Positions 1 through 64,000 of a stretch of 64,000 bases of DNA are shown in pieces. The notes under the pieces were generated by a model. That model made no database searches. It was not told the origin of the DNA and saw only the letters and a list, made by a program, of their open reading frames with translations. How positions within the stretch are numbered: position 1 is the first letter of the stretch; each line of letters opens with the position of its first letter. Source of the DNA: Escherichia virus TH41; the sequence record MT446412.1. One strand, given 5' to 3'. Position numbers and translations under genes: made by a program.

Positions 1-1
1 A

Positions 2-1078
2 GTTTTCGAAGAATTAACAGAAAAGCAATTATCATTCTTCTGGCGACCTGAGGAAGTCAACCTGATGATGGATGGAGCTCAATTTAATAAGCTTCCTGAA
101 CATCAACAAAATATTTTTACCAACAACCTGAAATACCAATCACTTCTGGATAGTATCCAGGGTCGTGCTCCAGCTGCAGCATTAGCCGCATTAGTTTCTG
201 ACCCGAGTCTTGATACATGGATTCAGACCTGGACATTCAGCGAGACAATTCACTCTCGTTCTTATACGCACATCATGCGAAATCTCTATACGGACCCGGC
301 GAAGGTATTCGACGAAATCCTGTTAGATGATGCAATCATGAAGCGCGCAGAATCCATTGGTCATTACTATGATGATGTTCTGAATAAAACTCGTCAATGG
401 CAAAACCAGATTGCTTTTGTTGAACTGGCCAAAGAAACTCCCGAAGCGGACGAACGTTTGGAACGAGCTATCAAACAAGAAGCTATCGCCAAACGAGCAT
501 TGATGAAGTCTCTTTATCTCTGCCTGCATGTTATTAACGCCCTGGAAGCTATTCGTTTTTATGTATCTTTTGCATGTACTTTCAACTTCCATAAGAACAT
601 GGAAATCATGGAAGGTAATGCGAAGATAATGAAGTTCATCGCCCGTGATGAACAGCTCCACCTTAAGGGGACCCAATATATTCTTCGTCAGCTGCAAACT
701 GGTGTTGACGGTGACGAATGGGTTAAAATCGCACACGAATGTGAAGCAGAAGCCGCAGCCATTTTCATGGAAGTTAATCGCCAGGAAAAAGAATGGGCCG
801 TGCATCTGTTTAAAGATGGTGGGCTCCCTGGGTTGAGCGTCGAGATTCTTAACCGGTTCATCGATTACCTGACGGTTTCTCGTATGAAGCAATGTGGTCT
901 CCCTTGTGAAATCGTGTTAGAATCTACTAAGCACCCGATTCCATGGATTCGCGAATATCTTAACTCTGATAATGTGCAATCTGCACCACAAGAAGTTGAG
1001 TTGTCTGCTTACCTGGTAGCCCAGATTGACAATGACGTCGATGAGAATGTTCTTGCTGGTTTCCGTAAATATCTATAA
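2..1078 (+). CDS. nrdB: Ribonucleotide reductase beta subunit NrdB (5' end lies outside window)
   Basis: Frame open from nt 2; translation matches class Ia R2 sequences (FFWRPEEV, SETIHSRSYTHI, LEAIRFYVSFAC, NAKIMKFIARDEQLHL). Continuous ORF, no intron interruption visible. Confidence 0.9.
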   Translation, partial: VFEELTEKQLSFFWRPEEVNLMMDGAQFNKLPEHQQNIFTNNLKYQSLLDSIQGRAPAAALAALVSDPSLDTWIQTWTFSETIHSRSYTHIMRNLYTDPAKVFDEILLDDAIMKRAESIGHYYDDVLNKTRQWQNQIAFVELAKETPEADERLERAIKQEAIAKRALMKSLYLCLHVINALEAIRFYVSFACTFNFHKNMEIMEGNAKIMKFIARDEQLHLKGTQYILRQLQTGVDGDEWVKIAHECEAEAAAIFMEVNRQEKEWAVHLFKDGGLPGLSVEILNRFIDYLTVSRMKQCGLPCEIVLESTKHPIPWIREYLNSDNVQSAPQEVELSAYLVAQIDNDVDENVLAGFRKYL

Positions 1079-1082
1079 GGAA

Positions 1083-1100
1083 AGGGCTTCGGCCCTTTTT
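1083..1100 (+). terminator. Intrinsic terminator after nrdB
   Basis: GC hairpin agggcTTCGgccct followed by T-run, directly after the nrdB stop. Confidence 0.6.
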
Positions 1101-1104
1101 GCCC

Positions 1105-1515
1105 ATGAAACAAATCGCTGATGAATACAGTTTTATAAAATACGCGGAGTTAGAGTTAGTCGATGGTAAAATCCCTATTCTTACTCTCGCGAACAAGAAA
1201 AATGTTATCTATGCTATTTCAGTTGATGATGAACTAGTGTATATTGGTAAGACGAACAACCTTAAGAAGCGTATCAACTATTACCGGACTGCGATTAACC
1301 GAATCGACCAGACGAGCGATTCAAACAAATCCCGGATGATACATGAAGCTTTACAAGAAGGTAAAAAGGTGGTATTCTATGCACGACAATGTTTCAATCT
1401 GTCAATGACCAATGAACTTGGCACAATGTCAGTCGAAACGATGTCTCTGGAAGAGCCGATGTTCATCAAGCTTTTTAATCCCCCGTGGAATTACCAACAT
1501 AAGGTGAAGAAATGA
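1105..1515 (+). CDS. denA: Endonuclease II (GIY-YIG-type nuclease)
   Basis: MKQIADEYSFIKY...VIYAISVDDELVYIGKTNNLKKRINYY closely matches recalled T4 EndoII; the ORF track start at 1099 is a TTG, first ATG is 1105. Confidence 0.85.
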   Translation: MKQIADEYSFIKYAELELVDGKIPILTLANKKNVIYAISVDDELVYIGKTNNLKKRINYYRTAINRIDQTSDSNKSRMIHEALQEGKKVVFYARQCFNLSMTNELGTMSVETMSLEEPMFIKLFNPPWNYQHKVKK

Positions 1516-2648
1516 TTGAATTATATGATAACTTAATGAAGCTTTGCGCCGAATCCGATAAAGGTAAGTTTTTCTATACGGATTTTGTTTCTCCATTTGA
1601 AACTAAGTTCCGCATCTTTAGCTATAACTATGCTTCCTATAGTGATTGGCTTCTTGATGATGCGCTGGAGTGTCGTGGCATTATGTTTGAAATGGATGAC
1701 AATGGTCCAGTTCGCATTGCCGCCCGTCCTATGGAAAAATTCTTTAATCTGGGTGAGAATCCAATGACCATGGACCTTAACCTTGATGAGGTTGTCCTGG
1801 TTACTGCAAAAGCTGATGGTAGCTTGGTTTCTACTTATATGGACCAGACTAATATCGCCTTTAAATCCAAAGGGTCAATCAAAAGCTCCCAAGCTGCTGA
1901 ATCCTTGCAGGTGTTTAAACAAGAGCATCGCAGTGCATTCAGGGCTCGCGTAACTGAAATCACTGAAGCTGGTTATACATGCAATATGGAATATGTTGCA
2001 CCAACCAACCGCATTGTTTTGCCTTACCAGGAACGTGACCTGATTTTACTGAACGTTCGCCATAATGAAACTGGTGAATATATTCCTTATCAGGAACTGT
2101 TCAAAGATGCTGCGCTCCGTCCTTTCCTGGTTGAAGCATATGACCCGGCGAGCATTGAGAATGTTCGTGGTATGAAAGAGATTGAAGGCTTCGTCTATGA
2201 GCTGGCAAGTGGTCAGAAGTTCAAGATGAAAACAGAATGGTATTGTGCTCTGCATCATACTAAAGACTCCATTAATAATAATGAGCGACTGTTTGAAGTT
2301 GTTGTTGCTGGCGGGGCAGATGATGTTATTGCCATGTTTACTGGCGATACTTATGCTCGCGAAAAAGTTAATGCCTTTACTGTAACGCATCTGGATTATC
2401 TGTCCAATACATTGGGATTGTTGCTTGATGCTCAGAAACAACTGGCAGGAAAAGACCGACGCGAGTTTGCGATTAAAGGTCAAGAGTTGTGCAAACCATA
2501 CCCGGGATTGTTCTCCGTATTAATGAACACCTATCAACGCCCACAGGAAACTGAACAAACGATTGCTCAAATCAATAAAGTTTTCCTTAAAAATCATAAA
2601 CTTTACATTCCGTCGGACTACCAAGCGGAAGTAATCCTTCCTGAATAA
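1512..2648 (+). CDS. rnlA: RNA ligase 1 (gene 63)
   Basis: FRIFSYNYASYSDWLL, ECRGIMFEMD, nucleotidyltransferase lysine motif TAKADGSLVSTY; 378 aa vs T4 Rnl1 374 aa; start overlaps denA stop (ATGA). Confidence 0.85.
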   Translation: MIELYDNLMKLCAESDKGKFFYTDFVSPFETKFRIFSYNYASYSDWLLDDALECRGIMFEMDDNGPVRIAARPMEKFFNLGENPMTMDLNLDEVVLVTAKADGSLVSTYMDQTNIAFKSKGSIKSSQAAESLQVFKQEHRSAFRARVTEITEAGYTCNMEYVAPTNRIVLPYQERDLILLNVRHNETGEYIPYQELFKDAALRPFLVEAYDPASIENVRGMKEIEGFVYELASGQKFKMKTEWYCALHHTKDSINNNERLFEVVVAGGADDVIAMFTGDTYAREKVNAFTVTHLDYLSNTLGLLLDAQKQLAGKDRREFAIKGQELCKPYPGLFSVLMNTYQRPQETEQTIAQINKVFLKNHKLYIPSDYQAEVILPE

Positions 2649-2658
2649 TAAAAAAGGG

Positions 2659-2688
2659 GTGTACAAGCCCCTCCTTTCTATACATAAT
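2659..2688 (+). promoter_or_regulatory. Early-type sigma70-like promoter (GTGTAC -35, CATAAT -10) overlapping a short hairpin
   Basis: -35/-10 hexamers with about 17-18 nt spacing upstream of ORF 2720; hairpin aggggTGTACAAGcccct encloses the -35. Confidence 0.4.
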
Positions 2689-2719
2689 GGTTCCATCAAC
2701 TACTGATGAGGACTAAAAC

Positions 2720-2953
2720 ATGTTAAACTTAATTACAAATGAAAGAGTTACACAGGCATATGGTGACAGTAATGACGGAATCTATGTCTACAAGGGAGAC
2801 CGCCGGATTGGTTTCATTACTGACCTGAAGGCCAAATTGTTAAAAGAACTGAAAGCTCAAACAGGTGATTCTGGGTTTAGAGCAAGAGCCAAAAAGAAAG
2901 ATGAACGCCTGGGTGCCAACTCTTTTGGTCCCCGGGGTTACAACCGCTACTAA
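2720..2953 (+). CDS. Hypothetical protein, paralog of the N-terminal region of the downstream ORF
   Basis: 77 aa; RBS GAGGA upstream; N-terminus ...YGDSNDGIYVYKGDRRIGFITDLKAKL parallels ...YGDRHDGIYVYKGTKKIGLMTDLRKKL of ORF 2967-3470. Confidence 0.4.
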   Translation: MLNLITNERVTQAYGDSNDGIYVYKGDRRIGFITDLKAKLLKELKAQTGDSGFRARAKKKDERLGANSFGPRGYNRY

Positions 2954-2966
2954 TGAGGAAAATATT

Positions 2967-3470
2967 ATGGATATGCAACTGATTTCAAATGAAATGATTG
3001 TCAATGAATATGGTGACCGTCATGACGGAATTTATGTCTATAAAGGGACCAAGAAAATTGGTCTCATGACTGACTTGCGGAAAAAACTCGCCTCCGATAA
3101 AAAGTTGAAGGCGAAACAAAAAGAATATCGTGATAAAAAATCAGAAGAGCGGAAAGAAGCACTGCATGAATCTGTTCCTGAAATGGTTGACTTCTTAAAG
3201 AACCATTTGGTTAAATATGATGCAGAAGTGTTCATCAATCAGACCCAACCTAATGTGCATATCAATGGATGTGTTTGTTATGTTGTGGTTGAACCCCTGA
3301 CACTTCAACACCGTCTGGGAATTAAACACCCAGTGTTGACCCAGGATGATATGGCGGATGAAGTTGGTAATCAGTTCCGCATTTCAGCATCTGACAGTAC
3401 AAATCACATCCTCCTGAATGGTTTATCCCAGGATGATATTGTTGAGGTAATCATCAAGTTATGCAAATAA
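2967..3470 (+). CDS. Hypothetical protein in the position of T4 alc (assignment by size and synteny only)
   Basis: 168 aa between rnlA and the spanin genes where T4 carries alc (167 aa); RBS GAGGAA 7 nt upstream of ATG 2967. The ORF track start at 2865 overlaps the previous ORF and is rejected. Confidence 0.35.
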   Translation: MDMQLISNEMIVNEYGDRHDGIYVYKGTKKIGLMTDLRKKLASDKKLKAKQKEYRDKKSEERKEALHESVPEMVDFLKNHLVKYDAEVFINQTQPNVHINGCVCYVVVEPLTLQHRLGIKHPVLTQDDMADEVGNQFRISASDSTNHILLNGLSQDDIVEVIIKLCK

Positions 3471-3814
3471 GTAATCTCACTGCAGGGCTTATGCTCGCCC
3501 TGGTAGTAACTGCTGGTAGTGGTTTCTATCTAAAAGCAAAAGTGGATAATCTCAAGACAGCGGTGGCGGAAGTCACCAAAGTCGCAGAAGATAATGCGAA
3601 AAATCTACAATCAGTAAAAGACCAGGTTAATCAAATTAATCTCCTTGACCAACAGCGCCAGGAATATGTTGAACACCTGCAGAAGGAAAATGATAAACTT
3701 CGCGCAGATGCAAAACGTACTAAGGTTGTGGCAGCGAAGCCTAAATTAGTTGAAAAACAGATTAATCAGTCTTTTGATAAGTTCGCCCAGGACTTCCAGG
3801 AGCTCACCAAATGA
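3461..3814 (+). CDS. i-spanin (Rz-like inner-membrane spanin subunit, pseT.3-like)
   Basis: 117 aa with N-terminal hydrophobic helix LTAGLMLALVVTAGSGFYL followed by a charged coiled-coil-like region; position matches T4 pseT.3. Confidence 0.6.
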   Translation: MQISNLTAGLMLALVVTAGSGFYLKAKVDNLKTAVAEVTKVAEDNAKNLQSVKDQVNQINLLDQQRQEYVEHLQKENDKLRADAKRTKVVAAKPKLVEKQINQSFDKFAQDFQELTK

Positions 3815-4101
3815 TGAAATCTATCATGGCAGTATGTTTGGCTATTGGACTCGTTTCATGTGCCCAGAAGCCCGTTGTGGAGCCCACAATCCAAGTTCAT
3901 CCTAATTGGCCTGTTGCATTGGCTGATTACAAACAGCAATGGGAAGTTAAGGTAATTGAGGGTCAAGCCTGGGTTGGCATGCCTTTTGAAGCATCGCAAG
4001 AATTCAGGATTTGGATGAATGATGTAAAAAGGTATGTACATGACCAAAAAGGTATGTTATGTTATTATCGTTCTGAACTAAAAGAGGAACGTTGCAAATG
4101 A
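3811..4101 (+). CDS. o-spanin (Rz1-like outer-membrane lipoprotein, pseT.2-like)
   Basis: Signal peptide with lipobox (AIGLVSC), 96 aa, separate gene immediately after the i-spanin as in T4. Confidence 0.6.
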   Translation: MMKSIMAVCLAIGLVSCAQKPVVEPTIQVHPNWPVALADYKQQWEVKVIEGQAWVGMPFEASQEFRIWMNDVKRYVHDQKGMLCYYRSELKEERCK

Positions 4102-4201
4102 TAGAGTGTAGCCTTGGTTGGGATATTGTTAGATTTGGTGCATTCTGTTTTTGTTTTGGAATTGCGGCCACTTTATGTGTTCAAGGTCTTTTTGGAAAGT
4201 A

Positions 4202-4230
4202 GTGTACAAACTCTTGGGAGCATTATACTC
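4202..4230 (+). promoter_or_regulatory. Early-type promoter-like element with its -10 inside a 7-bp inverted repeat
   Basis: GTGTAC, 17 nt, TATACT; inverted repeat tgggagc/gctccca (about 4215-4238) brackets the -10; upstream of ORF 4266. Confidence 0.35.
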
Positions 4231-4265
4231 TGCTCCCACGGATTATAAAATTTGAGGAAATTATT

Positions 4266-5487
<1,222 letters not shown>

Positions 5488-5488
<1 letters not shown>

Positions 5489-5685
5489 TGAATAATATCG
5501 AAAAGATTTTTCGTACAATCGAAGAAATTGAAAAACGTAAATGCTTTTTCTTCGGCGTATGGCCTTTAACCGATGGACGTATTGGCCTGGATGTAATGGA
5601 CTATAAAGATGAAGACAAGGTCGATGGCGGTATCTTTAAATCCGCTCCAGAACTCTTGACCTTCTTGGAAGAACATTATGTATAA
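5488..5685 (+). CDS. Hypothetical small protein (cd.x-type cluster)
   Basis: 65 aa ORF with start overlapping the pseT stop; no recognisable domain. Confidence 0.4.
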
Positions 5686-5893
5686 CAAACACCATGAAGT
5701 TGAAGAAGAAGCTTATAAAGAGCTTCAGAAACTGGTAGGGCAGAATATGTCTCCTGCTCTTATCAACAACCTGGCTGCACTGCGTAATGACCTCAATGAA
5801 CGGTACAAGGGCGAATATTATGTTGAATTCGTTCCGCTGACTGAAGTCATTGACCGATTTATTGTTAATGTCAAGGTGCATACCGTCCATTAA
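5678..5893 (+). CDS. Hypothetical small protein
   Basis: 71 aa ORF overlapping the previous ORF by 8 nt. Confidence 0.4.
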   Translation: MYNKHHEVEEEAYKELQKLVGQNMSPALINNLAALRNDLNERYKGEYYVEFVPLTEVIDRFIVNVKVHTVH

Positions 5894-5918
5894 CGCTTTA
5901 AAAATTTTATGTTATAAT
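5892..5918 (+). promoter_or_regulatory. Middle-type (MotA-box-like) promoter
   Basis: aaCGCTTTA box, 12 nt, TATAAT; followed by GGGGTCTAGGTCC, related to the repeat at 24392, 29651 and 39817. Confidence 0.35.
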
Positions 5919-5964
5919 GGGGTCTAGGTCCTTTGGATACCCCAATAACTAAGCGAGAAAAGAA

Positions 5965-6243
5965 ATGTTTCCTACATATTCTGAAATTGTTAAAGTAGTT
6001 TTTAGTCAGATTGTATCTGATTATCTATACGAAAGCGTCGACGTGTCGACTGAACTAAAGGTGCATGGTCGTTTGTCTGCTATTCTGGAAATCATGTTCC
6101 CAGATGCAGTTGATGCAATCACTGTTCAACTCACACCTGGTGCAGCATTTGCAATTGTTCCGTTTAAAATTGATAACCACATTTTGGCTATTTCATGCAA
6201 AATGGACTTCCAGAAACAAACGGTAGTTGTCGAAGCAATTTAA
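5965..6243 (+). CDS. Hypothetical protein
   Basis: 92 aa ORF preceded by AAGCGAGAAAAGAA RBS-like sequence. Confidence 0.4.
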   Translation: MFPTYSEIVKVVFSQIVSDYLYESVDVSTELKVHGRLSAILEIMFPDAVDAITVQLTPGAAFAIVPFKIDNHILAISCKMDFQKQTVVVEAI

Positions 6244-6245
6244 GT

Positions 6246-6274
6246 GTTTACTTTCACCACGGATGGTGTATAAT
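6246..6274 (+). promoter_or_regulatory. Early-type promoter (GTTTAC-17-TATAAT)
   Basis: Consensus-like hexamers with 17-nt spacer; leader cacatgaggaaaacaaaATG is repeated at 16799-16818. Confidence 0.5.
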
Positions 6275-6303
6275 GAATTTCATCAACACATGAGGAAAAC
6301 AAA

Positions 6304-6846
6304 ATGAGTAATTTCTTTGAAGAAGGCAAGTTTTACAAGTTCGCATCTGAAAATGCCAAAAAACAGTTTATTGCCGGAGGCTGGGCAGCTAATTACCAAA
6401 TTGCCAAATACATCGGTATGACTCCGTTTGAAGTTAAGATTGTCCCTGATACTGCTAGCGGTGGAAGAAAAGTTTGTGAGATTCGTTTGATTGATGAAAA
6501 GAATTTTGTGGATTTGGCAAAAATATCTGGTGCAGAAAACAGGCATCATGGGGCAATGTTTGTTTCTGCTGGTCCATTGTCTGATGAATTTGATTATTTC
6601 ATCCAAGCGGAAGTTGGCGTTAAGCCAGAAGTTGAACCTGTGCCAGTAAAACTTGCATCAGTTTGGAAATTGCTTGTGGTTAAAAATGGCAAGATTGAGA
6701 TTAACTCTCGTCATGTGTCAAAAGAATATGCGGAAGGCGAAGCAGAGCGTCTGTTAAACCATGGTACTGCAGAAGATTGCTATATTATCAAAGGCGATAT
6801 CACAAAAGCTTCTATCATTAAACAAGTAAAACAGGAGACAATCTGA
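6304..6846 (+). CDS. Hypothetical protein
   Basis: 180 aa ORF, strong RBS GAGGAAAA 6 nt upstream. Confidence 0.5.
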   Translation: MSNFFEEGKFYKFASENAKKQFIAGGWAANYQIAKYIGMTPFEVKIVPDTASGGRKVCEIRLIDEKNFVDLAKISGAENRHHGAMFVSAGPLSDEFDYFIQAEVGVKPEVEPVPVKLASVWKLLVVKNGKIEINSRHVSKEYAEGEAERLLNHGTAEDCYIIKGDITKASIIKQVKQETI

Positions 6847-7091
6847 TGCTTAGCGAAACCCCAATTACTGTTGAAGAGTTCCACGAAAAAGTGAAAGCAT
6901 TCGCTCAAGCGATGATTAACCGTGTATCAGAGCGATTCCCTAATGCGACTTTGCAAGTTATTCAGGAATCTGCACGCAGTTTTATGATTGTCATTAATCC
7001 GAAAATTACTCTAAAAGGTGGTGACCAATTGACCCAACTGAAATTGGGTTCTGATGGTCTGGTTGAAGCGCAGCGAGTGTATATTCAATGA
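6846..7091 (+). CDS. Hypothetical protein
   Basis: 81 aa ORF with start overlapping upstream stop. Confidence 0.45.
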   Translation: MLSETPITVEEFHEKVKAFAQAMINRVSERFPNATLQVIQESARSFMIVINPKITLKGGDQLTQLKLGSDGLVEAQRVYIQ

Positions 7092-7423
7092 TGAATTTAA
7101 TGGATATTTTCCAGGAAGCACTTAAAAATGATTTGGGTGACCATCGTAAGTTGGACCCGGAGACAGCCGCATTTATCAAAGTAACGCTTGCGAATGATGC
7201 TCTGTTTAAAAGTATTCACCCAAGTAATTATGATGCGGTTGTTATTACAGAAGCTCCTGTAGAAATTGGTGAGCGAATGTTTGGGGTGATTTTTGGCGAT
7301 AAGAAAAAACGCTTCAGCGACGGTGATAGTATAATTACAACACATGTTAAGAGCATTACTAAATTGCGACATGAATTATATCGTGTTGAAACTATTAAAA
7401 CCAATTATCTCGTGGTGATGTAA
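7088..7423 (+). CDS. Hypothetical protein
   Basis: 111 aa ORF with start overlapping upstream stop. Confidence 0.45.
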   Translation: MMNLMDIFQEALKNDLGDHRKLDPETAAFIKVTLANDALFKSIHPSNYDAVVITEAPVEIGERMFGVIFGDKKKRFSDGDSIITTHVKSITKLRHELYRVETIKTNYLVVM

Positions 7424-8005
7424 ATGAAACCAACTACTGTTCTGCAAATCGCATACCTTGTATCTCAAGAATCCAAATGTTGCTCCTGGAAAGTGGGAGC
7501 TGTTATTGAAAAGAATGGCCGCATTATTTCTACAGGGTATAATGGTTCCCCTGCGGGTGGGGTTAACTGTTGCGAGCATGCGGAAGAGCAAGGTTGGTTA
7601 CTGAATAAACCTAAACCTGTTCTCGTCCCTGGTCATAAGCCAGAATGTGTGAGATTCAGTAAGGTTGACCGTTTTGTATTGGCGAAAGCCCATCGCGAAG
7701 AACATTCTGCATGGTCAAAGAACAACGAAATTCATGCCGAGCTTAATGCGATTCTGTTCGCAGCCAGAATGGGTTCATCAATTGAAGGCGCTACTATGTA
7801 TGTGACGCTTTCTCCTTGCCCTGATTGTGCAAAGGCAATTTCTCAATCAGGAATCAAGAAATTGGTTTACTGTGAAACGTATGATAAGAATATTCCTGGT
7901 TGGGATGATATCCTGAAGAACGCGGGAATTGAGGTGTTCAATGTGCCTAAGCGTAGTTTAGACAAATTGAACTGGGAAAACATTAACGAATTTTGTGGTG
8001 AATAA
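7424..8005 (+). CDS. cd: dCMP deaminase
   Basis: Zinc-binding deaminase motifs HAE...PCxxC (CCEHAEEQ; LSPCPDCAKAI); 193 aa as in T4 Cd. Confidence 0.9.
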   Translation: MKPTTVLQIAYLVSQESKCCSWKVGAVIEKNGRIISTGYNGSPAGGVNCCEHAEEQGWLLNKPKPVLVPGHKPECVRFSKVDRFVLAKAHREEHSAWSKNNEIHAELNAILFAARMGSSIEGATMYVTLSPCPDCAKAISQSGIKKLVYCETYDKNIPGWDDILKNAGIEVFNVPKRSLDKLNWENINEFCGE

Positions 8006-8238
8006 TGAAATTTCGTCTAGTTAAGTTTTCAGGTCTGAACTCAAAAGGTGAAAACCTGGTAGCCTTTTCAGTAGAATATAAAAAGTACTTTTTCTCTCGT
8101 TGGAAATCGTACTATAAATCTGAGTGGGTTCGCGCCGAAATGAAATATAAAACGGTGCCTATTCTTGATAATTGTCATAGCCTATTAAGAGCTCTAAAAG
8201 AGCGTAATGCAACAACCATTAAAACTGTTTTGGAATAA
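8005..8238 (+). CDS. Hypothetical protein (31.2 position)
   Basis: 77 aa ORF immediately after cd. Confidence 0.4.
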   Translation: MKFRLVKFSGLNSKGENLVAFSVEYKKYFFSRWKSYYKSEWVRAEMKYKTVPILDNCHSLLRALKERNATTIKTVLE

Positions 8239-8240
8239 TT

Positions 8241-8540
8241 ATGATTTTAACTGAACAAGAAACAATTCGTCTCCGTGAAAAAGTCAAGACTATTTTGTCT
8301 GTTGGTTTTCACGAAGTTCTGTTTGAAAAAGCAGATGGTAGCATCCGTCGTATGACTTGTACTCGCGACCTGGACCTGCTGCCGTATAAAGAAATCCAGA
8401 CCCCTGGACCAGAAGCTCATAAAGAACCAGTTAGCTATATCCGGGTATTTGATACCAAGCTTAATGAATGGCGTTCATTCTGTTTCAATAAATTGATTTC
8501 CGTGAATGGACTACAGACCGAGACACTGCTTGTCCTTTAA
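8241..8540 (+). CDS. Hypothetical protein (31.1 position)
   Basis: 99 aa ORF. Confidence 0.45.
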   Translation: MILTEQETIRLREKVKTILSVGFHEVLFEKADGSIRRMTCTRDLDLLPYKEIQTPGPEAHKEPVSYIRVFDTKLNEWRSFCFNKLISVNGLQTETLLVL

Positions 8541-8571
8541 TGCTTCAAACGGTGCGTGTTATTATTAATAC

Positions 8572-8919
8572 ATGACCAAACAACATGGATTAAATATGGA
8601 ATTACCAATTAAAGCAGTAGGTGAATATATTATTTTGGTTTCTGAGCCAAAGCAAGCTGGTGATGAAGAAACTACGGCATCAGGTATCGTTATCGGAAAA
8701 CTCCATCAGGGTGAAATCCCAGAGATGTGTGAAGTATTTTCGATTGGTCCGGATGTTCCTGAAGGTTTCTGTGAAGTGGGTGATTTGACTCCTCTTCCGG
8801 TTGGCAAGATTGCAAACGTTCCACATCCTCTGGTTGCTCTGGGACTTAAGCAGGCTAAAGAAGTTAAGCAGAAATTTGTGACCTGTCATTATAAAGCTGT
8901 TCCTTGTCTTTATAAGTAA
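8572..8919 (+). CDS. 31: Co-chaperonin for GroEL (GroES analogue) gp31
   Basis: [23 protein letters not shown]...[12 protein letters not shown]...[13 protein letters not shown]...[17 protein letters not shown] closely matches recalled T4 gp31; start could instead be the internal ATG at 8596. Confidence 0.85.
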
Positions 8920-8928
8920 AATTAGCGT

Positions 8929-8936
8929 TATAAATA
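8929..8936 (+). promoter_or_regulatory. Late promoter (TATAAATA)
   Basis: Exact T4 late-promoter octamer upstream of rIII. Confidence 0.45.
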
Positions 8937-9076
8937 ATAATATGGATTGGCTGCCGGACCCGTTAGTTAACCGGAGAATCCTAAACGGTGGACTACAACT
9001 GAGAGACTTGCCGAAAGGAAGTGAAATTCAGAAGAACGTGTCCACCAAATATTCACCTCGTATTGAGGCTTCTAAA

Positions 9077-9331
9077 ATGTCTTTAAATAAACAATTACAA
9101 CACGCTCTTGAACTGCAACGCACTGCATGGAATAACGGTCACGAAAACTACGGCGCATCTATTGATGTTGAAGCCGAAGCACTGGAAATTCTGCAGTATT
9201 TCAAACATCTTAACCCGATTCAAACCGACCTTCGCGCAGTGCTCGAAGCAAAAGATGAACTGAAATTTGCTAAGCCGCTGGCATCTGCTGCGCGTAAAGC
9301 TGTTCGTCATTTTGTCGTAACCCTGAAGTAA
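9077..9331 (+). CDS. rIII: rIII lysis-inhibition accessory protein
   Basis: 84 aa from ATG 9077 (RBS GAGG 8 nt upstream); ENYGASIDVEAEALEILQYFKHLNPIQTDLRAVLEAKDELKFAKPLASAARKAVRHFVVTLK resembles recalled T4 rIII; the track ORF from 8942 is treated as an unlikely N-terminal extension. Confidence 0.6.
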   Translation: MSLNKQLQHALELQRTAWNNGHENYGASIDVEAEALEILQYFKHLNPIQTDLRAVLEAKDELKFAKPLASAARKAVRHFVVTLK

Positions 9332-9728
9332 GCTGTAGGTGATTCGCTACCTTAGTGCGGCTAGAAAATCGAGGAGCCGCCGAATTATCTGATTAATGAT
9401 TTGCGAATCATTATAGTTTTAGACCCCGATAATTTTGTGGTGTACCTCTTGAATGTTATTCTTATAGCGGCAAGTGCATGCTACCCCGAGGTGATGGCCA
9501 ATCGGGAGTACGCCTCAAGGCCTATATATCCATCAGTATATATCTTATCCTCGAGAAATCGAACCCGGAACCTTTAAGCTAACGGTGTGCAACAGATAAG
9601 AGCTATAAGGTATGATGACGAGGTTTATGGTTATCCTGTCGTTAAATATCCGAAACCTAATGTTCCCTTCGAGGGCTTGCGCAGGCAATGCCAATAAGTC
9701 CTGCATTCTATTTTAAAGAGAATTTAAT

Positions 9729-9890
9729 ATGGCTAAGAAAGAAGTTAAAGTTGTTGATGGCTCCTCCAAACGCGCTGGTTACAAGCGTGCGTCCAACAAG
9801 CGAATCAATCAGGTAACTGATAAACTTCAGGCTCGTGCTCGTGCGGTATTGCGTGCCGATGCAGCTTGCTTTGGTAAGCCGAAAGCATAA
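9729..9890 (+). CDS. Small basic hypothetical protein (53 aa; not in ORF track)
   Basis: ATG with RBS AAAGAG 8 nt upstream, Lys/Arg-rich product, followed directly by a strong terminator. Confidence 0.35.
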   Translation: MAKKEVKVVDGSSKRAGYKRASNKRINQVTDKLQARARAVLRADAACFGKPKA

Positions 9891-9895
9891 GTTCA

Positions 9896-9919
9896 GGGAC
9901 TCTTCGGAGTCCCTTTTTT
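9896..9919 (+). terminator. Intrinsic terminator
   Basis: Hairpin gggactcTTCGgagtccc followed by TTTTTT. Confidence 0.7.
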
Positions 9920-9934
9920 ATTTTCCATAAAGGG

Positions 9935-9964
9935 GTTTACAACAGGGTTGGTCCAGTGCATAAT
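9935..9964 (+). promoter_or_regulatory. Early-type promoter (GTTTAC ... CATAAT) with conserved leader
   Basis: Leader cataatgattccatactgagtta is identical to the one at 33432-33454. Confidence 0.5.
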
Positions 9965-10005
9965 GATTCCATACTGAGTTACACAATAAAACACTGGAGA
10001 ATAAA

Positions 10006-10374
10006 ATGAAAATCAATCTTAACTCATACATCAAAGGTAAAGACCACGACGGTTACAAAGCCATTGAAACTAAAGAAATGCAATGGCACTTGTATAAAGA
10101 ACAATTTGAATTCGTTTCTTGCATGACTCCAGAAGGTCCTTCTGATGACTTCTCCTGGAAAATTATGGTAACAAACTTTTTTACTGGTGATACCTACGAA
10201 CTGAAAACTTTGATTCTTGGTAAGATTCGTTGTAAGACCTATGAAGATGAAGAAACTGGTTATTCTGAAGATGTTACATGGTATCAAAATGGTCGCACCA
10301 CTGCTGATGATTTGATTGAAAAAATGAAAGCTAAGGGTGAATTAAATTTAGATAATTGGATTAAAGTCGCATAA
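10006..10374 (+). CDS. Hypothetical protein (30.x-type cluster)
   Basis: 122 aa ORF; RBS GGAGAA. Confidence 0.5.
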   Translation: MKINLNSYIKGKDHDGYKAIETKEMQWHLYKEQFEFVSCMTPEGPSDDFSWKIMVTNFFTGDTYELKTLILGKIRCKTYEDEETGYSEDVTWYQNGRTTADDLIEKMKAKGELNLDNWIKVA

Positions 10375-10378
10375 AACA

Positions 10379-10407
10379 GTTTACTTTGGTACAGGTTATG
10401 ATATTAT
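10379..10407 (+). promoter_or_regulatory. Early-type promoter (GTTTAC-17-TATTAT) inside a 9-bp perfect inverted repeat
   Basis: ggtacaggt ... acctgtacc (about 10388-10418) flanks the -10 hexamer. Confidence 0.45.
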
Positions 10408-10445
10408 AGACCTGTACCAACAAATGAAAACAACTGGAGAATAAA

Positions 10446-10811
10446 ATGAACTACATCAACTTTGAACGCAAATATGTTTCTAACTGCATCCCAGGTTCTT
10501 CTGAAGTTATTTGCTTGTGGAAACATAAAAATGGTTCAGTGTGCGAAATTGAGCAGTATATGACTCCTAACTACGTTTATATGCGATTTGAAAATGGTAT
10601 CACTCTTTCAATCACTATGACTGGTTCAACTTTTAAAATTGCTTTAGATGATGATTTCCGTGAACGTGATTTAGGGACTCATCCTTGCTGGAATGGTGTT
10701 AATCGCAAGCTGTTGGTTAAAACTTGGATTCGTCATATCCTGGGTAACAAAGCAAAACCTGAACACCTGGAAGCAATCTTTGATGTAGTTCTTAATGAAT
10801 TTGATATCTAA
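10446..10811 (+). CDS. Hypothetical protein
   Basis: 121 aa ORF; leader ACTGGAGAATAAAATG shared with ORF 10006. Confidence 0.5.
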   Translation: MNYINFERKYVSNCIPGSSEVICLWKHKNGSVCEIEQYMTPNYVYMRFENGITLSITMTGSTFKIALDDDFRERDLGTHPCWNGVNRKLLVKTWIRHILGNKAKPEHLEAIFDVVLNEFDI

Positions 10812-10848
10812 TCTTAAATGGGGGCGAAAGCCCCTTGAGGAAAATACT

Positions 10849-11136
10849 ATGTTTATGACTACTTACTTTGATACACGTAAAAATTTCTGTGAAGTTGTTT
10901 TCTCTAAAAAAGGCCCTAATGTTCCTGCTGGGTGTGAACCAACACGCGATTCCATTAAGAACTATGTTGATGTAGTTTGCCCAGTTGAATTCAGGACTGT
11001 TAATGGACGTGATACTCTGGCAATCACCAAGCTTAGACGCGACATTGATATTGACCCAATTGCGGCGCGGGAAATTAATTCATCTGATATTAATGGCGGT
11101 AATGTTAAATCGCGCGGTTTCCTGACGAGGTTCTAA
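10849..11136 (+). CDS. Hypothetical protein
   Basis: 95 aa from ATG 10849 with RBS GAGGA 7 nt upstream; the track start at 10795 is a non-ATG upstream extension. Confidence 0.45.
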   Translation: MFMTTYFDTRKNFCEVVFSKKGPNVPAGCEPTRDSIKNYVDVVCPVEFRTVNGRDTLAITKLRRDIDIDPIAAREINSSDINGGNVKSRGFLTRF

Positions 11137-11330
11137 TGCAACTATTCTTATCACAAACAGTTCAGTTAAAAGGTGTGGGTATTCCTGGAATGATTTCTAA
11201 GGTCTTACCTGCTTTTAAATTGGGTAATAACCAAATTAAAGAAGCCTATGTAGTCCTGTGGGTTGATGGAACTGAAGATGTTCGCATGGACGGTGAACTG
11301 TCTGTAATCAAATGTTTAAGGCGAGGATAA
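11136..11330 (+). CDS. Hypothetical small protein
   Basis: 64 aa; RBS GAGG; start overlaps upstream stop (TAATG). Confidence 0.45.
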   Translation: MQLFLSQTVQLKGVGIPGMISKVLPAFKLGNNQIKEAYVVLWVDGTEDVRMDGELSVIKCLRRG

Positions 11331-11331
11331 T

Positions 11332-11544
11332 ATGTTTAAGAAACTGATTCAGAAAATTTTGGGCACAGAAATGGTTGAAGTTACTTATCGCGTAACTGAC
11401 GTGAGTCCATGGGCCCGAAATATTGAACCATATACTAAAACAATTAAAATGCTGAAATCTGACGGTGGATTATCTATTAAAGACCGTCTACCTGGTTATG
11501 GTCATTGGGCTGATGTAGATATTATCAGTGTCAAAGATGTCTGA
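11332..11544 (+). CDS. Hypothetical small protein
   Basis: 70 aa; RBS GAGGA. Confidence 0.45.
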   Translation: MFKKLIQKILGTEMVEVTYRVTDVSPWARNIEPYTKTIKMLKSDGGLSIKDRLPGYGHWADVDIISVKDV

Positions 11545-11995
11545 GTTAGAAATCAGAAGCAATTTCCCATGGCCATCATGTGCATTAAGTAACTTTGCTA
11601 AATGGCCTTTTGTTATGGATGGCATCCAGTTTGGAGGTCTTGAAGGCTTCCTCCAAGGGTGTAAGGTGAGAAATCATGAACAACAAAAACGTATATTTGG
11701 GATGTCCGGTCTGGCCGCACAACAAACTGGAAGAGCTTATGCTAGAGCTGCGGACCGTGGGACGCTTTTCTGGCTTGGAATTCCCTTTTCAAGATACTCT
11801 GCATCATGGAAAGAGTTGTATACAAATGCTTATTTTGAAGCAGCGCTTCAAAACAAAGGATTCCGCGACGCATTACAAGCTACAAAGGGCAAAGTTTTAA
11901 AGCATTCGATGGCGAGCCACCTTACTGTTCATGATACAATATTGACTGAACAAGAATTTATTGACATACTTAACCAATTGAGAGATGCATTATGA
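11537..11995 (+). CDS. NADAR-like (YbiA/DUF1768-like) domain protein
   Basis: N-terminal pattern SNF..WP....DG..F...E...Q..K (LSNFAKWPFVMDGIQFGGLEGFLQGCKV) resembles the NADAR family; the track start at 11528 is a GTG, first ATG is 11537. Confidence 0.45.
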   Translation: MSELEIRSNFPWPSCALSNFAKWPFVMDGIQFGGLEGFLQGCKVRNHEQQKRIFGMSGLAAQQTGRAYARAADRGTLFWLGIPFSRYSASWKELYTNAYFEAALQNKGFRDALQATKGKVLKHSMASHLTVHDTILTEQEFIDILNQLRDAL

Positions 11996-12810
11996 AACCC
12001 GTTATTTTAACAGATATTGATGGCGTATGTTTGTCATGGCAGTCTGGCTTGCCTTATTTCGCCCAAAAATATAATTTACCCCTGGAACATATCCTTAAGA
12101 TGATTCAGGATGAAAAATTTGTGACCCCTGGTAAACTGTTCAATTGTGATGAAGAGTTGGGAGCACAGTTGATTGAGAAATATAACTGTTCAGATTTTAT
12201 TCGCTATTTGTCTCCTTACGCAGATGCATTAGGGGTTATTAATAACCTCAAAGAGCAATATGATTTTGTGGCTGTTACGGCTCTGGGTGATTCCATTGAT
12301 GCCCGTCTGAATCGTCAATTCAACCTGAATGCTTTGTTCCCTGGCGCATTTAAAGAAGTGATGATGTGCGGCCATACAGCCTCTAAAGAAGAGTTATTTC
12401 AGAAAGCGAAGACCAAATATAATGTCGTTTGTTATATTGATGACCTTGCACACCATTGCGACCATGCGAGTGAAATCCTTGAAGTCCCGGTTTATTGGAT
12501 GGCTCGTGGCGAACGTGATGCTATTCCTAAAACAGCTTCCAAAGTTTTTAATTGGGACGATGTTGCTGGACAGCTTAAGTTGAAACACAAAGATGAACCG
12601 GTCAAACCCGAATTCACCCCAGATGAACTCCGTAAACTGGAAGAGTTGTTTCGTGAAAGTCGACGTCTTCAACAACAAATGCAGCAAGGATGGCAACCAG
12701 GTCAACCATGGACCCCTGGATATAATCCAGCATATCCATATCAATATGGCCAGCGCGTAGGTACTGGTATTGAATACTGGTACAATCAACCGACTGGCGG
12801 AAGGGGTTAA
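11992..12810 (+). CDS. HAD-superfamily hydrolase-like protein with Q/P/Y-rich C-terminal tail
   Basis: Motif-I-like ILTDIDGV at the N-terminus (HAD DxDG[VT] signature); 272 aa; C-terminus QQQMQQGWQPGQPWTPGYNPAYPYQYGQ is low complexity. Confidence 0.5.
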   Translation: MKPVILTDIDGVCLSWQSGLPYFAQKYNLPLEHILKMIQDEKFVTPGKLFNCDEELGAQLIEKYNCSDFIRYLSPYADALGVINNLKEQYDFVAVTALGDSIDARLNRQFNLNALFPGAFKEVMMCGHTASKEELFQKAKTKYNVVCYIDDLAHHCDHASEILEVPVYWMARGERDAIPKTASKVFNWDDVAGQLKLKHKDEPVKPEFTPDELRKLEELFRESRRLQQQMQQGWQPGQPWTPGYNPAYPYQYGQRVGTGIEYWYNQPTGGRG

Positions 12811-12811
12811 T

Positions 12812-13090
12812 ATGTTTGTCGTTCATACTATTTCAGACCGTGGTCCAGTCACCACGATGGATTACGGCCATGTTAACCAGTTTATTCGTCATGTGAATCA
12901 TAATTACTCGTTTGATATTAATCCGGTCAAGGATAACCCAATCTGGCGGGAATGTGTTGAACAAGGATTTATCTATGTTCACTTCCTGACTAAAATGAAA
13001 CCAGATGGTGCAACTAAATTTGTGCTCACTTATCATAAGCGGTTGGATTTGCTTTTGGAAGACGTGGCATATAATAGAGTCAACGACTAA
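12812..13090 (+). CDS. Hypothetical protein (30.1 position)
   Basis: 92 aa from ATG 12812 with RBS GGAAGGGG upstream; the track start at 12770 overlaps the HAD gene. Confidence 0.45.
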   Translation: MFVVHTISDRGPVTTMDYGHVNQFIRHVNHNYSFDINPVKDNPIWRECVEQGFIYVHFLTKMKPDGATKFVLTYHKRLDLLLEDVAYNRVND

Positions 13091-13100
13091 GAGGTGATTA

Positions 13101-14633
13101 ATGATTTTAGATATTTTAAATGAAATTGCTGCAACCGATTCCACTAAAGAGAAACAAGCTATTCTGGAATCGTATTCTGACAATGAAACCCTCAAACGTG
13201 TGTATCGTTTGACATATTCCAAAGGCATCCAGTTCTATATTAAGAAATGGCCAAAACCTGGGGCAACGACTCAAAGCTTTGGCATGTTGAATATCGATGA
13301 TATGCTTGACTTTATCGAATTCACATTGGCCTCTCGTAAATTAACAGGTAATGCTGCAATCGAGGAATTATCTGGCTATATTGCTGATGGTAAAAAAGCA
13401 GATGTTGAAGTCCTGCGCCGTGTGATGATGCGTGACCTGGAATGCGGGGCATCCGTATCAATTGCAAATAAGGTTTGGAAAGGTTTAATTCCTGAACAAC
13501 CGCAGATGCTCGCTTCTTCCTATGATGAAGCCGGTATTGCCAAGAACATTAAGTTCCCGGCCTTTGCGCAATTGAAAGCCGACGGCGCCCGGTGTTTTGC
13601 AGAAGTTCGTGGCGATGAGTTGGATGATGTTCGATTGTTATCCCGAGCTGGCAACGAATACCTAAAGCTTGACCTCCTTAAAAAGGAATTGATTGAAGCT
13701 ACTCGTGAAGCGCGTGAGAGACATCCTGAGGGCGTTTTGATTGACGGTGAGTTAGTATACCATGAACAGAAAATAGCTCCCCAGAATGATGGTTTGGGCT
13801 TCCTTTTTGACGATTCAGATGAGATTGCCCCTGCACAAGAAACTGCGGAATCAAGAACCTTTTCAAATGGTCTGGCAAACAAATCATTGAAAGGAACTAT
13901 TTCTGCAACAGAAGCTGCTTGTATGAAATTCCAGGTTTGGGATTATGTTCCACTGATTGAAGTCTATTCTGATGTTAAGATTCTCAATCCGTTGAAATAC
14001 GATGTGCGTTTTGCTGTTCTGGAAAAGATGATTGCAGATAACGTGGTGCTGCATGGTTTCGACCGCATGATTCTGATTGAAAACCATGTTGTTAACAATC
14101 TCGATGAAGCGAAGGTTATCTATAAGAAATACGTGGATGAAGGTCTTGAAGGTATTATCCTTAAGAACATGGCATCGATTTGGGAAAACAAGCGCTCAAA
14201 GAACCTGTATAAGTTCAAAGAAGTAATTGACATTGCAATGGAAATCATTGGATATTACGAGCACGATAAAGACCCGAATAAGATTGGCGGTGTTGTGCTT
14301 CGTTCTTCTTGTGGTAAGATTACGAATAACTGTGGTTCTGGGTTTAAAGACACAACTCAAGTTAAAGATAAGAAAACCAAAAAATGGGTTACTATTCCGA
14401 TTGAGGAGCGTCATAAAATGGATCGTGAAGCCTTAATGGTTAAAGCCCGTAAAGGTGAATTGGTTGGAATGATTGCCGACTGTGAATGTAATGGTTGGTT
14501 GACTTCCGAGACTCGTAAAGATAATACGGTTGCATTGTTCCTGCCGATTATCAAAGGGTTCCGTTTCGATAAAGACCATGCAGACACATTCGAAGATGTA
14601 TTTGGCGACTGGTCAAAGACTGGGTTAAAATAA
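13101..14633 (+). CDS. 30: ATP-dependent DNA ligase
   Basis: Adenylation motif KADG (FAQLKADGARCF), 510 aa, RBS GAGGTGA; position next to alt as in T4. Confidence 0.9.
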   Translation: MILDILNEIAATDSTKEKQAILESYSDNETLKRVYRLTYSKGIQFYIKKWPKPGATTQSFGMLNIDDMLDFIEFTLASRKLTGNAAIEELSGYIADGKKADVEVLRRVMMRDLECGASVSIANKVWKGLIPEQPQMLASSYDEAGIAKNIKFPAFAQLKADGARCFAEVRGDELDDVRLLSRAGNEYLKLDLLKKELIEATREARERHPEGVLIDGELVYHEQKIAPQNDGLGFLFDDSDEIAPAQETAESRTFSNGLANKSLKGTISATEAACMKFQVWDYVPLIEVYSDVKILNPLKYDVRFAVLEKMIADNVVLHGFDRMILIENHVVNNLDEAKVIYKKYVDEGLEGIILKNMASIWENKRSKNLYKFKEVIDIAMEIIGYYEHDKDPNKIGGVVLRSSCGKITNNCGSGFKDTTQVKDKKTKKWVTIPIEERHKMDREALMVKARKGELVGMIADCECNGWLTSETRKDNTVALFLPIIKGFRFDKDHADTFEDVFGDWSKTGLK

Positions 14634-14634
14634 C

Positions 14635-14656
14635 AAAAGGGCTTCGGCCCTTTTTT
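14635..14656 (+). terminator. Intrinsic terminator after gene 30
   Basis: aaagggcTTCGgcccttt followed by T-run. Confidence 0.7.
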
Positions 14657-14658
14657 AG

Positions 14659-14666
14659 TATAAATA
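14659..14666 (+). promoter_or_regulatory. Late promoter (TATAAATA) upstream of alt
   Basis: Exact octamer about 26 nt upstream of the alt ATG. Confidence 0.55.
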
Positions 14667-14691
14667 CATCATATTTTATAAGGAACCTATT

Positions 14692-16752
14692 ATGTCTGAA
14701 CAATTAAATGAACTCTTTGACAAATATATCGAAGCCTTCGGTTATCCTGTCATTAATATGAATCCGAAATACAAGGTCCCACAGGTTTGGCAATTCGGTG
14801 TTCCTGGGACCAATTCTCTTATGGCCCGTTTGATGCAATTCACGGGCAAAGAAACAGTTAAACAATATAAACGCGGCGATGCAATTGCCGAGGTATTCCT
14901 GCTCTCCGGGACTTCACATGGCCATGCTGTTCCTCTGAAGGGTGGTCTAGGTGAAAAACCTCTTGATGCAATTAACCTGATTTTTGTTACAGTATGGGAA
15001 AGCATTAAACTAGGCAAACCTGATGTAGTCTTGTTCCGTTTCCCATCCAAAAAGATGAAAGGGCAAGACCAAGCTGTTATTCGTATTATGAATCGACTGA
15101 TTCAAATGAAAACCAGCGGACGTTATCATGTTCTTCCGAATGCTTCTGGCCTCGGCAAAAAGAACGCATACGTAATTATGTACAAAAAGGGTGTTGACCT
15201 GCTTTCAGTTGATGGTATGCCACCGGTCCCTGAGAAATATCAAAAAGTTGAAACTAAAGTTGGCGATGTATTCACCAATAAAGATACAGGTGCACAAGTC
15301 TCCAAACAAGAAATCGCAGCCGAAGTTCTGATTGATGCAGCAAACAAAAAGACCGATGCTGCTGTTGCCCAGAAAACTAAAATCAGTCGCCGAGCTATTG
15401 CACAAGCCCAGTACGCTCCAAGTGATTCCGTGCCCGATGGCTGGGACGAAATTGATGCAGAAGCTGCTAAGTTTAGTCGACCGGCTACGGCAGAACTTAT
15501 CGATGATTATGAAGAACTGGAAATTTTTGTTCGACCTTCCGAAACGAATACTATGGCTCGTATGCGCGCAGCAGATGCGGCTATGCGAGCAAATGGTGTT
15601 TGGAAAGAAGAAATTCGTGTTGAAGACTCTGACCCAATTTTTAACCGTATGCATCGTGAACTTAAACGTGCCCCAGTTGGTAGCATGAAGCAGATGCAGA
15701 TTTTTGCCGAATCATGCGCAGAGATTCTTAACCTTCGCAAAGCCGCATTTATCGAAAGAAAAATGAATGATGCTCCTCCTAACCTGGATGCAGCCACTTA
15801 TGCAGCTTCGCTCTGGGAAAAAGAATACACAAGCGCCATTCGTGTTGCAGTTAAAGACTTTGCCGAAGAAGCATCAGAAAATACTCTTAATTTCACAGCA
15901 GGGTATACTGACAACCGTTTCCATTATGGCCAGCGAGAAGCAATTGCAGATTATTGTGGAGCAAACTATGCCGATATTAATAATTATTTGATGGGCAAAT
16001 ATTATGAAGAAGAAGCTGAATTCCTAAATCTAGACAGAGTTGTCGAAACAATTAAGGAATTGGATTCGGCCTTTGAAATTGGACATAAGTTGCCGCCTAA
16101 TACAACTCTTTGGCGTGGTCAATATTTAAACGTTCCTACATTTGATAAAATTAAGAAATCTAAATTATTTTATTTCAGGAACTATGTATCAACGTCGTTT
16201 AAACCGATTATCTTTGGTGGCTGGGTGGCGAACGTTGCTATGGCTGCAGTTCATCAGGACTATCGTGATGGGACATCTTTCCAGGCTGATGACGAAATTG
16301 TTTTACCAGATATGCCGGATGCACGCCGCGACCACGTAATGATGCATGTTGGTTGGAAAATTTCTGGGGCGGACTTAATTAACGTAATTGTTCCTGGGGA
16401 ATTGTCAAGCAACCCGTCCGAGCAGGAAGTTATTCTTCCTCGTGGGACTGTAGTTAAGATTACCAAAATTACTGATGCTTCGTATCAAGGAAACGCGAAC
16501 GTCAAAATGCTGGAAGCTGATATCCAGACTACGGACCAACTGGATGAAAATGCAGTTATCTATGATGGCGATGTGTTGATGGAAACTGGTGAGCTTGTCG
16601 TTTATCAGGGCGAGGAAACAGAAGAGCCAGTAGAATCTGTTGACTTTGCATCGTTTGCATCCTCTGGTGTAACGAAGAAAGTCAATCAAGGTCTTGGTAT
16701 TCTTGCTAGTTGTATTAATTTGGAAGCTATTCCTCCTAAATTCCTTTCGTAG
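14692..16752 (+). CDS. alt: Alt-like ADP-ribosyltransferase (virion-packaged)
   Basis: 686 aa (T4 Alt about 682 aa), located between gene 30 and gene 54 as in T4, preceded by a late promoter. Confidence 0.75.
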   Translation: MSEQLNELFDKYIEAFGYPVINMNPKYKVPQVWQFGVPGTNSLMARLMQFTGKETVKQYKRGDAIAEVFLLSGTSHGHAVPLKGGLGEKPLDAINLIFVTVWESIKLGKPDVVLFRFPSKKMKGQDQAVIRIMNRLIQMKTSGRYHVLPNASGLGKKNAYVIMYKKGVDLLSVDGMPPVPEKYQKVETKVGDVFTNKDTGAQVSKQEIAAEVLIDAANKKTDAAVAQKTKISRRAIAQAQYAPSDSVPDGWDEIDAEAAKFSRPATAELIDDYEELEIFVRPSETNTMARMRAADAAMRANGVWKEEIRVEDSDPIFNRMHRELKRAPVGSMKQMQIFAESCAEILNLRKAAFIERKMNDAPPNLDAATYAASLWEKEYTSAIRVAVKDFAEEASENTLNFTAGYTDNRFHYGQREAIADYCGANYADINNYLMGKYYEEEAEFLNLDRVVETIKELDSAFEIGHKLPPNTTLWRGQYLNVPTFDKIKKSKLFYFRNYVSTSFKPIIFGGWVANVAMAAVHQDYRDGTSFQADDEIVLPDMPDARRDHVMMHVGWKISGADLINVIVPGELSSNPSEQEVILPRGTVVKITKITDASYQGNANVKMLEADIQTTDQLDENAVIYDGDVLMETGELVVYQGEETEEPVESVDFASFASSGVTKKVNQGLGILASCINLEAIPPKFLS

Positions 16753-16754
16753 GG

Positions 16755-16783
16755 GTTTACAAGCACAAGGAAGTGCGATACAA
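16755..16783 (+). promoter_or_regulatory. Early-type promoter (GTTTAC-17-TACAAT)
   Basis: Hexamers with 17-nt spacer; downstream leader shared with the promoter at 6246. Confidence 0.45.
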
Positions 16784-16815
16784 TGTTCATATCAATTGCA
16801 CATGAGGAAAACAAA

Positions 16816-17106
16816 ATGAAATCATCTTTTCGCTTTAATGGTCAGGAACTGGTAGTTGAGAATGTTATCCCGGCTTCAGAAGAGTTTGACAGCGCGGTGG
16901 GTAATGAACTGCGGCGTGTGTTTGGCGAAGATAAGAAGTTTGACCTTCGCCCTGTTGAAAACTTTGTAAATTCTGAACAAACAGAAAATATTTTTAATGG
17001 TGTAGTAACTGGGCAACTTGAATCTGAAGCACCAATTGCAATTACAGTCTTTGCTAAGAAAGAAGTTGTAATGACTGCAGCAGGTTTCATTTCATTCCGC
17101 AAATAA
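16816..17106 (+). CDS. Hypothetical protein
   Basis: 96 aa from ATG 16816 with RBS GAGGAAAA; the track start at 16783 lies inside the promoter -10. Confidence 0.45.
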   Translation: MKSSFRFNGQELVVENVIPASEEFDSAVGNELRRVFGEDKKFDLRPVENFVNSEQTENIFNGVVTGQLESEAPIAITVFAKKEVVMTAAGFISFRK

Positions 17107-17133
17107 AAAAGGGACCTTCGGGTCCCTTTCTTT
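17107..17133. terminator. Bidirectional intrinsic terminator between convergent genes
   Basis: gggaccTTCGggtccc flanked by A-run on one side and T-run on the other. Confidence 0.7.
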
Positions 17134-18093
17134 TTATAATATACGTTGACTTCCACCAGAGACTGTTCTCCCAGAACCAGTGAACGTATTGTACAGACTT
17201 GTTAATCCAGATTGAGCACCAGACAAGCGGCTCAATTTGGCAACTTCTGAGTTCAAGTTGTTATCTGAACTAATACCAGATACACCTTTAATAACCTTAT
17301 CTTCCAACCATTCCAATGCCGCAGCTCTTCCCACCGCACCAGTTGACATAACGCGATAAGCAAAAGTCACATCAAATGTAGCTATCTGATTATCCCCTTC
17401 ATAACTCAATTCAGGTGCAGATACACTTACAGGAACACAACCAGTTAACATAACAACCGTATGCGGTAACCCATTACGCGAATGAAGGTTAACCTGAATA
17501 TCAGCTTCAACGTCTTCAGGCAAGGCCCTTAGCTGGGTAACTGGGTCCTGTACAGAGTTGACCCAATCGTTAAATGCTCTAAAGTTCCCTGCCTCTGAAT
17601 CCATTCTAAAGCTCAATACCAACGGAGAATATTCTCTCCCGGTTATCTTGATATTTGGTGCATTATGGTTAAGGTCCATTTCGTAGTTCAATGTGTTATC
17701 CGGAAGCTTAACAGAGTGAACTAATAGACCAGCCGTTGGATAAGCCATATTAAAGAAATCAAGCAGGTAAGTACCAACCTCAAATTCCCCTAGTAACGAT
17801 TGCACAACACGGTTACTCATTGCCCCGATAAGATATTTGCTTATCCCTGATTTGCGAATAAGCTTTTGTGTCCCGGCAGTAACAAGAGTTGTTATCCCCT
17901 GAGTTAAGTCACCTTGTGTTAATCCGAACCAATCTGAGTTAACAGGAAGGTTACTGAATAATGCGCCACCGAACTGGTCCAGAAGATTCTGAGATTTGGA
18001 GGAAGGCGTGGTCGCGAAGACCACACTAAAAAGGTTATTCCTCTGCAAGTCGATATTAATCGCTTGTGTTTGAAATTCTTGTAAAGTAAACAT
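17134..18093 (-). CDS. 54: Baseplate tail-tube initiator gp54
   Basis: 319 aa, N-terminus MFTLQEFQTQAINIDLQRNNLFS resembles T4 gp54; synteny 54-48-29. Confidence 0.8.
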   Translation of the reverse strand: MFTLQEFQTQAINIDLQRNNLFSVVFATTPSSKSQNLLDQFGGALFSNLPVNSDWFGLTQGDLTQGITTLVTAGTQKLIRKSGISKYLIGAMSNRVVQSLLGEFEVGTYLLDFFNMAYPTAGLLVHSVKLPDNTLNYEMDLNHNAPNIKITGREYSPLVLSFRMDSEAGNFRAFNDWVNSVQDPVTQLRALPEDVEADIQVNLHSRNGLPHTVVMLTGCVPVSVSAPELSYEGDNQIATFDVTFAYRVMSTGAVGRAAALEWLEDKVIKGVSGISSDNNLNSEVAKLSRLSGAQSGLTSLYNTFTGSGRTVSGGSQRIL

Positions 18094-19187
18094 TAGAAAC
18101 CTTCCGCATATAGTGAGCCACGGTTAAGCGTAATGATTTCACGGAAAGTGATTTCAAGTACAAAAGTCGATGGCAGGTTAGGAGCAATAGCTAATCCACC
18201 GAAATGACCATCCGGAGATTTATCGAATCTTATGCTCTGAATCTGACATGGCCCAAATAGCTCCCCACGGCCATCGTACGAGCTTGTATCACCGAAGTTG
18301 CGGATATACCAGATAGTAGGGTTAGAGACCACCAGAACGTTCGTTAGGAAGCTTGTTATCTCTTCACCGAGCAACTTGCCGTCAAAGTTATCGATTGCTT
18401 CCTTTTTGAAGGTGGATTTATACCATGTATCGATTTTATCTTTCAGCTCGGAAGCAAACGAACTTTTACCGGTTTCCCCATAGGAGTAATAGTTAAAAAT
18501 CTCGTATATCTTCACTATCTGGATTAAGTCCTGGGCCGAACGTGGAGTCATTTCCCAGGTGTAAACTTTTGTCCTGTTATCAGGACCAGCATACATGCTT
18601 CGCGCGGTTGTGTAAATCTGTTCGCCGTGGTCGGCCATTACACCATTTGTAACTGATTCGAGGGCGCCGAAAACTGCAGTCGATGCGATGTTACTAAGAA
18701 TACCTGTAGCTGAGCCGCCACCTTTCGTAATAAGAGATTCACCAACATCGTTGAATCGGTGCGATACGGATTCTACATCAGACTTCGAACGAGGCAACAG
18801 GATATTTGCAACAGCGTTTGAATCAAAACTTTTACCTGTTGAGCCAGCGCCGGTTAATTTCGATTTAGCAAAAGATGTTAAACTTTTAACCGGGTTAAAT
18901 GAAGCACCATTGGAAACTTTCTTTAATGAAGTCAATTGGCTTGACCTGTCTGAGCGTAATTCCGGAGATGTTCTTGAACTGAAATTGTATGCCGTGAATA
19001 ACAGACCATTTTTATAAAGGTCATTAACTCGCATATCATCTGAAGAATCATTACCGGAAGCTCGTTCTGCTGGATATTGCGCCACAATAGTAGCTTGAGT
19101 CTGGGCAGCTTTTGACTGCCCAGCGGAGGTCTTAGAACCTCCGTTAAATAAACCCGCAATATCAATATCGAGTTCTTTTACTTTCAT
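18093..19187 (-). CDS. 48: Baseplate tail-tube cap gp48
   Basis: 364 aa (T4 gp48 364 aa); synteny. Confidence 0.8.
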   Translation of the reverse strand: MKVKELDIDIAGLFNGGSKTSAGQSKAAQTQATIVAQYPAERASGNDSSDDMRVNDLYKNGLLFTAYNFSSRTSPELRSDRSSQLTSLKKVSNGASFNPVKSLTSFAKSKLTGAGSTGKSFDSNAVANILLPRSKSDVESVSHRFNDVGESLITKGGGSATGILSNIASTAVFGALESVTNGVMADHGEQIYTTARSMYAGPDNRTKVYTWEMTPRSAQDLIQIVKIYEIFNYYSYGETGKSSFASELKDKIDTWYKSTFKKEAIDNFDGKLLGEEITSFLTNVLVVSNPTIWYIRNFGDTSSYDGRGELFGPCQIQSIRFDKSPDGHFGGLAIAPNLPSTFVLEITFREIITLNRGSLYAEGF

Positions 19188-19195
19188 GTTATTCC

Positions 19196-20941
19196 TTAGT
19201 TAATTCTCGTGGCCTGTCTCATGCCAGGGGCAGGGGTTGAACTTTGAGGAGGCATATTGTATTGCGTCCTGGAAGTCTTCTGAATATTATTGACCGTGTT
19301 AATTTGTGCCTGAGCTGGTACATCCTTGTATTTATTTTCTTTGGCCTTCATGCCTTCGTCAACCTTCGCAGCTTGTTGTGCATCCGGAGAAGTCTTAACA
19401 TCCGGCGGTTTAACTTTCGGTTCGTCTTTGAACTTCTCGAGAGACTTATCAAGTTTTTCCAACAGGGCGCGCATATTCAGGTCTTTCGGAGCCCCACCTT
19501 TTGCCATAGCTGGGTCAGCTAATTGTTTTTCAATTTTAGCTCTCATTTCCATCGCATTCTTTTTATCGGTTGCGTCTGGCTTCATTAGGTTGTCAGCAGT
19601 TTGGGTCAAACGAATAATATCAGCCTGTGCTTTGTCACGCTTCTTGAAATAGTCCAGACGTTCTTCTTCTGGAAGGTCTCTGAAGCTTGTGTCAATACCA
19701 CCCGCGCGAAGCTGGTCAGCTTGTTCCTTGGTAAGGTTACCATATTTTTCGGCTTGATTAATTAGTTCAGGTTTATCCTTATACTTCTTATTCATCTTCT
19801 CTGCAGCTTCCATTGCTTCGGCCGAACGTTTGTCATGATATTTTGCTATCTTGGTTTGGTCTTCATCATCCAGAGTTGCCCCTGTATTTTGCTGATAAGA
19901 CATCAAAGCTGAGGCTTCCACATTATCTGCTAAATCGCCCATCCCAGGGATTTTGCTTAAGATAGCTGAAATCAGTTTCGAAATACCAAGCATAAGAAGT
20001 TGAGCCATGTTCTTCGTTAAGTTGACCATTCCGCGAATAATCGCTTCGGCTAATCCTAACCAGTTCCTTTCACTAAACATCGCTTCGGCGTTCTTAGCCC
20101 AAGTCATTAGTCCTTCAAGCAACGGTCCCCATTCTTTGAACTTATCATTAAATTCGGCCCAGCCTTTTTCGAATTGCTTCATGAAATATTGGAAGTAAAC
20201 TCGTATTGCATCGATACCGAATACCAACAACAATAATCCACCAATAAGCTTGGCTGCTTCGGCTGCTGCCGTAATTGTATATTTGAATAGCATCCCGGAG
20301 ATTCGGTCAGCTACAGAAATCGATGCCTTAAATCCTTTTTCGGTTATCTTCGAAAGGGTATCAAGCTTATCACCAAGTGACCAGGTATTAGTCTCTTTAC
20401 CTTCTGCATCGTTTTTTGGCTGTTCTGGTTCCGGAATGAAGTCTGCATCGGGCTTTTTTTCTTCTGGCGGTATGAGCGCTGGAACGCTCGCTGTGGGCTT
20501 ATTCTCTTCAGGCTCTGGTAGTGCATCCTCCACAGGTTTAAGGCTTTCAGAACCAGCCACAGGAGACGTGACGCCTATTTTACCGCTTATCATTGCACTG
20601 AGTTTGTCGAGCTTATCCGAGAGAATATCCGTGAGGTTTTTAATCCCTTGTTGAGTCTTCTCGGTGGCTTCGGCCGTTAGTTCGACCCCAGCACTGATAT
20701 CCTGGAGGACCCCATTGTTGGTCTGGATATTCTCAATAATCTGATTACCCTTATCCTCAATAGCTTCCGATACAAGTTCGGTTGCAGCTTGAGTATTTGT
20801 AAGAGTTGTATTCAGATTCGATAATTCATCATTCTGTTCAGCAGAGAGGGCTTCCGCCCTCCTTTGTGGTGCTAATTCTTCGATAAGCTTTTTATTAGGT
20901 CCACCGCGTCTGAAGCTCGTTTGTTCGGAGTTTTTATTCAT
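19196..20941 (-). CDS. 29: Tail-length tape-measure / baseplate hub protein gp29
   Basis: 581 aa, extended helical low-complexity protein in the gp29 position. Confidence 0.75.
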   Translation of the reverse strand: MNKNSEQTSFRRGGPNKKLIEELAPQRRAEALSAEQNDELSNLNTTLTNTQAATELVSEAIEDKGNQIIENIQTNNGVLQDISAGVELTAEATEKTQQGIKNLTDILSDKLDKLSAMISGKIGVTSPVAGSESLKPVEDALPEPEENKPTASVPALIPPEEKKPDADFIPEPEQPKNDAEGKETNTWSLGDKLDTLSKITEKGFKASISVADRISGMLFKYTITAAAEAAKLIGGLLLLVFGIDAIRVYFQYFMKQFEKGWAEFNDKFKEWGPLLEGLMTWAKNAEAMFSERNWLGLAEAIIRGMVNLTKNMAQLLMLGISKLISAILSKIPGMGDLADNVEASALMSYQQNTGATLDDEDQTKIAKYHDKRSAEAMEAAEKMNKKYKDKPELINQAEKYGNLTKEQADQLRAGGIDTSFRDLPEEERLDYFKKRDKAQADIIRLTQTADNLMKPDATDKKNAMEMRAKIEKQLADPAMAKGGAPKDLNMRALLEKLDKSLEKFKDEPKVKPPDVKTSPDAQQAAKVDEGMKAKENKYKDVPAQAQINTVNNIQKTSRTQYNMPPQSSTPAPGMRQATRIN

Positions 20942-21452
20942 TTAGGAGTTCCATTATTTTCAGTAACCCCTTAACAGGACCATTCGGGCCCGGGATTGCT
21001 AATGTGCTTGTTATATCGTCTGCCCACTTAGCAACAAAAGCAGGCATATCCAGAAAGTCTGGAACATCTTCCCCGAGATAAAGGGTCTCCAGGAGATTGT
21101 CAACTGGTCCGAATTCTTCATACGGTTTATTGGAGCGGAATTTAAATGTCTTTCCTTGATAAGAGAATTCAAGGCGCTGACAGATATAAACATCATCCAG
21201 CTTATATGTAAACCCATCAATCTCACGTTTGTCTTTTAGCTTACCATTAAATTCCAGAAGATGTAAAGATACAAAGTCGGATTCGGCTGCTGTAAGATTA
21301 GGGAATATCGATTGCATAATCTTTCTTAATGCAACATAAGGATTAGGTTCGTTTTTAATCAGATTGTGATGCTTGAGTCCAAGCTTGGGAACGTGAATCT
21401 CTTTATCACCCAGCTGTATTTTCTTCGTCGGCAGAATCAGTTTTAAGTTCAT
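20934..21452 (-). CDS. 28: Baseplate hub distal subunit gp28
   Basis: 172 aa from ATG 21452 with RBS GAAGG 7 nt upstream; synteny. The track ORF extends to 21494. Confidence 0.6.
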
Positions 21453-22575
21453 TTTTAACCTTCGGTGGTTCTTCAACTTCGATAGGCTTACCATTGGTAA
21501 ACATATAGAGGTTTGTAATTGATGTATTGTTACTCACTTCATGAATAACTTCGTCTACGTAAAAATCATATTTGAATTGGTTCTTAGGGTCAAAGAAATT
21601 TATCTTATCACCCGGGGTCAGTTCAAAGTTCCCGTATGTTTTGCAATGTGCGTAACCGTCATATTGTGACATGGTTATTAATCGCTGAGCTTCCTCGAAA
21701 CCATTTCGGTATGTGTAATCTGCATAGCCCCCGGAACGAGATACCAGAATACTGTTTTGTCCTTCCCCAAAAGTTATTCTGGTTGCGTTCTTATCAAGGA
21801 ATGAATGCGCATACACGGTTGCGTTTTCATATGGTTTTCTTGTATGTTGGTTCGCCTTTGTTAACCATTCAAAATCGAAGGCTAAAGGAGTAGTCAGGTT
21901 TTGTACAAATTGCCCAACCAATCGAGGTTCCCCCACCACAAAATTAATTGGCTCTTGTGATGTTAGCCATTCATAATCCTGGATACTTATTCCATCAATA
22001 TCTTCCCATACAAAAACAAATTTATCAGTTTCTACCGACAGGCCAACTTCCCTTATGAATTCCATATATTGGTTCATCGAATCACACCATGGAACGTTAG
22101 GAGCATAAACGTTTATGCCGTTTATTGGTGGGGAAAGTAATGGTCTATCTTGATAAATTACCCCGGTCATTTCGACTAATGTTTCCTGTACGCTCGGGTA
22201 AAACATACGACTAAATTTCAAGTCTTCAATTTCGTGAATAGGAGCCAGCTGAATTGTAATTATGTTATCACCCTTTGAATCCACGGAAACAGCAAAGTGT
22301 TTACTTCCATATATTCTGGATTGGGTTCGGTCGGAGTTAGCATTCTTAACAGAAATCTGAATAACCTGTTCACCATTCATTTTTGTATGCAGGTTTTTCG
22401 TATCATAGAATTGCAAGAGCCCCTCGTTTCTTCCATAAAGGGAATCACGCATGGTTAACGTTGTAAAGGTGGCAGCTAGTTCCACAAAACGGTGTTCAAG
22501 CCATGCATCATAATCTTCGTAAAGGCGGATGCTGATATTAGGAAAGCCTTCACGCTGCATAGATTTAACTGTCAT
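21406..22575 (-). CDS. 27: Baseplate hub subunit gp27
   Basis: 389 aa; [20 protein letters not shown] and MFTNGKPIE regions resemble recalled T4 gp27. Confidence 0.85.
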
Positions 22576-23324
22576 TTTTTCAAGTCCTTCTCAACTAGTG
22601 ATAAAGCAATACCTCGTTCAATAGGAATCATATGCATGATGCTATCTAGCGAATATTGATTCTTTACCAGCAAGTGGTTAATTTGATAAAATATAAAGAC
22701 TTCATCCGGGTTAAGGATAAGCTTAAAGACGTCAAGCAGGTCAGTATATTCGGTTTTGTGCTTTTCACAACAGCCATATGTAAATGGAAGATAAACCGAA
22801 TGCATTTTCTTAAGGAGTGCTTCGAGGCTCTCTATATCAATTGCATCGATAACCTGCATCTTTGTTTCTTCAGGGAGGTCTTCCCAATTGTATTTTTGTT
22901 CCGAGTCTTCGACGGTCTGGATGGTATTCAATACAAGCTCTGACTTATCTTTATATTCCACTTCAGGGAACTTAAACTGTATTTTTATCCCGGCGGTTTC
23001 CATCGTTGGATTTACTAATGGACCCTGATTCATGTTAAACAAAGTCTGCTTTGTCTTTTTACATTTTTGACATTCAAACGCTACCGGGACTTTTGTCTTA
23101 CCGATAGAGGAAGTGAATACCTTCAGGAATATGTAAGGCCTCCATGCTTTTGGATATTCTCCAAAATAATCTTCCAACAGTTCGTCTAATAATTGTTTTT
23201 GTTCTTCGACGGGTTTGTTGTTCATGTCGTTTCGCACAAGCAGTAAATCACGGTAATCAGCGACTGTAAACGGTTTGAAACGATGAACTCCGTCTGGCAT
23301 TTCACATCTTACGATATTGGCCAT
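22572..23324 (-). CDS. 51: Baseplate hub assembly catalyst gp51
   Basis: 250 aa with Cys-rich region (CQKCKK...CCEKH); synteny. Confidence 0.7.
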
Positions 23325-23348
23325 AGAATCCCCTTTTATCTTTATTGA

Positions 23349-23360
23349 TATTTATAAATA
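23349..23360. promoter_or_regulatory. Divergent overlapping late promoters (TATTTATAAATA)
   Basis: TATAAATA on + (23353-23360, gene 26) and on - (23349-23356, gene 51) within one 12-nt element. Confidence 0.6.
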
Positions 23361-23377
23361 CAGTAAAGGAGCAAATT

Positions 23378-24001
23378 ATGACTTATGAATTTATTGTCCA
23401 AATTAAAAATAAAACTATAAATTGTAGGGCTTTTACCTTGCGCGAATACAAAGATTTGCTTCAGGCAAAATTAGAAAAGCGTATGGAACCTGCAATAATT
23501 GAACTGCTTAATAAATGCACTGATGCTAAAGGGCTAAACAAACAGGAAGCCGAGCTGCTTCTTATTAATCTCTGGGCAAATAGTCTCGGAGCTGTTAACG
23601 TCGAGCATACATGGGTATGTGAGTGCGGAAAGGAACAAGATATTCCTGTGACTATAAGTCGCGCAAACATCGTGGATGAGTCTGAAGTTATTCGTGATTT
23701 CGGGGCGTTTAAAATTAAATTCCGTTATCCTGGGCTATTTGAAGACGGTGATAAAGGAAAAATGATTGCTTGCTGTATCGAATATATTATCACGGAAGGC
23801 GGTGAGCGCATCGTTGTTGATGACTTAAATGAAGCCGAAATCGAGGACCTGTACAATGCAATTACCCTCGATGATATAAATGCACTAACAGAAGAACTTC
23901 TCAAGCCACAGGTCCAAATGGCTATTCCTATCTCTTGCGAGTGTGGAGCACATTCTGTCCATGTAATTAAGGGGCTTAAAGAATTCTTTAAGTTTATGTA
24001 A
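23378..24001 (+). CDS. 26: Baseplate hub subunit gp26
   Basis: 208 aa from ATG 23378 with RBS AAGGAG; synteny and size match T4 gp26. Confidence 0.7.
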   Translation: MTYEFIVQIKNKTINCRAFTLREYKDLLQAKLEKRMEPAIIELLNKCTDAKGLNKQEAELLLINLWANSLGAVNVEHTWVCECGKEQDIPVTISRANIVDESEVIRDFGAFKIKFRYPGLFEDGDKGKMIACCIEYIITEGGERIVVDDLNEAEIEDLYNAITLDDINALTEELLKPQVQMAIPISCECGAHSVHVIKGLKEFFKFM

Positions 24002-24391
24002 ATGAATATAAACAAAATGTATAGCGATGTGTCTCCCGACTTATCTACAAGTTGGGATAAAGACGTTGCTAAAGTAACCGGTGCAAGGTCTGTTAAGAAC
24101 AGTCTTCTGGGAATAATCACCACAAGAAAAGGGTCAAGGCCTTTTATGCCTGAATTTGGATGTGATATAAGTAATCAGCTTTTTGAGAATATCACTCCAT
24201 TAATCACAGATACCATTAAACGCAACATCGTCTCCGCTGTGCGGAACTTTGAACCAAGGATAAGCAATCTACAGGTTGCAGTTGTCCCTATGTATGATGA
24301 TAACTCCATTATCGTAACGGTTCAGTTCAGCATTGTTGATGACCCTGATACCCTCGAACAAATCAGGATTCAGCTAAGTCAAAACGGTTAA
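24002..24391 (+). CDS. 25: Baseplate wedge subunit gp25
   Basis: SLLGIITTRKGSRPFMPEFGCDISNQLFEN closely matches recalled T4 gp25. Confidence 0.8.
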   Translation: MNINKMYSDVSPDLSTSWDKDVAKVTGARSVKNSLLGIITTRKGSRPFMPEFGCDISNQLFENITPLITDTIKRNIVSAVRNFEPRISNLQVAVVPMYDDNSIIVTVQFSIVDDPDTLEQIRIQLSQNG

Positions 24392-24416
24392 TGCTTTAAT
24401 TTTATGGCTGTATAAT
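24392..24416 (+). promoter_or_regulatory. Middle promoter (MotA box aaTGCTTTA, 12 nt, TATAAT) for uvsY
   Basis: MotA-box consensus at about -30 plus -10 hexamer; followed by conserved GGTTCTAGACCC. Confidence 0.55.
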
Positions 24417-24444
24417 GGTTCTAGACCCTTACATTGGATACATT

Positions 24445-24879
24445 ATGAAAACAGAGATTGAATATAAGTTGGAAGTCTTTCAGGACGAGTTAGATGCAGA
24501 TTTAAAAATTGATGGTACACAACTTCAATATGAAACACAAAACAACGTTTTGTTGCATAGCAAATGGTTGAGATTGTATACCAACTGCAAGAAAGAAATA
24601 ATGCGTCTTGAGATTCAGAAGAAAACTGCACTGAAAAAACGACTAGACCATTATACGGGAAGGGGTGACCCAGGGGAAGAAGTATGCATGGATGTGTACG
24701 AGAAGTCAGAATTGAAAACAGTCATGGCCGCAGATTCAAGCGTGTTGAAGATTGATACTTCAATTCAATATTGGGCACTGCTCCAGGACTTCTGTAGCGC
24801 TGCATTAGATGGTGTTAAGTCACGAAGTTTCGCACTTAAACATATGTTAGAAATAAGACAATTTGAGGCGGGCAAGTAA
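24445..24879 (+). CDS. uvsY: Recombination mediator UvsY
   Basis: LQYETQNNVLLHSKWLRLY...KSELKTVMAADSSVLKIDTSIQYWALLQDFCSAALDGVKSRSFALKHMLEIRQFEAGK closely matches recalled T4 UvsY; start taken at the internal ATG 24445. Confidence 0.85.
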   Translation: MKTEIEYKLEVFQDELDADLKIDGTQLQYETQNNVLLHSKWLRLYTNCKKEIMRLEIQKKTALKKRLDHYTGRGDPGEEVCMDVYEKSELKTVMAADSSVLKIDTSIQYWALLQDFCSAALDGVKSRSFALKHMLEIRQFEAGK

Positions 24880-25112
24880 TGCGATATTCTATCGACGATG
24901 CGTTTAACCAAGACGAAGAGTTCGAAGAAGAAATTAAGTATATGATGAAGGAATGGAAATTGAATCGTGCAGATATTCGTATCTGCGCTGACCACCCTTG
25001 TGGTGAAGATGTTATCTATGTTAAAGGTAAATTTGCGGGATACATCGATGATGCGTTCTATTCTCACAATATGGGAATAGATACTGGTATGAGATACTTT
25101 AAGGAAAATTAA
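24879..25112 (+). CDS. Hypothetical protein (uvsY.-2 position)
   Basis: 77 aa ORF overlapping the uvsY stop. Confidence 0.5.
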   Translation: MRYSIDDAFNQDEEFEEEIKYMMKEWKLNRADIRICADHPCGEDVIYVKGKFAGYIDDAFYSHNMGIDTGMRYFKEN

Positions 25113-25223
25113 ATGAAAAATATTAGTAAGATTCTCGACGAGATGGTTATCTCTGCAAACCGAATAACCGAAATTGTTAATGAGATGAAAGCTCGTGCTG
25201 CTATTATGAAGAGCACTAAATAG
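25113..25223 (+). CDS. Small hypothetical protein (36 aa; not in ORF track)
   Basis: ATG with RBS AAGGAAAA; start adjacent to upstream stop. Confidence 0.3.
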   Translation: MKNISKILDEMVISANRITEIVNEMKARAAIMKSTK

Positions 25224-25251
25224 ATATGTAAGTTTAACTGAGGAGACAATC

Positions 25252-25419
25252 ATGTCAGATAAGATTTGTGTTGTCTGTAAAACTCCAATCGATTCTGCAT
25301 TGGTTGTGGATACAGACCAAGGTCCGGTGCATCCGGGCGCCTGTTATAATTATGTTCAGAGTTTGCCAGTTACGGAAAATACAGAAGAGCAACTGAACGA
25401 GACCCAACTTTTAATTTAG
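25252..25419 (+). CDS. Small Cys-containing hypothetical protein (55 aa; not in ORF track)
   Basis: RBS GAGGAG 6 nt upstream; CVVC...C pattern suggests a possible zinc ribbon. Confidence 0.3.
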   Translation: MSDKICVVCKTPIDSALVVDTDQGPVHPGACYNYVQSLPVTENTEEQLNETQLLI

Positions 25420-25445
25420 CTAGTGTTGTTAACCATTTTTGGTTT

Positions 25446-25478
25446 TGCCCCTTCCTTTTGGTTGGGGCCTTTTTATTT
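25446..25478 (+). terminator. Intrinsic terminator between convergent transcription units
   Basis: gcccc...ggggc hairpin followed by CTTTTTATTT. Confidence 0.5.
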
Positions 25479-25704
25479 AGAAATCTTCGTCTTCGTCTTC
25501 GTCCATATCCTCAAGCTCGGCACGTTTACCGGCAAGAGCGTCACGAACACTGATATCATCGGAATCTTTCAGTTCAGCTTCTTTGCTGCGTTTCTTATAA
25601 TAGCCTTCCAACTCCTTCAGACCGTCCATGGTCTGACAGGAACCAATCTTAGCCATAAAGCCTTCAATTGATGCTTCGTACATAATTTCTTCGAAGGATT
25701 TCAT
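25477..25704 (-). CDS. UvsW.1 small acidic protein
   Basis: 75 aa with acidic C-terminus (EDMDEDEDEDF), directly downstream of uvsW as in T4. Confidence 0.6.
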   Translation of the reverse strand: MKSFEEIMYEASIEGFMAKIGSCQTMDGLKELEGYYKKRSKEAELKDSDDISVRDALAGKRAELEDMDEDEDEDF

Positions 25705-27203
25705 TATATTTCCACCTGTTTAATTACATAATTGAATTTTTCGTCTGCATACCGCTGAATACGTTCTAGTGCATGTTTAAGCGCAAAGTTAATATGAACA
25801 TATTTCTTTTTAGCGTTTGCTGATTTTGGTTTGACCCCCATATCATCCACGATGTCCCACACGTTTGCGGTCGATTTGGATTCATGTTTTCGAAGCACGC
25901 GTCCAATTGTCTGGAGTACAATTACCTTTGACTTGACCGGGTGAGCGAAAATAATATGATGGAGGTTTTTAACGGAAATCCCCGTTGAGAATACACCATA
26001 TGAAGCTACAACAATAATTCCCTTTCCATTCTCTGCCATGACCTTCAGAGCATTACGAGTTTCGGTATCGACTTCCCCAGAAACATAATACACTTTTTCA
26101 TGACCAGCTTCCTTAAGCATTTCAAACATCGATTTACCATGCTCGATATTCTTAAACATCAAAAAGACGTTTTCATCTTTTTTAGAAAGCTTGAGTGCAA
26201 GGTTTGTTACCCATTTATTTCGGCGTGCAGCTTTTGTAATTACCTTGATTTCATCCTGATAAGTTTTACCTTTCATTTTAACGGTGAATTCATCAGGGTA
26301 ACGAAGGAAAATACTATTTATTTTAAGGTCAGTAACCTGACCATCTTCCATTAATTTAGATGTTGATACTGGTTTAAAGATATCACCAAACAGACCCATA
26401 TATTGCATAAGGTTGGCTTTGCCATCACGGAGTGAACCTGACAGACCAAATTTAAACATGCAATTCGTAAGGCCTTCGATAACCGTCGAAATCGATTTAC
26501 CTGTAGCCATATGACATTCGTCATTCATAAACTGACCGAACTGTTCAAACCATTCTTTAGGTTGTTTTACAGCCGTCTGATAAGTCGATACATAAATCAT
26601 CGCATCAGAATCGCGTTTAGTCCCGGAACGAATACCCAGACAAGCTGCACGAGGGAAAAGCCGATAATCAACAAAGTCATTAATCATCTGGTCAACAAGG
26701 GCCGTTGTAGGAACAAGGATAAGTACCTTGCCTTCATAGTTCTCGAGATAATATCGCGCCAGAAGCGCCTGGATGAGGCTTTTACCTGCAGACGTAGGTA
26801 AGTTCAGAATCTTTCTTCTGTTGACCAGACCATCATATACGGCGTCAGATTGATACCAATGGGGCGTTATCTTGGTATTGCCTGAATAGATTTCTTTTGA
26901 CTCGACCCATTTGTCGAATTCTTCGCGAGAGATTTCTTCTTTCTCGGTGATTTGCGGGTCAATCCAGAATGAATAACCAAACTGGTCAGCGAACTTTTTA
27001 ATTTGATTAACCAAACCGTATGGTAATTTACGATTGTAATCCAGGAGGCGGATTCGTCCGTCCCAAACTCCCTGCTTGAACTTTGGATTGAAGCGATAGT
27101 TTTCAGCTTCGAAGCTGAAGTAATCACGGAGTTCGTAGAAGATTCCATCTTCACATTCAACATGCACGTGACTAAAATTTAGAAAGTTGATTTTAATATC
27201 CAT
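25704..27203 (-). CDS. uvsW: UvsW DNA/RNA helicase
   Basis: N-terminus MDIKINFLNFSHVHVECEDG resembles T4 UvsW; SF2 helicase motifs (NLPTSAGKS, DECH); start taken at internal ATG 27203. Confidence 0.85.
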   Translation of the reverse strand: MDIKINFLNFSHVHVECEDGIFYELRDYFSFEAENYRFNPKFKQGVWDGRIRLLDYNRKLPYGLVNQIKKFADQFGYSFWIDPQITEKEEISREEFDKWVESKEIYSGNTKITPHWYQSDAVYDGLVNRRKILNLPTSAGKSLIQALLARYYLENYEGKVLILVPTTALVDQMINDFVDYRLFPRAACLGIRSGTKRDSDAMIYVSTYQTAVKQPKEWFEQFGQFMNDECHMATGKSISTVIEGLTNCMFKFGLSGSLRDGKANLMQYMGLFGDIFKPVSTSKLMEDGQVTDLKINSIFLRYPDEFTVKMKGKTYQDEIKVITKAARRNKWVTNLALKLSKKDENVFLMFKNIEHGKSMFEMLKEAGHEKVYYVSGEVDTETRNALKVMAENGKGIIVVASYGVFSTGISVKNLHHIIFAHPVKSKVIVLQTIGRVLRKHESKSTANVWDIVDDMGVKPKSANAKKKYVHINFALKHALERIQRYADEKFNYVIKQVEI

Positions 27204-27231
27204 GATGATTCCAAGGTAATAAATATATCTA

Positions 27232-27239
27232 TATTTATA
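27232..27239 (-). promoter_or_regulatory. Late promoter (TATAAATA on minus strand) for uvsW
   Basis: Reverse complement of tatttata, about 29 nt upstream of the uvsW ATG. Confidence 0.5.
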
Positions 27240-27257
27240 CACTAACCGAGGTTCATC

Positions 27258-27923
27258 ATGATTGACAAGAACTACATTGAGGAAATTCGTGTCCTCGAGA
27301 AAAAAGAAGCCAAAGAAAAATTAGCCGAATACGCAGCATCACTTGGTGTTGATGTTAAGAAAACAAAAACCTTTGATAATATGTTGGCCGACCTGGAAGC
27401 AGGACTTAAAGCATTTGCTGACATGCCTATGCCTGATGATAATGAAGGCCTGAGCATCACTGACCTTATCGACGCCGATGATGAATTGTCAGGTGCTAAA
27501 TTTGATGGCGACGAGTCAGCTAAAGAAGAAGCTAAACTCTTATTTGATGCTCCAACCGAAGCAAAGGTTGAAGTTGTTGAAATCGAAGAACCAGTTGTTG
27601 TGGTTGAAGAAGATGTTCCTTTTGTCGAAGAAAAGTTCGAAGCGGCTGTTGCTAAGGTTATCGAATCTGAAAAACCTGTATTTGCTCTGCCAAAAAACTT
27701 TAGCCCGAATTTAATGCTTATTGGTAAGAACCCTGGATTCTGTACTGTTCCATGGTGGATTTATCAGTGGATTGCCGAGACTCCAGATTGGAAAGAACGT
27801 CCAACTGCTTTCCCACATCCCACCGCGCACCAAACTCTATTCAGTTTGATTTATTACATCAATCGTAATGGGTCTGTTCTAGTACGAGAAACTCGTAACT
27901 CATCTTTTGTCACTTTAAAATAA
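27258..27923 (+). CDS. Hypothetical protein in the position of T4 inh (prohead protease inhibitor); synteny only
   Basis: 221 aa (T4 Inh about 226 aa), directly upstream of hoc; acidic Ala/Glu-rich middle region. Confidence 0.4.
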   Translation: MIDKNYIEEIRVLEKKEAKEKLAEYAASLGVDVKKTKTFDNMLADLEAGLKAFADMPMPDDNEGLSITDLIDADDELSGAKFDGDESAKEEAKLLFDAPTEAKVEVVEIEEPVVVVEEDVPFVEEKFEAAVAKVIESEKPVFALPKNFSPNLMLIGKNPGFCTVPWWIYQWIAETPDWKERPTAFPHPTAHQTLFSLIYYINRNGSVLVRETRNSSFVTLK

Positions 27924-27932
27924 GGGTTTATT

Positions 27933-29066
27933 ATGGCTTATACCGTAACTATTGCTCCTTTGGCGGCTACGGCCGTTATTGGAGCAACAACCAATTTCAC
28001 TGCGACCGGTTCCGGTGCTGCAGCTGAAGGTACCGAATCATTTGTCTGGACCGTTGATGGCGTTCCTCAATCTTCTGTGACTGCTGCAATGGATTATGTT
28101 GCTGTTGGTCCAGCAGGCAGTAAGACTATTAAAGTTGTTGCAACAACTACACCAGCGGACGGCGAACCAGAAACAGCTGAAGCCGAAACAACTTTAACTA
28201 TCCAGAATAAAACAATGCCTGCTATTACATTGACTTTAGACCCGGCCTCTGTTACTAAAGAAGTGGGGCAATCTCAAGTTGTTACTGCTAACGTGACAGG
28301 CGCTCCTTCTGGTGCAACAATCGCTTATGTTTGGAAACGAAATGCCGACGTAATCCCAGGACAAACTGGTAAAACAATCACCGTCACCGAATCAGCTGAA
28401 GCAAATTATACATTGAACTGTGAAGTTACTGTTTCAGCAGCAGATTATGATAATGGCACAGCAACTGAAGGTGCTGCTGTTATCTTTGTTAAGAAAACTA
28501 TGTCAGGTGTTTCTGTAACATTAACCCCAGAATCAATTAATGTTCCGGAAGACACCCCAGCCTCTTTTAAAGCGGATGTAGTCGGCGCACCGAGTGGAGC
28601 TACTTTTGCCTATTCTTGGAAGAAAGACGGTTCTCCTGTGGTTGGCAACACGGATACTCTAGCAATCGATACAAGCGCTGAAGGTTCACAGGTTATTGAA
28701 GTTTCTGTTGTGGTTTCGGCGACTGATTATAACCCGGCGACTGTCACAAAAACTGGTAATGTAACAGTCACGGCTAAAGTCGCACCAGTTCCAGATGGTG
28801 AACTACCTTACGTTCATCCGCTGCCAGTTCGTAATTCAGCTTATATCTGGTGTGGTTGGTGGGTTATGGACGAAATTCAGAAAATGACTCTTGCTGGGCA
28901 AGACTGGAAAACTGATGCTCCAGATAGCCCGTATTATTTGCACCGATATACCCTTCAAAAAATGATTACCGACTATCCAGAGGTTGATGTACAGGAATCT
29001 CGTAATGGTCGAATTATTCATCGCACCGCTTTAGAAACTGGTATTATATACGATTACGTTTATTAA
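27933..29066 (+). CDS. hoc: Hoc-like outer capsid decoration protein with Ig-like repeats
   Basis: 377 aa (T4 Hoc 376 aa); repeated Thr/Val-rich beta-type segments (VTANVTGAPSGATIAY / KADVVGAPSGATFAY). Confidence 0.7.
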   Translation: MAYTVTIAPLAATAVIGATTNFTATGSGAAAEGTESFVWTVDGVPQSSVTAAMDYVAVGPAGSKTIKVVATTTPADGEPETAEAETTLTIQNKTMPAITLTLDPASVTKEVGQSQVVTANVTGAPSGATIAYVWKRNADVIPGQTGKTITVTESAEANYTLNCEVTVSAADYDNGTATEGAAVIFVKKTMSGVSVTLTPESINVPEDTPASFKADVVGAPSGATFAYSWKKDGSPVVGNTDTLAIDTSAEGSQVIEVSVVVSATDYNPATVTKTGNVTVTAKVAPVPDGELPYVHPLPVRNSAYIWCGWWVMDEIQKMTLAGQDWKTDAPDSPYYLHRYTLQKMITDYPEVDVQESRNGRIIHRTALETGIIYDYVY

Positions 29067-29072
29067 TTAAAA

Positions 29073-29099
29073 AGGGACCTTCGGGTCCCTTTGTTTTTA
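29073..29099 (+). terminator. Intrinsic terminator after hoc
   Basis: agggaccTTCGggtccct followed by T-run. Confidence 0.7.
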
Positions 29100-29182
29100 T
29101 GGTACTGGGCAAATGTTGCCTGGCATAAAACTCCTGTTTACAAGTTAAAAATTCTATGATAGGATAGCTTCACTAACTCAAC

Positions 29183-29386
29183 ATGAGAATCATTATGGAT
29201 AAGGTTAAAGTACATTTTCTGCATGAATCTGGTATGACATTTATTGAAATCGCCAAGGTATTAGGCGGGACTGCTAAAGAAATGGCAAAGGCCTGGGTTG
29301 ATGTAGAACAGGCCAAAGCTAAATTTAAAGCAAAAGAAAAGATTGTTTATCGTAAACGTTTGAATAACAAAAAGGTGAAGAAATGA
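29183..29386 (+). CDS. Hypothetical small protein
   Basis: 67 aa ORF; start may be the second ATG at 29195. Confidence 0.4.
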   Translation: MRIIMDKVKVHFLHESGMTFIEIAKVLGGTAKEMAKAWVDVEQAKAKFKAKEKIVYRKRLNNKKVKK

Positions 29387-29646
29387 CATTCGCAGAAGAA
29401 CTACGTCAAATCGCAAAAGAATCCCAAGATAAAGTTGCAAATGATTTTATTGCTATATTTCGCAAAGTGGCTATTGCCGCCGCCGAGAATGGCAAAGATG
29501 TTGTTAATATGGCAGTTTCTGAAAAAGAGTATGAAGAAGGAAACCGCGCAAAGATATCTGAATTTCTGCGAGCAGAAAAATTTACATCATTTACCTGGAA
29601 TTATGACTGGCAAGAAAACAAGCCAACATTGTATGTAAAATTCTGA
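29383..29646 (+). CDS. Hypothetical protein
   Basis: 87 aa ORF with start overlapping upstream stop. Confidence 0.4.
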   Translation: MTFAEELRQIAKESQDKVANDFIAIFRKVAIAAAENGKDVVNMAVSEKEYEEGNRAKISEFLRAEKFTSFTWNYDWQENKPTLYVKF

Positions 29647-29650
29647 CCTT

Positions 29651-29678
29651 TTTGCTTCAAATAAAATTGTGGTATAAT
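29651..29678 (+). promoter_or_regulatory. Middle promoter (MotA box TTTGCTTCA, 13 nt, TATAAT) upstream of rnlB
   Basis: MotA-box consensus plus -10; followed by GGTTCTAGACCCC as at 24417. Confidence 0.5.
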
Positions 29679-29776
29679 GGTTCTAGACCCCTTTGCGACT
29701 ATTAATTCCTTTCAGAGAAAGAAAGTATAGTGGGTCTAATTTATAATGATATTTATAACATCAAAAGTGAGAGATT

Positions 29777-30784
29777 ATGTTTAAGAAATACAACAGCCTT
29801 GAAAATCACTATAACAACAAGTTCATTGAAAAGATTCGCCTGCAAGGCTTCACCAGCGGTGAATGGGTAGCGCGTGAAAAGATTCATGGCACCAACTTTT
29901 CATTAATCATTGAACAAGACAATGTAACATGTGCGAAACGCACTGGACCTATCTTGCCTGCAGAAGATTTCTATGGTTATGAAATTGTATTAAAGAACTA
30001 TGCAGATTCTATTAAATCTGTGCAGAAACTTTTGCAGGATATTAATTACCAGGCATACCAGATTTATGGTGAGTTTGCCGGGGCAGGTATCCAGAAGAAT
30101 GTGGATTACGGTGATAAAGATTTTTATGTATTTGATATCCGCGTTACTAAAGAAGATGGTTTTGAATCCGTCCTGACTGATACCTTGATGGAAGCCTTCT
30201 GTATTATCCACAAGTTTAAGGTTGCTCCGCGGCTGGCTACTGGAAGTTTTGAAGACTTGATTAAGCTCCCTAATGACCTGGATTCTGTTGTCCCTGATTA
30301 CAATTTTACAGTGGATAACGCGGGTTTGACTACAGCAAATACCACTGATTTTGATGCAAAGGTGGAAGGTAAAGTATTCACTGCTGAAGGATTTGTATTA
30401 AAACCTGATGTTCCTGCATGGTTACCTAACGGTGAGCGCGTAGCGATTAAATGCAAGAACTCTAAATTCAGTGAAAAGAAAAAGTCCGATAAGCCTATTA
30501 AGGCTGCAGTGGTTCTGAGCCAAGATGATATGGATTTGCTGTGGAATTTCACTGATTATGTGACTGTTAACCGTATCAACAATGTTATCAGTAAAATTGG
30601 GGAAGTAACACCTAAGGATTTTGGAAAGGTAATGGGGTTAACAGTCCAAGATATTCTAGAAGAAGCGGGTCGTGAAGGTCTTGAATTATCCCTGACGGAA
30701 AATCCTGTTGAAGTTAAAAAGCAACTCATCGCAAATGTAAGAGAAACATTAAGACATGTTTGGATTGCATTAATTAGTGAATAA
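29777..30784 (+). CDS. rnlB: RNA ligase 2 (gp24.1)
   Basis: [20 protein letters not shown]...[11 protein letters not shown] (nucleotidyltransferase KxHG)...[21 protein letters not shown] closely matches recalled T4 Rnl2. Confidence 0.9.
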
Positions 30785-30786
30785 AA

Positions 30787-30812
30787 AAGGGCCGTAAGGC
30801 CCTTATTCTTTT
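30787..30812. terminator. Bidirectional terminator between rnlB and gene 24 paralog
   Basis: gggccGTAAggccc with A-run upstream and T-run downstream. Confidence 0.65.
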
Positions 30813-32086
30813 TCCAGTGGCGGAAGTTTAACACCAAGATAAGAACTCAATTGGCTTTGGTTGGCCATCTTATCCATATCAGCACCATCAATAATGCGAG
30901 CTTCTTTATCGTCTTTAGCAACGGTGTAAGGGTTCGCAGTCAATGCATAACGAGCTAATAACGCAACAGTAGGCTGCAAGCTTTCAGGGTCAACAATAAC
31001 CTTGAATTCCCCTACCGAGGTATCACCCTCATCATCAACTTCGCTAAGACCTTCCGTATAAGGCGCATAATACAAAGATGCGACCGTCTGACCTTCACCC
31101 ATATCAGCATTTACACCAACAATAACATAATCACATGGACTATTCATATCTGCATAAAGAGGCAAACCGTTCTTCAGAACGCCATAGGCTAATTCATCCT
31201 GGTCTTCCTTTTTCTCAACCCAGCCAGAAGCTGCTAAAATAGCTGCACAGCGAGAAGAAGCGACTGCATATGTACCAGCAAACGAAGTCTGACGTTGAAC
31301 TGCAGAATTCATTTCACACATATAATAATACAGGGTTCGCGCCCGGTCCTGGGCGTTATCATATTTCGGGTCAGTTAGATTCAATACACCTTTTTCAGAA
31401 ACACCTTGCACCTTGAAGCGAGAACTGACAGTAATAAGGGATTGCAGTACATCCTTATTAATTTCCTCTGCCATTTGAATGCCGAGAATATTATCAATGA
31501 AATCCGTTGCATCGAAACCGTTTGCTTCCAGGTCTTGAGCAAGCTCGACAGTTAAAGAAGTTTTCAGCTTTCTGGATTTAACTTCAGTCTGCCATTTATC
31601 AATACGAAAACCAGCTTCAGCAATTTCGGGATGACCTTTTTCAAATTTATCAGTGAAAGCTGCATCTGACATCATTCTTATATGGCCCGCCGCAATGGCT
31701 TCAGAAATAACTTCGCCCAAATCAGTTTCGAGAGTCCCGGCGAATGGTGATGCTTCCAAAACTTTGAACACAACACTTTCAAACTGGAACATATCGCCGA
31801 CTGCATAAGCTTCGTCTTTGTTCGTAAATTCTGGGATATTCTTACGCTCGAACATACCAATCTGACCTGCAAATGTTGCTCCACCAAGATAAGTCATTTT
31901 ATCATCTGGGTTCAGAACACGAACACCATACAGCGCAGCAACAGGCTGAGTAGTTTTCTGTTCAGCCACGAGTGCTTTAAAAATTCGTTTATTCGTGGCC
32001 TGAGTATAAGAAAGCAAATTAGGACGGGCGACCTGGTTGGCCGCCGTTAATGTTGATTCGTGAATTAGTGCGTTAATCTTTTGCAT
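30803..32086 (-). CDS. 24: Head vertex protein gp24, divergent second copy
   Basis: 427 aa; QPVAALYGV, KSRKLKT.LTVELAQDLEANGF, EINKDVLQSLITVS, ANPYTVAKDDKEARIID shared with the adjacent copy and T4 gp24; start abuts the upstream copy's stop (TAAATG). Confidence 0.8.
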   Translation of the reverse strand: MQKINALIHESTLTAANQVARPNLLSYTQATNKRIFKALVAEQKTTQPVAALYGVRVLNPDDKMTYLGGATFAGQIGMFERKNIPEFTNKDEAYAVGDMFQFESVVFKVLEASPFAGTLETDLGEVISEAIAAGHIRMMSDAAFTDKFEKGHPEIAEAGFRIDKWQTEVKSRKLKTSLTVELAQDLEANGFDATDFIDNILGIQMAEEINKDVLQSLITVSSRFKVQGVSEKGVLNLTDPKYDNAQDRARTLYYYMCEMNSAVQRQTSFAGTYAVASSRCAAILAASGWVEKKEDQDELAYGVLKNGLPLYADMNSPCDYVIVGVNADMGEGQTVASLYYAPYTEGLSEVDDEGDTSVGEFKVIVDPESLQPTVALLARYALTANPYTVAKDDKEARIIDGADMDKMANQSQLSSYLGVKLPPLEKE

Positions 32087-33367
32087 TTACGCCTCATAAA
32101 TGATTGGCGGAAGTTTAACACCGAGCAGATAAGACATATTGCTCTGACCGGCCATTAAATCCATATTGGTTGCATCGATAATACGAGCTTCTTTATCGTC
32201 TTTAGCAACGGTGTACGGGTTAGCTGAAAGTGCATAACGAACCATCAGAGAGATAGCCGGTTGCAAACTGTCAGGGTCCACAATGACCTTAAACGCGCCC
32301 ACGTGTTCTTCATCATCTAAGTCCAGGCCTTCGGTATAAGGAGCATAGAAGATTGAGCCTACGACTTCATTTCCGCCATAATTTTCTTTAACGCCAACGG
32401 TTACATAATCTAATGGACTGTTAACATCACAGAATACAGGAAGACCATTAATCAAATAACCGTATGCTGTTTCAGGAAGCCATTGTTCATCTTCAGGTTT
32501 ATGCTTCAGCCAACCAGAACCGGCCAGCATAGCAGCAACACGGCTAGAGGCAACAACAAAGGTACCGGAATAAGATGTAGTTTTCTGAATCTCGGAGTTC
32601 ATTTCGCAAACCAGTTCGTACAGTTTACGTGCGCCTTCTGGAGCTGCATCATATGTTAAATCGATGACGCCATTGTCAGAAACCCCAGTTACTTTATAAC
32701 GCTTGGAAACGGTAATAAGAGACTGAAGAACATCTTTGTTAATTTCATCTGCCATAATAGTGGCAAGCAAGTCTTCCAGGAAAGCAGGAGCATTAAACCC
32801 ATTTGCTTCCATATCCTGAGCAAGCTCAACAGTTAATGCAGTTTTCAATTTACGTGTTTTAACCGGAGCATTCCATTTGTTAACCTGGAATACGGCATTG
32901 CTAATTTCAACATCACCGGCTTCAAATTTCTCGGTGTGCGCCGCATCAGGAACCAAACGAATGGTTAATGCAATAAGACCTTCTTGCAGAACATCGGATA
33001 ATACAGTTTCGGTAGTCGATGCAAACGGATTATCAACCAGAGCTTTATAAACGGTATTCTGAAATTTAATGTATCCGCCTTTAGCTACGGCCTGAGTTGG
33101 AGTTGTAAATTCCGGAATTGTTTCACGGTCTTTTGAACCAACTTCACCACCGTAAACGGCACCGGTTTGGAAACTGAATTCATTATCAGGAGTAAGATAT
33201 TTAACACCGTACAGAGCCGCAACTGGCTGGTTCGTACGTTGTTCAGCGATAATATCGCGGTAAATCAATTTGGTTGTAGCGCGGGTCAAAGCAACAAGAT
33301 TCGGGCGGCCCAATGAGTTGCTGGTAGTAGTAGTTGACTCGCGCAGTAATTTGTTAATCTTTGCCAT
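32087..33367 (-). CDS. 24: Head vertex protein gp24, T4-like copy
   Basis: 426 aa; N-terminus MAKINKLLRESTTTTSNSLGRPNLVALTRATTKLIY matches recalled T4 gp24 closely. Confidence 0.85.
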   Translation of the reverse strand: MAKINKLLRESTTTTSNSLGRPNLVALTRATTKLIYRDIIAEQRTNQPVAALYGVKYLTPDNEFSFQTGAVYGGEVGSKDRETIPEFTTPTQAVAKGGYIKFQNTVYKALVDNPFASTTETVLSDVLQEGLIALTIRLVPDAAHTEKFEAGDVEISNAVFQVNKWNAPVKTRKLKTALTVELAQDMEANGFNAPAFLEDLLATIMADEINKDVLQSLITVSKRYKVTGVSDNGVIDLTYDAAPEGARKLYELVCEMNSEIQKTTSYSGTFVVASSRVAAMLAGSGWLKHKPEDEQWLPETAYGYLINGLPVFCDVNSPLDYVTVGVKENYGGNEVVGSIFYAPYTEGLDLDDEEHVGAFKVIVDPDSLQPAISLMVRYALSANPYTVAKDDKEARIIDATNMDLMAGQSNMSYLLGVKLPPIIYEA

Positions 33368-33393
33368 TTGCGCTTTCCTTTTGTGATATACTT

Positions 33394-33401
33394 TATTTAT
33401 A
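33394..33401 (-). promoter_or_regulatory. Late promoter (TATAAATA on minus strand) for gene 24
   Basis: Reverse complement of tatttata, about 27 nt upstream of ATG 33367. Confidence 0.5.
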
Positions 33402-33407
33402 AAAGTT

Positions 33408-33437
33408 GTTTACAACCAGATTAAGATAAGACATAAT
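33408..33437 (+). promoter_or_regulatory. Early-type promoter (GTTTAC ... CATAAT) with duplicated leader
   Basis: Promoter plus leader cataatgattccatactgagtta, identical to 9959-9981. Confidence 0.5.
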
Positions 33438-33478
33438 GATTCCATACTGAGTTAACAAACAAAACCCTGGGGTCCAAA

Positions 33479-33760
33479 ATGAACAAAGCAACTTTCCTTC
33501 TGAACACCTTTAAAAATCTGGAAATTGAAGTTATTGCATTGGTCAACAAATACCCGAATGGTGTTAATGGTAATGCTCTGAACAAACTAGTTAAAAAATA
33601 TGAAAACTTAGCATATGACACTGATTTCTGGTGGAATGGTAATTATTCTACTCACACTAAAGATAAAAATGGTAACTGGTTGAAACTTCAAGAAAACAAT
33701 GTTAACTTCAGAGACCTCATCAAGCGCCGGGTAGAAGTTCATTTAAATGGTATGGTATGA
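33479..33760 (+). CDS. Hypothetical protein inserted between genes 24 and 23
   Basis: 93 aa ORF on the strand opposite the head genes, flanked by an early promoter and a terminator. Confidence 0.45.
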   Translation: MNKATFLLNTFKNLEIEVIALVNKYPNGVNGNALNKLVKKYENLAYDTDFWWNGNYSTHTKDKNGNWLKLQENNVNFRDLIKRRVEVHLNGMV

Positions 33761-33770
33761 AAACAAGAAA

Positions 33771-33795
33771 GGGACCTCAAGGGTCCCTTTTTATT
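33771..33795. terminator. Intrinsic terminator (hairpin plus T-run)
   Basis: gggaccTCAAgggtccc followed by TTTTTATTT. Confidence 0.65.
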
Positions 33796-33810
33796 TAACT
33801 TAATCTAGGA

Positions 33811-35370
33811 TTAAATTCCTTTAACATATACGCGGCGGAAGTAACCGTTCAAGCCGAGGCTATTAACGATGTCCGGCATACCATTCTGAATGCGCTTGGT
33901 CGGAGCCTGAGCAGCAGGGTCAGCAAACGGGTTGATACCGATACCGTAACGGGTTTTGAAGCCCATAACCGGCTGGAAGTTTTTCGGGTCAGAGCCACGC
34001 AGCGGGGTCAGTGCAACATATGGTGCGTAGTAGATACCAGCATCCATTTCGTTAGCGCCTTTGTAACCGATGGTGAAGTAATCTGCACGAGCATACTGGT
34101 CGATATAGACACGGTATTTGCCACCCAGAACACCAGCGAACACAGCTTTAGTGGTGTCAACGTTGAAACCTTTACCCAGACCCTGAGCAGCATAACTTAC
34201 AGAAGTATCAACAGCAGCCAGTACGTTAACTACGTTACGGGAAGCGATGATGAAGTTACCTGCACCACGACCGGTCTGACGAGCGATTTCAGCGGCTTCT
34301 TTATCAATCTGGAACAGTAAAGCTTTGAAGCTTTCACCAGCCCAACGAGCACCACGGATATCAATCGGGTCCTGGAAGTCAAACACACCAGCTTTAGCGC
34401 CAACGGTGTTGGTCATACCAGATTTACCAACCTGTGCGGAGTAGTTAATCCAATCGATAACTTCGCGGTTGATTTCCAGCATAATTTCGGTAGCCAGAAT
34501 ACCACTCAATTCGGCATCAGCATCCATACCGTGAACAGCGCGCAGGTCCTGTGCCAGTTCGATGGAGTAGCTTGCTTTCAGCTGACGGGATTTAGCTTCG
34601 ATAACTTGTTTGTCGATGCGGAAGCCCATTTCGTTCCACGGGTTATCAGAGGAACCGTTAAAACCTTCTTGCAGTTCGGCGATGGAGGTAGCCATACCTT
34701 CAGCCAGTTCAGCCAGCTGACCAGCTTCAACCAGAGCGGTAACAGCAGCGTCAAGTTTAGCAGCGTCAGTAGCAGCAGCATCAACAGTTACAGCTTCAAC
34801 AGCCTGGAAGTGTGCAGAACCAGTTGCTTCGAAGAAGTGAGAATAAATTTTACCAACTTCCAGAACTTTGCTTGCAGCCAGTGCTTCAAAAGTCTGAGCA
34901 GCGCCCTGACCAGAGAACATAGCGTTCGGAGCATACATCGGGTGGAAAGCTTCTTTAGCACCAGCAGCGACAGGGTCTTTACCGTAAACTGCACGCAGGG
35001 CAAATACCTGGCCAGTCGGGTTGTTCAGAGGCTGTACGCCACAAATATCAAACGCAATCAGATGCGGGATAGCACGACGAACCATACCCATAACTGCCGG
35101 CCCAATCTGAGTTACTGCACCAGAGGTCTGGCCAGCGGCGATATTGGTAGCATCATAACCATGGTCACCACCGATTTCAGCTTCGGTCAGGAAAGAACCA
35201 AATGCTTCGGAGATTTTTTCATCACGGTATTCAGGAGCGGTCAGGATATCTTGTTCCTGGTTTTCAAAGATTTTAGCGATGATAGCTTGTTTAGAAGCAC
35301 CAACGATTTCAGGAAGAGCTTCGTTTTCCAGCAGAGCGGACCATTTTTGAACTAATGCATTCTTTTTCAT
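33811..35370 (-). CDS. 23: Major capsid protein gp23
   Basis: 519 aa (T4 gp23 521 aa); N-terminal propeptide-like region and strong overall resemblance to recalled gp23. Confidence 0.9.
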   Translation of the reverse strand: MKKNALVQKWSALLENEALPEIVGASKQAIIAKIFENQEQDILTAPEYRDEKISEAFGSFLTEAEIGGDHGYDATNIAAGQTSGAVTQIGPAVMGMVRRAIPHLIAFDICGVQPLNNPTGQVFALRAVYGKDPVAAGAKEAFHPMYAPNAMFSGQGAAQTFEALAASKVLEVGKIYSHFFEATGSAHFQAVEAVTVDAAATDAAKLDAAVTALVEAGQLAELAEGMATSIAELQEGFNGSSDNPWNEMGFRIDKQVIEAKSRQLKASYSIELAQDLRAVHGMDADAELSGILATEIMLEINREVIDWINYSAQVGKSGMTNTVGAKAGVFDFQDPIDIRGARWAGESFKALLFQIDKEAAEIARQTGRGAGNFIIASRNVVNVLAAVDTSVSYAAQGLGKGFNVDTTKAVFAGVLGGKYRVYIDQYARADYFTIGYKGANEMDAGIYYAPYVALTPLRGSDPKNFQPVMGFKTRYGIGINPFADPAAQAPTKRIQNGMPDIVNSLGLNGYFRRVYVKGI

Positions 35371-35391
35371 GTGTTGTATAACCTTATTAAA

Positions 35392-36210
35392 TTAAGAAAT
35401 TCGTGATGCTGCGAGAGCAGACAAGTCCGCGAAGGACAGGGTAGGCTTGGCGCCTTTTTCTTCAACTGCTTCTGAAATGTAATTCAGTGCCGCAGCATCG
35501 TCTACATTTTTATTTATAGCGGCTTCGGTGATTGGTTTGTTGGTGGGTTCTACCTGACCTTTAACCATTTCAACGATAGCGCCAATTTTGGTACCGAATG
35601 CATCAGAGTATTCCATGCCTTCTACCAGAGAACCAACTTTTTCTTTTTGGGATTCAGTCAGGTCTTTAGTTGCTTCAGTCAACGCAACTTCACGTTGGAC
35701 ATAATTGATATAAGCATCACGCTTAGAAACTTCTTCGAACAGGCTAGCGGTTTCTTCTTTCTGTTCAGCCAGTTCTTCCTGCATTTCTGCGACAACATCG
35801 ACAGATTCTTCCGGAACAACAACGTTGTGCTCAACGAACAGTTCTTTCATGCCGGTGAACATGGATTCGAACAGGTCAGCTTTAATGCCACGGTCGACAG
35901 CCAGTTTATTTTCAGCAAGCCATTCTTTAGCAACGTGGTCCAGGAATTTAGCTGCAGATTCTTTCAGTTTTTTCTCTGCTTTTTCGTCGGATTCTTCTTT
36001 ATTCTTTTCGACTTCTTCTTCAGCTTTTTCAGCGATGGCGTGAATGTGAGATTCTGCCAGTTTGATGGCGTGTTGCTTGACGGTAGCTTCGAATACAGTG
36101 CCGAAGGTAGCTTTCGCTTCCGGGGACAAATTAACTGATTCGAAAATACTATCGAGAGCAACGGAAGCATCGATATTCTGAGCTTCAGAAATGAGTTGTT
36201 CTTTAAGCAT
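35392..36210 (-). CDS. 22: Prohead core scaffold protein gp22
   Basis: 272 aa acidic helical protein (E/K-rich) in the gp22 position. Confidence 0.75.
   Translation of the reverse strand: MLKEQLISEAQNIDASVALDSIFESVNLSPEAKATFGTVFEATVKQHAIKLAESHIHAIAEKAEEEVEKNKEESDEKAEKKLKESAAKFLDHVAKEWLAENKLAVDRGIKADLFESMFTGMKELFVEHNVVVPEESVDVVAEMQEELAEQKEETASLFEEVSKRDAYINYVQREVALTEATKDLTESQKEKVGSLVEGMEYSDAFGTKIGAIVEMVKGQVEPTNKPITEAAINKNVDDAAALNYISEAVEEKGAKPTLSFADLSALAASRIS
35511..35518 (-). promoter_or_regulatory. Late promoter for gene 23 located inside gene 22
   Basis: TATAAATA on minus strand about 140 nt upstream of the gene 23 start, as described for T4. Confidence 0.45.
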
Positions 36211-36239
36211 TTTGTAGTCCTGTTGTTAAGATATACATT

Positions 36240-36247
36240 TATTTATA
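36240..36247 (-). promoter_or_regulatory. Late promoter (minus strand) for gene 22
   Basis: TATAAATA about 30 nt upstream of ATG 36210. Confidence 0.45.
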
Positions 36248-36881
36248 ACGTCTTTAAAGCCTCTGCGAGAGCCATAAAGGCGTCATCGGCACTGGTATCG
36301 GCAACAGCCGTTTGTGATTCTGTAATCTGCTTTGGTTTGACCCAAGCGTCCGGAGCACTTGGCCCCCATACTGCGTCTACTCCAACCGTCAATTTAAAAC
36401 CTTCATTAACGATGCTATAACCTTTTGCTGATTTAGTCAGGGAACCGAGTCCACGACTAGATACGCCAGGAATCCAACCTGCTCTTATATTCGCAGCAAG
36501 TTTATCACCTGGACCATGGTCGCCTTCGATAATACGCGCGCGGCCATATACATCATTCCCTTTCCACCACATTTCCTCGATAATAATTGCTGCCTGCATA
36601 GGGTCAACGTTTGCGCGAGGTGGATGGTTTAATTCTCCAAGAGACTGCTTGGTTTCAACCTGTTCGGCGATATAGTCCGCAACGGCTTTTTCCAAAATAT
36701 GTTTAGGATAAAGTCGTTTATTACGGTTAACAACTTCAGCTTGTAGGAAAATACCTTCAATATAAAGTCCTGGCTTTAAACCGCTGCTGGAACCATCATG
36801 AGATTCCAACATCGGTACACCATCTTTAATTTCGCCCGGTTGACCCCAGTGTTCGATTAGTAACTCTGGTTTCTGTTCCAT
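36243..36881 (-). CDS. 21: Prohead core protease gp21
   Basis: 212 aa, same length as T4 gp21; conserved serine-protease-like core (NHPP, GWIPGVSSRGLGS). Confidence 0.85.
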   Translation of the reverse strand: MEQKPELLIEHWGQPGEIKDGVPMLESHDGSSSGLKPGLYIEGIFLQAEVVNRNKRLYPKHILEKAVADYIAEQVETKQSLGELNHPPRANVDPMQAAIIIEEMWWKGNDVYGRARIIEGDHGPGDKLAANIRAGWIPGVSSRGLGSLTKSAKGYSIVNEGFKLTVGVDAVWGPSAPDAWVKPKQITESQTAVADTSADDAFMALAEALKTL

Positions 36882-37309
36882 TAATCAAGTCCGAATGCTT
36901 TACGCTTAGCTCGAGCTTTTTTGCGCTTGCGCTCTGCTCTGATTTGCGTAGATGGGTTTGCTCTTTTCGTTTTAGTAGCCAGACGGGCAATTTGACGACG
37001 TTTAGCTTTAGAAAGACCAGTTGTTTGGAAAGCATTACGCTTACGAGTAGCTAGGTCTTTTGTGCGGGTTAACTCACCGCGAGACGATACATGTTTAACG
37101 ATAAATTCGTTAAGCTGAACACCTTCATTCAGAGCGCCGATAACCGTTGCTTTTTCGTATTCACCGGCTGCAAACATGTTTTCTACAATAATATTTATAT
37201 CGTCTTTTTCTAAGGCTTCAGATAATGAATCAAATTGTCCCTGAGCTTCTTCGGAAACACTTTCGATGTTTTCAAGAGTTAATTCGTAATCATCAGGGAT
37301 AATAAACAT
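36881..37309 (-). CDS. 68: Prohead core protein gp68
   Basis: 142 aa with basic C-terminus; synteny. Confidence 0.6.
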
Positions 37310-37560
37310 TATTCATCGTCCTCATCATCGTCGTCGCCTTCGTCAGCGTCATCAGATTCTTTTTTGTCTTTCTTTTCTGCTTTACCGTCGTCCTTGTCTT
37401 CATCTTCTTTAGGCTCTTCGCCTTCAATCATGATGGAACGTGCAATTTCAATCTTACGTTCTTCAATCAAACTACCGCATACTGGGCCAATGTTTTCAGC
37501 AAAATATTTGCGAACGGCTACGAGGTCGTTTGATTTAATGGCTTCAAATAAATCATCCAT
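37309..37560 (-). CDS. 67: Prohead core protein gp67
   Basis: 83 aa with highly acidic C-terminus; synteny. Confidence 0.6.
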
Positions 37561-39134
37561 TAGAAATCCTCTTCTTCTTCTTCAGGGTTTTGGAAACGAG
37601 CCTCTTTGGACTCCAATTCAATTTGCTTAGCTTCTTGATTAATTTCTTCATCAGACATCTGGAGGAAATCCTTCATCGCCGTTTGATGCGAAATATATTT
37701 ACCGATAAACGGTTCAGCCATCGTTAGCATATTGATTCTGCGTTCCATGATTTCTGCATCTTTCATTTCGGTGAAATAGCTATCACGGTTGAACGTAACT
37801 TTAATATTATTTAGTTCCTTTTCCCATTCCTCTTCTGAAATAATTTTTTTCAGGATAAGGTTGGTTTTAAGCGGGTCGAGGAAAACTTCTTCAAATTTAT
37901 TCTGTAGCTGTCGAATCCATTTAGAGAAATTCAATTCATCGCGAGTAATTGTCGCGCCCGCATCAAACATAACGCCACTGTTTTGGTCATTAGGGATACG
38001 AGATAATGGAATTCGGAGAGCCTGATATAGGTTGTTCTTAAACCAGCGAACATCGTCCATATCCGACATGCCTTGTGCACCCGGGAGTGTATCAACTTCG
38101 GTGACTGCTTTACCATCACGACGTTGCAACCAATAGTCTTCTGTCATTGACATGTTGTGCTGTTGGTTTTTGATTTTACCCGTAGTTGCATCATATACGA
38201 CACGGTTTTTCATCGTGTTCATAATATGTTGCATGTGTGCTGCTGCTTTACGAGACGGCATATTCCCGGTATCGATATAAAAGACTCGGCGGTCTGGGGC
38301 ACGAGTTATACGATAAATGACTAAAGCATCTTCTAATAGTTTTAATTGGTTTGCAGGTTTAATTGCTCGTTGCAAGTATCCGATGATATTCTTGCCACAG
38401 CAATCAAGTAATCCAGAATGCGCATATACAATCGCCGCACGAGGAATTTTTATTTTAGTACCTGCTTCATATATACGACCATCGGCACAATAACTTTCAT
38501 GACCAGTATCGTATACAAAATATTCTCTGTAACCGTCGACAATTTTTGTACCGTTTTCCATGCGTGTAACGATTTCACGGATGAACTGGATTTGTCTTGG
38601 GTCAAGGCGACGAAGTTCTTGAACACCATCTTTAAGTTTTGATGGGTTGATAATTTTGTGGAAGAAAATTCGAGAATCCACATACCAACGTTTAAAATGG
38701 TCAGAACCTTTACGCTCGAAATTAAGGAGGTTATTGACTTCCAAAAATTCTTCGAGGATTCGGTCTTTAATTTTCTGACTAAATTCGGTAGCATCAAGGT
38801 TAAGAGCTACAACATCTTTACCGTCTTCAAAAACGATAGCATCAGACACAATTTCTTGCACTGCGTTATCAACTTCATAATTATTTAGTAAGTTGCGGTA
38901 GGTGTCAATTAATTCCCTGGTATTTTTTACTTCAGGTTCATTGCTCCCGAACATCTGTTGCATCAATGCATTATACGGGACGTTTTGTTCTTGTGACTCA
39001 ATTTCACGAGCCCCATCATCAAACTTCGGCCCGGTCATTGACTCTAAATTATTTTTTTCTTGTTGCTTATATTCTTGTTCATCTTCTTTAGCCCAAGGCT
39101 TAAGAAAATTTAGTATTGTGTTAAAACCTGCCAT
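37560..39134 (-). CDS. 20: Portal vertex protein gp20
   Basis: 524 aa, same length as T4 gp20; synteny between 67 and 19. Confidence 0.9.
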
Positions 39135-39182
39135 TAGAGTCTCCGAAGTTTGGGAAATGAGGCCGAAGCCTCATAATAACTT

Positions 39183-39190
39183 TATTTATA
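39183..39190 (-). promoter_or_regulatory. Late promoter (minus strand) for gene 20
   Basis: TATAAATA followed by a GC hairpin (about 39156-39173) in the 5' leader. Confidence 0.45.
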
Positions 39191-39191
39191 C

Positions 39192-39683
39192 TTATTCCCA
39201 CCAGTCAATTGCGAACGTTGCTTCGAACGTTTCAATTTCGTTATTACTGTCCCAATCCATCTGGACTTCCCCAACGTTGGTTGGCCACATGCCGGTAATA
39301 ACAACTTCTTTCGTAACAGTTTTGCCATCACGATGGAACTGGCGGACAGTAGCAGTTTTCTTATAATCAGCAGGAGCTGCACCGGTAATTTCGTTAGTCA
39401 TACCGTGACACAGATTTTGCCAATCAACAATTGCTTGACGAACTTTATGAGCATCGTCGTTATAAATCGTAATAGTCCAGTCATCAAATGTACGGTCACC
39501 CGCTACGTTGATTTTACGGTTCATGTAACCGACCGGAACTTTTTCTACAATGCCTGCTGGCATCGGGGCTGCTTTACAATGGAAAGCAAAGTTTTTACCC
39601 AGGAATGGGATTTCGACTTCGAACAGGTTAGGGCGAGCAAAGTCGCCGGATTCGAAAGCGCGTGTGATATCGGTCAACTCCAT
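39192..39683 (-). CDS. 19: Tail tube protein gp19
   Basis: TRAFESGDFARPNLFEVEI...GIVEKVPVGYMNRKINVAGDRTFDDW...GMWPTNVGEVQMDWDSNNEIETFEATFAIDWWE closely matches recalled T4 gp19; start at internal ATG 39683 with RBS GGAG. Confidence 0.9.
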   Translation of the reverse strand: MELTDITRAFESGDFARPNLFEVEIPFLGKNFAFHCKAAPMPAGIVEKVPVGYMNRKINVAGDRTFDDWTITIYNDDAHKVRQAIVDWQNLCHGMTNEITGAAPADYKKTATVRQFHRDGKTVTKEVVITGMWPTNVGEVQMDWDSNNEIETFEATFAIDWWE

Positions 39684-39735
39684 TAAGGAATCCTCTTTAT
39701 AGACACAGGTCGCGCGAACGCGTCCCTGATGCATG

Positions 39736-39743
39736 TATTTATA
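39736..39743 (-). promoter_or_regulatory. Late promoter (minus strand) for gene 19
   Basis: TATAAATA about 50 nt upstream of ATG 39683. Confidence 0.45.
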
Positions 39744-39816
39744 CTAGGTAATATGATTCATCATCTCAAGATAATGGCTTCCCAGAATCAACCACAGGAG
39801 TCCGTAGAACCGATTA

Positions 39817-39842
39817 TGCTTTTATTTATAACACTGTATAAT
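39817..39842 (+). promoter_or_regulatory. Middle-promoter-like element oriented antisense to genes 18/19, inside a 10-bp inverted repeat
   Basis: taTGCTTTT box, 13 nt, TATAAT, GGTTCTACGG; ccgtagaacc (39802-39811) and ggttctacgg (39843-39852) form a perfect inverted repeat; a minus-strand TATAAATA (39823-39830) overlaps it. Confidence 0.35.
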
Positions 39843-39883
39843 GGTTCTACGGTTTCTAACTGATTAATTCTAAGCGATGATAA

Positions 39884-41863
39884 TTATTGTGGTCCAATCA
39901 GCTCATCGAAATTAGCACCGGTGCTTGTTGCTACGAAATTAAGCGTGATGTAGTTGATGCTGCGCGCAGGTTTGAAATAAATGCTAGCAACAAACTCATT
40001 TCGGTCTATGACCGACGGGGTGTTGTTAGTAGTATCACAAACCACACGACCTTCATAAATGCCACCGAGCGCACGAATACCATCCAAGTATTGAGAAGTT
40101 TCCATACGGAATGATGCACGAGTGAAGTTATCGTTAAGCTCAAACAGTTTATATTTGGATGCGTCACCGATATTTTTCTTCAGCATATTCGTAAGACGGC
40201 GAACGTTGATATGGTCCATCGGAGATGGAACTTTAGTTGCAGTCTTATCACCATACAGAACAAAACCATCACCACCTGCGAAACCAACAACCGGGTTGAT
40301 AGCTTCCTGATACATGCGGTCACGTTGGGTCTGACGTGGTTCAACAGCCAATTTCAGAACGTTCAGAATCTGGCCACGGTTATAACCTGCCGGAGACATC
40401 CAAGGCTGAGAAACATCATCAGTACGAGCACACAGTCCAGCCATGTCAGCTGCCAGAGGAACCCAACGGTTAACGTCGTTATATTTATCATACTGATATT
40501 TATAGTTGCCATCAATCGCTGCATAAGTCGTGCTGATATTCATATTATCAGTATCAAATGCACCAGCACCTGTACGCCAGTCAATCAGGTTATCCACTGC
40601 ACGGGTCAGAGGAACGTTAACCAACAGACCTTTCGGCGGGGAAATGAATGCCAAGCAATCCTGACGTTCGTCAGCAATAGAAACCACGTGCTTCTGAACA
40701 GTGGAAGCGGTCGCATCACCTTCACCAGCACAAGCACCAGCGATAAGCAGGTTGATATGCAGAGCTTCACGGTCAGCGAACAGGTCCCAACCTTGCATCA
40801 AATCACCAGCGGTAATCTTATCGTTTGCAGAAATACCACCAGACAGATTGATGATACCACTGAAGCCTACAGGCCAGTTGCGAGATGTTGCATAGATGTA
40901 GTTGGAAGTACCTTTTGCAAAGTAGTCATCCAGGTAAATGTTATTACCATAAACATCTTTTTCGCCCTGCTTAGTAGACAAAACAACGTTTTCGACGATT
41001 GCACCATCGCGGCGAACGATAATTGCATATTGGTTTTCGGTCTGAGGACCATAGTTAAACACTGCACGAGCTATAGAAGCGCGGGAACCACCACCGGGGA
41101 AAATATCCAGATTTGCAGTTGCGCCTTTTTCAAATTCAGCTTTGGATACGATTTCAACTTCAAGAGTCGAACCAATTTCACCAGGATAAAGAGCAACAAC
41201 ACCCGGCATTGCATATTTTGCCAATGATGCCTGGAATTCCAGAGAAGTAATTGCTTCTTCACTGTTTTCTGCTTCAGTCAACAGAATGCCAGAATCGGTA
41301 ACAATTTTCCCGACAGTGATGGTACCAGATACACCGGAAGAAGTGGTCGTAACTTCTGCAGTCCATGCACTGCCCAAATTAGGATACTGATTAATAGTTT
41401 TAGCAAATGCAATAATCTTATTGGTAGGAATAAAGATTGCCAGAATTTTACCATCAACATCGACCTTGGTCACACGGCCAGCCGGTTCAACAACAGTCTG
41501 GTTGTGTTTAACTTGAATAACATCACCGACAGCATAGTTTGTACCAGCAGTTACGATGGTAGTTTCAATATTGCCAGCAATAGGGGATGCGTTTTTAGCT
41601 TCGTCACGGTTAACAACACGTACAGTACGGAGGTCGTTACCATATTGCAGGAAGTTCATCCCACTCATAAAGTAATCTGCTGTTTCATTATTCGGACCAC
41701 CAAACAAATCAACAAGTTCAACTTCGTTTGTAATCTGAGTTACCTGGAAAGCTGGGCCCCACTGGAATTTACCAACCAGCGCCGCACGACCCGTCGCGTT
41801 ACGAACAACAGTGCTTTGGACCGTTGTTTCTTTGAGCTCAATGCCCGGAGATAATAAAGCCAT
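39884..41863 (-). CDS. 18: Tail sheath protein gp18
   Basis: 659 aa, identical length to T4 gp18, N-terminus MALLSPGIELKETTVQSTVV. Confidence 0.9.
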   Translation of the reverse strand: MALLSPGIELKETTVQSTVVRNATGRAALVGKFQWGPAFQVTQITNEVELVDLFGGPNNETADYFMSGMNFLQYGNDLRTVRVVNRDEAKNASPIAGNIETTIVTAGTNYAVGDVIQVKHNQTVVEPAGRVTKVDVDGKILAIFIPTNKIIAFAKTINQYPNLGSAWTAEVTTTSSGVSGTITVGKIVTDSGILLTEAENSEEAITSLEFQASLAKYAMPGVVALYPGEIGSTLEVEIVSKAEFEKGATANLDIFPGGGSRASIARAVFNYGPQTENQYAIIVRRDGAIVENVVLSTKQGEKDVYGNNIYLDDYFAKGTSNYIYATSRNWPVGFSGIINLSGGISANDKITAGDLMQGWDLFADREALHINLLIAGACAGEGDATASTVQKHVVSIADERQDCLAFISPPKGLLVNVPLTRAVDNLIDWRTGAGAFDTDNMNISTTYAAIDGNYKYQYDKYNDVNRWVPLAADMAGLCARTDDVSQPWMSPAGYNRGQILNVLKLAVEPRQTQRDRMYQEAINPVVGFAGGDGFVLYGDKTATKVPSPMDHINVRRLTNMLKKNIGDASKYKLFELNDNFTRASFRMETSQYLDGIRALGGIYEGRVVCDTTNNTPSVIDRNEFVASIYFKPARSINYITLNFVATSTGANFDELIGPQ

Positions 41864-41892
41864 TTTGAGTCCTCTAATAGTTTGCTTTACTT

Positions 41893-44199
<2,307 letters not shown>

Positions 44200-44203
<4 letters not shown>

Positions 44204-45075
44204 AATGGTACCCTATTTTTTCGCGGTGCTGGTGGTGTTGGGTCAACCGGTACAGGAATATCCTGCGAGTAGGTTTGAACAGATTCACCTTGCCAGTCTT
44301 CTTGGTCGACGTCTCGTGGAACGGCTTCCGAGTCAACAGATTCGAAATTACCTTCCGGTGCAAGCTCTCTGGAATTCGCAAAGAAGTCAAGATAGATAGT
44401 ACGGATTTCCCCGGCTACTTCCTTGACCGGTGGATATAACCAACCGTTGACTTCGAACATAATGGACCATTCGAGTCTACGACGAGTCATTGCATCACCT
44501 TCAATTTGCTCATCCATAGCAATGGACTGGAGCACGATTCTTATATCACGTTCGAACGTAATTTCATTCGTATAAAGTTCAGTGATGGTTGTATTAAAAT
44601 GTGGCTGGAAGTAAGGCATGATTTGTTCGATAATCTGGAACATATCATCTTGATGCCTTGTATATATTCCAAGCTCGAAAATCATTTTGACCGGTACAGG
44701 AGAATATTGTGATATCTGCTTGCGAGGGTCGTTATTAGCAAATCGCGCCTGTGTGTGATTCTGGAGAGCCGTTTTATATTGCCCGTTATACATCAAGTCA
44801 ACCATATGCAGGTTCATACGGGGCAATACGGTCTCGATTTTAGCCTTCTGAGCAGCACGTTCTTGTGGTGACATGTCAGGAGTCGGTGTATTCTGAATAG
44901 CGGTCCATTTTCCAAGCTGCATCATGAATTTTTCTTTTGAAGCATAAGAAATAGGGACCTTAATATATTTAAGTCCAGTGTCTTCTCTGGTTCTGGCCAC
45001 TTGTACATGGGAAAATAAATCGCCCATTAAAACGATATAGCGACGCAGAGACGAATTATAAAAATGCCCAAACAA
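44200..45075 (-). CDS. 15: Tail sheath stabiliser / tail completion protein gp15
   Basis: 291 aa; synteny between 16 and 14. Confidence 0.7.
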
Positions 45076-45118
45076 AGTAACCTCCAGGCGCCCAATTCGG
45101 GCGCATTAATAAATGTAT

Positions 45119-45904
45119 TTATTCATCAAAGAAACTATCGTCAAAGCTATCCTGTTTTGCCTTCGGAGGAGCCTCAAGTCCACGGCCATTCTGCACAAAA
45201 TATGGTTTAACATATTCAGCTGCTTCTGCGTTAATCTCATCAGATTCTGCATAAGGGATATCGCTGATATCTGTAAGGCCATCGATATTGTGGATTGGTT
45301 GTAAATCGAGCTCGCTGAATTCTGAAATATTAATACCTTCATTCCGTTGCAATTCAGGTTTAAGTTCTTCCCCGGAGTAAATGTATTTGCTCGCGGTGAT
45401 TTTACGAATGGCGTTTTGACCTACCTGATAGAATGGGTCGTAAGGTTGCACCCATGTAATTTCGAACAGGCTGTTATCAAGAGGGAAATAAATCAAATCC
45501 CCTGCAATAGGTTCGGTTCCGTTGCATTGATGTTTAAACAGATTAGGGTTAATCGATATTGTGATTTCGTCGTTCACAGTCATACCGAATTTACTAAAGA
45601 TAGAACCATCACCCTGATAAGCGTCAAACGTATCCAGATAACCTGCAAATTTCCATGCTTTATCAAATTTACTCTGGAGGTCTTCACCGAATAACAAATC
45701 CGGTTTAACGAATTGTCTTGGGATATAATAGAGAGACATTCCGCGCATCTGAATACTTTCGGCAACAATAGCATCAGCTAAAGTCTGGGTATTTTCATGA
45801 TGCATAAAGTTTACATAAGGGTTCAATATCTCTGTAGCATTAGTATTGTCATACCCGGTCCCGTCTTCGAGCCGGGCGAATAATCTTGAGTCATAAGTAG
45901 CCAT
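45119..45904 (-). CDS. 14: Neck protein gp14
   Basis: 261 aa; synteny. Confidence 0.7.
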
Positions 45905-46842
45905 TAGCCCACCAATATAGGAGTCGGTGCATCCAGCAGGTCAAGTTCTTCGCGAAGACGTTCTTTTTCCATACGAGCTTCTTCGATTAAACGAACACCA
46001 TCAACTGTGACGCCACCTGGCATCATCATTCCCTGGTGTTTAGCCAATACGTTGCCGTTAACTTCCTTAACGAGCGCCGTGGCATAGTCTTTCACCCAAC
46101 GGTTGTTGTATGCACCATCTTGAAGTCCAAGGTCCTCGCCAGCTCTCATACCGCTTATTCTGCGCGCTGGGTTATCCCACTGTGCACCAGCATTCCACGG
46201 ATTATCACAATCTGCCGAAGCAAAACCATAGCCAGCTGTATTGCCTACCATTGAATCCACACCGTTATATGATTTGGTATAAACTTCAATTACAATCACA
46301 TCTCCCTGACGGAAGTTGCCCATAATTTTAAGTTGTTCAGTATCGTCATTATACCAGTAATCTGGCAGCGGAACCATCAGGTCTTGCATCATTGAACGGT
46401 ATTGCATAAGCTGTGTAAAATAACCAAGGTCTGCACCAAAAGCATTTGGGCCAAAGCTGTTACATGAGCTACCCATTCCACCGTTAATACCAGCCAGCCC
46501 CAGAACGAAATCTGTGAACCACGGATATGTAGCTTGACCATCCATCGAAGTTAATGAACCGACATTAGTACGAATAATCTGCGTTACTGCAAAAATATTA
46601 CGTCCTTTTAAATCGAAAACGCCATCGCGGAATTTCTGCTGTGAAACTTCATCATGGCCAATATAAAAAGCCTGATAACCTTTGTTATAACCATTATAGT
46701 GATATTCGCCATATAATTCTAATGCGCGCTGGATGCAATCATAAACCTGTTCGGTCGTAACTTCGATATTCGTGATTGGAGCACCAAGACGACGAAGGAT
46801 TGCATCTTTTAATTGTTTCGGGTTGTATGATTCAGTTGCCAT
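45904..46842 (-). CDS. 13: Neck protein gp13
   Basis: 312 aa; synteny; RBS AAGAGG and upstream late promoter. Confidence 0.7.
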
Positions 46843-46860
46843 ATGTTTTCCTCTTTACTG

Positions 46861-46868
46861 TATTTATA
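46861..46868 (-). promoter_or_regulatory. Late promoter (minus strand) for gene 13
   Basis: TATAAATA immediately downstream of the wac terminator. Confidence 0.5.
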
Positions 46869-46871
46869 CGA

Positions 46872-46893
46872 AAAAAGGGCCGAAGCCCTTTTA
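46872..46893 (-). terminator. Intrinsic terminator after wac
   Basis: gggcTTCGgccc hairpin followed by TTTTTT on the minus strand. Confidence 0.65.
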
Positions 46894-48525
46894 TTATGGT
46901 GCTGGATTTAATGTCACGAATGTTGACAAAAGAACCCATGCATTATCAACTAGAACATACGGGAGACCATCGGCCACAGGAGCGACAGGAGGCCTTTTGG
47001 CGAGCTCTGTTTCTAAGGCTGATACTTTACCTTCTAAAGTAGTTATCTTCTCCTCGGCCTCATCCAGGCGACCAGGGAGCGGAGTTACTGTACCTTCAAG
47101 GGTTGTCACACGAGTGGTTAATGGTGCAATTTTTGCAGTATCAAGTTTAATTGCATCAATCTCGGTTTCAGCATCGATAATTTCAGCCCAGGTTCCTTGC
47201 TTGCGACCATATAACTTATTGTCCAATGGTGCATCGTTCAGCTTGGACGCCATCAGCATATCCAAGTTAATTACAACCGGAAGAACACCACGTTCAGCCA
47301 CAGTAGCACCGTTAGGGTTTGTACCATTCATCTGGCTAGTTAAAGTCAAAATAGAACCTTTCATTCCAGTGCTATTTGTACCAATTTCAGCTTGTACATC
47401 CTGGAGACCTGATGCAGTTTCGTTAGCCAGCGTAGTGGTTGCATTCAACTTATACGTGATAGTGTTTGGCTCTGGAGATTGCTCTGTACCGATTCTCTGA
47501 GAAAGCCATGCAGTGGTACCACGCAAACCGGAACTTGAATCCTGGCCAACAACAACCTGTAATCCATTGACATCCGCTCGTAAAGCACTGATTCGGCCAT
47601 TAATTGTCAATGGCTCCAGCGCTGTTCCAATATCGGTTTCAACCTTCGCGAGTCTTGGTCTGATATTCGCAATATCTGTTTCATTGACTGAAACACGCCC
47701 ACCAAGATTTTCAACGCGGGTTGTAATTGCAATCCCTGTACCAAAACCAATAGCTTCTTGAATGTTGGCAATATCTTCGTCAATTTCGACTGCTTTATTA
47801 TCAAGAGTATTCAGTCGAACAAATACAGCCGGTTTACCTATTGCTAAAGTAGACTCACCTAATTCTTCGCGAATTTTAATTACTTTTACGTTAAGAGAAC
47901 CGACATCAGAATCATGGTAATTGTCCTCAAGAGTCTTAATACGAACTCCATGAGCAACAATAGCCGAACTGTTATCGATGATGCGGCGTTTCATGCCTTT
48001 TGATGGATTGCCAATAACCTGAAGACCATTTATATCTTGGTCAACATACTGGCCTAATTCATTTTTAATCCATACAAGGTCATTACGAACTGTGCGATAA
48101 TATGAATCGGTTAACGGGTCATAAGCGCCAACATCTTCTTTTAACGTTTTAAGGCCTTCGGATGTTTCGCTTGACAGTAATTCGGTATTAAATTGACGTT
48201 CATCAAGGTCAAGAATATCCGTACGGTTTTTTTCAATTTGTTTAACAACTTCTGTGTTAGTTGTTATATCCAAAGCTTCCTGGATATTATTGACGTTATC
48301 AATAATTTCGTTGATTTTTTCTTTAGATGTATTTGAGTTGTCGTCGAGTGTATCTACGTTTATTTGAACGCCGACCGCAGCGGCGTTCAAATTACCATCA
48401 TGACCATATTTGGTACTGGCCGCAGTCATACAATCGCCGTTTTGTATCCAACGAATTCTCTGTTGACCTTCGTCTGGAATACCGATGCTATACGGCAGTT
48501 CTTTGAGACTGAGTTTATTAATCAT
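46894..48525 (-). CDS. wac: Fibritin (whisker/neck fibre) with C-terminal foldon-like motif
   Basis: Long heptad-type coiled coil; C-terminus YVLVDNAWVLLSTF resembles the T4 fibritin foldon; start at internal ATG 48525 with RBS AAGGA. Confidence 0.75.
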   Translation of the reverse strand: MINKLSLKELPYSIGIPDEGQQRIRWIQNGDCMTAASTKYGHDGNLNAAAVGVQINVDTLDDNSNTSKEKINEIIDNVNNIQEALDITTNTEVVKQIEKNRTDILDLDERQFNTELLSSETSEGLKTLKEDVGAYDPLTDSYYRTVRNDLVWIKNELGQYVDQDINGLQVIGNPSKGMKRRIIDNSSAIVAHGVRIKTLEDNYHDSDVGSLNVKVIKIREELGESTLAIGKPAVFVRLNTLDNKAVEIDEDIANIQEAIGFGTGIAITTRVENLGGRVSVNETDIANIRPRLAKVETDIGTALEPLTINGRISALRADVNGLQVVVGQDSSSGLRGTTAWLSQRIGTEQSPEPNTITYKLNATTTLANETASGLQDVQAEIGTNSTGMKGSILTLTSQMNGTNPNGATVAERGVLPVVINLDMLMASKLNDAPLDNKLYGRKQGTWAEIIDAETEIDAIKLDTAKIAPLTTRVTTLEGTVTPLPGRLDEAEEKITTLEGKVSALETELAKRPPVAPVADGLPYVLVDNAWVLLSTFVTLNPAP

Positions 48526-48533
48526 TTTGGTCC

Positions 48534-50084
48534 TTAGTAATGAATTTTGATAATATAGTTTAAAGACATATTCCATGGGCGAGTTTCATAACCAATAAGA
48601 CCTTCGCGGTTTAATGTACCTAAAGCATCTCTGCCGCCACCGAGTTCAAATCCATCGTTAGTAAAATATGAAGCGTTATCCCAGTCTGCATATTTTCTTG
48701 TGCCCAGATAACCCTGATAAACTGATGCACCAAATGGAGCTTCGTTGCGTTGGTATTCACCCCAACCACCCGCGTGTTTATGATATGACATTTGCTGAGC
48801 TTGTACACCACCGACCCATGAACCATCACAACCAACACCCAAACGGTCTTTGCCATAACCATCTTGACCGCGGTTATTCAGAATATGTCCACCGGTACCA
48901 GCACCACGAACAAACAAACCACGCATATCAGGAATACCGACGTTGGTCCAATCGCCACCGAAACGAGTTCCAACAGTATTTCGATAGTCAGGGAATTGGT
49001 CACCATTAACGGTGCCACCATGACACATAATCCAACCAGGAGGAGCACTATCACCTGCAAACATCATCACGGTTCCGACAGGAACACGTTCAGAAGCATA
49101 ACGCTGTGTGGAAAGTAATTGGCCACCCATGTGAGCTGTATTGGAATCAAAATTGCCGGTGGAAATATAATCTAAAGAAAGACTTCCATTAATTCGTTGA
49201 CCGCCGCGAGTGTTGATTACATCAGCGTTCCAAGCCAGCGCCCCGGCCCCGTCACCCCCGGGAGCAACTCCTGCCTGAGTAGTTAATCTAACAACACCGC
49301 GAATATCGGTTGTAGCACCACGACCATTAAGAGTTGCTCCGGTTACCGCAACACCATCAGCACTGTTATTAATCTCTGACTGAGTACCAAGACGAATAAT
49401 CCCCGCGCGGTCTTGTGCTGCTGTACGAGCATTTAAACCAGCCGGAGAAATTGCTACACCATCACCCAAAGTTCCTGCTTGTACTTCAGCATTTGTAGCA
49501 ATTCGTACTAAACCGGAAACAGTTTGTGTGGCAGTTGAATAAGTCGGAAGAGCTGCAGTTGCCTTACCAATTGCCAGAGCAACTTTCAATGGAGACATAG
49601 CTGTTGTGTCGTCTGTACCAGCTAAAGCCGCATCCTCGGTACTAATACGAAGAACACCCAAATTATTTTCGGTACCGACACGAACAGTAAAAACATCATC
49701 AATTGTTGCTTTTAATGAAGATGGAACAATAGCCGCATCGGTTACTGTTCCGGCAATTGCTTCAGCATTGGTTGCATAACGGGTAATACCTACATAAGTT
49801 TCTGTGGCTTGCGTAGGGATGTCTAAACGAGCTTTTAAGGTCGCTGGAGTAACTGCAGAGTCTGGACTAATACCATCAATAACTTCTTGTGTGGTGGCTA
49901 GTCTGATGAGTCCTGCAGTCGTTTCGGAAGAGGCTGGGATATATCCATCTAACGCAATTTTATTAAGAGACCCTAAAGCCTCTTGTACGTTGGTAACAGT
50001 CGACGGGAAGGCTGTCCCCGTCGGGTCGAACGTTTTATATTCGGATTTATCGCTAATGTGTTTTAGCGTGTTAGTCGTTGTCAT
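48534..50084 (-). CDS. 12: Short tail fibre protein gp12
   Basis: 516 aa; FDPTGTAFP, repeated ATQEVIDG/ATNAEAIAG segments and C-terminus RPWNMSLNYIIKIHY match recalled T4 gp12. Confidence 0.85.
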   Translation of the reverse strand: MTTTNTLKHISDKSEYKTFDPTGTAFPSTVTNVQEALGSLNKIALDGYIPASSETTAGLIRLATTQEVIDGISPDSAVTPATLKARLDIPTQATETYVGITRYATNAEAIAGTVTDAAIVPSSLKATIDDVFTVRVGTENNLGVLRISTEDAALAGTDDTTAMSPLKVALAIGKATAALPTYSTATQTVSGLVRIATNAEVQAGTLGDGVAISPAGLNARTAAQDRAGIIRLGTQSEINNSADGVAVTGATLNGRGATTDIRGVVRLTTQAGVAPGGDGAGALAWNADVINTRGGQRINGSLSLDYISTGNFDSNTAHMGGQLLSTQRYASERVPVGTVMMFAGDSAPPGWIMCHGGTVNGDQFPDYRNTVGTRFGGDWTNVGIPDMRGLFVRGAGTGGHILNNRGQDGYGKDRLGVGCDGSWVGGVQAQQMSYHKHAGGWGEYQRNEAPFGASVYQGYLGTRKYADWDNASYFTNDGFELGGGRDALGTLNREGLIGYETRPWNMSLNYIIKIHY

Positions 50085-50749
50085 TACGATACTCGCTTAT
50101 AATGGTAAAGTGAAATTGCGCCATTTGCTGTGCCACCTGATAATGTCTGGGTTGAAGTTCCAAGATATTCCCATGAACCATAACCACCGCGCGGTTGCTG
50201 TGTAATAGTCTGGCTAAGCGTACAACCATATTGAGTGAAAGGTACAAAATTATGGTTTTGGTAGTCGTTATATGTAATATTTAATATAGACTGGTCCACA
50301 CTATCAATTGCAGAGCTTGACACAATTAAACTATCAGCAACAGCCGTCAGCAAAGCATCGTTAACCTTGGAAGCAACCAATACAGCTGAATCCCCGACAA
50401 TAACCTCAACCGGAATACCAAAAATGAAAAACAAAACAGTATCACCGACCCCTGCACCAGAAATAGACCCGGTGAATTTAATTTTATCCGACTGGCTAAT
50501 TGCCGCGGGAGAAAGGTTATTCGTATTAGTAATTACACTGCCAACCGGAAGCTCATATCGAAACGCAATATCATCTATTGCGCTCTGAACTGTTGGATAA
50601 AAAATACCCTCAGTTGTTTGTGTTGCGGATGGGCCGCCGATTGCTCGTTGACCCATGACAGCCGTAATATTTTTTGATGTATTTTGAAATTCTAAGTGAC
50701 TAGCAAGGCGGGAAATTACTCCAGCCTTTTTATTCGTTAATGTTTTCAT
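50084..50749 (-). CDS. 11: Baseplate wedge / short tail fibre attachment protein gp11
   Basis: 221 aa; synteny. Confidence 0.75.
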   Translation of the reverse strand: MKTLTNKKAGVISRLASHLEFQNTSKNITAVMGQRAIGGPSATQTTEGIFYPTVQSAIDDIAFRYELPVGSVITNTNNLSPAAISQSDKIKFTGSISGAGVGDTVLFFIFGIPVEVIVGDSAVLVASKVNDALLTAVADSLIVSSSAIDSVDQSILNITYNDYQNHNFVPFTQYGCTLSQTITQQPRGGYGSWEYLGTSTQTLSGGTANGAISLYHYKRVS

Positions 50750-52560
50750 TAAGCAATCCTTACCCAGCGATGAGCAATCAAATATGGAGGCATTGTATAA
50801 ACCGGTTGAGCTTGAGGGTCTTGCGCCTGATTAATGGTGGCTTTATCTTCTCTGTATTTGGTATAAGCTGGACCTTGTGCATCCGGGTCTACCTGACAAC
50901 CGCCAACAACAATCGGACCATTATCATCAACAACCAAAACTTTCTCGTCGGTTTCAAGTTTAGGTACGTTTATATCTTTAATATGAACTTCAACACTACC
51001 ACCTGTGCCACCCGCCGTCGCTTGTGGGTTACCACCAGAATCCAGGTCATTATTGTTTGTATGGAAGTTTGAGGCAGGGTCATCAGACCAGGCAACGATT
51101 ACACGTTCTTTCAAACGTTTCCATGAACCGAATCCCATATAAGTAACCGGGTTATTCGGGTTAACCGTATTTTCGTAAATTGTACCAACCGGATAGAATA
51201 ATTCAAAGATAGCACCAACAGAAGATGGAACAACTTCCTGAAGACCGACTGGTTCAACGTTTGGTGCAAACGGATTATCAAAATCTGTAATACGTACACG
51301 ACCAGTTAGGCTCAATGTATTTCCCTGAGAAACATAAAGAGTGTCAGTCTCATCACGGATTTCATCCATGGTCATAGTTGTGCCGATATCGTTATTGTAC
51401 CAAATGACCGACAGAATATCACCGTCTTCAAATTCACGATAAATGCTAATACCTTCGATGCGGTTGTCATCATCAAATTGCAGCAAATAATCCTGGGTCG
51501 ATTCAGACCAGCTACCACCATTTGCACTACATTCTGCAGCAGTAGAACCTTGTGCGCCTTCGCAATAAAATACTGGAGTTCCTGCAGTCCCGGCTTGGTG
51601 TTGTAAAATACTGTTAATGAATACCTGACATGCGTTTGGGTTAATTGGACTACCCGGAGAAATACCAAGTTCTTCAATTGTAAAGGTGTGTTTGGTTGTC
51701 AAATCCGTAACAATCAAAGAACCATTAATTGTTGTTTCTTTGGTCCTGTCTTGACTACGAACAAGTATATCACGACGATTATACGAACTACGCCATTGAG
51801 CAATACCATCATTAAATGTTCGGATGATAACAGTATCACCTTCAGCGCATGGCATTTTCAAACGGATACTTTTGCCGTCAAGCGCAACAATTTCACCAGG
51901 GTTTGCACCAGGGGAACCAAATTCAGCATTCACCGGGTCGAAAATATCATCTTTACCATAAAACAGGTCGTTACCACGATGTTTGACTTCTAAGTTCGAT
52001 ACGCTATACGGAATAGCACCAAACACATTGATAAAGTCAGTTTGTCCTTCGGTAGCAATAAACTGTTGGGATGCAACTGTAGCAACGTCGTTATTTGAAA
52101 TTTTATCGACTTGTTTATTATCGATATATTCCCAACGACCTGGTGAACAATATACAAGTTCAAGGTCAGCTAAGTTGCGTTTAATTTCTACTGGATTTGG
52201 TGAGCCTTTAATCGTATCCCCGACTGCAGGAACAATTGTCACCGGGTTGATTTGCCAAGTAGCAAACACGTCACGCAAGCGAATTACATAATTGTATTCT
52301 TGAGTTGTTCCTTTCGGGAGGACGACTCGAACTGCACCGGCTGATGTATCGATGGTATAGCTTCGACCCATAACAGCAGACAACTCGGTGCCTTCTTGTG
52401 TAGTCCAAGTTTTCCATGCACCAGCCGCATGAGGATTTTCACCGTCACCCAGCTGATAATAAAGGTCGTCAAAGTTATTGTTTATTTTTTGACCGCCGAG
52501 ACGAAGGTAATCACCAGTACCATCATCAACCATATTGCCAATTTTTAAATTCTGTTTCAT
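50749..52560 (-). CDS. 10: Baseplate wedge protein gp10
   Basis: 603 aa (T4 gp10 602 aa); synteny. Confidence 0.8.
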   Translation of the reverse strand: MKQNLKIGNMVDDGTGDYLRLGGQKINNNFDDLYYQLGDGENPHAAGAWKTWTTQEGTELSAVMGRSYTIDTSAGAVRVVLPKGTTQEYNYVIRLRDVFATWQINPVTIVPAVGDTIKGSPNPVEIKRNLADLELVYCSPGRWEYIDNKQVDKISNNDVATVASQQFIATEGQTDFINVFGAIPYSVSNLEVKHRGNDLFYGKDDIFDPVNAEFGSPGANPGEIVALDGKSIRLKMPCAEGDTVIIRTFNDGIAQWRSSYNRRDILVRSQDRTKETTINGSLIVTDLTTKHTFTIEELGISPGSPINPNACQVFINSILQHQAGTAGTPVFYCEGAQGSTAAECSANGGSWSESTQDYLLQFDDDNRIEGISIYREFEDGDILSVIWYNNDIGTTMTMDEIRDETDTLYVSQGNTLSLTGRVRITDFDNPFAPNVEPVGLQEVVPSSVGAIFELFYPVGTIYENTVNPNNPVTYMGFGSWKRLKERVIVAWSDDPASNFHTNNNDLDSGGNPQATAGGTGGSVEVHIKDINVPKLETDEKVLVVDDNGPIVVGGCQVDPDAQGPAYTKYREDKATINQAQDPQAQPVYTMPPYLIAHRWVRIA

Positions 52561-53429
52561 TATACCGGTACTCCGATTGTTTGGGCGGAAATTACTTTAA
52601 TAGCGAGCTTCATGGCAGTGGGTGAGCTTATAGCCGCCTGAATGATATCCTGGTTATCAATTCTAAAATCGATGGCATATATCTCATCTTCTTCATTAGT
52701 TTGTCCACGTCTGATTACAGCGTATTCTGTGCTATATACCTTGCGGTCCTTAAGGTCGATGTAAAGTAATATTTCTGATGCTTTGTATTTAGTTTCGTCT
52801 GTTGAAATAGCCGTCAGCATCAATTTGATAGTTTTATAATCTGCACGGAAAGCAAGTGGAATATCACGAACAACCGAGCTCATATTGTATGTTTTGTCGA
52901 GCAATACAGATTGGTTGCCAAACATACTTTCAATTTTGTAGTCCCATGTCCCTACGCCGTTAGCATCGTCAATACACCACAATGTAATTTTTGTATAAGG
53001 CTGAGTAAATTTCATTTTGTTCGTTGCAGCAGTCAGGAATGAATCCGTGCCTTGTAGTTCAACTTCCAGAGGCAACGAGGTGGATAATGAACCATTGGAG
53101 TTAATAAAGATAACACCTTCGCCTGCTTTACCTTTTGCAATTCTTGCAGTGATAACACCTTCGGCAGTATTGACATCCCGCATAGAACCGAGAGCAACAG
53201 TTGAGTTCCATTCAATGATATTTGTGGCTTTTTGATAGTAGCCGGTCGCATGAAGTACCTGGGAGTTTTCTCCATTATTCACAGAGTACAGACGCTGGTC
53301 GCCGAATGTATTATACAAACTGTCTAAATCCACGTTCAGTTTACGACCGCCTTCATATAGAATATCACCGGTGCTGGCGTTACCAATCTCGCCGATGTCT
53401 ACTAATAATTTTGGGGTTTGATTAATCAT
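52560..53429 (-). CDS. 9: Baseplate wedge long-tail-fibre connector gp9
   Basis: 289 aa (T4 gp9 288 aa); synteny. Confidence 0.75.
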   Translation of the reverse strand: MINQTPKLLVDIGEIGNASTGDILYEGGRKLNVDLDSLYNTFGDQRLYSVNNGENSQVLHATGYYQKATNIIEWNSTVALGSMRDVNTAEGVITARIAKGKAGEGVIFINSNGSLSTSLPLEVELQGTDSFLTAATNKMKFTQPYTKITLWCIDDANGVGTWDYKIESMFGNQSVLLDKTYNMSSVVRDIPLAFRADYKTIKLMLTAISTDETKYKASEILLYIDLKDRKVYSTEYAVIRRGQTNEEDEIYAIDFRIDNQDIIQAAISSPTAMKLAIKVISAQTIGVPV

Positions 53430-53456
53430 AGGTAAGCCTCGTTATTGATATAGCTA

Positions 53457-53464
53457 TATTTATA
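53457..53464 (-). promoter_or_regulatory. Late promoter (minus strand) for gene 9
   Basis: TATAAATA between the gene 8 terminator and the gene 9 start. Confidence 0.5.
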
Positions 53465-53469
53465 GAATA

Positions 53470-53491
53470 AAAAAGGGACCCGAAGGTCCCT
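53470..53491 (-). terminator. Intrinsic terminator after gene 8
   Basis: gggaccTTCGggtccc followed by TTTTTT on the minus strand. Confidence 0.65.
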
Positions 53492-53493
53492 TG

Positions 53494-54498
53494 CTAGAAT
53501 TCAAAAATAATGTTAACTTCTTCTGTCTGGTCCATTGCACGAATAATCGGTGGGCGGTTTTCCATATAAATCATTTCCCCGGAATGACGGTCCAAATCAA
53601 TTGCATCGTAGTATTCTTTGATTGCTTTGATATTTGGGTCATTAGGATGTACTTTAACTTCAAGTGGGTTGGATATAATCGACAGCTGGCGGAAGCCTTT
53701 GTTCCCCGGGAGACTGAACTCTGGGAAATAAATGGAATCCATAAATGCTTTAAATCTGATTGTATATCCTTTGATTCTGTATATTAAACCGAAATCATCT
53801 TGTTGCCAGCTGATATTGTCTTTGTAGCCCCAACGTGATGGGTCTTCTTCGATTTCTTCAGGCCATGGAACAACAATATATTCGTTAGTACAACGGTTGA
53901 TGGATACATCAGGTGGAATCTCATACAAATATTCCCAGAGATAACCATCGCCCATATCGACTCGTCCTTCTGTATCACCAGTCCCAGCTGGAGCTCTCGT
54001 CGAGTTATATTCTGCAGTCCATTTACCACCGAGTTTTAAACACTCTTCTTTATTGATAATAGAATAAATGGAGCAAGTCCCAACATCAGGAACGTCTACA
54101 CAACGATAAACCATCCAACCTTTACCAACATCAGTTCGGTTATACGGAGCACTGTTAGCTACAACAATTTCCCCTACCTGGAAGTTAAGCGGATTGGGAT
54201 ATCTGATATCGCCCCAGTCTTTACGTGGGACAACACAATCAAGCATTGACTTATAAACTTTGACTGCACCCATCATATTTGTCCAAGTATCTTCAACACC
54301 TTGCGCTGTGTCAACCGGATAAGGAGGGGCGAACCCCGGGTCATTCTCATTCGAAGCCCAGGGTTCAGCGCGACCGAATGTTACATACATCGTATTCTGG
54401 TCGGGCTCGTTACCAATCATTTTATAAAAGTTATACATTTTTTCAGTTCGAAATTTCGAGGTAATTATCGAACGATAAACTACAGATGAATTATTCAT
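53494..54498 (-). CDS. 8: Baseplate wedge protein gp8
   Basis: 334 aa, same length as T4 gp8; synteny. Confidence 0.8.
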   Translation of the reverse strand: MNNSSVVYRSIITSKFRTEKMYNFYKMIGNEPDQNTMYVTFGRAEPWASNENDPGFAPPYPVDTAQGVEDTWTNMMGAVKVYKSMLDCVVPRKDWGDIRYPNPLNFQVGEIVVANSAPYNRTDVGKGWMVYRCVDVPDVGTCSIYSIINKEECLKLGGKWTAEYNSTRAPAGTGDTEGRVDMGDGYLWEYLYEIPPDVSINRCTNEYIVVPWPEEIEEDPSRWGYKDNISWQQDDFGLIYRIKGYTIRFKAFMDSIYFPEFSLPGNKGFRQLSIISNPLEVKVHPNDPNIKAIKEYYDAIDLDRHSGEMIYMENRPPIIRAMDQTEEVNIIFEF

Positions 54499-57400
54499 TT
54501 ACCTTTACCTGTGTTGGGTCTTTCGTGTCGCGTGGATTACCAATATCATCCTTAAGACGTTGATTAACCAAATTGCGCCAGTTAGCAAAAGTCACGGCGG
54601 ACTGGTCAAACAATGGACTGTATTTTTTACGACGTTCAGACGGGAGAGTCCCATGAAAATCTGAAAAATCGTTTTCGGCATCATAATCTGCCGGTAATGG
54701 GAACGGTAAACCTGCGTTAGGAGCAATATTATATACTGCTTCACCTGTAACAGGGTTATGCTCAATGTTTCCATCAGCTCCAATAACTGCAATACGGTCA
54801 CACCATTCTGACGGAATACCCGACGACCAACGATAGTTGTTCAGTTTATTGATAATGGTTTCTGTATGTTTTAATGACAGACCAGCATTAACAAACATTG
54901 TCAATAATGTAATTCCAACAAATCCAAATCCAACCGGATGAACAAATCGCAATACGTCATTACGATAACGAGATGTAGGGAGACTTGATTTAATGGTCAT
55001 TACATAGTAAGAACGATTTCGGTTGATATAATCGATGTTATTGCTAAGTAATTCTTTCCCGCGAACACCCTGAACAATCATGCCTTCAAAGGAAGTCCTT
55101 TCGGATTTAATTTCTTGCCCAACAATAAAGCGACCAAGCAAGTTATGAATCGTGATACGCCATCTCAATTTACCCTGTTTGTAGTCACGCTCCATATAGG
55201 TAACGTTACTGCGGCCAGTTGGTGTGTAAATTGTTTGTCCAACAATATCTTCGCTGATATTATCAGATTCGACGATTATGTCATACTCGGTTCCGTTCTT
55301 GGATTCAATATCGATTTCAACGTCTTCATTATATAACAATTTGAATAAAAACTTATAGGATGCTTCAGTCCCCTTGGTTGCCCAAAAATCAGACTGTCTT
55401 GCTTCAAAGAAACGAACTACTTCGTCACGCTTGGTCTTTGACAAATATATATTTCTTTTGTACATTTCACTCCAAAGGTATTCCCATGCATCTTCCTCGC
55501 GTGGGTACTGGTTGCGAATCAAGTTCAAAAGGTTGTTATAATATGTGCCAGAGCCATCACTGATAAACTGCAAATAATATTCACAGAATTTTTCGAAGTT
55601 GCTATCCTGGAGCAAATAACTATCCGGAACCATCTTTGTTAAAAGAGGACGCAAGTCCGGGTCTTTCTCTTGTTCATCATTATCCGGGGTCCATGGAATA
55701 TCATGTTCCTGGTTCTGTAATTCTGCAGTGAACATAACTTCTTTCGGTTTCCAGATTAATCTAACTTCATCACGCATACGATAGTCAAATTCAAAATAAC
55801 CAATAAGCTCACCAGTATTTTTATGTAACATAATACCCGAGGCATATTTTTTAAAGCCATTGAATTCGATGTTAGGAGAAGTAACTTTTACTTGACCTTT
55901 ATTCCAGTATTCGTGTACAATACGTTCAGGGGATGAACCACCAAAGGTATCGATAATCTTTTGATACAGCATGTCATTATATACAACCAGAGCTCTGTCT
56001 GATGTGGTAATCCAACAACGAGTATCATCACGGCGAGACCAGTTAAAGAACGGTTCAGCGTAATATGACATACGTCCAGGTTTAAACTCTTCCCAACCTG
56101 AATCTTTATTCGACCTAAAACTCATCATCAAATAATGCTTGTCATGTATCCATTGTTCATCATACACATATTTGACTGCTTCGTTAACTTCTTCAGGATA
56201 CTTAGCGGGGAGTTCGGTATCTGGCTCAATGGAATAACGGAAGTTACTTGAACTGATAAAAAGTTCAATTCCATCAGTTGACATGCTTGTGTAACCATGT
56301 TCAATACGGCGACGTTCATCCTCTGTATTACCAAAAACTCGTGTCCATGTATCGGTATCGGTATTTAATTTATAAACGCCCTTTGATAATGAATCGACAA
56401 CGTTTTCAGGCTTAGTCGGGTCTTGGCGTTCTTCCTTTACTTCACCCGTGATTAATGCAAACACTTCACCGTCAATTGAATCCATCTTGTAACAAACAGC
56501 TTTTGGGTTGCCGCTTATTGTGCTATATCCAGCTTCAAATAATTTTTCACCGAATGTTGGAGAGTTAGGGTCATTATCAATTGGAGCATCAGAGGATTTA
56601 GCTTTGTATACACGGTCGCGGCCAGCAACGTAAATCATGGAATCGGTCGTAGTAATTGCTTCGGCAATTGTTGAGATATATGCCGGGAGTCTTGCGTATG
56701 TGCCAAATATTTCAATATCAAATCCGAGATTGATATCCGAACCAATTTTTGCAAATGTTATATCCTGGGAACTGAATCGAACATCATCAGCAGACCATCT
56801 TATGTCACTTGATTTGCGACCGTAAAAAATTCGGTCATACCCGAGTACGTAAGTTGTCGTATCTGATTGATAATAAATTGTGCGCGATACCGGGTTACCG
56901 ATACGGTCATTAAACAATTTTACATAATACCAGTTCTGCCCTTTATCATTGGAGACTTTGACAGTTGTCTGGAATCGTTCAAACAAATACAGTACACCAC
57001 CGAGTTCAGCAATCATCGTACGATTAACATCGTTACACACTGGCTGAATACTGCCCTGAATTTCGTGATATTGGTCTTCTTTTAATACATAGTTTGAAAT
57101 TGAAGACAAATGAGAATAAGCAGGAGTAAAGCTAAAATCTTCGGACATCAACGATGCCATAATTGCATCATTATTAAAGTTGATATAGGCCTGGTTATTG
57201 TTTGTGAATTTTTCTTCGATGAATTTATTTGTTAATGTAAACTCACGCATGTGTTCAAATGTGTATGCGTTAGTTGCAAAGGTTTCAAATTCTTCGGTAT
57301 AAACCCAATCAGATTGTTCAAAACCCATTGCTGCAACAGCAACACGCATTTTGTAAAATGATACTGGACGAATAAAATCTTGTTCGAACCATTCATTGTC

Positions 57401-57586
57401 TGGAGTATAACCTAAATTCCTCCATAACAGATTTTCTTCTGGAATAGCAACACCATTTTCTTTTGTCGGAGCAATCTCAACAAAATAATAAAAGTTGGCG
57501 CCAACATTATCCCATTTTATGCTAACCTGGTTAGCAGATAGTTTATCAATCCGTAAGCTGGTTACATAAGGGGCTTTAACACTCAT
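54491..57586 (-). CDS. 7: Baseplate wedge initiator gp7
   Basis: SVKAPYVTSLRIDKLSANQVSIKWDNVGANFYYFVEIA matches the recalled T4 gp7 N-terminus; start at internal ATG 57586 (or 57589) after RBS AAGGAA. Confidence 0.8.
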   Translation of the reverse strand: MSVKAPYVTSLRIDKLSANQVSIKWDNVGANFYYFVEIAPTKENGVAIPEENLLWRNLGYTPDNEWFEQDFIRPVSFYKMRVAVAAMGFEQSDWVYTEEFETFATNAYTFEHMREFTLTNKFIEEKFTNNNQAYINFNNDAIMASLMSEDFSFTPAYSHLSSISNYVLKEDQYHEIQGSIQPVCNDVNRTMIAELGGVLYLFERFQTTVKVSNDKGQNWYYVKLFNDRIGNPVSRTIYYQSDTTTYVLGYDRIFYGRKSSDIRWSADDVRFSSQDITFAKIGSDINLGFDIEIFGTYARLPAYISTIAEAITTTDSMIYVAGRDRVYKAKSSDAPIDNDPNSPTFGEKLFEAGYSTISGNPKAVCYKMDSIDGEVFALITGEVKEERQDPTKPENVVDSLSKGVYKLNTDTDTWTRVFGNTEDERRRIEHGYTSMSTDGIELFISSSNFRYSIEPDTELPAKYPEEVNEAVKYVYDEQWIHDKHYLMMSFRSNKDSGWEEFKPGRMSYYAEPFFNWSRRDDTRCWITTSDRALVVYNDMLYQKIIDTFGGSSPERIVHEYWNKGQVKVTSPNIEFNGFKKYASGIMLHKNTGELIGYFEFDYRMRDEVRLIWKPKEVMFTAELQNQEHDIPWTPDNDEQEKDPDLRPLLTKMVPDSYLLQDSNFEKFCEYYLQFISDGSGTYYNNLLNLIRNQYPREEDAWEYLWSEMYKRNIYLSKTKRDEVVRFFEARQSDFWATKGTEASYKFLFKLLYNEDVEIDIESKNGTEYDIIVESDNISEDIVGQTIYTPTGRSNVTYMERDYKQGKLRWRITIHNLLGRFIVGQEIKSERTSFEGMIVQGVRGKELLSNNIDYINRNRSYYVMTIKSSLPTSRYRNDVLRFVHPVGFGFVGITLLTMFVNAGLSLKHTETIINKLNNYRWSSGIPSEWCDRIAVIGADGNIEHNPVTGEAVYNIAPNAGLPFPLPADYDAENDFSDFHGTLPSERRKKYSPLFDQSAVTFANWRNLVNQRLKDDIGNPRDTKDPTQVKVNE

Positions 57587-57597
57587 CATGGTTTCCT

Positions 57598-57617
57598 TAA
57601 AAAGCCTCCGAAGAGGC
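57598..57617 (-). terminator. Hairpin plus T-run between gene 6 and gene 7 (possible partial terminator)
   Basis: gcctcTTCGgaggc followed by TTTTT on the minus strand, just upstream of the gene 7 RBS. Confidence 0.4.
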
Positions 57618-59564
57618 TTATAGTGTAATTGGTTCAAGGTCAATCTTTGTATATTGCGGACGAAGGTCATTCTCAAATACAATCAGTGAACCATCTTGCG
57701 TGTATATATTATCTTGGTTAGGACTTGCATAAAGTTCGATTGATTGAACTTCAAAGCGCTCGGAGGTTAATCCAATCGCGGCGATATCCCAAAAAATATA
57801 ATCAGAGTAATAGTCAATTTCGCCAATTGCGTAATAAACTGTTTGGTCAGCCGGAGCTTCCATTTTATTAAAGTCATCTTGTAGGTAAGGCTGGATGTTT
57901 ACGTTTTCAATAACATCGCCTGGACGGAATGGACCAATTACCATTTTACCATCACCACGAGAATCTTTATCAGTTGCAACAATGCGAACGTTATAGGCTT
58001 CACCTGTGGTCGGAACAAATTCAAATTCACTTGATTCGACTGAACGGTTGCCATACTGGTTATAGTATTTAATGCCGGATTCTGGAGTCTTAAAGAAGTT
58101 CAGGACTTCACGCACCATCGAAATGGTTGCAGATGAACCAAGAATACTATGGTCAGTATTATCCACATACGTAAGCATTTTTGACTTAGCAAAACTTCTG
58201 TTAAAGATTTCAACTTCATCGATATAATAACGGTCAATCTGATTAATGATTTGTGCTTGCAACCATTGTTCAGATTCTTGTAATTTGTTCAGCGCATAAG
58301 ATACTTTGATATTATGTTTAAGGAACAAATAATCCGGAGAAATTACCGATGGTGTAATTGTTGATACGTTGAACTCACTAAGGTAGTTCTGGATGTCCTC
58401 ACGCTGCACTGCAGTGAGATACAAGCCCGATTTAGGCTTAACTGATATAAACGCATACCCAGGCTTATTTGCGTCTGTAAACGTCTGTACGGCTTGCACG
58501 ATTGAACCAAATCTTTCAGATACGAAGGTATCATAATCTGTTCCGGTGACAGCACGCATCTGCGCTTCACGTTTAACAACAGCCAGTTCACGGATACGTT
58601 CGATATCTTCTGGGTCACCCCCGCCATCGGCACCGACATAATCAGGGTCGTCATTGTAGTTTTCAGTAATTTTATCCACTGTGATATATGACAAAGTATC
58701 GGCATAACTGAAATCAACAGCACCGTTTGCATCTGCCCCTGAGGTACGAAGATATTCAATAACAATTGTCGAATCTTGCACCGGTTTGAGACCACCAATA
58801 TAGTTGGCTTCCATAACGCCGCCGGCTACAGATTTGGTGGATTCACCTTCACCGAAGAAAAATTCAGTATAGCCATCGATTGTTTCACGCATATAAAATA
58901 TGGTGGAAGTCGAACCAGCATGGACCATTGATTTGTTCGTCCAGTCAACCCACTCAACACCGTTCACATATAACTTAACTTCTTTGCGGTCGATATCCGG
59001 GTCGCGAATAAGAATAGGTTGTTTCGGGTCATATAAAAGTTCTGTACGAATAATACGGCCCTGGGCTAGAGATACAATCGGAAGGTATTGGTTGTTAATA
59101 TCTTTAACTGCAATAACGTTTTCCGTGGTAACAAAAACATAAGGGTCAGCTGATGTATCACGAGCATATGCCAGGAATTTAGTTCCTCGTGGGATTTCAA
59201 TATTCGATGGTTGCAGAGCATGAGAACATGTCAACATAACCGAAGTCTTTGCGGCCGAACGTGAAGATGGAAGATATCCATTATCCTGTGCTGCCTGAAC
59301 AACCGAAGACCTTAAGTTTGCAGTTCCGATAAATGATTCATAAACTGCTGTATTAGCAAACTGCTGCATATAAAGTGTATTATACGCAAGCATGTCAATC
59401 AGGATATTCATTCGCGAACCTACGAAATCATAATCCTTAAATTCATCCTGGCTTGATAACCAGTCGATGATATTCTTTTTAATTTCTTCAAACGTAGCTC
59501 CCACAAATACTTTTGGGATAGCGTTAACGGTTCTTGTTAATTGGTAATTCGTAGGAGTAGCCAT
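57618..59564 (-). CDS. 6: Baseplate wedge protein gp6
   Basis: 648 aa (T4 gp6 about 660 aa); synteny. Confidence 0.8.
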   Translation of the reverse strand: MATPTNYQLTRTVNAIPKVFVGATFEEIKKNIIDWLSSQDEFKDYDFVGSRMNILIDMLAYNTLYMQQFANTAVYESFIGTANLRSSVVQAAQDNGYLPSSRSAAKTSVMLTCSHALQPSNIEIPRGTKFLAYARDTSADPYVFVTTENVIAVKDINNQYLPIVSLAQGRIIRTELLYDPKQPILIRDPDIDRKEVKLYVNGVEWVDWTNKSMVHAGSTSTIFYMRETIDGYTEFFFGEGESTKSVAGGVMEANYIGGLKPVQDSTIVIEYLRTSGADANGAVDFSYADTLSYITVDKITENYNDDPDYVGADGGGDPEDIERIRELAVVKREAQMRAVTGTDYDTFVSERFGSIVQAVQTFTDANKPGYAFISVKPKSGLYLTAVQREDIQNYLSEFNVSTITPSVISPDYLFLKHNIKVSYALNKLQESEQWLQAQIINQIDRYYIDEVEIFNRSFAKSKMLTYVDNTDHSILGSSATISMVREVLNFFKTPESGIKYYNQYGNRSVESSEFEFVPTTGEAYNVRIVATDKDSRGDGKMVIGPFRPGDVIENVNIQPYLQDDFNKMEAPADQTVYYAIGEIDYYSDYIFWDIAAIGLTSERFEVQSIELYASPNQDNIYTQDGSLIVFENDLRPQYTKIDLEPITL

Positions 59565-59572
59565 TTTATTTC

Positions 59573-59866
59573 CTATTTTATAAAGACTTTTGATGAGGCT
59601 TGAGCCACAGTATCACCACATGAAATCGGGTCTGCCATTTGAACAGCTTTCTTACCGGTAACAAATACTTTTGATGTGCGCGGTTGTGTTACTCCACCGT
59701 GAGTTTCATATGGTTTTTTAATTTCGGTATGCTCGGTAATAGGGTCTCCGGCAACTAACACCGGAATTCCCCCGGTGAATACTTTACCTTGAGTTGCATT
59801 AATTACAGTCGGTGGCCATGCTTCGTGGCCTGCTGTAACACATTGATTGAAACTTAATCCAGCCAT
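59573..59866 (-). CDS. Baseplate spike tip protein gp5.4 (PAAR-like)
   Basis: 97 aa, same length as T4 gp5.4, small Gly/Val/Thr-rich beta protein. Confidence 0.65.
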
Positions 59867-60363
59867 TAATCCCTCGCGTATACGTATGAACGCAATTTAT
59901 CTGCCCATCTTGACCAGTTACCAACGATAGTTTTTGTGTAAACTTTTGTCATTGTCTTTCTTACTGGAGCAGGAGGTGGGTCGGTCTCATTACCTGCACG
60001 GCTATTACTGCCGCCAGAGCTCCCTGTGTCTCCACCAGAGCTCTCTTCTTGAAAGTCATAGGTTAGGGTTACCGTGTATGAAAAGACCTTCTGGAGGCTC
60101 GCTGGGGCCCTCCAGAGATACAATTGAGTACTCTTATCGGTAGGAAGGTCTTCCCATGAACCGGCAGTTTTGAATTCATCATTAAGCCGATATTTAAGTG
60201 CATCATCTGCGAATCCGAACACGGATTCATAAACACCATAAAGATGATTACCCTCAACATTAACGCCAGGGGTGGCCTCATATTCAGTTATATTTATTTC
60301 GACTAATGTTTCGTTTGTTTCTAATTGAGCTGTAAACGTAACATCGATTGAGGCTCCTTCCAT
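59866..60363 (-). CDS. Hypothetical protein (gp5.1 position)
   Basis: 165 aa from ATG 60363 with RBS GGAG 5 nt upstream; the track ORF extends to 60447 and would overlap gene 5. Confidence 0.5.
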
Positions 60364-60397
60364 GGAGTCTCCTAGGTCAGTGCTCATTGGAAGTATA

Positions 60398-62140
60398 TTA
60401 GCCAATGTCAATCCTCGAACCATCAATAGTATATTGACCAGATGCAATAGAACTCATTGTTGACATTGTTTCGGACCAATTGCCAGCCACGGTCATATCA
60501 ACGTTTCCATTAACGGACCATTTGACATTACCATTTACCGTATAATCATGGTTACCTTCGACAAGAGTTTTTGCGTCACCTTTAACAGTTATTTCAGCAT
60601 TACCTTCGACCAGAATACTTACATTACCTTTGACGATAATTGTACCGTCACCTTCGATAGTTTTGGTTTCATTCCCACGAATATGAATGCTTTCGTTTCC
60701 ATCGGTCTGACGACGAACGTTAGCCATATTATAATAGGTTTCATCACCACCAACGTTGACTTTATTATTACCACCAACGTAAGTACTCGAATCGCCCTGG
60801 GTCATATAATAACCATCAGCTACTGTCTTCGAAGTCTTACGACCATCTGGTGCAACTTCCTCATAGGAACCGGTTGGATGAATCAGTCGATAACGTTCTT
60901 GTCCAGGGGTATTATCGAATTCCTGAATATGACCGCCTTCAGTTTGCATTGTCTGCACGTAAGGATATTCGCCCTTGTAACTTGATTCTGGCTCTTTAAA
61001 TAGAATCCTTGTATCTTCTGGGGTCCACGGGTCGGCTGGGTCAGAATTTGCAGGGGCTGCAAAGGTTTGAATCATCCTATATGAACGCCCTTTAAATGAC
61101 CTTTCTTTAGGGGCCATAATACCATATGATTCCATATTACCGGTAAGGATAATCATTGATACCCTTGATGCACGTCCTTTAGTTTGGTTAAACCATACTG
61201 AATTACGAGCTTCCTCAAATGCCTTTTTATAATCACCTACTAACATTGCGCTAAGCATACCACGGAATTTAGCCAATCCACCCAATCCCATTTGGAAAGC
61301 CATGTTTTCAAGAGCCATTTGTCTCGAACGGTTTTCTTTATTGTAAACTGGACCCACAACACTATGCCGGCCTATATCGTTTTGGACTTTTTTAAGGTCT
61401 TCTTGGAATAATTTAGAGGCCTCGTCCATTGATATTGCACCAGGGTTGCCTTTAACTTCACGGCCTATTTGATTAGATAATATTTTGTTTATTTGATTCA
61501 TATCTCTAATAGGTTGTGGCGTAATTAAGTGTCCTATACCTATAGTAGGATAACCTTCGGTGTCCCAATATACTTTCAAACGAAGACCTTCATCACGGTG
61601 AAGCATATTTTCAATTGTGAAATTAGGATTATCATCTGGCTTAACTTGACTCAAATCAAGGCCATCGGGGTTAATACCAAGGTCAAGGTTTGCATCCTGA
61701 ATTACGTTCGAAGTTGCATCGTAACCGACCTCACCGCCTCGGTTGAGCGCAGCAGCATCATTACCTACATAAAGTGGATATTGTCCTGTGGGGTCAGAGA
61801 AGCCTTCGTTGGGATTTGCTTTTTGTCTTGAGGCTGAACCATACGTACCAATAACAAGTCCGTTGAGTTTCCACTTGTCTAAAAAGTGACCATATACCTG
61901 AGTCCCTGGCACCATACCAGTCATTGCAGTTTGAATACCAGAAACTGATGCAGATGATGTTGGCATCAGTACAGACATCCATGGCAGGTCTTCAGTTCTG
62001 ATACCTTTTACAGGTCCTTGCGATTTCTCATATGGATGCATACCCCATACACGGACACGGACTCGACCTTGTTGAAGTGGGTCCATTCGGTCTTCGACAA
62101 CACCGACGAACCAACTTACATTATCTGACATATTAATCAT
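60398..62140 (-). CDS. 5: Baseplate central spike with tail lysozyme domain gp5
   Basis: 580 aa; N-terminus NVSWFVGVVEDRMDP; lysozyme-like segment LRLKVYWDTEGYPTIGIGHLI; C-terminal repeats VGGNNKVNVGGDE.../GNETKTIEGDG.. typical of the gp5 beta-helix. Confidence 0.85.
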   Translation of the reverse strand: MINMSDNVSWFVGVVEDRMDPLQQGRVRVRVWGMHPYEKSQGPVKGIRTEDLPWMSVLMPTSSASVSGIQTAMTGMVPGTQVYGHFLDKWKLNGLVIGTYGSASRQKANPNEGFSDPTGQYPLYVGNDAAALNRGGEVGYDATSNVIQDANLDLGINPDGLDLSQVKPDDNPNFTIENMLHRDEGLRLKVYWDTEGYPTIGIGHLITPQPIRDMNQINKILSNQIGREVKGNPGAISMDEASKLFQEDLKKVQNDIGRHSVVGPVYNKENRSRQMALENMAFQMGLGGLAKFRGMLSAMLVGDYKKAFEEARNSVWFNQTKGRASRVSMIILTGNMESYGIMAPKERSFKGRSYRMIQTFAAPANSDPADPWTPEDTRILFKEPESSYKGEYPYVQTMQTEGGHIQEFDNTPGQERYRLIHPTGSYEEVAPDGRKTSKTVADGYYMTQGDSSTYVGGNNKVNVGGDETYYNMANVRRQTDGNESIHIRGNETKTIEGDGTIIVKGNVSILVEGNAEITVKGDAKTLVEGNHDYTVNGNVKWSVNGNVDMTVAGNWSETMSTMSSIASGQYTIDGSRIDIG

Positions 62141-62739
62141 AATGACTTCTCCATCTCACGGATTAATGCCGAAATAAATGATTCGATATCATTAGGGTCG
62201 ATTATCTTTATTTCTCGTTTATATTCATTTTTGCGAATAGCGTCTTCATAGATATCTACTGCAGCTAATGGACCTTCATATTGTGGGTACAATTTATTCT
62301 TATCACCTTTATCATACCAGGTGTACGGATTATCAGGATAAGAAACAAGATTCCAGAATTTTTCACCATCTTCATTTACATGATAAAGAACCTGATTACC
62401 ACCTATATTCGAATAGCGTTGAATTGATGCCTGATACGATGATTCTTGTGAACATATCCAACCATAATAAGGGTCATAGATATTATTAAGCATAAGGAGA
62501 ACCCAATAGAGTTGCGTGTTTCCATAGAGCTGGTATGCAAGTTCTTCAGGTCTCGGAGCTCCGGCGATGTAATGCGTTTTCGGTGTATAATTAACCGCAA
62601 CCTTATCAAAATAGGCACGATAGTTTCTGAAGATGTCAGTCATCGGGATGCTTAAGACGTCTTCTTTCGTTAATGATGCCGAGTTTTTTCTGATTGTTTT
62701 AGCATCATAATCAATTGGGTTAAAAAATGAAAAAAGCAT
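62137..62739 (-). CDS. 53: Baseplate wedge protein gp53
   Basis: 201 aa from internal ATG 62739 (MLFSFFNPIDYDAKT) with RBS GGAGG; synteny upstream of gene 5. Confidence 0.65.
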   Translation of the reverse strand: MLFSFFNPIDYDAKTIRKNSASLTKEDVLSIPMTDIFRNYRAYFDKVAVNYTPKTHYIAGAPRPEELAYQLYGNTQLYWVLLMLNNIYDPYYGWICSQESSYQASIQRYSNIGGNQVLYHVNEDGEKFWNLVSYPDNPYTWYDKGDKNKLYPQYEGPLAAVDIYEDAIRKNEYKREIKIIDPNDIESFISALIREMEKSL

Positions 62740-62751
62740 AAAGCCTCCATT

Positions 62752-62759
62752 TATAAATA
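62752..62759 (+). promoter_or_regulatory. Late promoter (TATAAATA) for gene 4, in a divergent promoter region
   Basis: Octamer about 29 nt upstream of ATG 62788; both flanking genes have GGAGG ribosome-binding sites. Confidence 0.5.
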
Positions 62760-62787
62760 AGTATATCAATATTTATTAGGAGGCTAT

Positions 62788-63237
62788 ATGGCATACTCCG
62801 GGAAATTTAAGCCCACCAATATAGAAAAATATAAGGGCGACTGGAAGAAAATACAATACCGGTCAAGTTGGGAGGCTTGGCTGATGAGATGGCTCGACAA
62901 CCATCCGAACGTTGTTCAATGGGGTTCTGAGACTGTGATTATTCCATACTTCTGCAACGCGGAAGGGAAAAAGCGCAGATATTATATGGATTTCTGGGTT
63001 AAGTTCGATACGGGGCAACAGTTCTTTTTCGAAGTTAAACCATTAAAAGAAACAAGACCCCCAACCAAACCGGCCAATAATACCACTGCGAGTAAAAAGA
63101 GATTTATTAATGAGATGTACACCTGGAGCGTTAACTCTGACAAATGGAAAGCTGCGCAAGCTACCGCGGATAAGATGGGTATAACGTTCAGGATAATCAC
63201 TGAAAACTCACTGAAAAAATTAGGATGGAAAGGATGA
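62788..63237 (+). CDS. 4: Head completion protein gp4
   Basis: 149 aa (T4 gp4 150 aa); divergent from gene 53 as in T4. Confidence 0.65.
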
Positions 63238-64000
63238 GTATTTTTACATTTATCAATGAATCTGCAGATAAACCAGGTCCGAAACCCAGTAAATCAGAAC
63301 AACAATGGGTTGAAATAGGGGTTGAATTTTATACAGCAAAAGAAAAGGGAATGACCTCGAAGAAGTTTGCTGAAGAGAAAGGAATCAACTATTCGACCTT
63401 TACCAAAAGCATGTCGAGATATCATTCGAGAATTCAGACTGCTTATAAAGTATCCAAGCTCAAAAAGAAACCCGCCGGTAAACTTACGAAGGCTGAACGT
63501 CAGCTGATAATGGTGAATAGCTTTAGAAAGAGCATAAGAGATAAGATTGCTAACGAAGGCGCTGCAAGCAACACCAAATCTGCCAGATGGTTCGCTGAGA
63601 CAATTAAGAAATCAGTTCGTGGTCACGTAACGGCTAAACCTCAACCGGGTAAGATTTATGCTTATATCTATGATGCAAAGCATAAGGATACTCTTCCGTA
63701 TTGGGACAAATATCCGTTAATCATTTATCTTGGGCTAGGTAAGCACAATTTGATGTATGGTTTGAACTTGCACTATATTCCACCGAAGGCACGTCAAGAG
63801 TTCCTTGAGGAACTTCTTAAGCAATATGCTAATACTCCTACGATTACGAACAAGACTCATCTGAAGATTGATTGGTCAAAGGTGAAGGGATTTAAAGGGG
63901 CTGACCAGATGATTAAAGCATATATACCTGGCAATATAAAAGGTACTATTACTGAAATCAAGCCCAGCGACTGGGCAAACGTTGTTATGCTTCCGTTGCA
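63234..64000 (+). CDS. 2: DNA end-protector protein gp2 (3' end lies outside window)
   Basis: ORF opens at ATG 63234 overlapping the gene 4 stop and runs to the window end; position matches T4 gene 2. Confidence 0.6.

Follow-up and report, generated by a model that had tools for sequence, protein, structure and literature searches.

The two clusters of small open reading frames (ORFs) in the window, which is the whole 64,000-nt stretch of DNA that was analysed, are best explained as ordinary hyperplastic regions of a Gaprivervirus genome. This explanation, which we regard as likely, takes their content to be mutually unrelated, individually dispensable early accessory genes whose products would be single-acting binders, with no cooperative system among them. 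The observation made in the initial annotation is confirmed and its interpretation is partly supported. The finding holds up but is not new, because nine of the eleven ORFs are counterparts of named T4 genes; it is already known in kind, plastic T4-type regions with small early ORFs being well documented.

Gene content and coding status

The features of the two clusters can be seen in Table 1. All eleven ORFs listed in the initial annotation were found on the + strand at the coordinates given there, six of 65-180 aa between pseT and cd (cluster A) and five of 64-122 aa between rIII and the NADAR gene (cluster B). The four flanking genes had also been called correctly, the NADAR gene corresponding to T4 30.3/AdfN. 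The arrangement is compact and overlapping as described, with adjacent genes that either overlap by 1-8 nt or are separated by 0-115 nt: the start of the cd.4 orthologue overlaps the stop of pseT by 1 nt, the 71-aa ORF overlaps cd.4 by 8 nt, and 30.4 likewise runs 8 nt into the start of 30.3/AdfN. Each of the four larger gaps contains a promoter-like site. Good ribosome-binding sites, claimed for the clusters as a whole, are found for seven of the eleven ORFs (GGAG, GAGG or AGGAG); those of the ORFs starting at 5488, 5678, 5965 and 7088 are weaker, and three of these four overlap or abut the gene upstream.

Table 1 Features of the two clusters, with positions counted from the first nucleotide of the window
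Feature	Coordinates	Strand	Remarks
cd.4 orthologue, 65 aa	5488..5685	+	acidic, pI 4.7
71-aa ORF, JS98 gp214 family	5678..5893	+	phrog_3609, E 5e-41
Promoter-like site TTAACG-N17-TATAAT, TG-extended, then hairpin GGGGTCTAGGTCC...GGATACCCC	5890..5943	+	gap upstream of cd.3
cd.3 orthologue, 92 aa	5965..6243	+	hydrophobic, gravy +0.6
Promoter-like site TTTACT-N16-TATAAT	6247..6274	+	upstream of 180-aa ORF
180-aa ORF, JS98 gp212 family, lineage-restricted	6304..6846	+	
cd.2 orthologue, 81 aa	6846..7091	+	PF24005 DUF7320, E 7e-32
cd.1 orthologue, 111 aa	7088..7423	+	61% identity to T4 cd.1
PeSL-like element, left border of 30.8 cassette	9895..9964	+	
30.8 orthologue, 122 aa, long allele class	10006..10374	+	mostly beta, C-terminal helix 96-110
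Right border of 30.8 cassette	10380..10445	+	promoter-like TTTACT-N16-TATTAT, then RBS/start cassette ACTGGAGAATAAAATG
30.7 orthologue, 121 aa	10446..10811	+	PF06919 (Phage_T4_Gp30_7), E 5e-52
30.6 orthologue, 95 aa, basic	10849..11136	+	phrog_2153
30.5 orthologue, 64 aa	11136..11330	+	phrog_1690, E 3e-28
30.4 orthologue, 70 aa	11332..11544	+	44% identity to T4 30.4; phrog_2042
30.3 orthologue (NADAR; AdfN in T4), flanking context	11537..11995	+	PF08010, E 2e-64

The window comes from a Gaprivervirus and is ~100% identical to Escherichia phage UPEC01 across both clusters, and the public UPEC01 record already annotates all eleven ORFs. Nine of them (cd.4, cd.3, cd.2, cd.1 and 30.8-30.4) have named T4 genes as their syntenic orthologues, at 40-89% identity, and two, 5678-5893 and the 180-aa ORF at 6304-6846, have no T4 counterpart, so that the ORFs cannot be called novel. 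Each of the eleven matches its own PHROG family (E 1e-28 to 1e-69). The initial annotation had recognised no domains; this holds with regard to function, but four ORFs do match Pfam families of unknown function. These are DUF7355 for cd.3 (PF24051, E 4e-31, 107.4 bits against a gathering cutoff of 27), DUF7320 for cd.2 (109.8 bits against 27), Phage_30_8 for 30.8 (PF06019, 149.1 bits against 25, covering residues 2-121 of 122 aa) and Phage_T4_Gp30_7 for 30.7 (175.2 bits against 27, full length).

The median pairwise dN/dS against relatives lies between 0.03 and 0.29 in all eleven ORFs, and each of them is a genuine coding sequence under selection. It is therefore scarcely conceivable that some are non-functional remnants or mis-called frames, a reading that could draw on the weak Shine-Dalgarno sequences of four ORFs and on the laboratory dispensability of all the T4 orthologues. 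It is already largely refuted by selection and proteomics data: dN/dS is far under 1 in every ORF, the families are conserved across genera, and proteins have been detected for the T4 orthologues.

The genes of cluster A differ in their conservation. The cd.4 orthologue, which is named in the SP18 annotation, is 54% identical to T4 cd.4 over its full length (phrog_2360, E 6e-37; dN/dS 0.11), and the cd.3 and cd.2 orthologues are 43% and 53% identical to their T4 namesakes (dN/dS 0.27 for cd.3). The 71-aa ORF, for which comparison with T4 gave no match and no counterpart in the T4 region, is found in 25 of 43 loci and shows the strongest constraint among the eleven (dN/dS 0.03). The cd.1 orthologue has a conserved C-terminal module with the motif F-x-D-K-x-x-R-x-x-D-G; it matches phrog_2063 (E 5e-44) and, more weakly and with its C-terminal half, five other PHROGs. 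Just 12 representative clusters of cd.1 were found among 1.8 billion proteins, and a search of these 1.8 billion representatives gave no bacterial or non-T4-like relatives. A DinI-like assignment of cd.2 (E 0.04) was rejected, since its 14.7 bits fall below the cutoff of 24.2 and a PDB search with the family profile does not recover DinI at E <= 10.

In cluster B, 30.7 is better conserved and more widely distributed than any other of the eleven genes (89% identity to T4; 37 of 43 loci), with H27, D69, R74, H79, P80 and D113 invariant. Its 57 homologue clusters all come from T4-like phages, and no bacterial or non-T4-like relatives were found among 5.8 billion proteins. Judged from sequence conservation, the invariant His, Asp and Arg residues could mark a small enzyme, and they could equally well fit a binder. 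The 30.6 orthologue is 78% identical to T4 30.6 over residues 1-95; a reading of 113 aa from 10795 was discarded, the T4 orthologue not supporting it.

Expression and dispensability in T4

The initial annotation took the genes to be early, and published omics data on the T4 orthologues agree (PMC9697503): they are early at the RNA level and early or middle as proteins, with cd.2 early as both (PMC9697503 supplement). Transposon sequencing of T4 classed cd.1-cd.5 and 30.1-30.9 as non-essential throughout, with 95-100% of TA sites hit. In the T4 CRISPRi-ART data ten of the eleven genes of cd.1-cd.5 and 30.4-30.9 are 'Not Fit', and 30.6 is borderline ('Semi-Fit', score 0.72, p = 0.067). Among the conditionally essential hits named in the part of the HIDEN-SEQ text covered here, no T4 orthologue of the ORFs appears.

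Plasticity and the 30.8 cassette

The regions are hyperplastic, as had been proposed. Over 42 T4-like loci the pseT-cd interval measures 717-2636 bp and the rIII-30.2 interval 1700-4756 bp, a 3-4 fold variation in length among relatives, and gene presence is patchy, varying either independently or with phylogeny. In locus L036 the family of the 180-aa ORF is represented in the other of the two clusters. The gap at 5890..5943 is missing in Dhakavirus L030; its hairpin folds weakly (z = -1.6). At the promoter-like site upstream of the 180-aa ORF, the T4 annotation places an early promoter in the equivalent cd.3/cd.2 gap.

One such case is 30.8, which is an exchangeable cassette bounded by PeSL-like terminator/promoter elements (PeSLs being the promoter-early stem-loop cassettes of T4-type phages; PMC4122927). 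The left border consists of a terminator hairpin, AGGGACTC-TTCG-GAGTCCCT with a T-run, at 9895-9914, followed by the promoter-like sequence TTTACA-N17-CATAAT at 9936-9964. At the right border the promoter-like site lies inside a strong hairpin at 10386-10420 (fold z = -4.4; 0 of 200 shuffles equally stable). The 16-mer ribosome-binding cassette ACTGGAGAATAAAATG occurs exactly twice in the 64 kb, at 9993 and 10433, flanking 30.8. Homology to T4 and to Dhakavirus L030 and L032 stops at 9923-9927 and restarts at 10379-10380, whereas in L031 it is continuous through the cassette; the breakpoints coincide with the terminator hairpin and the next promoter. Within Dhakavirus the 30.8 alleles form two classes (38% versus 95% identity). 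This adds a clean case of PeSL-bounded allele replacement.

The AlphaFold model of gp30.8 has a confident fold, for which fold searches returned no structural relative, and the analysis thus also adds a high-confidence gp30.8 model without a known structural relative. The 73 homologue clusters match PF06019 only and all belong to T4-like phages or phage-like contigs; no bacterial or non-T4-like relatives were found among 5.8 billion proteins. One public record (PQ341120) labels a homologue 'Imm63', a polymorphic-toxin immunity protein that sits near toxin genes and in bacterial polyimmunity loci (PMC3482391). The label was rejected: none of 17 diverse family members matches Imm63 at E <= 10, the 73 clusters are all phage and PF06019 only, and fold searches returned no structural match. 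A hint of the VbhA antitoxin (E 0.08) was likewise set aside, since only 3 of 17 members show it and the match, 20 residues long, scores below threshold.

Transcription runs rightward from predicted sigma-70-type early promoters in the intergenic gaps, and genes come and go and exchange alleles via recombination at the repeated PeSL-like terminator/promoter elements.

Relationships among the ORFs

The initial annotation pointed to the clusters as likely places for uncharacterised systems. A system of cooperating genes is not borne out: the families are unrelated, no PADLOC or NCBIfam match was obtained, and the genes are present independently of each other or in step with phylogeny. Paralogy among the eleven small ORFs was discarded after all-against-all hhalign gave a top probability of 6%. 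PADLOC had zero matches at E <= 0.01 for the ten ORFs other than 30.5, and NCBIfam none for the small ORFs. Among solved structures no significant sequence relatives were found for ten of the eleven families, and Rfam gave no matches on 4000-13200 at E <= 1. No further function could be assigned from Pfam, PHROGs, NCBIfam, PADLOC or PDB profiles, from comparison with billions of proteins, or from two AlphaFold models and the fold searches made with them.

We therefore consider it very unlikely that the genes of the clusters, or some of them (30.6-30.5-30.4-30.3, for example), work together as a single system. Such a reading would appeal to the tight packing with its 1-8 nt overlaps and to the phyletic pattern common to 30.3, 30.4 and 30.6. 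Tight packing, however, is normal throughout T4-type genomes, and the common pattern is limited to one clade (T4, Gaprivervirus and Dhakavirus) and is therefore not independent evidence. Besides the missing PADLOC matches, T4 30.3/AdfN alone is the single significant DarTG1 hit in the HIDEN-SEQ preprint, and Ppk, the partner of 30.5, is unrelated.

The 180-aa ORF and GoF

In the 180-aa ORF, a GoF-like N-terminal domain (approximately residues 1-75 of a domain spanning 1-102) is followed by a disordered linker at 106-117 and, at 121-163, by a small C-terminal domain of the beta-beta-alpha-beta type. Its N-terminus aligns with GoF in hhalign with 83% probability (E 8.7e-6, 47 columns), and GoF N-terminal homology is also seen in its match to phrog_2980 (E 1e-8). 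Its best family is phrog_5804 and not the goF family, and full-length similarity fails, the alignment covering residues ~3-72 only. No bacterial or non-T4-like relatives were found among 5.8 billion proteins. The analysis thus adds a link of this Gaprivervirus/Dhakavirus-specific ORF to GoF, which is described in T4 as an 'mRNA metabolism modulator' that overcomes the effects of rho mutants.

The target of the 180-aa ORF is probably Rho/mRNA metabolism, the pathway that its relative GoF also affects. A more specific reading makes it a functional GoF paralogue, in which the N-terminal domain would be a modulator of Rho-dependent termination or of the stability of mRNA and the C-terminal domain would be an adaptor, possibly ClpS-like. 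We hold this reading to be unlikely, and the ClpS-like reading of the C-terminal domain is a weak lead. A connection of the 180-aa ORF to bNACHT11, through identifying the CoaA-binding bNACHT11 trigger 'T2 gp6' with GoF, was considered and dropped, as the T4 coordinates correspond to gene 39.2.

Host targets and defence

The initial annotation expected the clusters to be enriched for host-takeover functions. This idea holds for one ORF, 30.5, because the T4 protein binds Ppk and is sensed by bNACHT11. T4 30.5 co-purifies with host Ppk, as confirmed by reciprocal IP; it activates the bNACHT11 defence protein, and its deletion gives partial bNACHT11 evasion with no growth cost (bioRxiv 10.1101/2024.12.17.629029, preprint). 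The window orthologue lies between 30.6 and 30.4 and is 67% identical to T4 30.5 (NP_049819.1) over 63 of 64 residues. The role of this T4 orthologue, reported in a preprint, is the sole direct functional support among the eleven ORFs. A published role thus exists for only one of the eleven, and the ORFs are not all homologues of characterised T4 proteins.

With 30.5 as the worked example, each of these small proteins may work alone, binding one host protein stoichiometrically so as to adjust or block it. In this example the T4 orthologue binds polyphosphate kinase, its recognition by bNACHT11 being a side effect, and the other ten ORFs would most likely act in the same way on host metabolic, RNA-handling or defence proteins. 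The binder mechanism is an extrapolation for these ten, by analogy with 30.5.

A different emphasis is that, of the ten uncharacterised ORFs, at least one encodes a dedicated inhibitor of host defence, needed only when a natural host carries the matching system. Foremost among the candidates are 30.8, 30.4 and the 180-aa ORF. The two allele classes of 30.8 are swapped as cassettes between close relatives, and 30.4, whose translation is coupled to that of AdfN, is accompanied by it in every case (12 of 12 loci for 30.4 and 30.3), although this co-occurrence is confounded by phylogeny. The neighbour 30.3/AdfN is a proven anti-DarTG1 factor in T4 (HIDEN-SEQ preprint), and the blocking of defence systems has recently been shown for further small T4 ORFs without domains, nrdC.1 among them. 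The T4 orthologues are all dispensable on K-12, which would suit such a role. Against this, Pfam, PHROGs, NCBIfam and PADLOC gave no homology to known anti-defence or defence proteins, the Imm63 label, which had seemed to favour the idea for 30.8, fails the direct test, and the portion of the HIDEN-SEQ text covered here names no ORF orthologue among its conditional hits. We see an inhibitor of this kind as possible and somewhat doubtful. The same doubt attaches to the bolder form of the idea, that at least one orphan (gp30.8, gp30.4 or the GoF-like 180-aa protein being the candidates) is a new inhibitor, without structural precedent, of a defence system of natural E. coli hosts. The anti-defence reading overlaps the explanation by single-acting accessory genes and does not exclude it.

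The practical value of the analysis is a shortlist, ten of the eleven genes awaiting a role. Recent work shows dispensable T4 ORFs proving one by one to be host-enzyme binders (30.5-Ppk), immune-sensor triggers (bNACHT11) and defence blockers (AdfN, nrdC.1).

Comparison with known systems

Compared with the cd.x and 30.x genes of T4, the ORFs of the window have the same order and the same strand relative to pseT, cd, rIII and 30.3, align over their full length and fall into the same Pfam and PHROG families. T4, on the other hand, carries cd.5 and is without the 71-aa and 180-aa ORFs. The 30.8 allele of the window (122-aa long class) is only 40% identical to the 110-aa allele of T4. The 30.5 orthologue keeps all family-invariant residues of T4 30.5 (V9, I16, P17, G18, Y38, W42, D44, G45 and E54), whereas one third of its residues differ; for the T4 protein, Ppk binding and bNACHT11 activation were shown by co-IP/MS and genetics. 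The 30.3 orthologue is 86% identical to T4 30.3/AdfN and lies directly downstream of 30.4. With T4 GoF (ComC-alpha) the 180-aa ORF has a homologous N-terminal domain in common; its C-terminal 100 residues are unrelated, and the locus differs, goF adjoining gene 39 in T4.

The promoter-like boxes at 6247 and 10380 fit the T4-group consensus TTTACW-N17-TAYWAT with spacers of 16 nt, while the site at 9936 has the N17 spacer but a CATAAT -10 box; a strict match within the window occurs only at 16756. Unlike published PeSLs, one hairpin here encloses the -10 box rather than preceding the promoter. What the clusters share with the published hyperplastic and PeSL regions of T4-type phages (Arbiol 2010, PMC2839356; Comeau 2014, PMC4122927) is the placement of variable genes between conserved anchors, with a terminator hairpin and an early promoter in the gaps.

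Identity of the eleven ORFs

All eleven ORFs of the initial annotation, six between pseT and cd (5488-7423) and five between rIII and the NADAR gene (10006-11544), were found on the + strand with the coordinates and sizes it gave, and they are real genes. Each matches its own PHROG family (E 1e-28 to 1e-69), and the median dN/dS of each against relatives is 0.03-0.29 (pairwise Nei-Gojobori). Neighbouring ORFs overlap by 1-8 nt or are separated by short gaps. The good ribosome-binding sites claimed for these ORFs hold for seven, which have a clear GGAG/GAGG Shine-Dalgarno; those at 5488, 5678, 5965 and 7088 are weaker, and three of these four ORFs overlap or abut the upstream gene.

For naming the orthologues we drew on the T4 reference annotation, on tblastn against T4 and on the records of SP18 and VR7, which use T4-style names. 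Nine ORFs are syntenic orthologues of T4 genes, as listed in the table, and T4 differs in having cd.5, which is absent from the window. For the 30.6 orthologue the start is 10849 rather than the earlier ATG (10795), since T4 30.6 aligns over residues 1-95. Four of the eleven fall in function-unknown Pfam families (DUF7355, DUF7320, Phage_30_8 and Phage_T4_Gp30_7). The gene described earlier as NADAR-like is the T4 30.3 orthologue (PF08010).

The window's sequence agrees with that of a Ugandan wastewater phage, Escherichia phage UPEC01 (MW233709.1; Straboviridae, Tevenvirinae, Gaprivervirus), with identity rounding to 100% across both clusters. Direct comparison up to 12,794 gave one different base, at 9775, versus 82 differences or indels from 12,795 on (12795-14000), a stretch running from the 3' end of 30.2 through 30.1 into the first part of the ligase gene. 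The DNA thus comes from a close but mosaic relative of UPEC01 and not from UPEC01 itself; the two clusters are, in effect, UPEC01 sequence. Because the sequences diverge from 12,795, gene ends at 12816 and 13094 in the UPEC01 record stand against ORF ends at 12810 and 13090 in the window. That record already annotates all eleven ORFs, as 'hypothetical protein' except for one that is wrongly called 'putative baseplate hub'; doubtful product names are given in the table.

Features of the window. Identity is to T4; presence is the number of loci out of 43. Names in quotation marks are doubtful product names of the UPEC01 record.
Feature	Position	Strand	Identity	Presence	Remark
cd.4	5488-5685	+	54%		
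71-aa ORF (JS98 gp214 family)	5678-5893	+			no counterpart in this T4 region
Promoter-like site	5890-5918				TTAACG-N17-TATAAT
cd.3	5965-6243	+	43%		
Promoter-like site	6247-6274				TTTACT-N16-TATAAT
180-aa ORF (JS98 gp212 family)	6304-6846	+		10	no counterpart in this T4 region
cd.2	6846-7091	+	53%	31	
cd.1	7088-7423	+	61%		
cd (dCMP deaminase)	7424-8005				'tRNA-specific adenosine deaminase'
31.2 and 31.1	8005-8540				'tail fibers protein'
31.1	8241-8540			43	WYL_2 domain
Tiny ORF	9401-9577				TTG start
Tiny ORF	9612-9716				
Terminator hairpin	9895-9914				canonical
Promoter-like site	9936-9964				TTTACA-N17-CATAAT, after the hairpin
30.8	10006-10374	+	40%	33	
Promoter-like site	10380-10407				TTTACT-N16-TATTAT, inside strong hairpin (z = -4.4)
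30.7	10446-10811	+	89%	37	
30.6	10849-11136	+	78%		
30.5	11136-11330	+	67%		
30.4	11332-11544	+	44%		'putative baseplate hub'
30.3	11537-11995	+	86%		
30.3' (74 aa)	11676-11900	+			other frame inside 30.3; internal gene annotated in T4 and VR7
30.1 (DUF3045)	12812-13090				'baseplate tail tube cap protein'
Exact PeSL consensus	16756-16784				

Variability of the two intervals

Presence was counted over 43 loci: T4 and 42 T4-like loci retrieved with cd as anchor. Across the 42 loci the pseT-cd interval ranges over 717-2636 bp and the rIII-30.2 interval over 1700-4756 bp, and the eleven families are patchy in presence. The most widespread small ORF nearby is the 31.1 orthologue, whose WYL_2 domain is an Sm-like SH3 beta-barrel (PF10902, E 1.4e-11). 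In SP18 (locus L001, 1290-1989) and VR25 (locus L007, 7369-8068), 699 bp are inserted between pseT and cd.4; for SP18 the annotation of this insertion is a site-specific intron-like (homing) endonuclease, encoded on the opposite strand. The window lacks the insertion, the corresponding position being 5488/5489. The UPEC01 annotation has two more tiny ORFs between rIII and 30.9, of which the first may not be a gene because it starts with TTG, has a hydrophobic product and matches no PHROG or Pfam family.

Promoter-like sites and exchange of 30.8

A sigma-70-type promoter-like site is present in all four of the larger gaps between genes. In architecture these gaps match the promoter-early stem-loop (PeSL) cassettes of the literature, with T4-group consensus TTTACW-N17-TAYWAT (PMC4122927), but they differ in exact spacing; the exact consensus occurs once in the 64-kb window.

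DNA homology of the window to T4, and to Dhakavirus loci L030 and L032, stops at the terminator hairpin (9923-9927) and restarts at the -35 box of the next promoter (10379-10380). In Dhakavirus locus L031 it is unbroken through the 30.8 stretch; this locus carries the window-type allele, its 30.8 protein being 95% identical to that of the window, versus 38% for sister Dhakavirus loci. There are two allele classes, about 40% identical to each other: one of ~120-122 aa (window) and one of 110 aa (T4, most Dhakavirus). The swapped unit is the promoter plus the 30.8 gene (window 9924-10379; L030, L031, L032 and a further T4-like locus, L004). The 16-mer ACTGGAGAATAAAATG, spanning RBS and start codon, has exactly two copies in the 64-kb window: one lies upstream of 30.8, the other upstream of 30.7. 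At least for 30.8, promoter and gene are thus exchanged together, as a cassette with PeSL-like borders.

The 180-aa ORF family occurs in 83 of 50,697 phage records, all Gaprivervirus (>80% identity) or Dhakavirus (~45%). In the Serratia-phage-like locus L036 (12942-13463) the other cluster contains a 30%-identical homologue, placed between 30.8 and 30.7, so the family moves between the two hyperplastic regions. The structure model of the 180-aa ORF is moderate (pLDDT 77), with two domains and a disordered linker between them, and its N-terminal domain shows homology to the N-terminus of the T4 mRNA-metabolism modulator GoF (hhalign 83%, E 8.7e-6).

Search for function

All-against-all profile comparison gave no paralogy among the eleven families, profile searches of ten families against all PDB sequences gave nothing significant, and NCBIfam, PADLOC (ten of the ORFs) and Rfam (4000-13200) gave zero matches. 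In profile searches of 5.8 billion proteins every cluster came from T4-like phages and had no extra domain; 30.8 gave 73 of them, 30.7 gave 57 and the 180-aa ORF 49. With phmmer, 12 clusters were found for cd.1 among 1.8 billion representatives. The Imm63 label of a 30.8 homologue in one public record fails direct test. Conservation of gp30.7 is at least as strong as that of the neighbouring enzymes cd (86%), pseT (76%) and ligase (69%). Its invariant residues (His27, Asp69, Arg74, His79-Pro80 and Asp113) might form a catalytic site or bind a metal, in which case the protein would not be a simple binder.

Discussion

In T4, the RNAs of all nine orthologues are early; the proteins are early for 30.4-30.8 and cd.2 and middle for cd.1, cd.3 and cd.4 (time-resolved transcriptome/proteome study, PMC9697503, supplementary files 4 and 6). 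According to supplementary file 7 of the HIDEN-SEQ transposon-sequencing preprint (bioRxiv 10.1101/2025.11.20.689424), cd.1-cd.5 and 30.1-30.9 are non-essential, with 95-100% of TA sites disrupted. In CRISPRi-ART knock-down (PMC11879866, supplementary file 15), 30.4, 30.5, 30.7, 30.8, 30.9 and cd.1-cd.5 are 'Not Fit' and 30.6 is 'Semi-Fit' (0.72, p = 0.067).

Among the eleven, one ORF, 30.5, would have a published molecular role through its T4 orthologue. Colony formation was blocked when T4 30.5 was expressed together with bNACHT11, an NLR-related defence protein; T4 without 30.5 partly escaped bNACHT11 and a triple mutant did so nearly fully, and the deletion had no cost when bNACHT11 was absent. 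Host polyphosphate kinase co-purified with 30.5, as reciprocal IP confirmed (Whiteley laboratory preprint, bioRxiv 10.1101/2024.12.17.629029). T4 30.5 thus has a host enzyme as binding partner and is detected by an immune receptor, and the other ten proteins probably act likewise, as small binders of host proteins. By orthology, the gene flanking the second cluster would be a known counter-defence factor: T4 30.3 is AdfN, needed against DarTG1 according to the HIDEN-SEQ preprint.

The eleven are true early genes, non-essential (in T4) and distributed independently of one another. Both clusters are best read as ordinary hyperplastic regions of unrelated, early, dispensable accessory genes, each protein acting singly. 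The initial annotation had instead placed possible uncharacterised systems here; its observation is confirmed and its interpretation partly supported, but nothing supports a cooperative 'system'. The sole hint of one concerns 30.4, which overlaps the start of the AdfN orthologue by 8 nt (11332-11995) and is accompanied by it in 12 of the 12 loci having 30.4 (Fisher p = 5e-8, confounded by phylogeny), a hint of translational coupling or a functional link. Against cooperation stand that confounding and, in HIDEN-SEQ, AdfN alone as the single hit against DarTG1. We consider it rather unlikely that at least one of the ORFs is a dedicated anti-defence inhibitor. The value lies in a candidate shortlist (30.8, 30.4, the GoF-like 180-aa ORF and 30.7), not in a discovery: the clusters are already known in kind and in detail, with genes named, annotated and partly screened in T4.

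Follow-up and report, generated by a model that had tools for sequence, protein, structure and literature searches.

The gap between rIII and gene 30.9 of this phage (Escherichia virus TH41, MT446412.1), at positions 9332-9728 of the window (the whole stretch of 64,000 nucleotides that was analysed), is strongly supported by compensatory substitutions, in the sequences compared, as a series of independently folding RNA modules encoded by the + strand. Within this series lies a core structured RNA domain of 147 nt (9462..9608, + strand; 185.9 bits on the window with our model R1) which, judged by comparative sequence analysis, is a new and well-defined RNA family, matching nothing in Rfam 15. 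The best explanation of this core, which we hold with about even confidence, is that it is an autonomous structured RNA carried in the rIII-30.9 transcript that binds a partner in trans.

The window belongs to a Gaprivervirus (99.9% to phage UPEC01). The sequence-only reading had described 9332-9728 as a gap with no ORF of 60 aa or more, placed after rIII and ahead of a Lys/Arg-rich 53-aa ORF with a terminator, and this description holds throughout. The small ORFs of the gap are all below 60 aa, the largest overlapping it being of 58 aa (TTG, 9401-9577, + strand) and 53 aa (9545-9706, - strand). The upstream gene is rIII, in its T4-length form at 9077..9331 (+), PHROG 1457 matching residues 48-129 of the ORF 8942-9331; by alignment its product is 76-87% identical in amino acids to rIII of T4, Klebsiella and Enterobacter phages. 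The gap RNA is the 3' flank of this gene. The 53-aa ORF (9729..9890, +) is gene 30.9, which encodes a basic protein (PHROG 1427, E 2.9e-26; gp30.9 in the SP18 annotation), and behind it an 8-bp stem and T-run (9895-9914) form part of an intrinsic-terminator-like site detected by terminator scan at 9895..9921 (+). That site is the first of its kind past a late-promoter-like TATAAATA (8929-8936, upstream of rIII), the scan finding none in 8800-9894, and no repeat of the 30.9 terminator was found elsewhere in the window. A rIII-30.9 spacer of 158-419 bp occurs in every T4-like locus that we examined, and 995 phage records match part of the present one; the gap is therefore not a chance feature. 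A permissive scan of 8500-10500 with the 4227 covariance models of Rfam 15 (E up to 10) returned nothing overlapping 9332-9728, the best scores outside the gap being Atu_C8 on the 30.9 terminator (21 bits, threshold 50) and chance matches to miRNA and snoRNA models. ARAGORN, applied to the whole window and to the rIII loci L003, L004, L029, L034, L035, L038 and L046, found 0 tRNA or tmRNA genes in any of them.

The core is closed by helix P1 (9462-9468 with 9602-9608) and contains P2 (GGC/GCC, 9469-9471 with 9520-9522), P3 (9480-9491 with 9498-9513), P4 (9523-9529 with 9536-9542), P5 (9543-9549 with 9595-9601), P6 (9551-9554 with 9559-9562, around a GAAA loop at 9555-9558) and P7 (9563-9567 with 9583-9588), all on the + strand. 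Compensatory changes are present in every one of these helices apart from P2, which is invariant and is placed by folding energy alone. P2 being without co-variation support, the "perfect" four-way junction of P1, P2-P3, P4 and P5 is likewise a prediction of the folding model, in which P5 would then lead into a three-way junction with the GNRA hairpin P6 and with P7. The six bases of the P3 loop (UGAUGG, 9492..9497, +) are complementary to the P4 loop (CCAUCA, 9530..9535, +), as the 5' and 3' partners of a kissing interaction that amounts to 6-7 bp across versions and occurs in five co-varying forms: CGAUGG/CCAUCG, UGAUGG/CCAUCA, CUAUGG/CCAUAG, CAAUGAU/GUCAUUG and UGCAUUU/GAAUGCA. The J2/3 internal-loop strand AAGUGCAU (9472..9479, +), opposite CUCAAG (9514-9519), has one variable position only. 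Among 32 distinct copies, 56 of 151 positions are invariant; 28 of these are unpaired, clustering in J2/3, the P7 loop (9568-9582), J7/5 (GCAAC, 9589-9593) and the junction of P5, P6 and P7. The centroid fold computed from the single sequence matches the comparative structure, and no second copy of the core was found within the window. Some further contacts were considered and rejected: a pseudoknot of GGCG (9490-9493) with CGCC (9511-9514) clashes with co-varying pairs of P3, a K-turn in J2/3 misfits the consensus in our reading of the sequence, and pairings of J3/2 with the P7 loop or of UGCA (9475-9478) with UGCA (9588-9591) meet inconsistent substitutions or invariant positions.

The evidence for this structure is comparative. 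In the alignment of the 32 distinct copies, pairing is kept in 97.7% of pair cells, a percentage inflated by the fitting of that alignment to the model, and 28 of 44 pairs have changed on both sides, a value that 0 of 500 shuffles reached, the slid controls giving at most 7. An independent MAFFT alignment yields 98% paired with 13 compensatory pairs. The pair cells hold 58 G·U and 0 A·C, and therefore the + strand is the functional one, with selection acting on a single strand; a minus-strand RNA is ruled out by this count and by the GAAA loop on the + strand. Where the genes gp31, rIII and 30.9 share 64-75% identity, the core reaches 96%, 86%, 85% and 71% in the same phages. Compensation above controls, strand-specific G·U and conservation above the neighbouring genes, the general marks of a conserved structured non-coding RNA, were thus all found. 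Fold z-scores are weak (whole gap -1.5, core -1.3, overall range -0.1 to -1.7); uninformative by themselves, they would not have singled out the gap. The 159 copies with at least 99% identity to this core, in phages such as JS98, JS10 and Dhakavirus CLBP2, could reflect recent exchange instead of constraint.

On the left of the core, RNAalifold of 9 T4-type spacers gives a small hairpin, La (UCGC.AC / GU.GCGG, 9344..9360, +), whose pair 9346-9358 is G-C in 5 and A-U in 4 sequences and whose pair 9349-9356 is A-U, G-U or G-C. The RNAalifold consensus also gives the module Lb/Lc (9371..9448, +), in which a long-range helix (9371-9389 with 9428-9448) encloses an invariant 8-bp hairpin, UAAUGAUU-UGCG-AAUCAUUA (9394-9413); five pairs of the long-range helix have changed on both sides, for example AUUAUC/GAUAAU against ACUGUC/GACAGU in T4. 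The sequence-only reading had pointed out a 6-bp stem gcggct/agccgc in the gap. Its letters are placed as described (9357-9362 and 9375-9380) and the stem is possible in this sequence (9357..9380, +), but it is not a conserved fold: its 5' half belongs to the La hairpin and its 3' half to the Lb long-range helix, and the T4 counterpart, gtgagct against agccgt, would in our reading of the alignment form only about 3 bp. The main element at 9462-9608 was absent from that reading. An origin of the left module from a degenerate tRNA, hinted at by locus L041, was also considered, and no tRNA model supports it.

To the right of the core lies H2 (AUGAC(G)AGG ... CCUGUCGU, 9615..9657, +), which comparison of 13 variants shows to have a conserved loop GGUUAUC, a conserved tail UAAAUAUCCGAAACC and two base pairs each occurring in three Watson-Crick types; in our reading other clades have UAG/CUA or UGG/CCA in place of its upper stem AGG/CCU. 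In Klebsiella phages H2 stands upstream of the core, not downstream. The two following modules come from our reading of the spacer alignment. H3 (CCC-UUCGA-GGG, 9665..9675, +) recurs in nearly all spacers as CCCUUUGAGGG, CCCCUUGAGGG or CCCUUUAUGGGG, and as CCUCUUAGAGG, a both-side change, in L052. H4 (GCAGG-CAAUGCCAAUAAGU-CCUGC, 9681..9704, +) has the stem ACUGG/CCAGU in L034 and L035, its site being occupied in other clades by larger hairpins (GGGAGC...GCUCCC, GUGGAG...CUCCAC and GAGAGG...CCUCUC). The last module, a small hairpin AUUCU...AGAAU in the MFE fold of 9609-9728 (9705..9728, +), overlaps the purine-rich ribosome-binding site right before the start of 30.9 at 9729 and, on this predicted fold, would sequester it; Klebsiella-type spacers have an analogous UUCUCC...GGAAGA hairpin.

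The core is carried by 406 phage records and 13 metagenome contigs, and IMG/VR holds copies of it (the IMG/VR pattern hits L070 and L071 are chance matches). No copy was found in the whole genome of T4, by blastn in 5,426 genomes of E. coli, or in 185,579 GTDB species genomes, in which two- and three-anchor pattern scans gave 0 and 37 hits, the 37 being chance by covariance-model scoring; on these searches a host origin of the core was rejected. The rIII-30.9 site exists in three states, with the core, with a different 50-nt hairpin (VR20-type) or with neither (T4). VR26-type phages carry the core and VR20-type phages do not. In some clades it begins 12-17 nt past the rIII stop. The core is delimited by P1, the flanking sequence differing among clades and the order of the modules being permuted. 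Because the order of the surrounding hairpins is permuted, our data suggest that RNA structure modules, and not genes alone, are shuffled in T4-type genomes, which bears on transcript architecture. In Slopekvirus the core occupies another locus, after the uvsY cluster and 9 nt past a small ORF, and this different locus makes it a portable module. There it faces convergent uvsW genes, with a bidirectional terminator-like hairpin directly after it, and so has no downstream gene to regulate. An H3-like hairpin also follows the Slopekvirus copy.

The core, rIII and 30.9 lie on the same strand. No dedicated promoter or terminator flanking the core was found, none being conserved upstream across its contexts and none detected by scan, and because these are absent the core is presumably read within the transcript that runs from gene 31/rIII to 30.9. 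Early, middle and late promoters all drive rIII in T4 (PMC9409239), and it is by analogy with T4, together with gene orientation, that the core is probably transcribed here. We propose that the core RNA would persist inside the rIII-30.9 mRNA or as a nuclease-resistant fragment, and that it may be an accessory RNA working by its three-dimensional shape, independently of 30.9. Its conserved pockets could bind a specific partner, whether a protein (of the host or of the phage), a small molecule or, through the complementary loops, other copies of the core, and the RNA might in this way act as a decoy, sponge or scaffold that aids infection in some hosts. For this partner-binding mechanism we argue chiefly by exclusion of the alternatives.

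Of the options offered by the sequence-only reading (a small RNA, a regulatory leader or a decayed gene), the first stands as a structured RNA, the second survives at most in part and the third falls. A leader of 30.9 would agree with the predicted hairpin over the ribosome-binding site before its ATG, but the core also occurs, in Slopekvirus, where no same-strand gene follows, and we favour a trans-acting, partner-binding RNA over a 30.9 leader. The alternative that survives best, and that we regard as a real if minor possibility, is a cis-acting element of the mRNA, in which the fold and hairpins would block 3'-to-5' exonucleases or shield RNase E or RegB sites, stabilising the message of rIII or of the uvsY cluster or setting points of polycistronic processing. 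The core always lies directly 3' of a gene cluster of the same direction, other stable hairpins surround it, elements of this kind may well be portable, and a position in a 3' UTR or between cistrons fits a role in mRNA stability equally. However, simple G+C-rich hairpins, such as H3, which is already there, suffice as exonuclease blocks, whereas the 28 unpaired bases that never vary, together with the co-varying kissing loop and an identity of 71-96%, argue for a particular shape that is recognised, and close relatives without the core still keep rIII and 30.9.

Within the partner-binding reading, we consider rather improbable, though worth stating, a specific version in which the core would be a new class of phage accessory RNA whose loops pair hand in hand, forming dimers or rings with invariant pockets that tie up either a host factor or a signalling molecule of immunity; this version is drawn by analogy with phi29 pRNA. 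The same contact made within one molecule would be awkward, since the predicted stack of P4, the kissing helix and P3 comes to about 25 bp on a rough estimate of length and would have to be accommodated by the 8 + 6 nt of J2/3. Were the dimer or ring reading true, T4-like phages would possess an RNA-only device for counter-defence or host takeover, overlooked for decades since T4 is without the core.

We find it slightly less credible still that the core is a riboswitch-like aptamer for a metabolite or signalling nucleotide, the ligand stabilising P1 and altering expression of 30.9 and the early genes downstream. Its build is indeed aptamer-like: P1 closes it, several helices meet at junctions whose bases are invariant, and adjacent hairpins make a kissing contact. 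In addition, a hairpin predicted to sequester the ribosome-binding site precedes 30.9. Yet no riboswitch model of Rfam matches at E up to 10, and P1 ends 120 nt ahead of the start of 30.9, with three unrelated hairpins in between, a spacer also present in T4, which lacks the core. Nor does the arrangement fit what is generally asked of a riboswitch, with a variable position relative to 30.9, intervening modules, a position among these modules that is permuted between clades and a Slopekvirus copy followed by convergent genes, with none on its own strand downstream. No alternative terminator/anti-terminator pairing was found, and no terminator-like site adjoins the core.

A self-cleaving ribozyme that cuts the rIII-30.9 transcript is improbable to a greater degree. 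The strong conservation of unpaired bases, the size, a predicted perfect four-way junction, one of whose arms has an internal loop, and a loop-loop contact agree with it, and such a build recalls the hairpin and Varkud satellite ribozymes; but no ribozyme family of Rfam 15 matches, and the sole N-GUC-like site, in J2/3, is not conserved, U9475 being G in several copies. We give very little weight to an element acting as DNA (a replication origin, a recombination or homing site, or a packaging signal), for which the presence/absence polymorphism, the module shuffling at the site and the copies of at least 99% identity in 159 phage records might speak, and against which stand the one-strand selection seen in 58 G·U and 0 A·C, the GNRA tetraloop and kissing loop, which are features of RNA, and the lack of an endonuclease gene adjoining the gap. 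Least credible of all is a decayed gene or set of small coding genes, as several GenBank records annotate with "hypothetical proteins" of 34-58 aa called over the region (UPEC01; Klebsiella phage phi1_146043), since the ORFs of the gap match nothing in Pfam or PHROGs, 1- and 2-nt indels fall inside the supposed ORF, the longest stop-free run in L039, L044 and L052 is at most 25 codons, and substitutions compensate base pairs and are not patterned by codon.

T4-like phages are among the best-studied viruses and find wide use in phage therapy directed at E. coli, Klebsiella, Enterobacter and Shigella. This 147-nt RNA is present in some 400 of the genomes sequenced from them; it is conserved above the adjoining genes and mis-annotated in genome records as "hypothetical proteins". 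Closely related phages that differ in nothing but its presence serve as natural controls, VR26-type phages having the core, VR20-type phages lacking it and T4 offering an empty site, so that its part in host range, evasion of defences or gene expression can be tested directly. Even if the core only stabilises mRNA, the RNA family would still be new.

Several known RNAs invite comparison. Text searches of the literature, some of them by exact sequence strings, found no description of the core. Bacterial RNase P RNA came up through the words GUGCAACAGA and GAACCCGG, which we take to be shared with E. coli M1 RNA, and was rejected, there being no match at E up to 10 and the words standing in the opposite order to M1 as we assume it; we regard the likeness as chance. 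T4 species 1 and 2 (rnaC and rnaD) resemble the core in being about 140 nt long, accessory and unevenly distributed in T4-like phages, but they are placed within the tRNA cluster, their ends are tRNA-like, and T4 has both of them and not the core; homology was rejected, models R1 and R2 finding nothing in 50-100 kb of T4, which includes rnaC/rnaD (70889-71152). The core resembles the aptamers of the lysine and purine riboswitches in that P1 closes a junction of several helices with invariant nucleotides and that adjacent hairpins make a co-varying kissing contact; unlike them, it has neither an Rfam match nor a recognisable expression platform and is portable between loci. The pRNA of phi29 (RF00044) is likewise phage-encoded, of 120-170 nt, with a helical junction and two complementary, co-varying loops, which pair between molecules "hand in hand" to build a ring. 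In the core this pairing is of 6-7 bp as against 4 bp in pRNA, cmscan gives no match, and the core occupies an early/late intercistronic spacer rather than an end of the genome, in phages that are T4-like. T4-type packaging is not known to need an RNA, and since T4 is moreover without the core, the core cannot be indispensable to the packaging motor. A survey of co-varying intergenic RNAs in IMG/VR contigs (PMC10690425) uses the same type of evidence as we do here; its text names neither T4-like phages nor Straboviridae, Tevenvirinae or Klebsiella, and the core may be among its unnamed candidates. Lastly, ROOL and GOLLD are structured RNAs that co-variation defines and that phages often carry (PMC5737381), and they are reported to form RNA-only multimers (10.1101/2024.12.08.627333). 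They are 3 to 5 times larger than the core, which has no cmscan match to them, and occur in other bacterial lineages; that the core, too, might multimerise is a hypothesis.

The spacer between genes rIII and 30.9 (the gap, 9332-9728) is very probably a chain of conserved RNA modules arranged around a new 147-nt family of structured RNA, the core (9462-9608). It is bordered by the rIII stop at 9331 and the 30.9 ATG at 9729, within the gene order cd, 31.2, 31.1, 31, rIII, 30.9, 30.8, 30.7 onward, all on the + strand. The window belongs to a T4-like phage; over 8900-10000 it shares 99.9% identity with Escherichia phage UPEC01 and about 97% with Shigella phage SP18, two members of Gaprivervirus. 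The sequence-only reading had reported a gap free of ORFs of 60 aa or more, followed by a 53-aa basic ORF and a terminator, and all three hold: the largest overlapping ORFs have 58 aa (TTG start, + strand) and 53 aa (- strand), the basic ORF is real and is gene 30.9 (PHROG 1427, annotated function unknown), and a terminator-like stem with a T-run follows at 9895-9914, with no second copy of this stem-loop in the window. Its suggestion of a decayed gene has to be abandoned, and the core is ruled out as a coding sequence, because core copies vary by indels of 1 nt and 2 nt that break the frame, the longest stop-free run shrinks to at most 25 codons in several of them, and Pfam and PHROG searches gave no match for any of the five small ORFs within the gap. 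GenBank records place "hypothetical proteins" of 31-58 aa over the structured RNA (UPEC01, locus L001 2002-2317; Klebsiella phage phi1_146043, locus L004 1383-1745), and those over the core are best regarded as gene-calling artefacts. The UPEC01 record also names 31.1 and 31.2 "tail fibers protein" and cd "tRNA-specific adenosine deaminase".

The core fold, on the + strand, consists of P1 (9462-9468/9602-9608), P2 (9469-9471/9520-9522), P3 (9480-9491/9498-9513, with two bulges), P4 (9523-9529/9536-9542), P5 (9543-9549/9595-9601), P6 (9551-9554/9559-9562) and P7 (9563-9567/9583-9588), with the internal loop J2/3 (AAGUGCAU, 9472-9479) facing CUCAAG (9514-9519). From 13 distinct copies RNAalifold predicted a multi-helix fold in which 10 pairs are compensatory. 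When 16 distinct copies were aligned independently with MAFFT, 98% of pair cells were paired and 13 pairs changed on both sides; 0 of 500 shuffles reached this level, and shifting the structure by 1 to 3 columns left at most 3. A covariance model, R1, then recovered remoter copies (locus L039; Serratia phage 4S, 157 bits; Escherichia phage EcS1, 105; Slopekvirus K41P2, 86). Across 32 distinct sequences, in an alignment that was fitted to R1 and so favours the structure, 97.7% of cells were paired and 28 of 44 pairs changed on both sides (0 of 500 shuffles reached this; slid structures gave at most 7). Every helix but P2, an invariant GGC/GCC, has compensatory support, P7 through one such pair. 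Pair cells include 58 G·U against 0 A·C, and most copies have GAAA or GUAA as their P6 loop; selection therefore acts on a single strand, the + strand, which is that of rIII and 30.9. RNA folding, a check proposed in the sequence-only reading, gave for the window core alone a centroid fold that agrees with the comparative structure, though its energy z-score is only -1.3.

Of 151 positions 56 are invariant, 28 of them unpaired; these unpaired bases are concentrated in J2/3, J3/2, the P7 loop and J7/5 (GCAACA, 9589-9594), as a binding pocket or a recognised surface would be expected to show. The P3 loop (UGAUGG, 9492-9497) is complementary over six bases to the P4 loop (CCAUCA, 9530-9535), and this pairing occurs in five co-changing versions, counted by distinct sequences: CGAUGG/CCAUCG (19), UGAUGG/CCAUCA (7), CUAUGG/CCAUAG (3), UGCAUUU/GAAUGCA (2) and CAAUGAU/GUCAUUG (1). 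If P2 forms, P1, P2, P4 and P5 would join without an unpaired base in a perfect four-way junction, and P4, the kissing helix and P3 would by a rough estimate stack to about 25 bp. As the J2/3 strands have only 8 and 6 nt, a contact within one molecule would then be hard without a sharp bend, and the two loops might instead join separate molecules, in the manner of phi29 pRNA.

The rest of the gap is, by comparison of spacers, predicted structured RNA as well. For the part left of the core, RNAalifold applied to nine spacers of the T4 type gave three elements: the La hairpin (9344-9360), with a change between G-C and A-U; a long-range helix joining 9371-9389 to 9428-9448, five pairs of which change on both sides; and an enclosed, invariant 8-bp hairpin (9394-9413). 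The sequence-only reading had placed gcggct (9357-9362) and agccgc (9375-9380) correctly, but the stem it saw in them is not the conserved fold; their bases belong to two co-varying helices, and the T4 version pairs over about 3 bp only. To the right lie the co-varying hairpin H2 (9615-9642, conserved loop GGUUAUC, tail UAAAUAUCCGAAACC), H3 (CCCUUCGAGGG, 9665-9675) and H4 (GCAGG...CCUGC, 9681-9704), the last two with compensated variants in other clades, judged by inspection. A small predicted hairpin overlaps the 30.9 ribosome-binding site. The module order varies by clade: Klebsiella phages have H2 and a La-like piece upstream of the core, and Karamvirus and EcS1 have H3 first. In IMGVR_UViG_3300045988_074297 (locus L041, 2100-2710), an rIII 3' fragment (residues 45-84) lies within a cluster of 15 tRNA genes, and tRNA-Gln starts directly behind TTTATTGGAGATT, the same 13 nt with which the T4-type rIII-30.9 spacer opens; this junction could be a mark of recombination, or the left spacer module could derive from a tRNA.

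In the T4-like phages of Enterobacterales the core is an accessory module that is portable, as follows from its presence in some of these phages and absence from T4, from scans of bacterial and archaeal genomes that found no copy, and from its different locus in Slopekvirus. Aligned with T4, the window spacer resolves into left and right parts of T4 type, about 88% identical, and an insert of some 150 nt that is missing from T4. No core copy occurs anywhere in the whole T4 genome; the R1 scan found one in the window. By blastn, 995 phage records match the gap, only 178 over at least 80% of it. The insert alone matches 406 records, 395 of them over at least 80% of its length, and the hosts are Klebsiella (161), Escherichia (129), Shigella, Enterobacter, Yersinia, Salmonella, Citrobacter, Serratia, Raoultella and Erwinia; the carrier records that were read bear the labels Gaprivervirus, Karamvirus, Kagamiyamavirus, Slopekvirus or just Straboviridae. 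It follows rIII at 91-96% identity in Klebsiella, Enterobacter and other phages, and in four phages compared with the window it is 96%, 86%, 85% and 71% identical while their gp31, rIII and 30.9 DNA reaches only 64-75%. All 13 metagenome contigs with anchors bear full-scoring copies (at least 180 bits). A search of 5,426 E. coli genomes turned up no core, and neither did pattern scans of 185,579 bacterial and archaeal species, each represented by a single genome; these GTDB scans gave 0 matches and then 37, all chance by covariance-model score. The exact core site has three states: the core, another hairpin of 50 nt (VR20-type loci L029, L031 and L033) or nothing (T4). The VR20-type hairpin (L029 2870-2925) contains CACGCGUCAGAAAAAGGUUAUCUGUCUAAGUCGUGG, and its CAGA/UCUG becomes CAGC/GCUG in L031. 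In Slopekvirus-type contigs the core lies 9 nt past a small ORF downstream of uvsY and faces convergent uvsW.1 and uvsW, followed by more hairpins and a bidirectional terminator-like hairpin; those 3' of the core include GUACCCCUUGUGGGGC, like H3 of the window, and GCUGAUUAAUCAGC (L051 9378-9560; L047 1250-1480).

Two further observations concern the neighbourhood. An extra 351-nt gene, gp30.6A, lies between 30.9 and 30.8 just past the 30.9 terminator in some close relatives (SP18, L002 2534-2884; PQ765507), another presence/absence polymorphism near the gap. In many phage records the region 8900-10000 matches 2 to 4 separate places and the gap one, so some flank outside 9332-9728 is repeated in those genomes.

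No conserved promoter was found upstream of the core across its different contexts, and the terminator scan places the first terminator-like site past rIII at 9895. Directly after the 30.9 terminator and before 30.8 lies a sigma-70-like promoter (9936-9964; TTTACA, 17 nt, CATAAT, 10 of 12 matches), a terminator-then-early-promoter layout characteristic of the early regions of T4. The UPEC01 and SP18 records call rIII as 129 aa (8942-9331), and PHROG 1457 matches residues 48-129 only. Directly before the upstream ATG of this call stands the T4 late-promoter consensus TATAAATA (8929-8936). ATG 9077, which gives a T4-length protein and is preceded by GAGG, is the more likely start, and with it gene 31 and rIII would be separated by a second non-coding spacer, of about 157 nt. 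In T4, early, middle and late promoters all transcribe rIII (PMC9409239). The core RNA would be made throughout infection, as a segment of the rIII-30.9 transcript.

As to its mode of action, we tentatively propose that the core works in trans as a partner-binding RNA, which would serve as a decoy, sponge or scaffold; an advantage specific to certain hosts would agree with its accessory distribution. That it stabilises the mRNA is possible, but this leaves the invariant unpaired bases and the tertiary contact unexplained. The sequence-only reading had offered a small RNA or a regulatory leader, and compensatory changes uphold a structured RNA, whereas the core is unlikely to be a leader or riboswitch of 30.9: other modules separate the core from 30.9 and are kept by T4 without the core, its position among them is permuted between clades, and one lineage, that of the Slopekvirus copy, has the core with no gene downstream. 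A self-cleaving RNA found no support. It is on the shortcomings of these three that the choice of a trans-acting RNA is based.

T4 itself encodes the stable RNAs rnaC and rnaD (T4 70889-71152; L067 20889-21152, - strand). They occur in 800 phage records, for the most part from Escherichia and Shigella phages; the near-identical relative of the window, UPEC01, matches only 13% of that region, and Klebsiella phages (161 core carriers) are not among the ten genera named in that search summary. Our literature search, including exact sequence strings, found no description of the core RNA; it may already be among the 10,006 unnamed viral RNA candidates of a bulk catalogue whose text does not mention T4-like phages (PMC10690425). 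The Rfam scan that the sequence-only reading had suggested returned no family in Rfam 15 matching the gap or the core, and the core falls outside every RNA family considered. In the way it would work, its nearest counterparts are folded RNAs of the aptamer type or the pRNA type.

Follow-up and report, generated by a model that had tools for sequence, protein, structure and literature searches.

The window, by which we mean the whole 64,000-nucleotide stretch analysed here (Escherichia virus TH41, MT446412.1), was assigned by sequence comparison to Gaprivervirus, the T4-like group of VR7, SP18 and UPEC01. Positions 139962 to 72262 of VR7 are collinear with the window in reverse orientation, with identities of 82-94% over its whole length, and early genes lie on the window + strand. 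Two loci on this strand share a promoter-leader unit. Copy A, around which identity to UPEC01 reaches 99.9%, lies at the junction between a gp30.9-like ORF (9729-9890) and a gp30.8 homologue, while copy B lies between the late genes 24 and 23, upstream of a 93-aa ORF. The features of the two loci are as follows.

9895-9914, + strand: terminator hairpin of copy A, AGGGACTC-TTCG-GAGTCCCT (terminator scan; RNA fold -14.2 kcal/mol, z = -4.0)
9935-9941, + strand: copy A -35 element GTTTACA (hexamer TTTACA at 9936-9941), followed by a 17-nt locus-specific spacer at 9942-9958
9959-9981, + strand: copy A invariant block, with -10 hexamer CATAAT at 9959-9964, discriminator GATTCC and ATACTGAGTTA
9982-10005, + strand: 3' part of the copy A leader, with Shine-Dalgarno (SD) sequence GGAG at 9996-9999 (read from the sequence)
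10006-10374, + strand: gp30.8 homologue of 122 aa downstream of copy A (phrog_1507, E = 3.6e-49; VR7/SP18 annotation)
33380-33414, + strand: A/T-rich tract and -35 element GTTTACA (33408-33414) of copy B; this upstream half has orthologues in JS98, a Mosigvirus and T4
33432-33454, + strand: copy B invariant block, with -10 hexamer CATAAT at 33432-33437 and putative start A33444
33455-33478, + strand: 3' part of the copy B leader, with an SD-like GGGG run at 33469-33472, followed by ATG at 33479
33479-33760, + strand: 93-aa ORF downstream of copy B (phrog_6003, E = 3.6e-47), early-strand, with late genes 24 and 23 on either side
33766-33792, both strands: bidirectional terminator hairpin ending the copy B unit (terminator scan; fold -17.0 kcal/mol, z = -3.8)

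Exact copies of the 23-nt sequence CATAATGATTCCATACTGAGTTA lie at 9959-9981 and 33432-33454, both on the + strand, and no third copy was found in the window at up to 3 mismatches; in 100 dinucleotide-preserving shuffles the chance expectation was 0 matches. In both copies GTTTACAAC lies 24 nt upstream of CATAATGATTCCATACTGAGTTA, with GTTTAC at 9935-9940 and 33408-33413. The exact identity and the upstream -35 element that a first-pass annotation had described at the two loci were thus both confirmed. A sigma-70 scan recovered TTTACA-17 nt-CATAAT at 9936-9964 and 33409-33437 as sigma-70-type promoters, each scoring 10/12. Over the 71-nt units, 51 of 71 positions are identical between the two copies, and this identity is distributed unevenly: 9/9 in the -35 block, 4/15 in the rest of the spacer, 23/23 in the 23-mer and 15/24 in the leader. 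The repeat finder extended the similarity to 52 nt at 83% (its family D3), and the similarity does continue, as had been claimed, well beyond the -10 hexamer and within the predicted transcript.

At copy A, the 8-bp, GC-rich hairpin and its T-run (9895-9919) terminate the upstream gp30.9-like ORF and lie 20 nt before the -35 element, with the T-run and an A/T-rich tract continuing to 9934. An identical hairpin stands before this promoter in VR7, VR20, VR25, VR26 and SP18, and a similar one in T4. The likely start of transcription is A9971, the A of CCATAC, which would put the block at -12 to +11; this start and its counterpart A33444 were placed from spacing alone. The SD is followed by the ATG at 10006, and GGAGAATAAAA (9996-10006) fits the strong RegB/S1 consensus GGAGRAYARAA at all positions in a leader that is predicted to be unstructured; T4 has an identical GGAGAATAAAATG at the orthologous gene. 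As judged from these elements, copy A fits completely the description of a T4/PST-type promoter-early-stem-loop (PeSL) cassette.

Two further observations concern the surroundings of copy A. The approximately 400 nt between an rIII-like ORF and gp30.9 (9331-9729) contain no convincing ORF and gave no Rfam match; UPEC01 annotates just 58- and 34-aa hypothetical ORFs there, and 9461-9608 is replaced by 47 unrelated nt in VR7. Downstream, the gp30.7 early promoter (10379-10448, GTTTAC-17-TATTAT) contains a 9-bp inverted repeat, GGTACAGGT (10388-10396) and ACCTGTACC (10410-10418), which straddles the -10 hexamer; its leader ends in ACTGGAGAATAAAATG, as does that of copy A, and the T4 30.7 promoter is arranged alike. 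This promoter matches the PeSL subclass with a stem-loop over the -10 hexamer.

Copy B is a partial cassette, having no upstream stem-loop and having lost its GGAG in the window. The terminator scan found no hairpin upstream of it, because the divergent gene 24 start (start codon at 33367-33365, - strand, 41 nt upstream of the -35 element) occupies this space. The sole hairpin of the unit, at 33766-33792, lies 3' of its ORF, between the convergent 93-aa ORF and gene 23. The invariant block of copy B is kept in 6 members of the genus with a single C-to-T change, in VR7. Positions 33455-33478 are the most variable stretch of the copy B intergenic region in the 6-genome alignment. The SD region reads CCCTGGGGTCC here, without GGA, and GGAG is present in five relatives. 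Relatives carry CTGGAGTTTAAAAATG here, and their GGAGTTTAAAA is a partial match to the RegB consensus.

Over 33455-33478 as a whole the window reads CCCTGGGGTCCAAAATG, and UPEC01, SP18, RZ and P896 read CCTGGAGTTTAAAAATG (P896 with one A fewer), with VR7 carrying a 4-nt deletion; in the 6-genome alignment the GGAG of copy B, and hence any RegB site, is lost only in this phage. Homologues of the 93-aa ORF occupy the equivalent slot in Dhakavirus and Mosigvirus, and in T4 the 24/23 slot is occupied by segD in the same orientation. The PHROG search assigned both downstream ORFs and two upstream ORFs to families of unknown function, with the exception of rIII. Additionally, a 198-nt direct repeat of 74% identity (30818-31015 and 32105-32302; D1) corresponds to two tandem gene 24 (capsid vertex) paralogues, annotated 24(1) and 24(2) in VR7, as determined by position and by the VR7/UPEC01 annotation.

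Searches of related genomes showed that the two copies belong to a larger set. The exact 23-mer was present in 6-7 copies per genome in VR20, VR25 and VR26. VR7 contains 11 copies at up to 3 mismatches, each shortly upstream of an ATG and all on the early strand, consistent with T4-type early promoters; the genes that follow them are ORF287c, 277c, 30.8, 190c, 147c, 146c, 145c, 098c, nrdC.8, 045c and srd. When an 80-nt cassette query was run against phages, it matched 10-16 places in each of approximately 35 Gaprivervirus records and 0-1 places outside the genus, with the exception of Morganella phage MP1 (4 places); T4 records gave no match at E <= 1. A profile search likewise recovered 11 full-length copies in VR7, where approximately 20 generic early promoters matched only up to the -10 hexamer, and copies A and B as the sole full copies in the 64-kb window. 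Most of the cassettes stand before small ORFs without a known function, in regions that are plastic. For the family in general this agrees with the small-ORF setting named in the first-pass annotation, but copy B departs from it, since it serves a single early-strand ORF between late genes 24 and 23.

The aligned copies have a common anatomy. An upstream terminator hairpin is found in most units and a hairpin with T-run is often present in the alignment, followed by AAAAAGTAGTGTACA (or GTTTACA), a variable 17-nt spacer, a G, (C/T)ATAATGATTCCATACTGAGTTA, C(A/C)(C/A)AA(T/C)AAA, a variable A-rich stretch and usually CTGGAGAATAAAATG. Across the family the -35 element is GT(T/G)TACA and the block from -12 to +11 is near-invariant; a column-by-column comparison of 13 copies showed conservation at the -35 block and weak conservation in the spacer. 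The first base of the -10 hexamer is C in copies A and B, and other copies have TATAAT. Copy A carries TTTTTTATTTTCCATAAAGG and copy B ATATACTTTATTTATAAAAGTT, the family consensus being TTTTATTTTAAAAAGTAG, and in this both conform to what is expected of a PeSL. The leaders, which are similar as previously noted, contain no stem-loop: RNA folding predicted no structure in either (z = 0.0 and +3.1), and the stem-loops of these units are flanking terminators. Rfam gave no match to any known leader RNA or riboswitch over the whole window.

Beyond Gaprivervirus, MP1, which belongs to Gualtarvirus and not to Tevenvirinae, has the block at 4 or more promoters, with 1-2 changes that fall only at -6 to -2, and Dhakavirus IME341 has it once. 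CATACTGAGTTA (-1 to +11) is identical across Gaprivervirus, MP1 and IME341, and the discriminator positions just upstream vary. At the MP1 and IME341 loci, cassette and cargo may have moved jointly between genera. We also observed that two of the MP1 copies and the single IME341 copy precede ORFs starting MKLQR(H/N/E)SIK, and that the IME341 copy is annotated beside a DUF5417 domain-containing protein. A possible host origin was looked for in 5,426 E. coli genomes, which contained no match to the block, and neither did 185,579 species genomes. A degenerate scan for the core returned 9 extra IMG/VR metagenomic contigs, none of which had a promoter context; these were taken to be chance matches.

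Comparison with homologous loci in relatives was performed as the first-pass annotation had suggested, and it showed that indel junctions between related phages fall inside the cassettes. VR7, VR20 and VR25 contain three tandem cassette-plus-ORF units (ORF147c, 146c and 145c), of which VR26 lacks exactly one 369-bp unit (ORF146c and its cassette). The cassette that remains in VR26 is an exact chimera: as far as the block its sequence is identical to that of the left VR7 cassette, and beyond the block to that of the right one, which places the crossover inside CCATACTGAGTTACCAAATAAA. At copy A, SP18 has an additional ORF of 351 nt (gp30.6A) with a second hairpin behind it (GACTCCTTCGGGAGTC and a T-run), and this module separates the T-run of the first hairpin (GGGACTCTTCGGAGTCCC) from CATAAAGGG-GT(G/T)TAC. 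The SP18 insertion thus lies between hairpin T-run and -35 element, and the indel is therefore bounded by two directly repeated similar terminators. Furthermore, T4 has segD in the 24/23 slot, where three other genera have the 93-aa ORF, in each case behind the orthologous promoter half. These junctions come from relatives and from other loci, and none was found at copy A or copy B within the window; the direction of the events, given here as insertions or losses, is presumed. Taken together, the comparisons support a role of the cassettes in gene shuffling, with patterns like those described for PeSLs.

Copies A and B are thus, very probably, members of a genus-wide family of early-transcription cassettes that also act as PeSL recombination homology. 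Each cassette would constitute a strong host sigma-70 promoter, comprising an A/T-rich UP-like tract, GT(T/G)TACA, a 17-nt spacer and a (C/T)ATAAT -10 hexamer, with the stretch from the -10 to approximately +11 almost invariant. Downstream of this stretch come a leader that is rich in A and unstructured, an SD of the GGAG type and the start codon (ATG) of a small early gene. Most cassettes, copy A among them, lie behind the intrinsic terminator of the preceding gene, which would shield the unit from upstream transcription. Host RNA polymerase would be expected, from the promoter sequences, to fire the cassettes right after infection and, by analogy with T4, RegB/S1 cleavage at the consensus site in the SD region of copy A may turn the message off a few minutes later; promoter activity, start sites at A9971 and A33444 and RegB cleavage are all predictions of this kind. 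As direct repeats of 25-50 nt in 10-16 copies, the cassettes provide portable recombination homology, and recombination among them would delete, insert or swap the ORFs between them, as in the mechanism proposed for PeSLs. The recombination role would be a by-product of cassette repetition.

One feature is not accounted for by the promoter itself. The positions from +1 to +11 are invariant, in contrast to the freely varying spacer; this invariance is not explained by standard sigma-70 contacts, and an additional function may therefore be missing from the description above. It is conceivable, if unlikely, that the core CATACTGAGTTA is an added recognition element, either an operator for a phage or host protein that co-regulates these early promoters, for instance in early shut-off, or a 5'-RNA element (AUACUGAGUUA) that acts in stability or translation; either would come on top of the promoter function. 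Consistent with such an element, only 11 of the approximately 30 early promoters of VR7 carry the block, the core is identical in Gaprivervirus, MP1 and one Dhakavirus, with varying discriminator positions just upstream of it, and the spacer is free to vary; moreover, the mechanism by which T4 early promoters are shut off is described in reviews as not understood (PMC2988021, PMC3014915). Against it, no candidate binding protein was found, the block is without dyad symmetry, the leader is unstructured, and Rfam, E. coli genomes and bacterial genomes gave no match. The invariance could also stem from recent recombinational spread or from horizontal transfer of the cassette. We regard it as similarly unlikely that the core, CATACTGAGTTA in DNA or 5'-AUACUGAGUUA in RNA, defines a separate immediate-early regulon common to Gaprivervirus, MP1 and one Dhakavirus locus, with a dedicated factor acting on the DNA (at an operator for early shut-off or activation) or on the mRNA 5' end, and with horizontal movement of cassette and cargo between distant Straboviridae.

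The sequence CATACT at -1 to +5 resembles a second -10 hexamer, which might indicate a tandem promoter one helical turn downstream or a sigma-70 pause site, although we regard this as improbable. The critical A2 and T6 are kept, and the end of the block coincides with the expected position of a second start. In several copies TTGACC stands 16 nt upstream of CATACT, and of the 33 distinct copies 12 match at least 4 of 6 positions of a -35 hexamer there, compared to approximately 14% in the null. However, the 33 copies are not independent and those with TTGACC come from two locus families; copy A has 3/6, copy B 4/6 and the MP1 copies 2/6. Support for the tandem promoter is weak and confounded by lineage, and we know of no factor that uses such a sigma-70 promoter-proximal pause in T4-type phages. 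Promoters for NAD capping have the consensus HRRASWW; a reading of the block as such a promoter was rejected, since TCCATAC does not fit.

A private and recent duplication, in which one window locus supplied the promoter and leader of the other, for instance on entry of the 93-aa ORF into the 24/23 slot, was implied by the original description of the pair as duplicated. The identity of 23/23 in the block, 9/9 at the -35 block and 15/24 in the leader would suit this reading, but the age of the promoters contradicts it and leaves it highly improbable. In T4 the 30.9/30.8 junction has a terminator and an early promoter whose -10 and initial transcribed region is TAGTATtatcttacac, with no block. 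JS98 (Dhakavirus) and APCEc01 (Mosigvirus) conserve the 93-aa ORF together with the upstream promoter half TTTATTTATAAAAGTTGTTTACA in the 24/23 slot, where the -10 region is TACTATAGACCTATC and the block is absent; T4 retains TTTATTTATAAAAGTTGTTTACA as well, there driving segD, and again without the block. Both promoters, as these alignments indicate, predate the genus, and the common ancestor with T4, JS98 and the RB69-like phages would have had them. Both loci are, moreover, genus-fixed with their own spacers (4/15 between copies A and B). Since the orthologous promoters of T4, JS98 and the Mosigvirus lack the block, it must have been imposed on existing promoters in the Gaprivervirus lineage.

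In addition, the leader of copy A is nearer to VR7_65100 (22/24) than to that of copy B (15/24), and the upstream part of copy B is nearest to VR7_46951 (23/33, vs. 17/33 with copy A). The two copies are two members of a multi-copy family and, their own orthologues aside, are not each other's closest relatives, so that neither a duplicated pair nor a locus-to-locus duplication could be upheld. The block spread through short-tract recombination among promoters, through selection for the sequence or through both, and not through one copying event between A and B. Finally, chance or generic sigma-70 consensus similarity, which is favoured only by the -35 and -10 hexamers, is refuted as the source of the match by the absence of matches in the shuffles, by the 17 of 23 identical bases that lie outside the -10 hexamer and by the other early promoters in the window (6246, 10379, 16755 and 2650), which lack the block.

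Besides this family of cassettes, the window contains other dispersed repeats. GTTTAC-type early promoters at 6246-6307 and 16755-16819 share a leader and ribosome-binding site, CACATGAGGAAAACAAAATGA (21/21), and form a second subfamily (D7). Middle promoters resembling the MotA-box type, with TGCTT approximately 12 nt upstream of TATAAT, lie at 24382-24428, 29650-29690 and 39808-39849. All three share GTATAATGGTTCTA, two of them through GACCC (repeat families D5/D9), so that promoters of the early class are not alone in having an invariant initial transcribed sequence. Near-identical terminator hairpins of the types AAAAAGGGACC-TTCG-GGTCCCTTT and AAAGGGCTTCGGCCCTTTTT (D2 and D6) are also dispersed at the following positions, and these constitute additional short direct repeats, which could provide homology for recombination.

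17102-17137, 29065-29100, 30780-30815, 33762-33797 and 53466-53501: terminator-hairpin repeats
1075-1100 and 14630-14655: further terminator-hairpin repeats

Approximately one third of the early promoters of the genus share an invariant initial transcribed sequence, which offers a cheap and testable handle on how immediate-early expression is tuned or shut off in T4-type phages. These results also extend the PeSL idea to another T4-like genus, in which the loss or gain of a 369-bp gene unit can be read from an exactly chimeric cassette; equivalent promoter slots carry different cargo from genus to genus. The block is also of use in genome annotation, since it reliably marks the early transcription units of Gaprivervirus and MP1-like phages.

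The promoters of MP1 are among the closest known systems. Oliveira et al. (2017, PMC5384007) reported 12 promoters in this phage, and the passages searched do not discuss a conserved transcribed part or recombination. The MP1 promoters, which were predicted with MEME and are annotated as 'promoter' in KX078569, have a similar architecture, carry the block TATAATGATTTCATACTGAGTTA with 1-2 differences and lie before small ORFs; MP1 differs from Gaprivervirus in genus and host family and in having fewer copies (at least 4). No genome paper on VR7 turned up in a literature search for this phage and early promoters.

T4 early promoters have a GTTTAC-type -35 element, a UP-like A/T tract and a consensus that extends beyond the canonical hexamers (Hinton, 2010; PMC2988021). 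The 30.8 and 24/23-slot promoters described here are positional orthologues of T4 promoters, which differ at the -10 and in the initial transcribed sequence (TAGTAT tatcttacac and TATTAT aatcatatac). The strong RegB/S1 cleavage consensus GGAGRAYARAA is known from the translation-initiation regions of T4 early genes (Uzan and Miller, 2010; PMC3014915). Copy A has this consensus exactly, in an unstructured intergenic leader, and is a predicted site, whereas GGGGTCC of copy B in the window cannot be one; regB is encoded by VR7.

PeSLs were described in RB49 and phi1 at approximately 50 per genome, mostly upstream of ORFans, and were proposed to be recombination substrates (Arbiol et al., 2010; PMC2839356), with a few inside virion modules beside genes of unknown function (PMC2839356). 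Gaprivervirus has 10-16 cassettes per genome, and copy B also lies within a virion-gene module. The promoters of RB49 and phi1 have almost perfect TTGACA and TATAAT hexamers, and their Gn-loop-Cn stems frequently lie between the -35 and -10 or overlap them, whereas the stem in Gaprivervirus is an upstream terminator.

A close parallel is the PeSL of the T4/PST type, which consists of an A/T tract, TTTACW-N17-TAYWAT, an upstream stem-loop and an SD with ATG (Comeau, Arbiol and Krisch, 2014; PMC4122927). It likewise lies before small variable ORFs, at indel or replacement junctions between close relatives (PMC4122927), and copies A and B fit TTTACW-N17-TAYWAT save for the C at the first -10 position. 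The likeness to PeSLs that the first-pass annotation had pointed out therefore holds for the early promoter, the A/T tract, the SD and ATG, the many copies, the indel junctions and the upstream hairpin of copy A, but not for a hairpin at copy B. The published description of the T4/PST type does not include a near-invariant 22-23-nt stretch from the -10 to +11; moreover, Gaprivervirus is another genus, and copy B is without a stem-loop. PeSL-type regulatory repeats are thus already known, and the Gaprivervirus family is a new, genus-specific instance of them.

What the first reader, a model, noticed from the sequence alone, without database searches (positions are those of the whole stretch)
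11537..12810. NADAR-like protein adjacent to a HAD-family hydrolase, near the alt ADP-ribosyltransferase
ORF 11537-11995 has the N-terminal signature of NADAR/YbiA-type domains (SNF..WP....DG), a family reported to reverse ADP-ribosylation of guanine installed by DarT-type toxins. It is followed, with overlapping stop/start, by a HAD-superfamily protein with an N-terminal DxDG[VT]-type motif (ILTDIDGV). A phage NADAR plus a phosphatase is a plausible counter-defence or nucleotide-salvage pair, and it sits 2 kb from alt.
Basis: partly seen in the sequence, partly recalled or inferred. Interest (0 to 1): 0.55.

Follow-up and report, generated by a model that had tools for sequence, protein, structure and literature searches.

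The report
Known anti-DarT NADAR beside HAD phosphatase
The first gene is this T4-like phage's copy of T4 gene 30.3 (AdfN), an already characterised enzyme that strips defensive ADP-ribose marks off phage DNA; its neighbour (gene 30.2) is an uncharacterised nucleotidase-like phosphatase that published transposon data show is not needed for that counter-defence.

Summary
The window is a T4-like phage, 99% identical to Escherichia phage UPEC01, with the T4 gene order cd-31-rIII-30.9…30.1-30-alt.

ORF 11537-11995 is the orthologue of T4 gp30.3. It matches Pfam Phage_30_3 at E 1.9e-64 and is 86% identical to the T4 protein at the same length. Its model matches only the three solved NADAR structures. 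E36, K43, H123 and the C-terminal helix are all kept. T4 gp30.3 was renamed AdfN and shown experimentally to remove DarT1-installed ADP-ribose from DNA (Johannesman 2025; Toxins 2024). The NADAR reading is therefore correct but already published.

ORF 11992-12810 is gp30.2, a true HAD-fold phosphatase. All four catalytic motifs are invariant and it carries a helical cap. Its closest relatives are 5'(3')-deoxyribonucleotidases (NT5C).

The proposed functional pair is not supported:
- T4 transposon data show 30.2 insertions are neutral under DarTG1 (log2FC -0.12), against -7.25 for 30.3.
- Only 19 of 80 AdfN loci have gp30.2 within 6 kb.
- gp30.2 tracks the DNA ligase gene instead (65 of 79 loci).

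Proximity to alt is conserved gene order, not mechanism. Low interest.

The parts
11537..11995 (+). adfN (T4 gene 30.3 orthologue): NADAR-fold DNA ADP-ribosylglycohydrolase, 152 aa. Catalytic E36 and K43, clade-specific H123, C-terminal helix aa 138-151 intact.
   Evidence: Pfam PF08010 E 1.9e-64. 86% identity to T4 gp30.3 over 152/152 aa. Invariant residues in alignment A2. AF2 pLDDT 94.6. Foldseek top three hits are YbiA, G. lovleyi NADAR and P. nicotianae NADAR. hhalign to YbiA gives 94.4% probability. Function of the T4 orthologue from PMC11825919.
11992..12591 (+). gene 30.2, HAD phosphatase core (aa 1-200). Motif I D8-x-D10, motif II T96, motif III K132, motif IV D150-D151. Helical C1 cap at about aa 16-85.
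12592..12810 (+). gene 30.2 C-terminal extension (aa 201-272): one confident helix (aa 210-233), then a low-confidence Q/P/G/Y-rich tail. Absent from many homologues, which are only about 200-220 aa.
   Evidence: pLDDT profile. Homologue lengths and alignment. The tail is divergent from T4.
12766..12795 (+). Conserved short peptide GIEYWYNQPT near the end of the gp30.2 tail (family consensus G-T-G-I-E-Y-L-x-R-Q-P-T).
   Evidence: Present in 16 of 55 long homologues, including T4-, Klebsiella- and Citrobacter-phage types. Occurs nowhere else in the six-frame translation of the window.
11332..11544 (+). gene 30.4 (70 aa, unknown function). Its stop overlaps the adfN start (ATGTCTGA), so it is probably translationally coupled to adfN.
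   Evidence: ORF and sequence. PHROG 2042 E 1.9e-34. T4 30.4 insertions are mildly depleted under DarTG1.
11676..11900 (+). 30.3' : 74-codon ORF in another frame inside adfN, annotated in T4 and VR7. The sequence alone does not support it as a gene.
   Evidence: Annotations. An open stretch this long arises in 43% of synonymous-codon shuffles of adfN, and the start codon varies among ATG, GTG and TTG in relatives.
12812..13090 (+). gene 30.1 (DUF3045). Context only.
   Evidence: Pfam PF11243 E 9.3e-18.
13101..14633 (+). gene 30, ATP-dependent DNA ligase. Context: it is the most conserved neighbour of gene 30.2.
   Evidence: Annotation of VR7 and T4. Ligase lies directly downstream of gp30.2 in 65 of 79 loci.
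14692..16752 (+). alt, ADP-ribosyltransferase. Context only.
   Evidence: 97-100% identical to alt of VR-type phages. T4 alt insertions are neutral under DarTG1.
9895..10007 (+). Terminator-like hairpin (9895-9914) followed by promoter-like sites (9936-10007). Likely start of the transcription unit 30.8 through 30 that contains adfN and 30.2.
   Evidence: Consensus scan only. Promoter matches overall are no more frequent than in shuffles.

Best explanation
The finding is two separate early genes of a T4-like phage. They are packed into one transcription unit but do different jobs.

(1) adfN (gene 30.3) encodes a stand-alone NADAR enzyme. When a host DarT1 toxin ADP-ribosylates guanines in phage DNA and blocks replication, AdfN cleaves the ADP-ribose off and restores plain guanine. 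The phage can then replicate in DarTG1-carrying cells. This activity and phenotype are shown experimentally for the 86%-identical T4 protein. For this allele they are inferred from orthology, from the retained E36, K43 and H123, and from an intact C-terminal helix.

(2) Gene 30.2 encodes a Mg2+-dependent HAD phosphatase with a small-molecule (C1) cap. D8 would be the nucleophile and D10 the acid/base. Its nearest relatives are NT5C-type 5'(3')-deoxyribonucleotidases, so its most likely reaction is (deoxy)nucleoside monophosphate to nucleoside plus phosphate. The fold and motifs are shown here; the substrate is inferred. It is dispensable in the laboratory and is not part of the AdfN mechanism. 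Its genomic partner over evolution is the ligase gene, not adfN.
For: AdfN identity:
- Pfam PF08010 E 1.9e-64.
- 86% identity and equal length to T4 gp30.3.
- E36 and H123 are invariant and K43 is nearly invariant across 43 homologues.
- AF2 pLDDT 94.6, with a terminal helix at aa 138-151.
- The only confident PDB fold matches are the three NADAR structures 2b3w, 8bat and 8bau.
- hhalign to E. coli YbiA gives 94.4% probability, E 8.6e-8.
- Several homologues hit both PF08010 and PF08719.

AdfN function:
- PMC11825919 shows T4 AdfN is necessary and sufficient against DarTG1, that E36A, K43A and the C-terminal truncation impair it, and that the purified protein removes ADP-ribose from DNA.
- PMC11125620 reports in vitro tests of four NADAR subtypes, the phage gp30.3 type among them, and describes phage gp30.3 proteins as the NADAR clade that carries a histidine at the distinguishing catalytic position.
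- HIDEN-SEQ finds 30.3 at log2FC -7.25 under DarTG1.

gp30.2 fold and family:
- D8, D10, K132, D150 and D151 are invariant and T96 is nearly invariant.
- The AF2 core has pLDDT >90.
- The family profile's best PDB sequence hit is cdN. In that alignment W16 and F43 align to two cdN phenylalanines, which from memory are the base-stacking pair.
- NT5C is the commonest Pfam family among distant members, 18 of 58, best E 4.2e-10.

Independence of the two genes:
- T4 30.2 insertions change by log2FC -0.12 (p 0.61) under DarTG1 and -0.10 in M9.
- All 72 TA sites in 30.2 are hit on K-12.
- 19 of 80 AdfN loci have gp30.2 within 6 kb.
- 32 of 79 gp30.2 loci have AdfN within 6 kb, against 65 of 79 with ligase directly downstream.
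- In nine genomes the two genes lie about 52-69 kb apart.
Against: - No activity was measured for this allele.
- The window protein does not reach Pfam NADAR PF08719 directly and hits no PADLOC model.
- For gp30.2, Pfam HAD_2 is below threshold (13 vs 23.8 bits).
- The Tn-seq data are from T4, not this phage, and cover one host and a few conditions. A redundant or host-specific contribution of gp30.2 to AdfN function is not excluded.
- The ATGA overlap and strict adjacency in T4, Mosigvirus-like and Gaprivervirus relatives would fit a functional link.
Confidence: 0.8

Rival explanations
1. AdfN and gp30.2 act in one pathway. Either gp30.2 is the unidentified T-even factor that AdfN needs for full activity, or it dephosphorylates a product derived from the released ADP-ribose.
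For: Stop/start overlap ATGA. Strict adjacency in all close relatives (14 loci). PMC11825919 reports that AdfN-T4 works fully only during T-even infection and proposes an unknown phage factor.
Against: T4 insertions in 30.2 are neutral under DarTG1 (271.5 to 249.8, log2FC -0.12, p 0.61), while 30.3 falls from 261 to 0.7. Most AdfN homologues have no gp30.2 nearby, and in nine genomes the genes are more than 50 kb apart. A capped HAD monoesterase is not expected to attack the pyrophosphate of free ADP-ribose (established HAD chemistry; inference).
Confidence: 0.06
2. gp30.2 is a nucleic-acid end phosphatase (PNKP-like DNA 3'-phosphatase) that prepares nicks for the adjacent DNA ligase.
For: Ligase lies directly downstream in 65 of 79 loci. 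Weak hit to the polynucleotide-kinase PHROG 415, E 0.002. One of 58 distant relatives hits HAD_PNKP.
Against: The model has a four-helix C1 cap over the active site. That is typical of small-molecule HADs, whereas end-processing HADs are capless (established HAD classification). NT5C hits far outnumber PNKP hits, 18 vs 1. T4-like phages already carry PseT 3'-phosphatase (established knowledge). Ligase adjacency may simply reflect conserved core gene order.
Confidence: 0.1
3. The main role of AdfN here is not anti-DarT. Instead it reverses or trims ADP-ribosylation made by the phage's own Alt/ModA/ModB, or it degrades low-molecular-weight ADP-ribose immune signals, as proposed from genome context before the experiments.
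For: Iyer et al. 2022 (PMC9503650) noted that T4-like NADARs are early genes expressed along with ARTs, and favoured small ADPr-derivative substrates. alt lies 2.7 kb downstream.
Against: Direct experiments show a DNA-guanine de-ADP-ribosylation activity and a DarTG1-specific phenotype. alt insertions are neutral under DarTG1. AdfN is often far from alt in other T4-like genomes. An additional substrate is not excluded.
Confidence: 0.08

Closest known systems
T4 AdfN (gp30.3), anti-DarT factor NADAR (Johannesman et al., Nat Commun 2025, PMC11825919)
   Same: Orthologue. Same position between 30.4 and 30.2, same length (152 aa), 86% identity. E36, K43, H123 and the C-terminal helix are conserved.
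   Different: 22 substitutions, none at the tested catalytic residues. Activity of this allele is untested. Unlike the RB69 allele it is not frameshifted.
DarG1-type NADAR antitoxins (e.g. Geobacter lovleyi NADAR, PDB 8bat)
   Same: Same fold (Foldseek probability 1.0) and same reaction, removal of ADP-ribose from guanine in DNA.
   Different: Lacks the N-terminal extension of DarT1-linked NADARs. Carries His where they have Asp in the last strand. Not encoded next to a DarT. T4 AdfN cannot replace DarG1 in uninfected cells.
E. coli YbiA (PDB 2b3w), founding NADAR / riboflavin-intermediate N-glycosidase
   Same: Best structural and sequence match among solved structures: Foldseek E 2.1e-5, TM 0.68; hhalign 94.4%. 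Shares the SNFxxWP...DG...E...Q.K motif.
   Different: About 19-26% identity. YbiA has Glu at the distinguishing position and a housekeeping role.
T4 gp30.2 (hypothetical protein NP_049815)
   Same: Orthologue of ORF 11992-12810. 67% identity overall, with the HAD core (aa 1-190) far more conserved than the tail. Same position, and the same terminal GIEY..PT peptide.
   Different: The tail region is divergent and carries indels. No function is published: literature searches for gp30.2 returned nothing.
NT5C family 5'(3')-deoxyribonucleotidases (cdN/mdN, PDB 2jao, 2i7d, 1mh9; Pfam PF06941)
   Same: HAD core plus helical cap. DxDGV motif I. Best Foldseek and best profile-to-PDB hit. Aromatic residues align with two cdN phenylalanines. 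Distant family members hit PF06941.
   Different: Only 16-18% identity. The window protein itself does not reach PF06941 or any HAD Pfam threshold. It has an extra roughly 70-aa C-terminal extension. Substrate is untested.

Membership tests
NADAR superfamily, phage gp30.3/AdfN clade | Significant match to the family profile (Pfam PF08010 Phage_30_3) | tested here: met
   E 1.9e-64, 216 bits against a cutoff of 36, covering 137 of 138 profile positions.
NADAR superfamily, phage gp30.3/AdfN clade | Direct match to the general NADAR profile (Pfam PF08719) | tested here: not met
   No PF08719 hit at E<=1 for the window protein. Homologues P0137, P0145, P0194 and P0219 hit both families, and hhalign of the family profile to YbiA gives 94.4% probability. 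The link to the superfamily therefore runs through profiles and fold.
NADAR superfamily, phage gp30.3/AdfN clade | YbiA fold (alpha+beta, core helices flanked by small sheets) | tested here: met
   AF2 pLDDT 94.6. The only Foldseek PDB hits with probability 1.0 are 2b3w, 8bat and 8bau.
NADAR superfamily, phage gp30.3/AdfN clade | Catalytic Glu and Lys (T4 E36, K43) shown to matter by mutagenesis | tested here: met
   E36 and K43 are present at identical positions. E36 is invariant and K43 at least 90% conserved in 43 homologues. Mutagenesis data in PMC11825919.
NADAR superfamily, phage gp30.3/AdfN clade | Histidine at the clade-distinguishing position of the last strand (Glu in YbiA, Asp in DarT-linked NADARs) | tested here: met
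   H123 is invariant in A2 and directly follows predicted strand 120-122. Criterion from PMC11125620 and PMC11825919.
NADAR superfamily, phage gp30.3/AdfN clade | Intact C-terminal helix (lost in the inactive RB69 allele) | tested here: met
   Full 152 aa with no frameshift. Helix at aa 138-151.
NADAR superfamily, phage gp30.3/AdfN clade | ADP-ribosyl-guanine glycohydrolase activity and protection from DarTG1 | not testable with these tools
   Shown only for the T4 orthologue.
HAD superfamily phosphatases | Motif I DxD (nucleophile and acid/base Asp), which distinguishes phosphatases from dehalogenases | tested here: met
   D8 and D10 are invariant in 41 close homologues and in 58 distant ones.
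HAD superfamily phosphatases | Motifs II (S/T), III (K/R) and IV (acidic pair) | tested here: met
   T96 at least 90% conserved. K132, D150 and D151 invariant.
HAD superfamily phosphatases | Rossmannoid HAD fold with cap | tested here: met
HAD superfamily phosphatases | Score above the curated threshold of a Pfam/NCBIfam HAD model | tested here: not met
   HAD_2 scores 13 bits against a cutoff of 23.8. No NCBIfam hit. The family is too divergent for the curated profiles.
NT5C 5'(3')-deoxyribonucleotidase family (PF06941) | Profile match to PF06941 | tested here: inconclusive
   The window protein has no hit. 5 of 41 close and 18 of 58 distant family members hit it, best E 4.2e-10.
NT5C 5'(3')-deoxyribonucleotidase family (PF06941) | Closest solved structures are deoxyribonucleotidases, and the base-stacking aromatic pair is conserved | tested here: inconclusive
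NT5C 5'(3')-deoxyribonucleotidase family (PF06941) | dNMP phosphatase activity | not testable with these tools
   No biochemical data were found for any gp30.2 homologue.

The most novel reading that the evidence does not exclude
gp30.2 is not a housekeeping enzyme. It would be a conditionally important anti-defence phosphatase that destroys a nucleotide-type host signal or toxic nucleotide, for example a dNMP-class alarm molecule or a phosphorylated ADP-ribose derivative. Its conserved C-terminal GIEY..QPT peptide would dock it onto a partner. Its phenotype would appear only on hosts carrying the matching defence system, which would explain why it is neutral on K-12, in M9 and against DarTG1.
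Probability: 0.1. Interest if true: 0.55.

Novelty: already known. Interest (0 to 1): 0.15.

Why it matters
The core of the finding, a phage NADAR that undoes DarT-type DNA ADP-ribosylation, is correct. It has already been established for T4 gene 30.3 (AdfN) by genetics, biochemistry and transposon sequencing. This window adds only another intact allele in a Gaprivervirus-like phage.

The new part of the proposal, a NADAR-phosphatase team, is contradicted by published fitness data and by gene-neighbourhood statistics.

Some modest value remains. gp30.2 belongs to a large family (at least 1,466 clusters) of NT5C-like HAD phosphatases. It is conserved next to the ligase gene in T4-like phages and has no known role. 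The phage factor that potentiates AdfN is still unidentified, and gp30.2 can now be given low priority as a candidate.

Tried and rejected
- Direct Pfam NADAR (PF08719) and PADLOC searches with the window proteins gave nothing. NCBIfam gave only a sub-threshold riboflavin N-glycosidase hit for AdfN.
- Single-sequence PDB searches were weak: YbiA at E 1.2 for AdfN, nothing relevant for gp30.2. Profiles and predicted structures were needed.
- Literature searches for gp30.2, or 30.2 plus HAD, returned no paper.
- gp30.2 as the missing T-even factor for AdfN was rejected on the T4 Tn-seq data and on co-occurrence.
- A nutrient-dependent role for gp30.2 was not seen: log2FC -0.10 in M9.
- The internal ORF 30.3' as a real overlapping gene was not supported. 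An open frame of that length arises in 43% of synonymous shuffles.
- The gp30.2 tail peptide was searched for elsewhere in the window as a possible shared docking motif. It occurs only in gp30.2.
- The profile search of the 5.8-billion-protein set with A1 listed no hit with a Pfam domain other than DUF3045 (one fused protein) and no new source names among the 120 best shown. The exhaustive representative search was more useful.
- A preprint on an m6-dAMP-triggered defence was checked for a phage nucleotidase counter-measure. None is reported, and T2 is restricted by that system.
Full report
**What is in the sequence**

The region is a tightly packed run of plus-strand ORFs:
- 11332-11544, 70 aa
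- 11537-11995, 152 aa
- 11992-12810, 272 aa
- 12812-13090, 92 aa
- 13101-14633, 510 aa
- 14692-16752, 686 aa

The stop of the 70-aa ORF overlaps the ATG at 11537 (ATGTCTGA). The stop of the 152-aa ORF overlaps the ATG at 11992 (ATGA).

Megablast of 10800-13100 finds 445 phage records. The best is Escherichia phage UPEC01 at 99% identity, followed by many T4-like phages at 92-95%. In the annotated relative VR7 (Straboviridae, Gaprivervirus) the matching genes are 30.4, 30.3 (with the internal 30.3'), 30.2, 30.1, 30 (DNA ligase) and alt, downstream of cd, 31 and rIII. T4 itself has the same order.

The 'NADAR-like ORF' is T4 gene 30.3 and the 'HAD' is T4 gene 30.2.

**ORF 11537-11995 is AdfN**

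Sequence evidence:
- It matches Pfam PF08010 (Phage_30_3) at E 1.9e-64, but not PF08719 (NADAR) directly.
- The only PDB sequence hit is E. coli YbiA: E 1.2 with the single sequence and 0.0019 with a 43-sequence profile. The alignment runs through the SNF..WP..DG..E..Q.K block.
- hhalign of the family profile against YbiA gives 94.4% probability, E 8.6e-8.
- Some homologues carry precomputed hits to both PF08010 and PF08719.

Structural evidence: an AlphaFold2 model built on the alignment is confident (pLDDT 94.6). Its only Foldseek matches in the PDB with probability 1.0 are the three solved NADARs: YbiA 2b3w, Geobacter lovleyi NADAR 8bat and Phytophthora NADAR 8bau.

The literature settles the function.
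- Johannesman et al. (PMC11825919) mapped DarTG1 resistance of T-even phages to gene 30.3 and renamed it adfN. They showed it is sufficient (ectopic expression rescues RB69) and necessary. E36A, K43A and loss of the last helix impair it. Purified protein removes ADP-ribose from DarT1-modified DNA.
- PMC11125620 reports in vitro tests of four NADAR subtypes, the phage gp30.3 type among them. It defines gp30.3 proteins as the NADAR clade with a histidine at the distinguishing catalytic position.
- A T4 transposon screen (HIDEN-SEQ, bioRxiv 10.1101/2025.11.20.689424) shows insertions in 30.3 falling from a mean of 261.0 to 0.7 (log2FC -7.25, adjusted p 0) on a DarTG1 host. The sheet identity was confirmed.

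The window protein is 86% identical to T4 AdfN over all 152 residues with no gaps. It keeps E36, K43 and H123; E36 and H123 are invariant and K43 nearly invariant across 43 homologues. It is not truncated like the RB69 allele.

The mechanism is shown for the orthologue and inferred for this allele: hydrolysis of the ADP-ribose-guanine bond on phage DNA, which restores replication.

**ORF 11992-12810 is a real HAD phosphatase of unknown role**

Curated profiles barely see it. Pfam HAD_2 scores 13 bits against a cutoff of 23.8, NCBIfam finds nothing, and PHROG 420 is annotated 'unknown function'.

An alignment of 41 homologues shows every HAD catalytic motif conserved: D8 and D10, T96, K132, and D150-D151. 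The AF2 model (pLDDT 88.6) has three parts:
- a confident core at aa 1-200, with a helical cap between motifs I and II
- a confident helix at aa 210-233
- a low-confidence Q/P/G/Y-rich tail

The family profile's best PDB sequence hit is again cdN, at a weak E 0.1. In that alignment invariant W16 and near-invariant F43 fall on two cdN phenylalanines. From my memory of the cdN/mdN literature these are the base-stacking pair; I did not verify this here.

An exhaustive profile search finds 1,466 representative clusters at E<=0.001. Of 58 distant members scanned against Pfam, NT5C is the commonest family, with 18 hits and best E 4.2e-10.

I conclude that gp30.2 is a divergent NT5C-like, capped, Asp-Asp HAD phosphatase. 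Its most probable substrate is a (deoxy)nucleoside monophosphate. The fold and motifs are shown here; the substrate is inferred. No publication on gp30.2 was found.

**Are the two genes a functional pair?**

Johannesman et al. report that AdfN-T4 works fully only during T-even infection and postulate an unknown phage factor. The overlapping downstream gene is an obvious candidate, so I tested it in two ways.

First, published fitness data for T4:
- Under DarTG1, 30.2 insertions go from 271.5 to 249.8 (log2FC -0.12, p 0.61). 30.1 (-0.01) and alt (-0.01) are also neutral.
- 30.2 is neutral in M9 versus LB (-0.10).
- 30.2 is fully insertion-tolerant on K-12, with 72 of 72 TA sites hit.

Second, gene neighbourhoods:
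- Of 80 viral contigs encoding an AdfN homologue, 19 have gp30.2 within 6 kb. In 14 it is directly adjacent, all but one of them close relatives of T4, VR7 or RB-type phages. In 5 it is separated by 1-1.7 kb.
- Of 79 contigs encoding gp30.2, 65 have the ligase gene directly downstream. Only 32 have AdfN within 6 kb, and 15 have it adjacent.
- Nine genomes appear in both sets with the two genes about 52-69 kb apart.

The adjacency is therefore a lineage-specific arrangement within conserved T4 gene order, and gp30.2 is not required for AdfN's known function. The same data argue against any mechanistic meaning of the distance to alt.

**Comparison with what is known, and novelty**

AdfN here is a member of an experimentally characterised family; see the membership table. 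The only unmet criterion is a direct PF08719 hit, which reflects how Pfam partitions the superfamily. gp30.2 meets the defining HAD features but not the curated score thresholds, and its NT5C membership is inconclusive.

Nothing here is new in kind. The added 'pair' idea is contradicted.

**Verdict**

- Observation: confirmed.
- Interpretation: partly supported.
- Novelty: already known.
- Interest: 0.15.

The residual open questions are the substrate and role of gp30.2, the meaning of its conserved C-terminal peptide, and the identity of AdfN's potentiating factor. The mild depletion of 30.4 insertions under DarTG1 may be only a polar effect.

Noticed in passing
window 11332-11544 (gene 30.4): In the T4 DarTG1 transposon sheet, 30.4 is significantly depleted (375.9 to 108.0, log2FC -1.79, adjusted p 0.014). 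It lies immediately upstream of adfN and its stop overlaps the adfN start. Among the rows I read it was the only significant gene besides 30.3. The cause is either a polar or translational-coupling effect on adfN, or 30.4 contributes to AdfN function. 30.4 homologues were detected only in phages with a close (>=85% identical) AdfN.
   Followed up: partly
window 12766-12795 (end of gene 30.2): The otherwise divergent, low-confidence tail of gp30.2 ends in a conserved peptide: GIEYWYNQPT here, G-T-G-I-E-Y-L-x-R-Q-P-T in Klebsiella- and Citrobacter-phage homologues, GIEYLYNRPT in T4. It is present in 16 of 55 long homologues. It looks like a short docking motif and occurs nowhere else in the window.
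   Followed up: partly
loci L082-L145 (gp30.2 contexts): gp30.2 is followed directly by the ATP-dependent DNA ligase gene in 65 of 79 viral contigs, even where 30.1 and AdfN are missing. Often only 2-70 bases separate them. This may be conserved core gene order or a functional link.
   Followed up: partly
window 11676-11900 (30.3'): The alternative-frame ORF annotated as 30.3' in T4 and VR7 is open here too (74 codons). A stretch that long appears in 43% of synonymous-codon shuffles of adfN, and its start codon is ATG, GTG or TTG in different relatives. Its openness is not evidence of a gene.
   Followed up: yes
proteins P0120-P0122, P0129, P0131, P0132, P0135: Many database AdfN homologues from T-even-like phages are shortened (126, 109, 107, 91 or 89 aa; e.g. 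phages SV76, UGJNEcP4, vB_Eco_NR1). This suggests that natural loss or truncation of adfN, as described for RB69, is common.
   Followed up: no
proteins P0167, P0224: gp30.3-type (PF08010) NADARs also occur on large bacterial contigs: the Methylocystis bryophila chromosome (4.5 Mb) and a 424-kb contig. The 'phage' clade is therefore not restricted to phages, or these are prophage or orphan copies.
   Followed up: no
window 9895-9914 and 14635-14654: Two strong GC-rich hairpins with T-runs bracket the block 30.8 through 30. The first is AGGGACTCTTCGGAGTCCCT followed by T-rich sequence, after gene 30.9. The second is AAAAGGGC(TTCG)GCCCTTTT, between ligase and alt. The first is followed by promoter-like hexamers at 9936-10007.
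   Followed up: no
proteins P0021, P0088: One gp30.2 homologue (302 aa) carries a precomputed DUF3045 (gp30.1) domain, suggesting an occasional 30.2-30.1 fusion or a read-through gene call. One Acinetobacter-phage gp30.2 homologue is mislabelled 'DNA ligase' in its source record.
   Followed up: no
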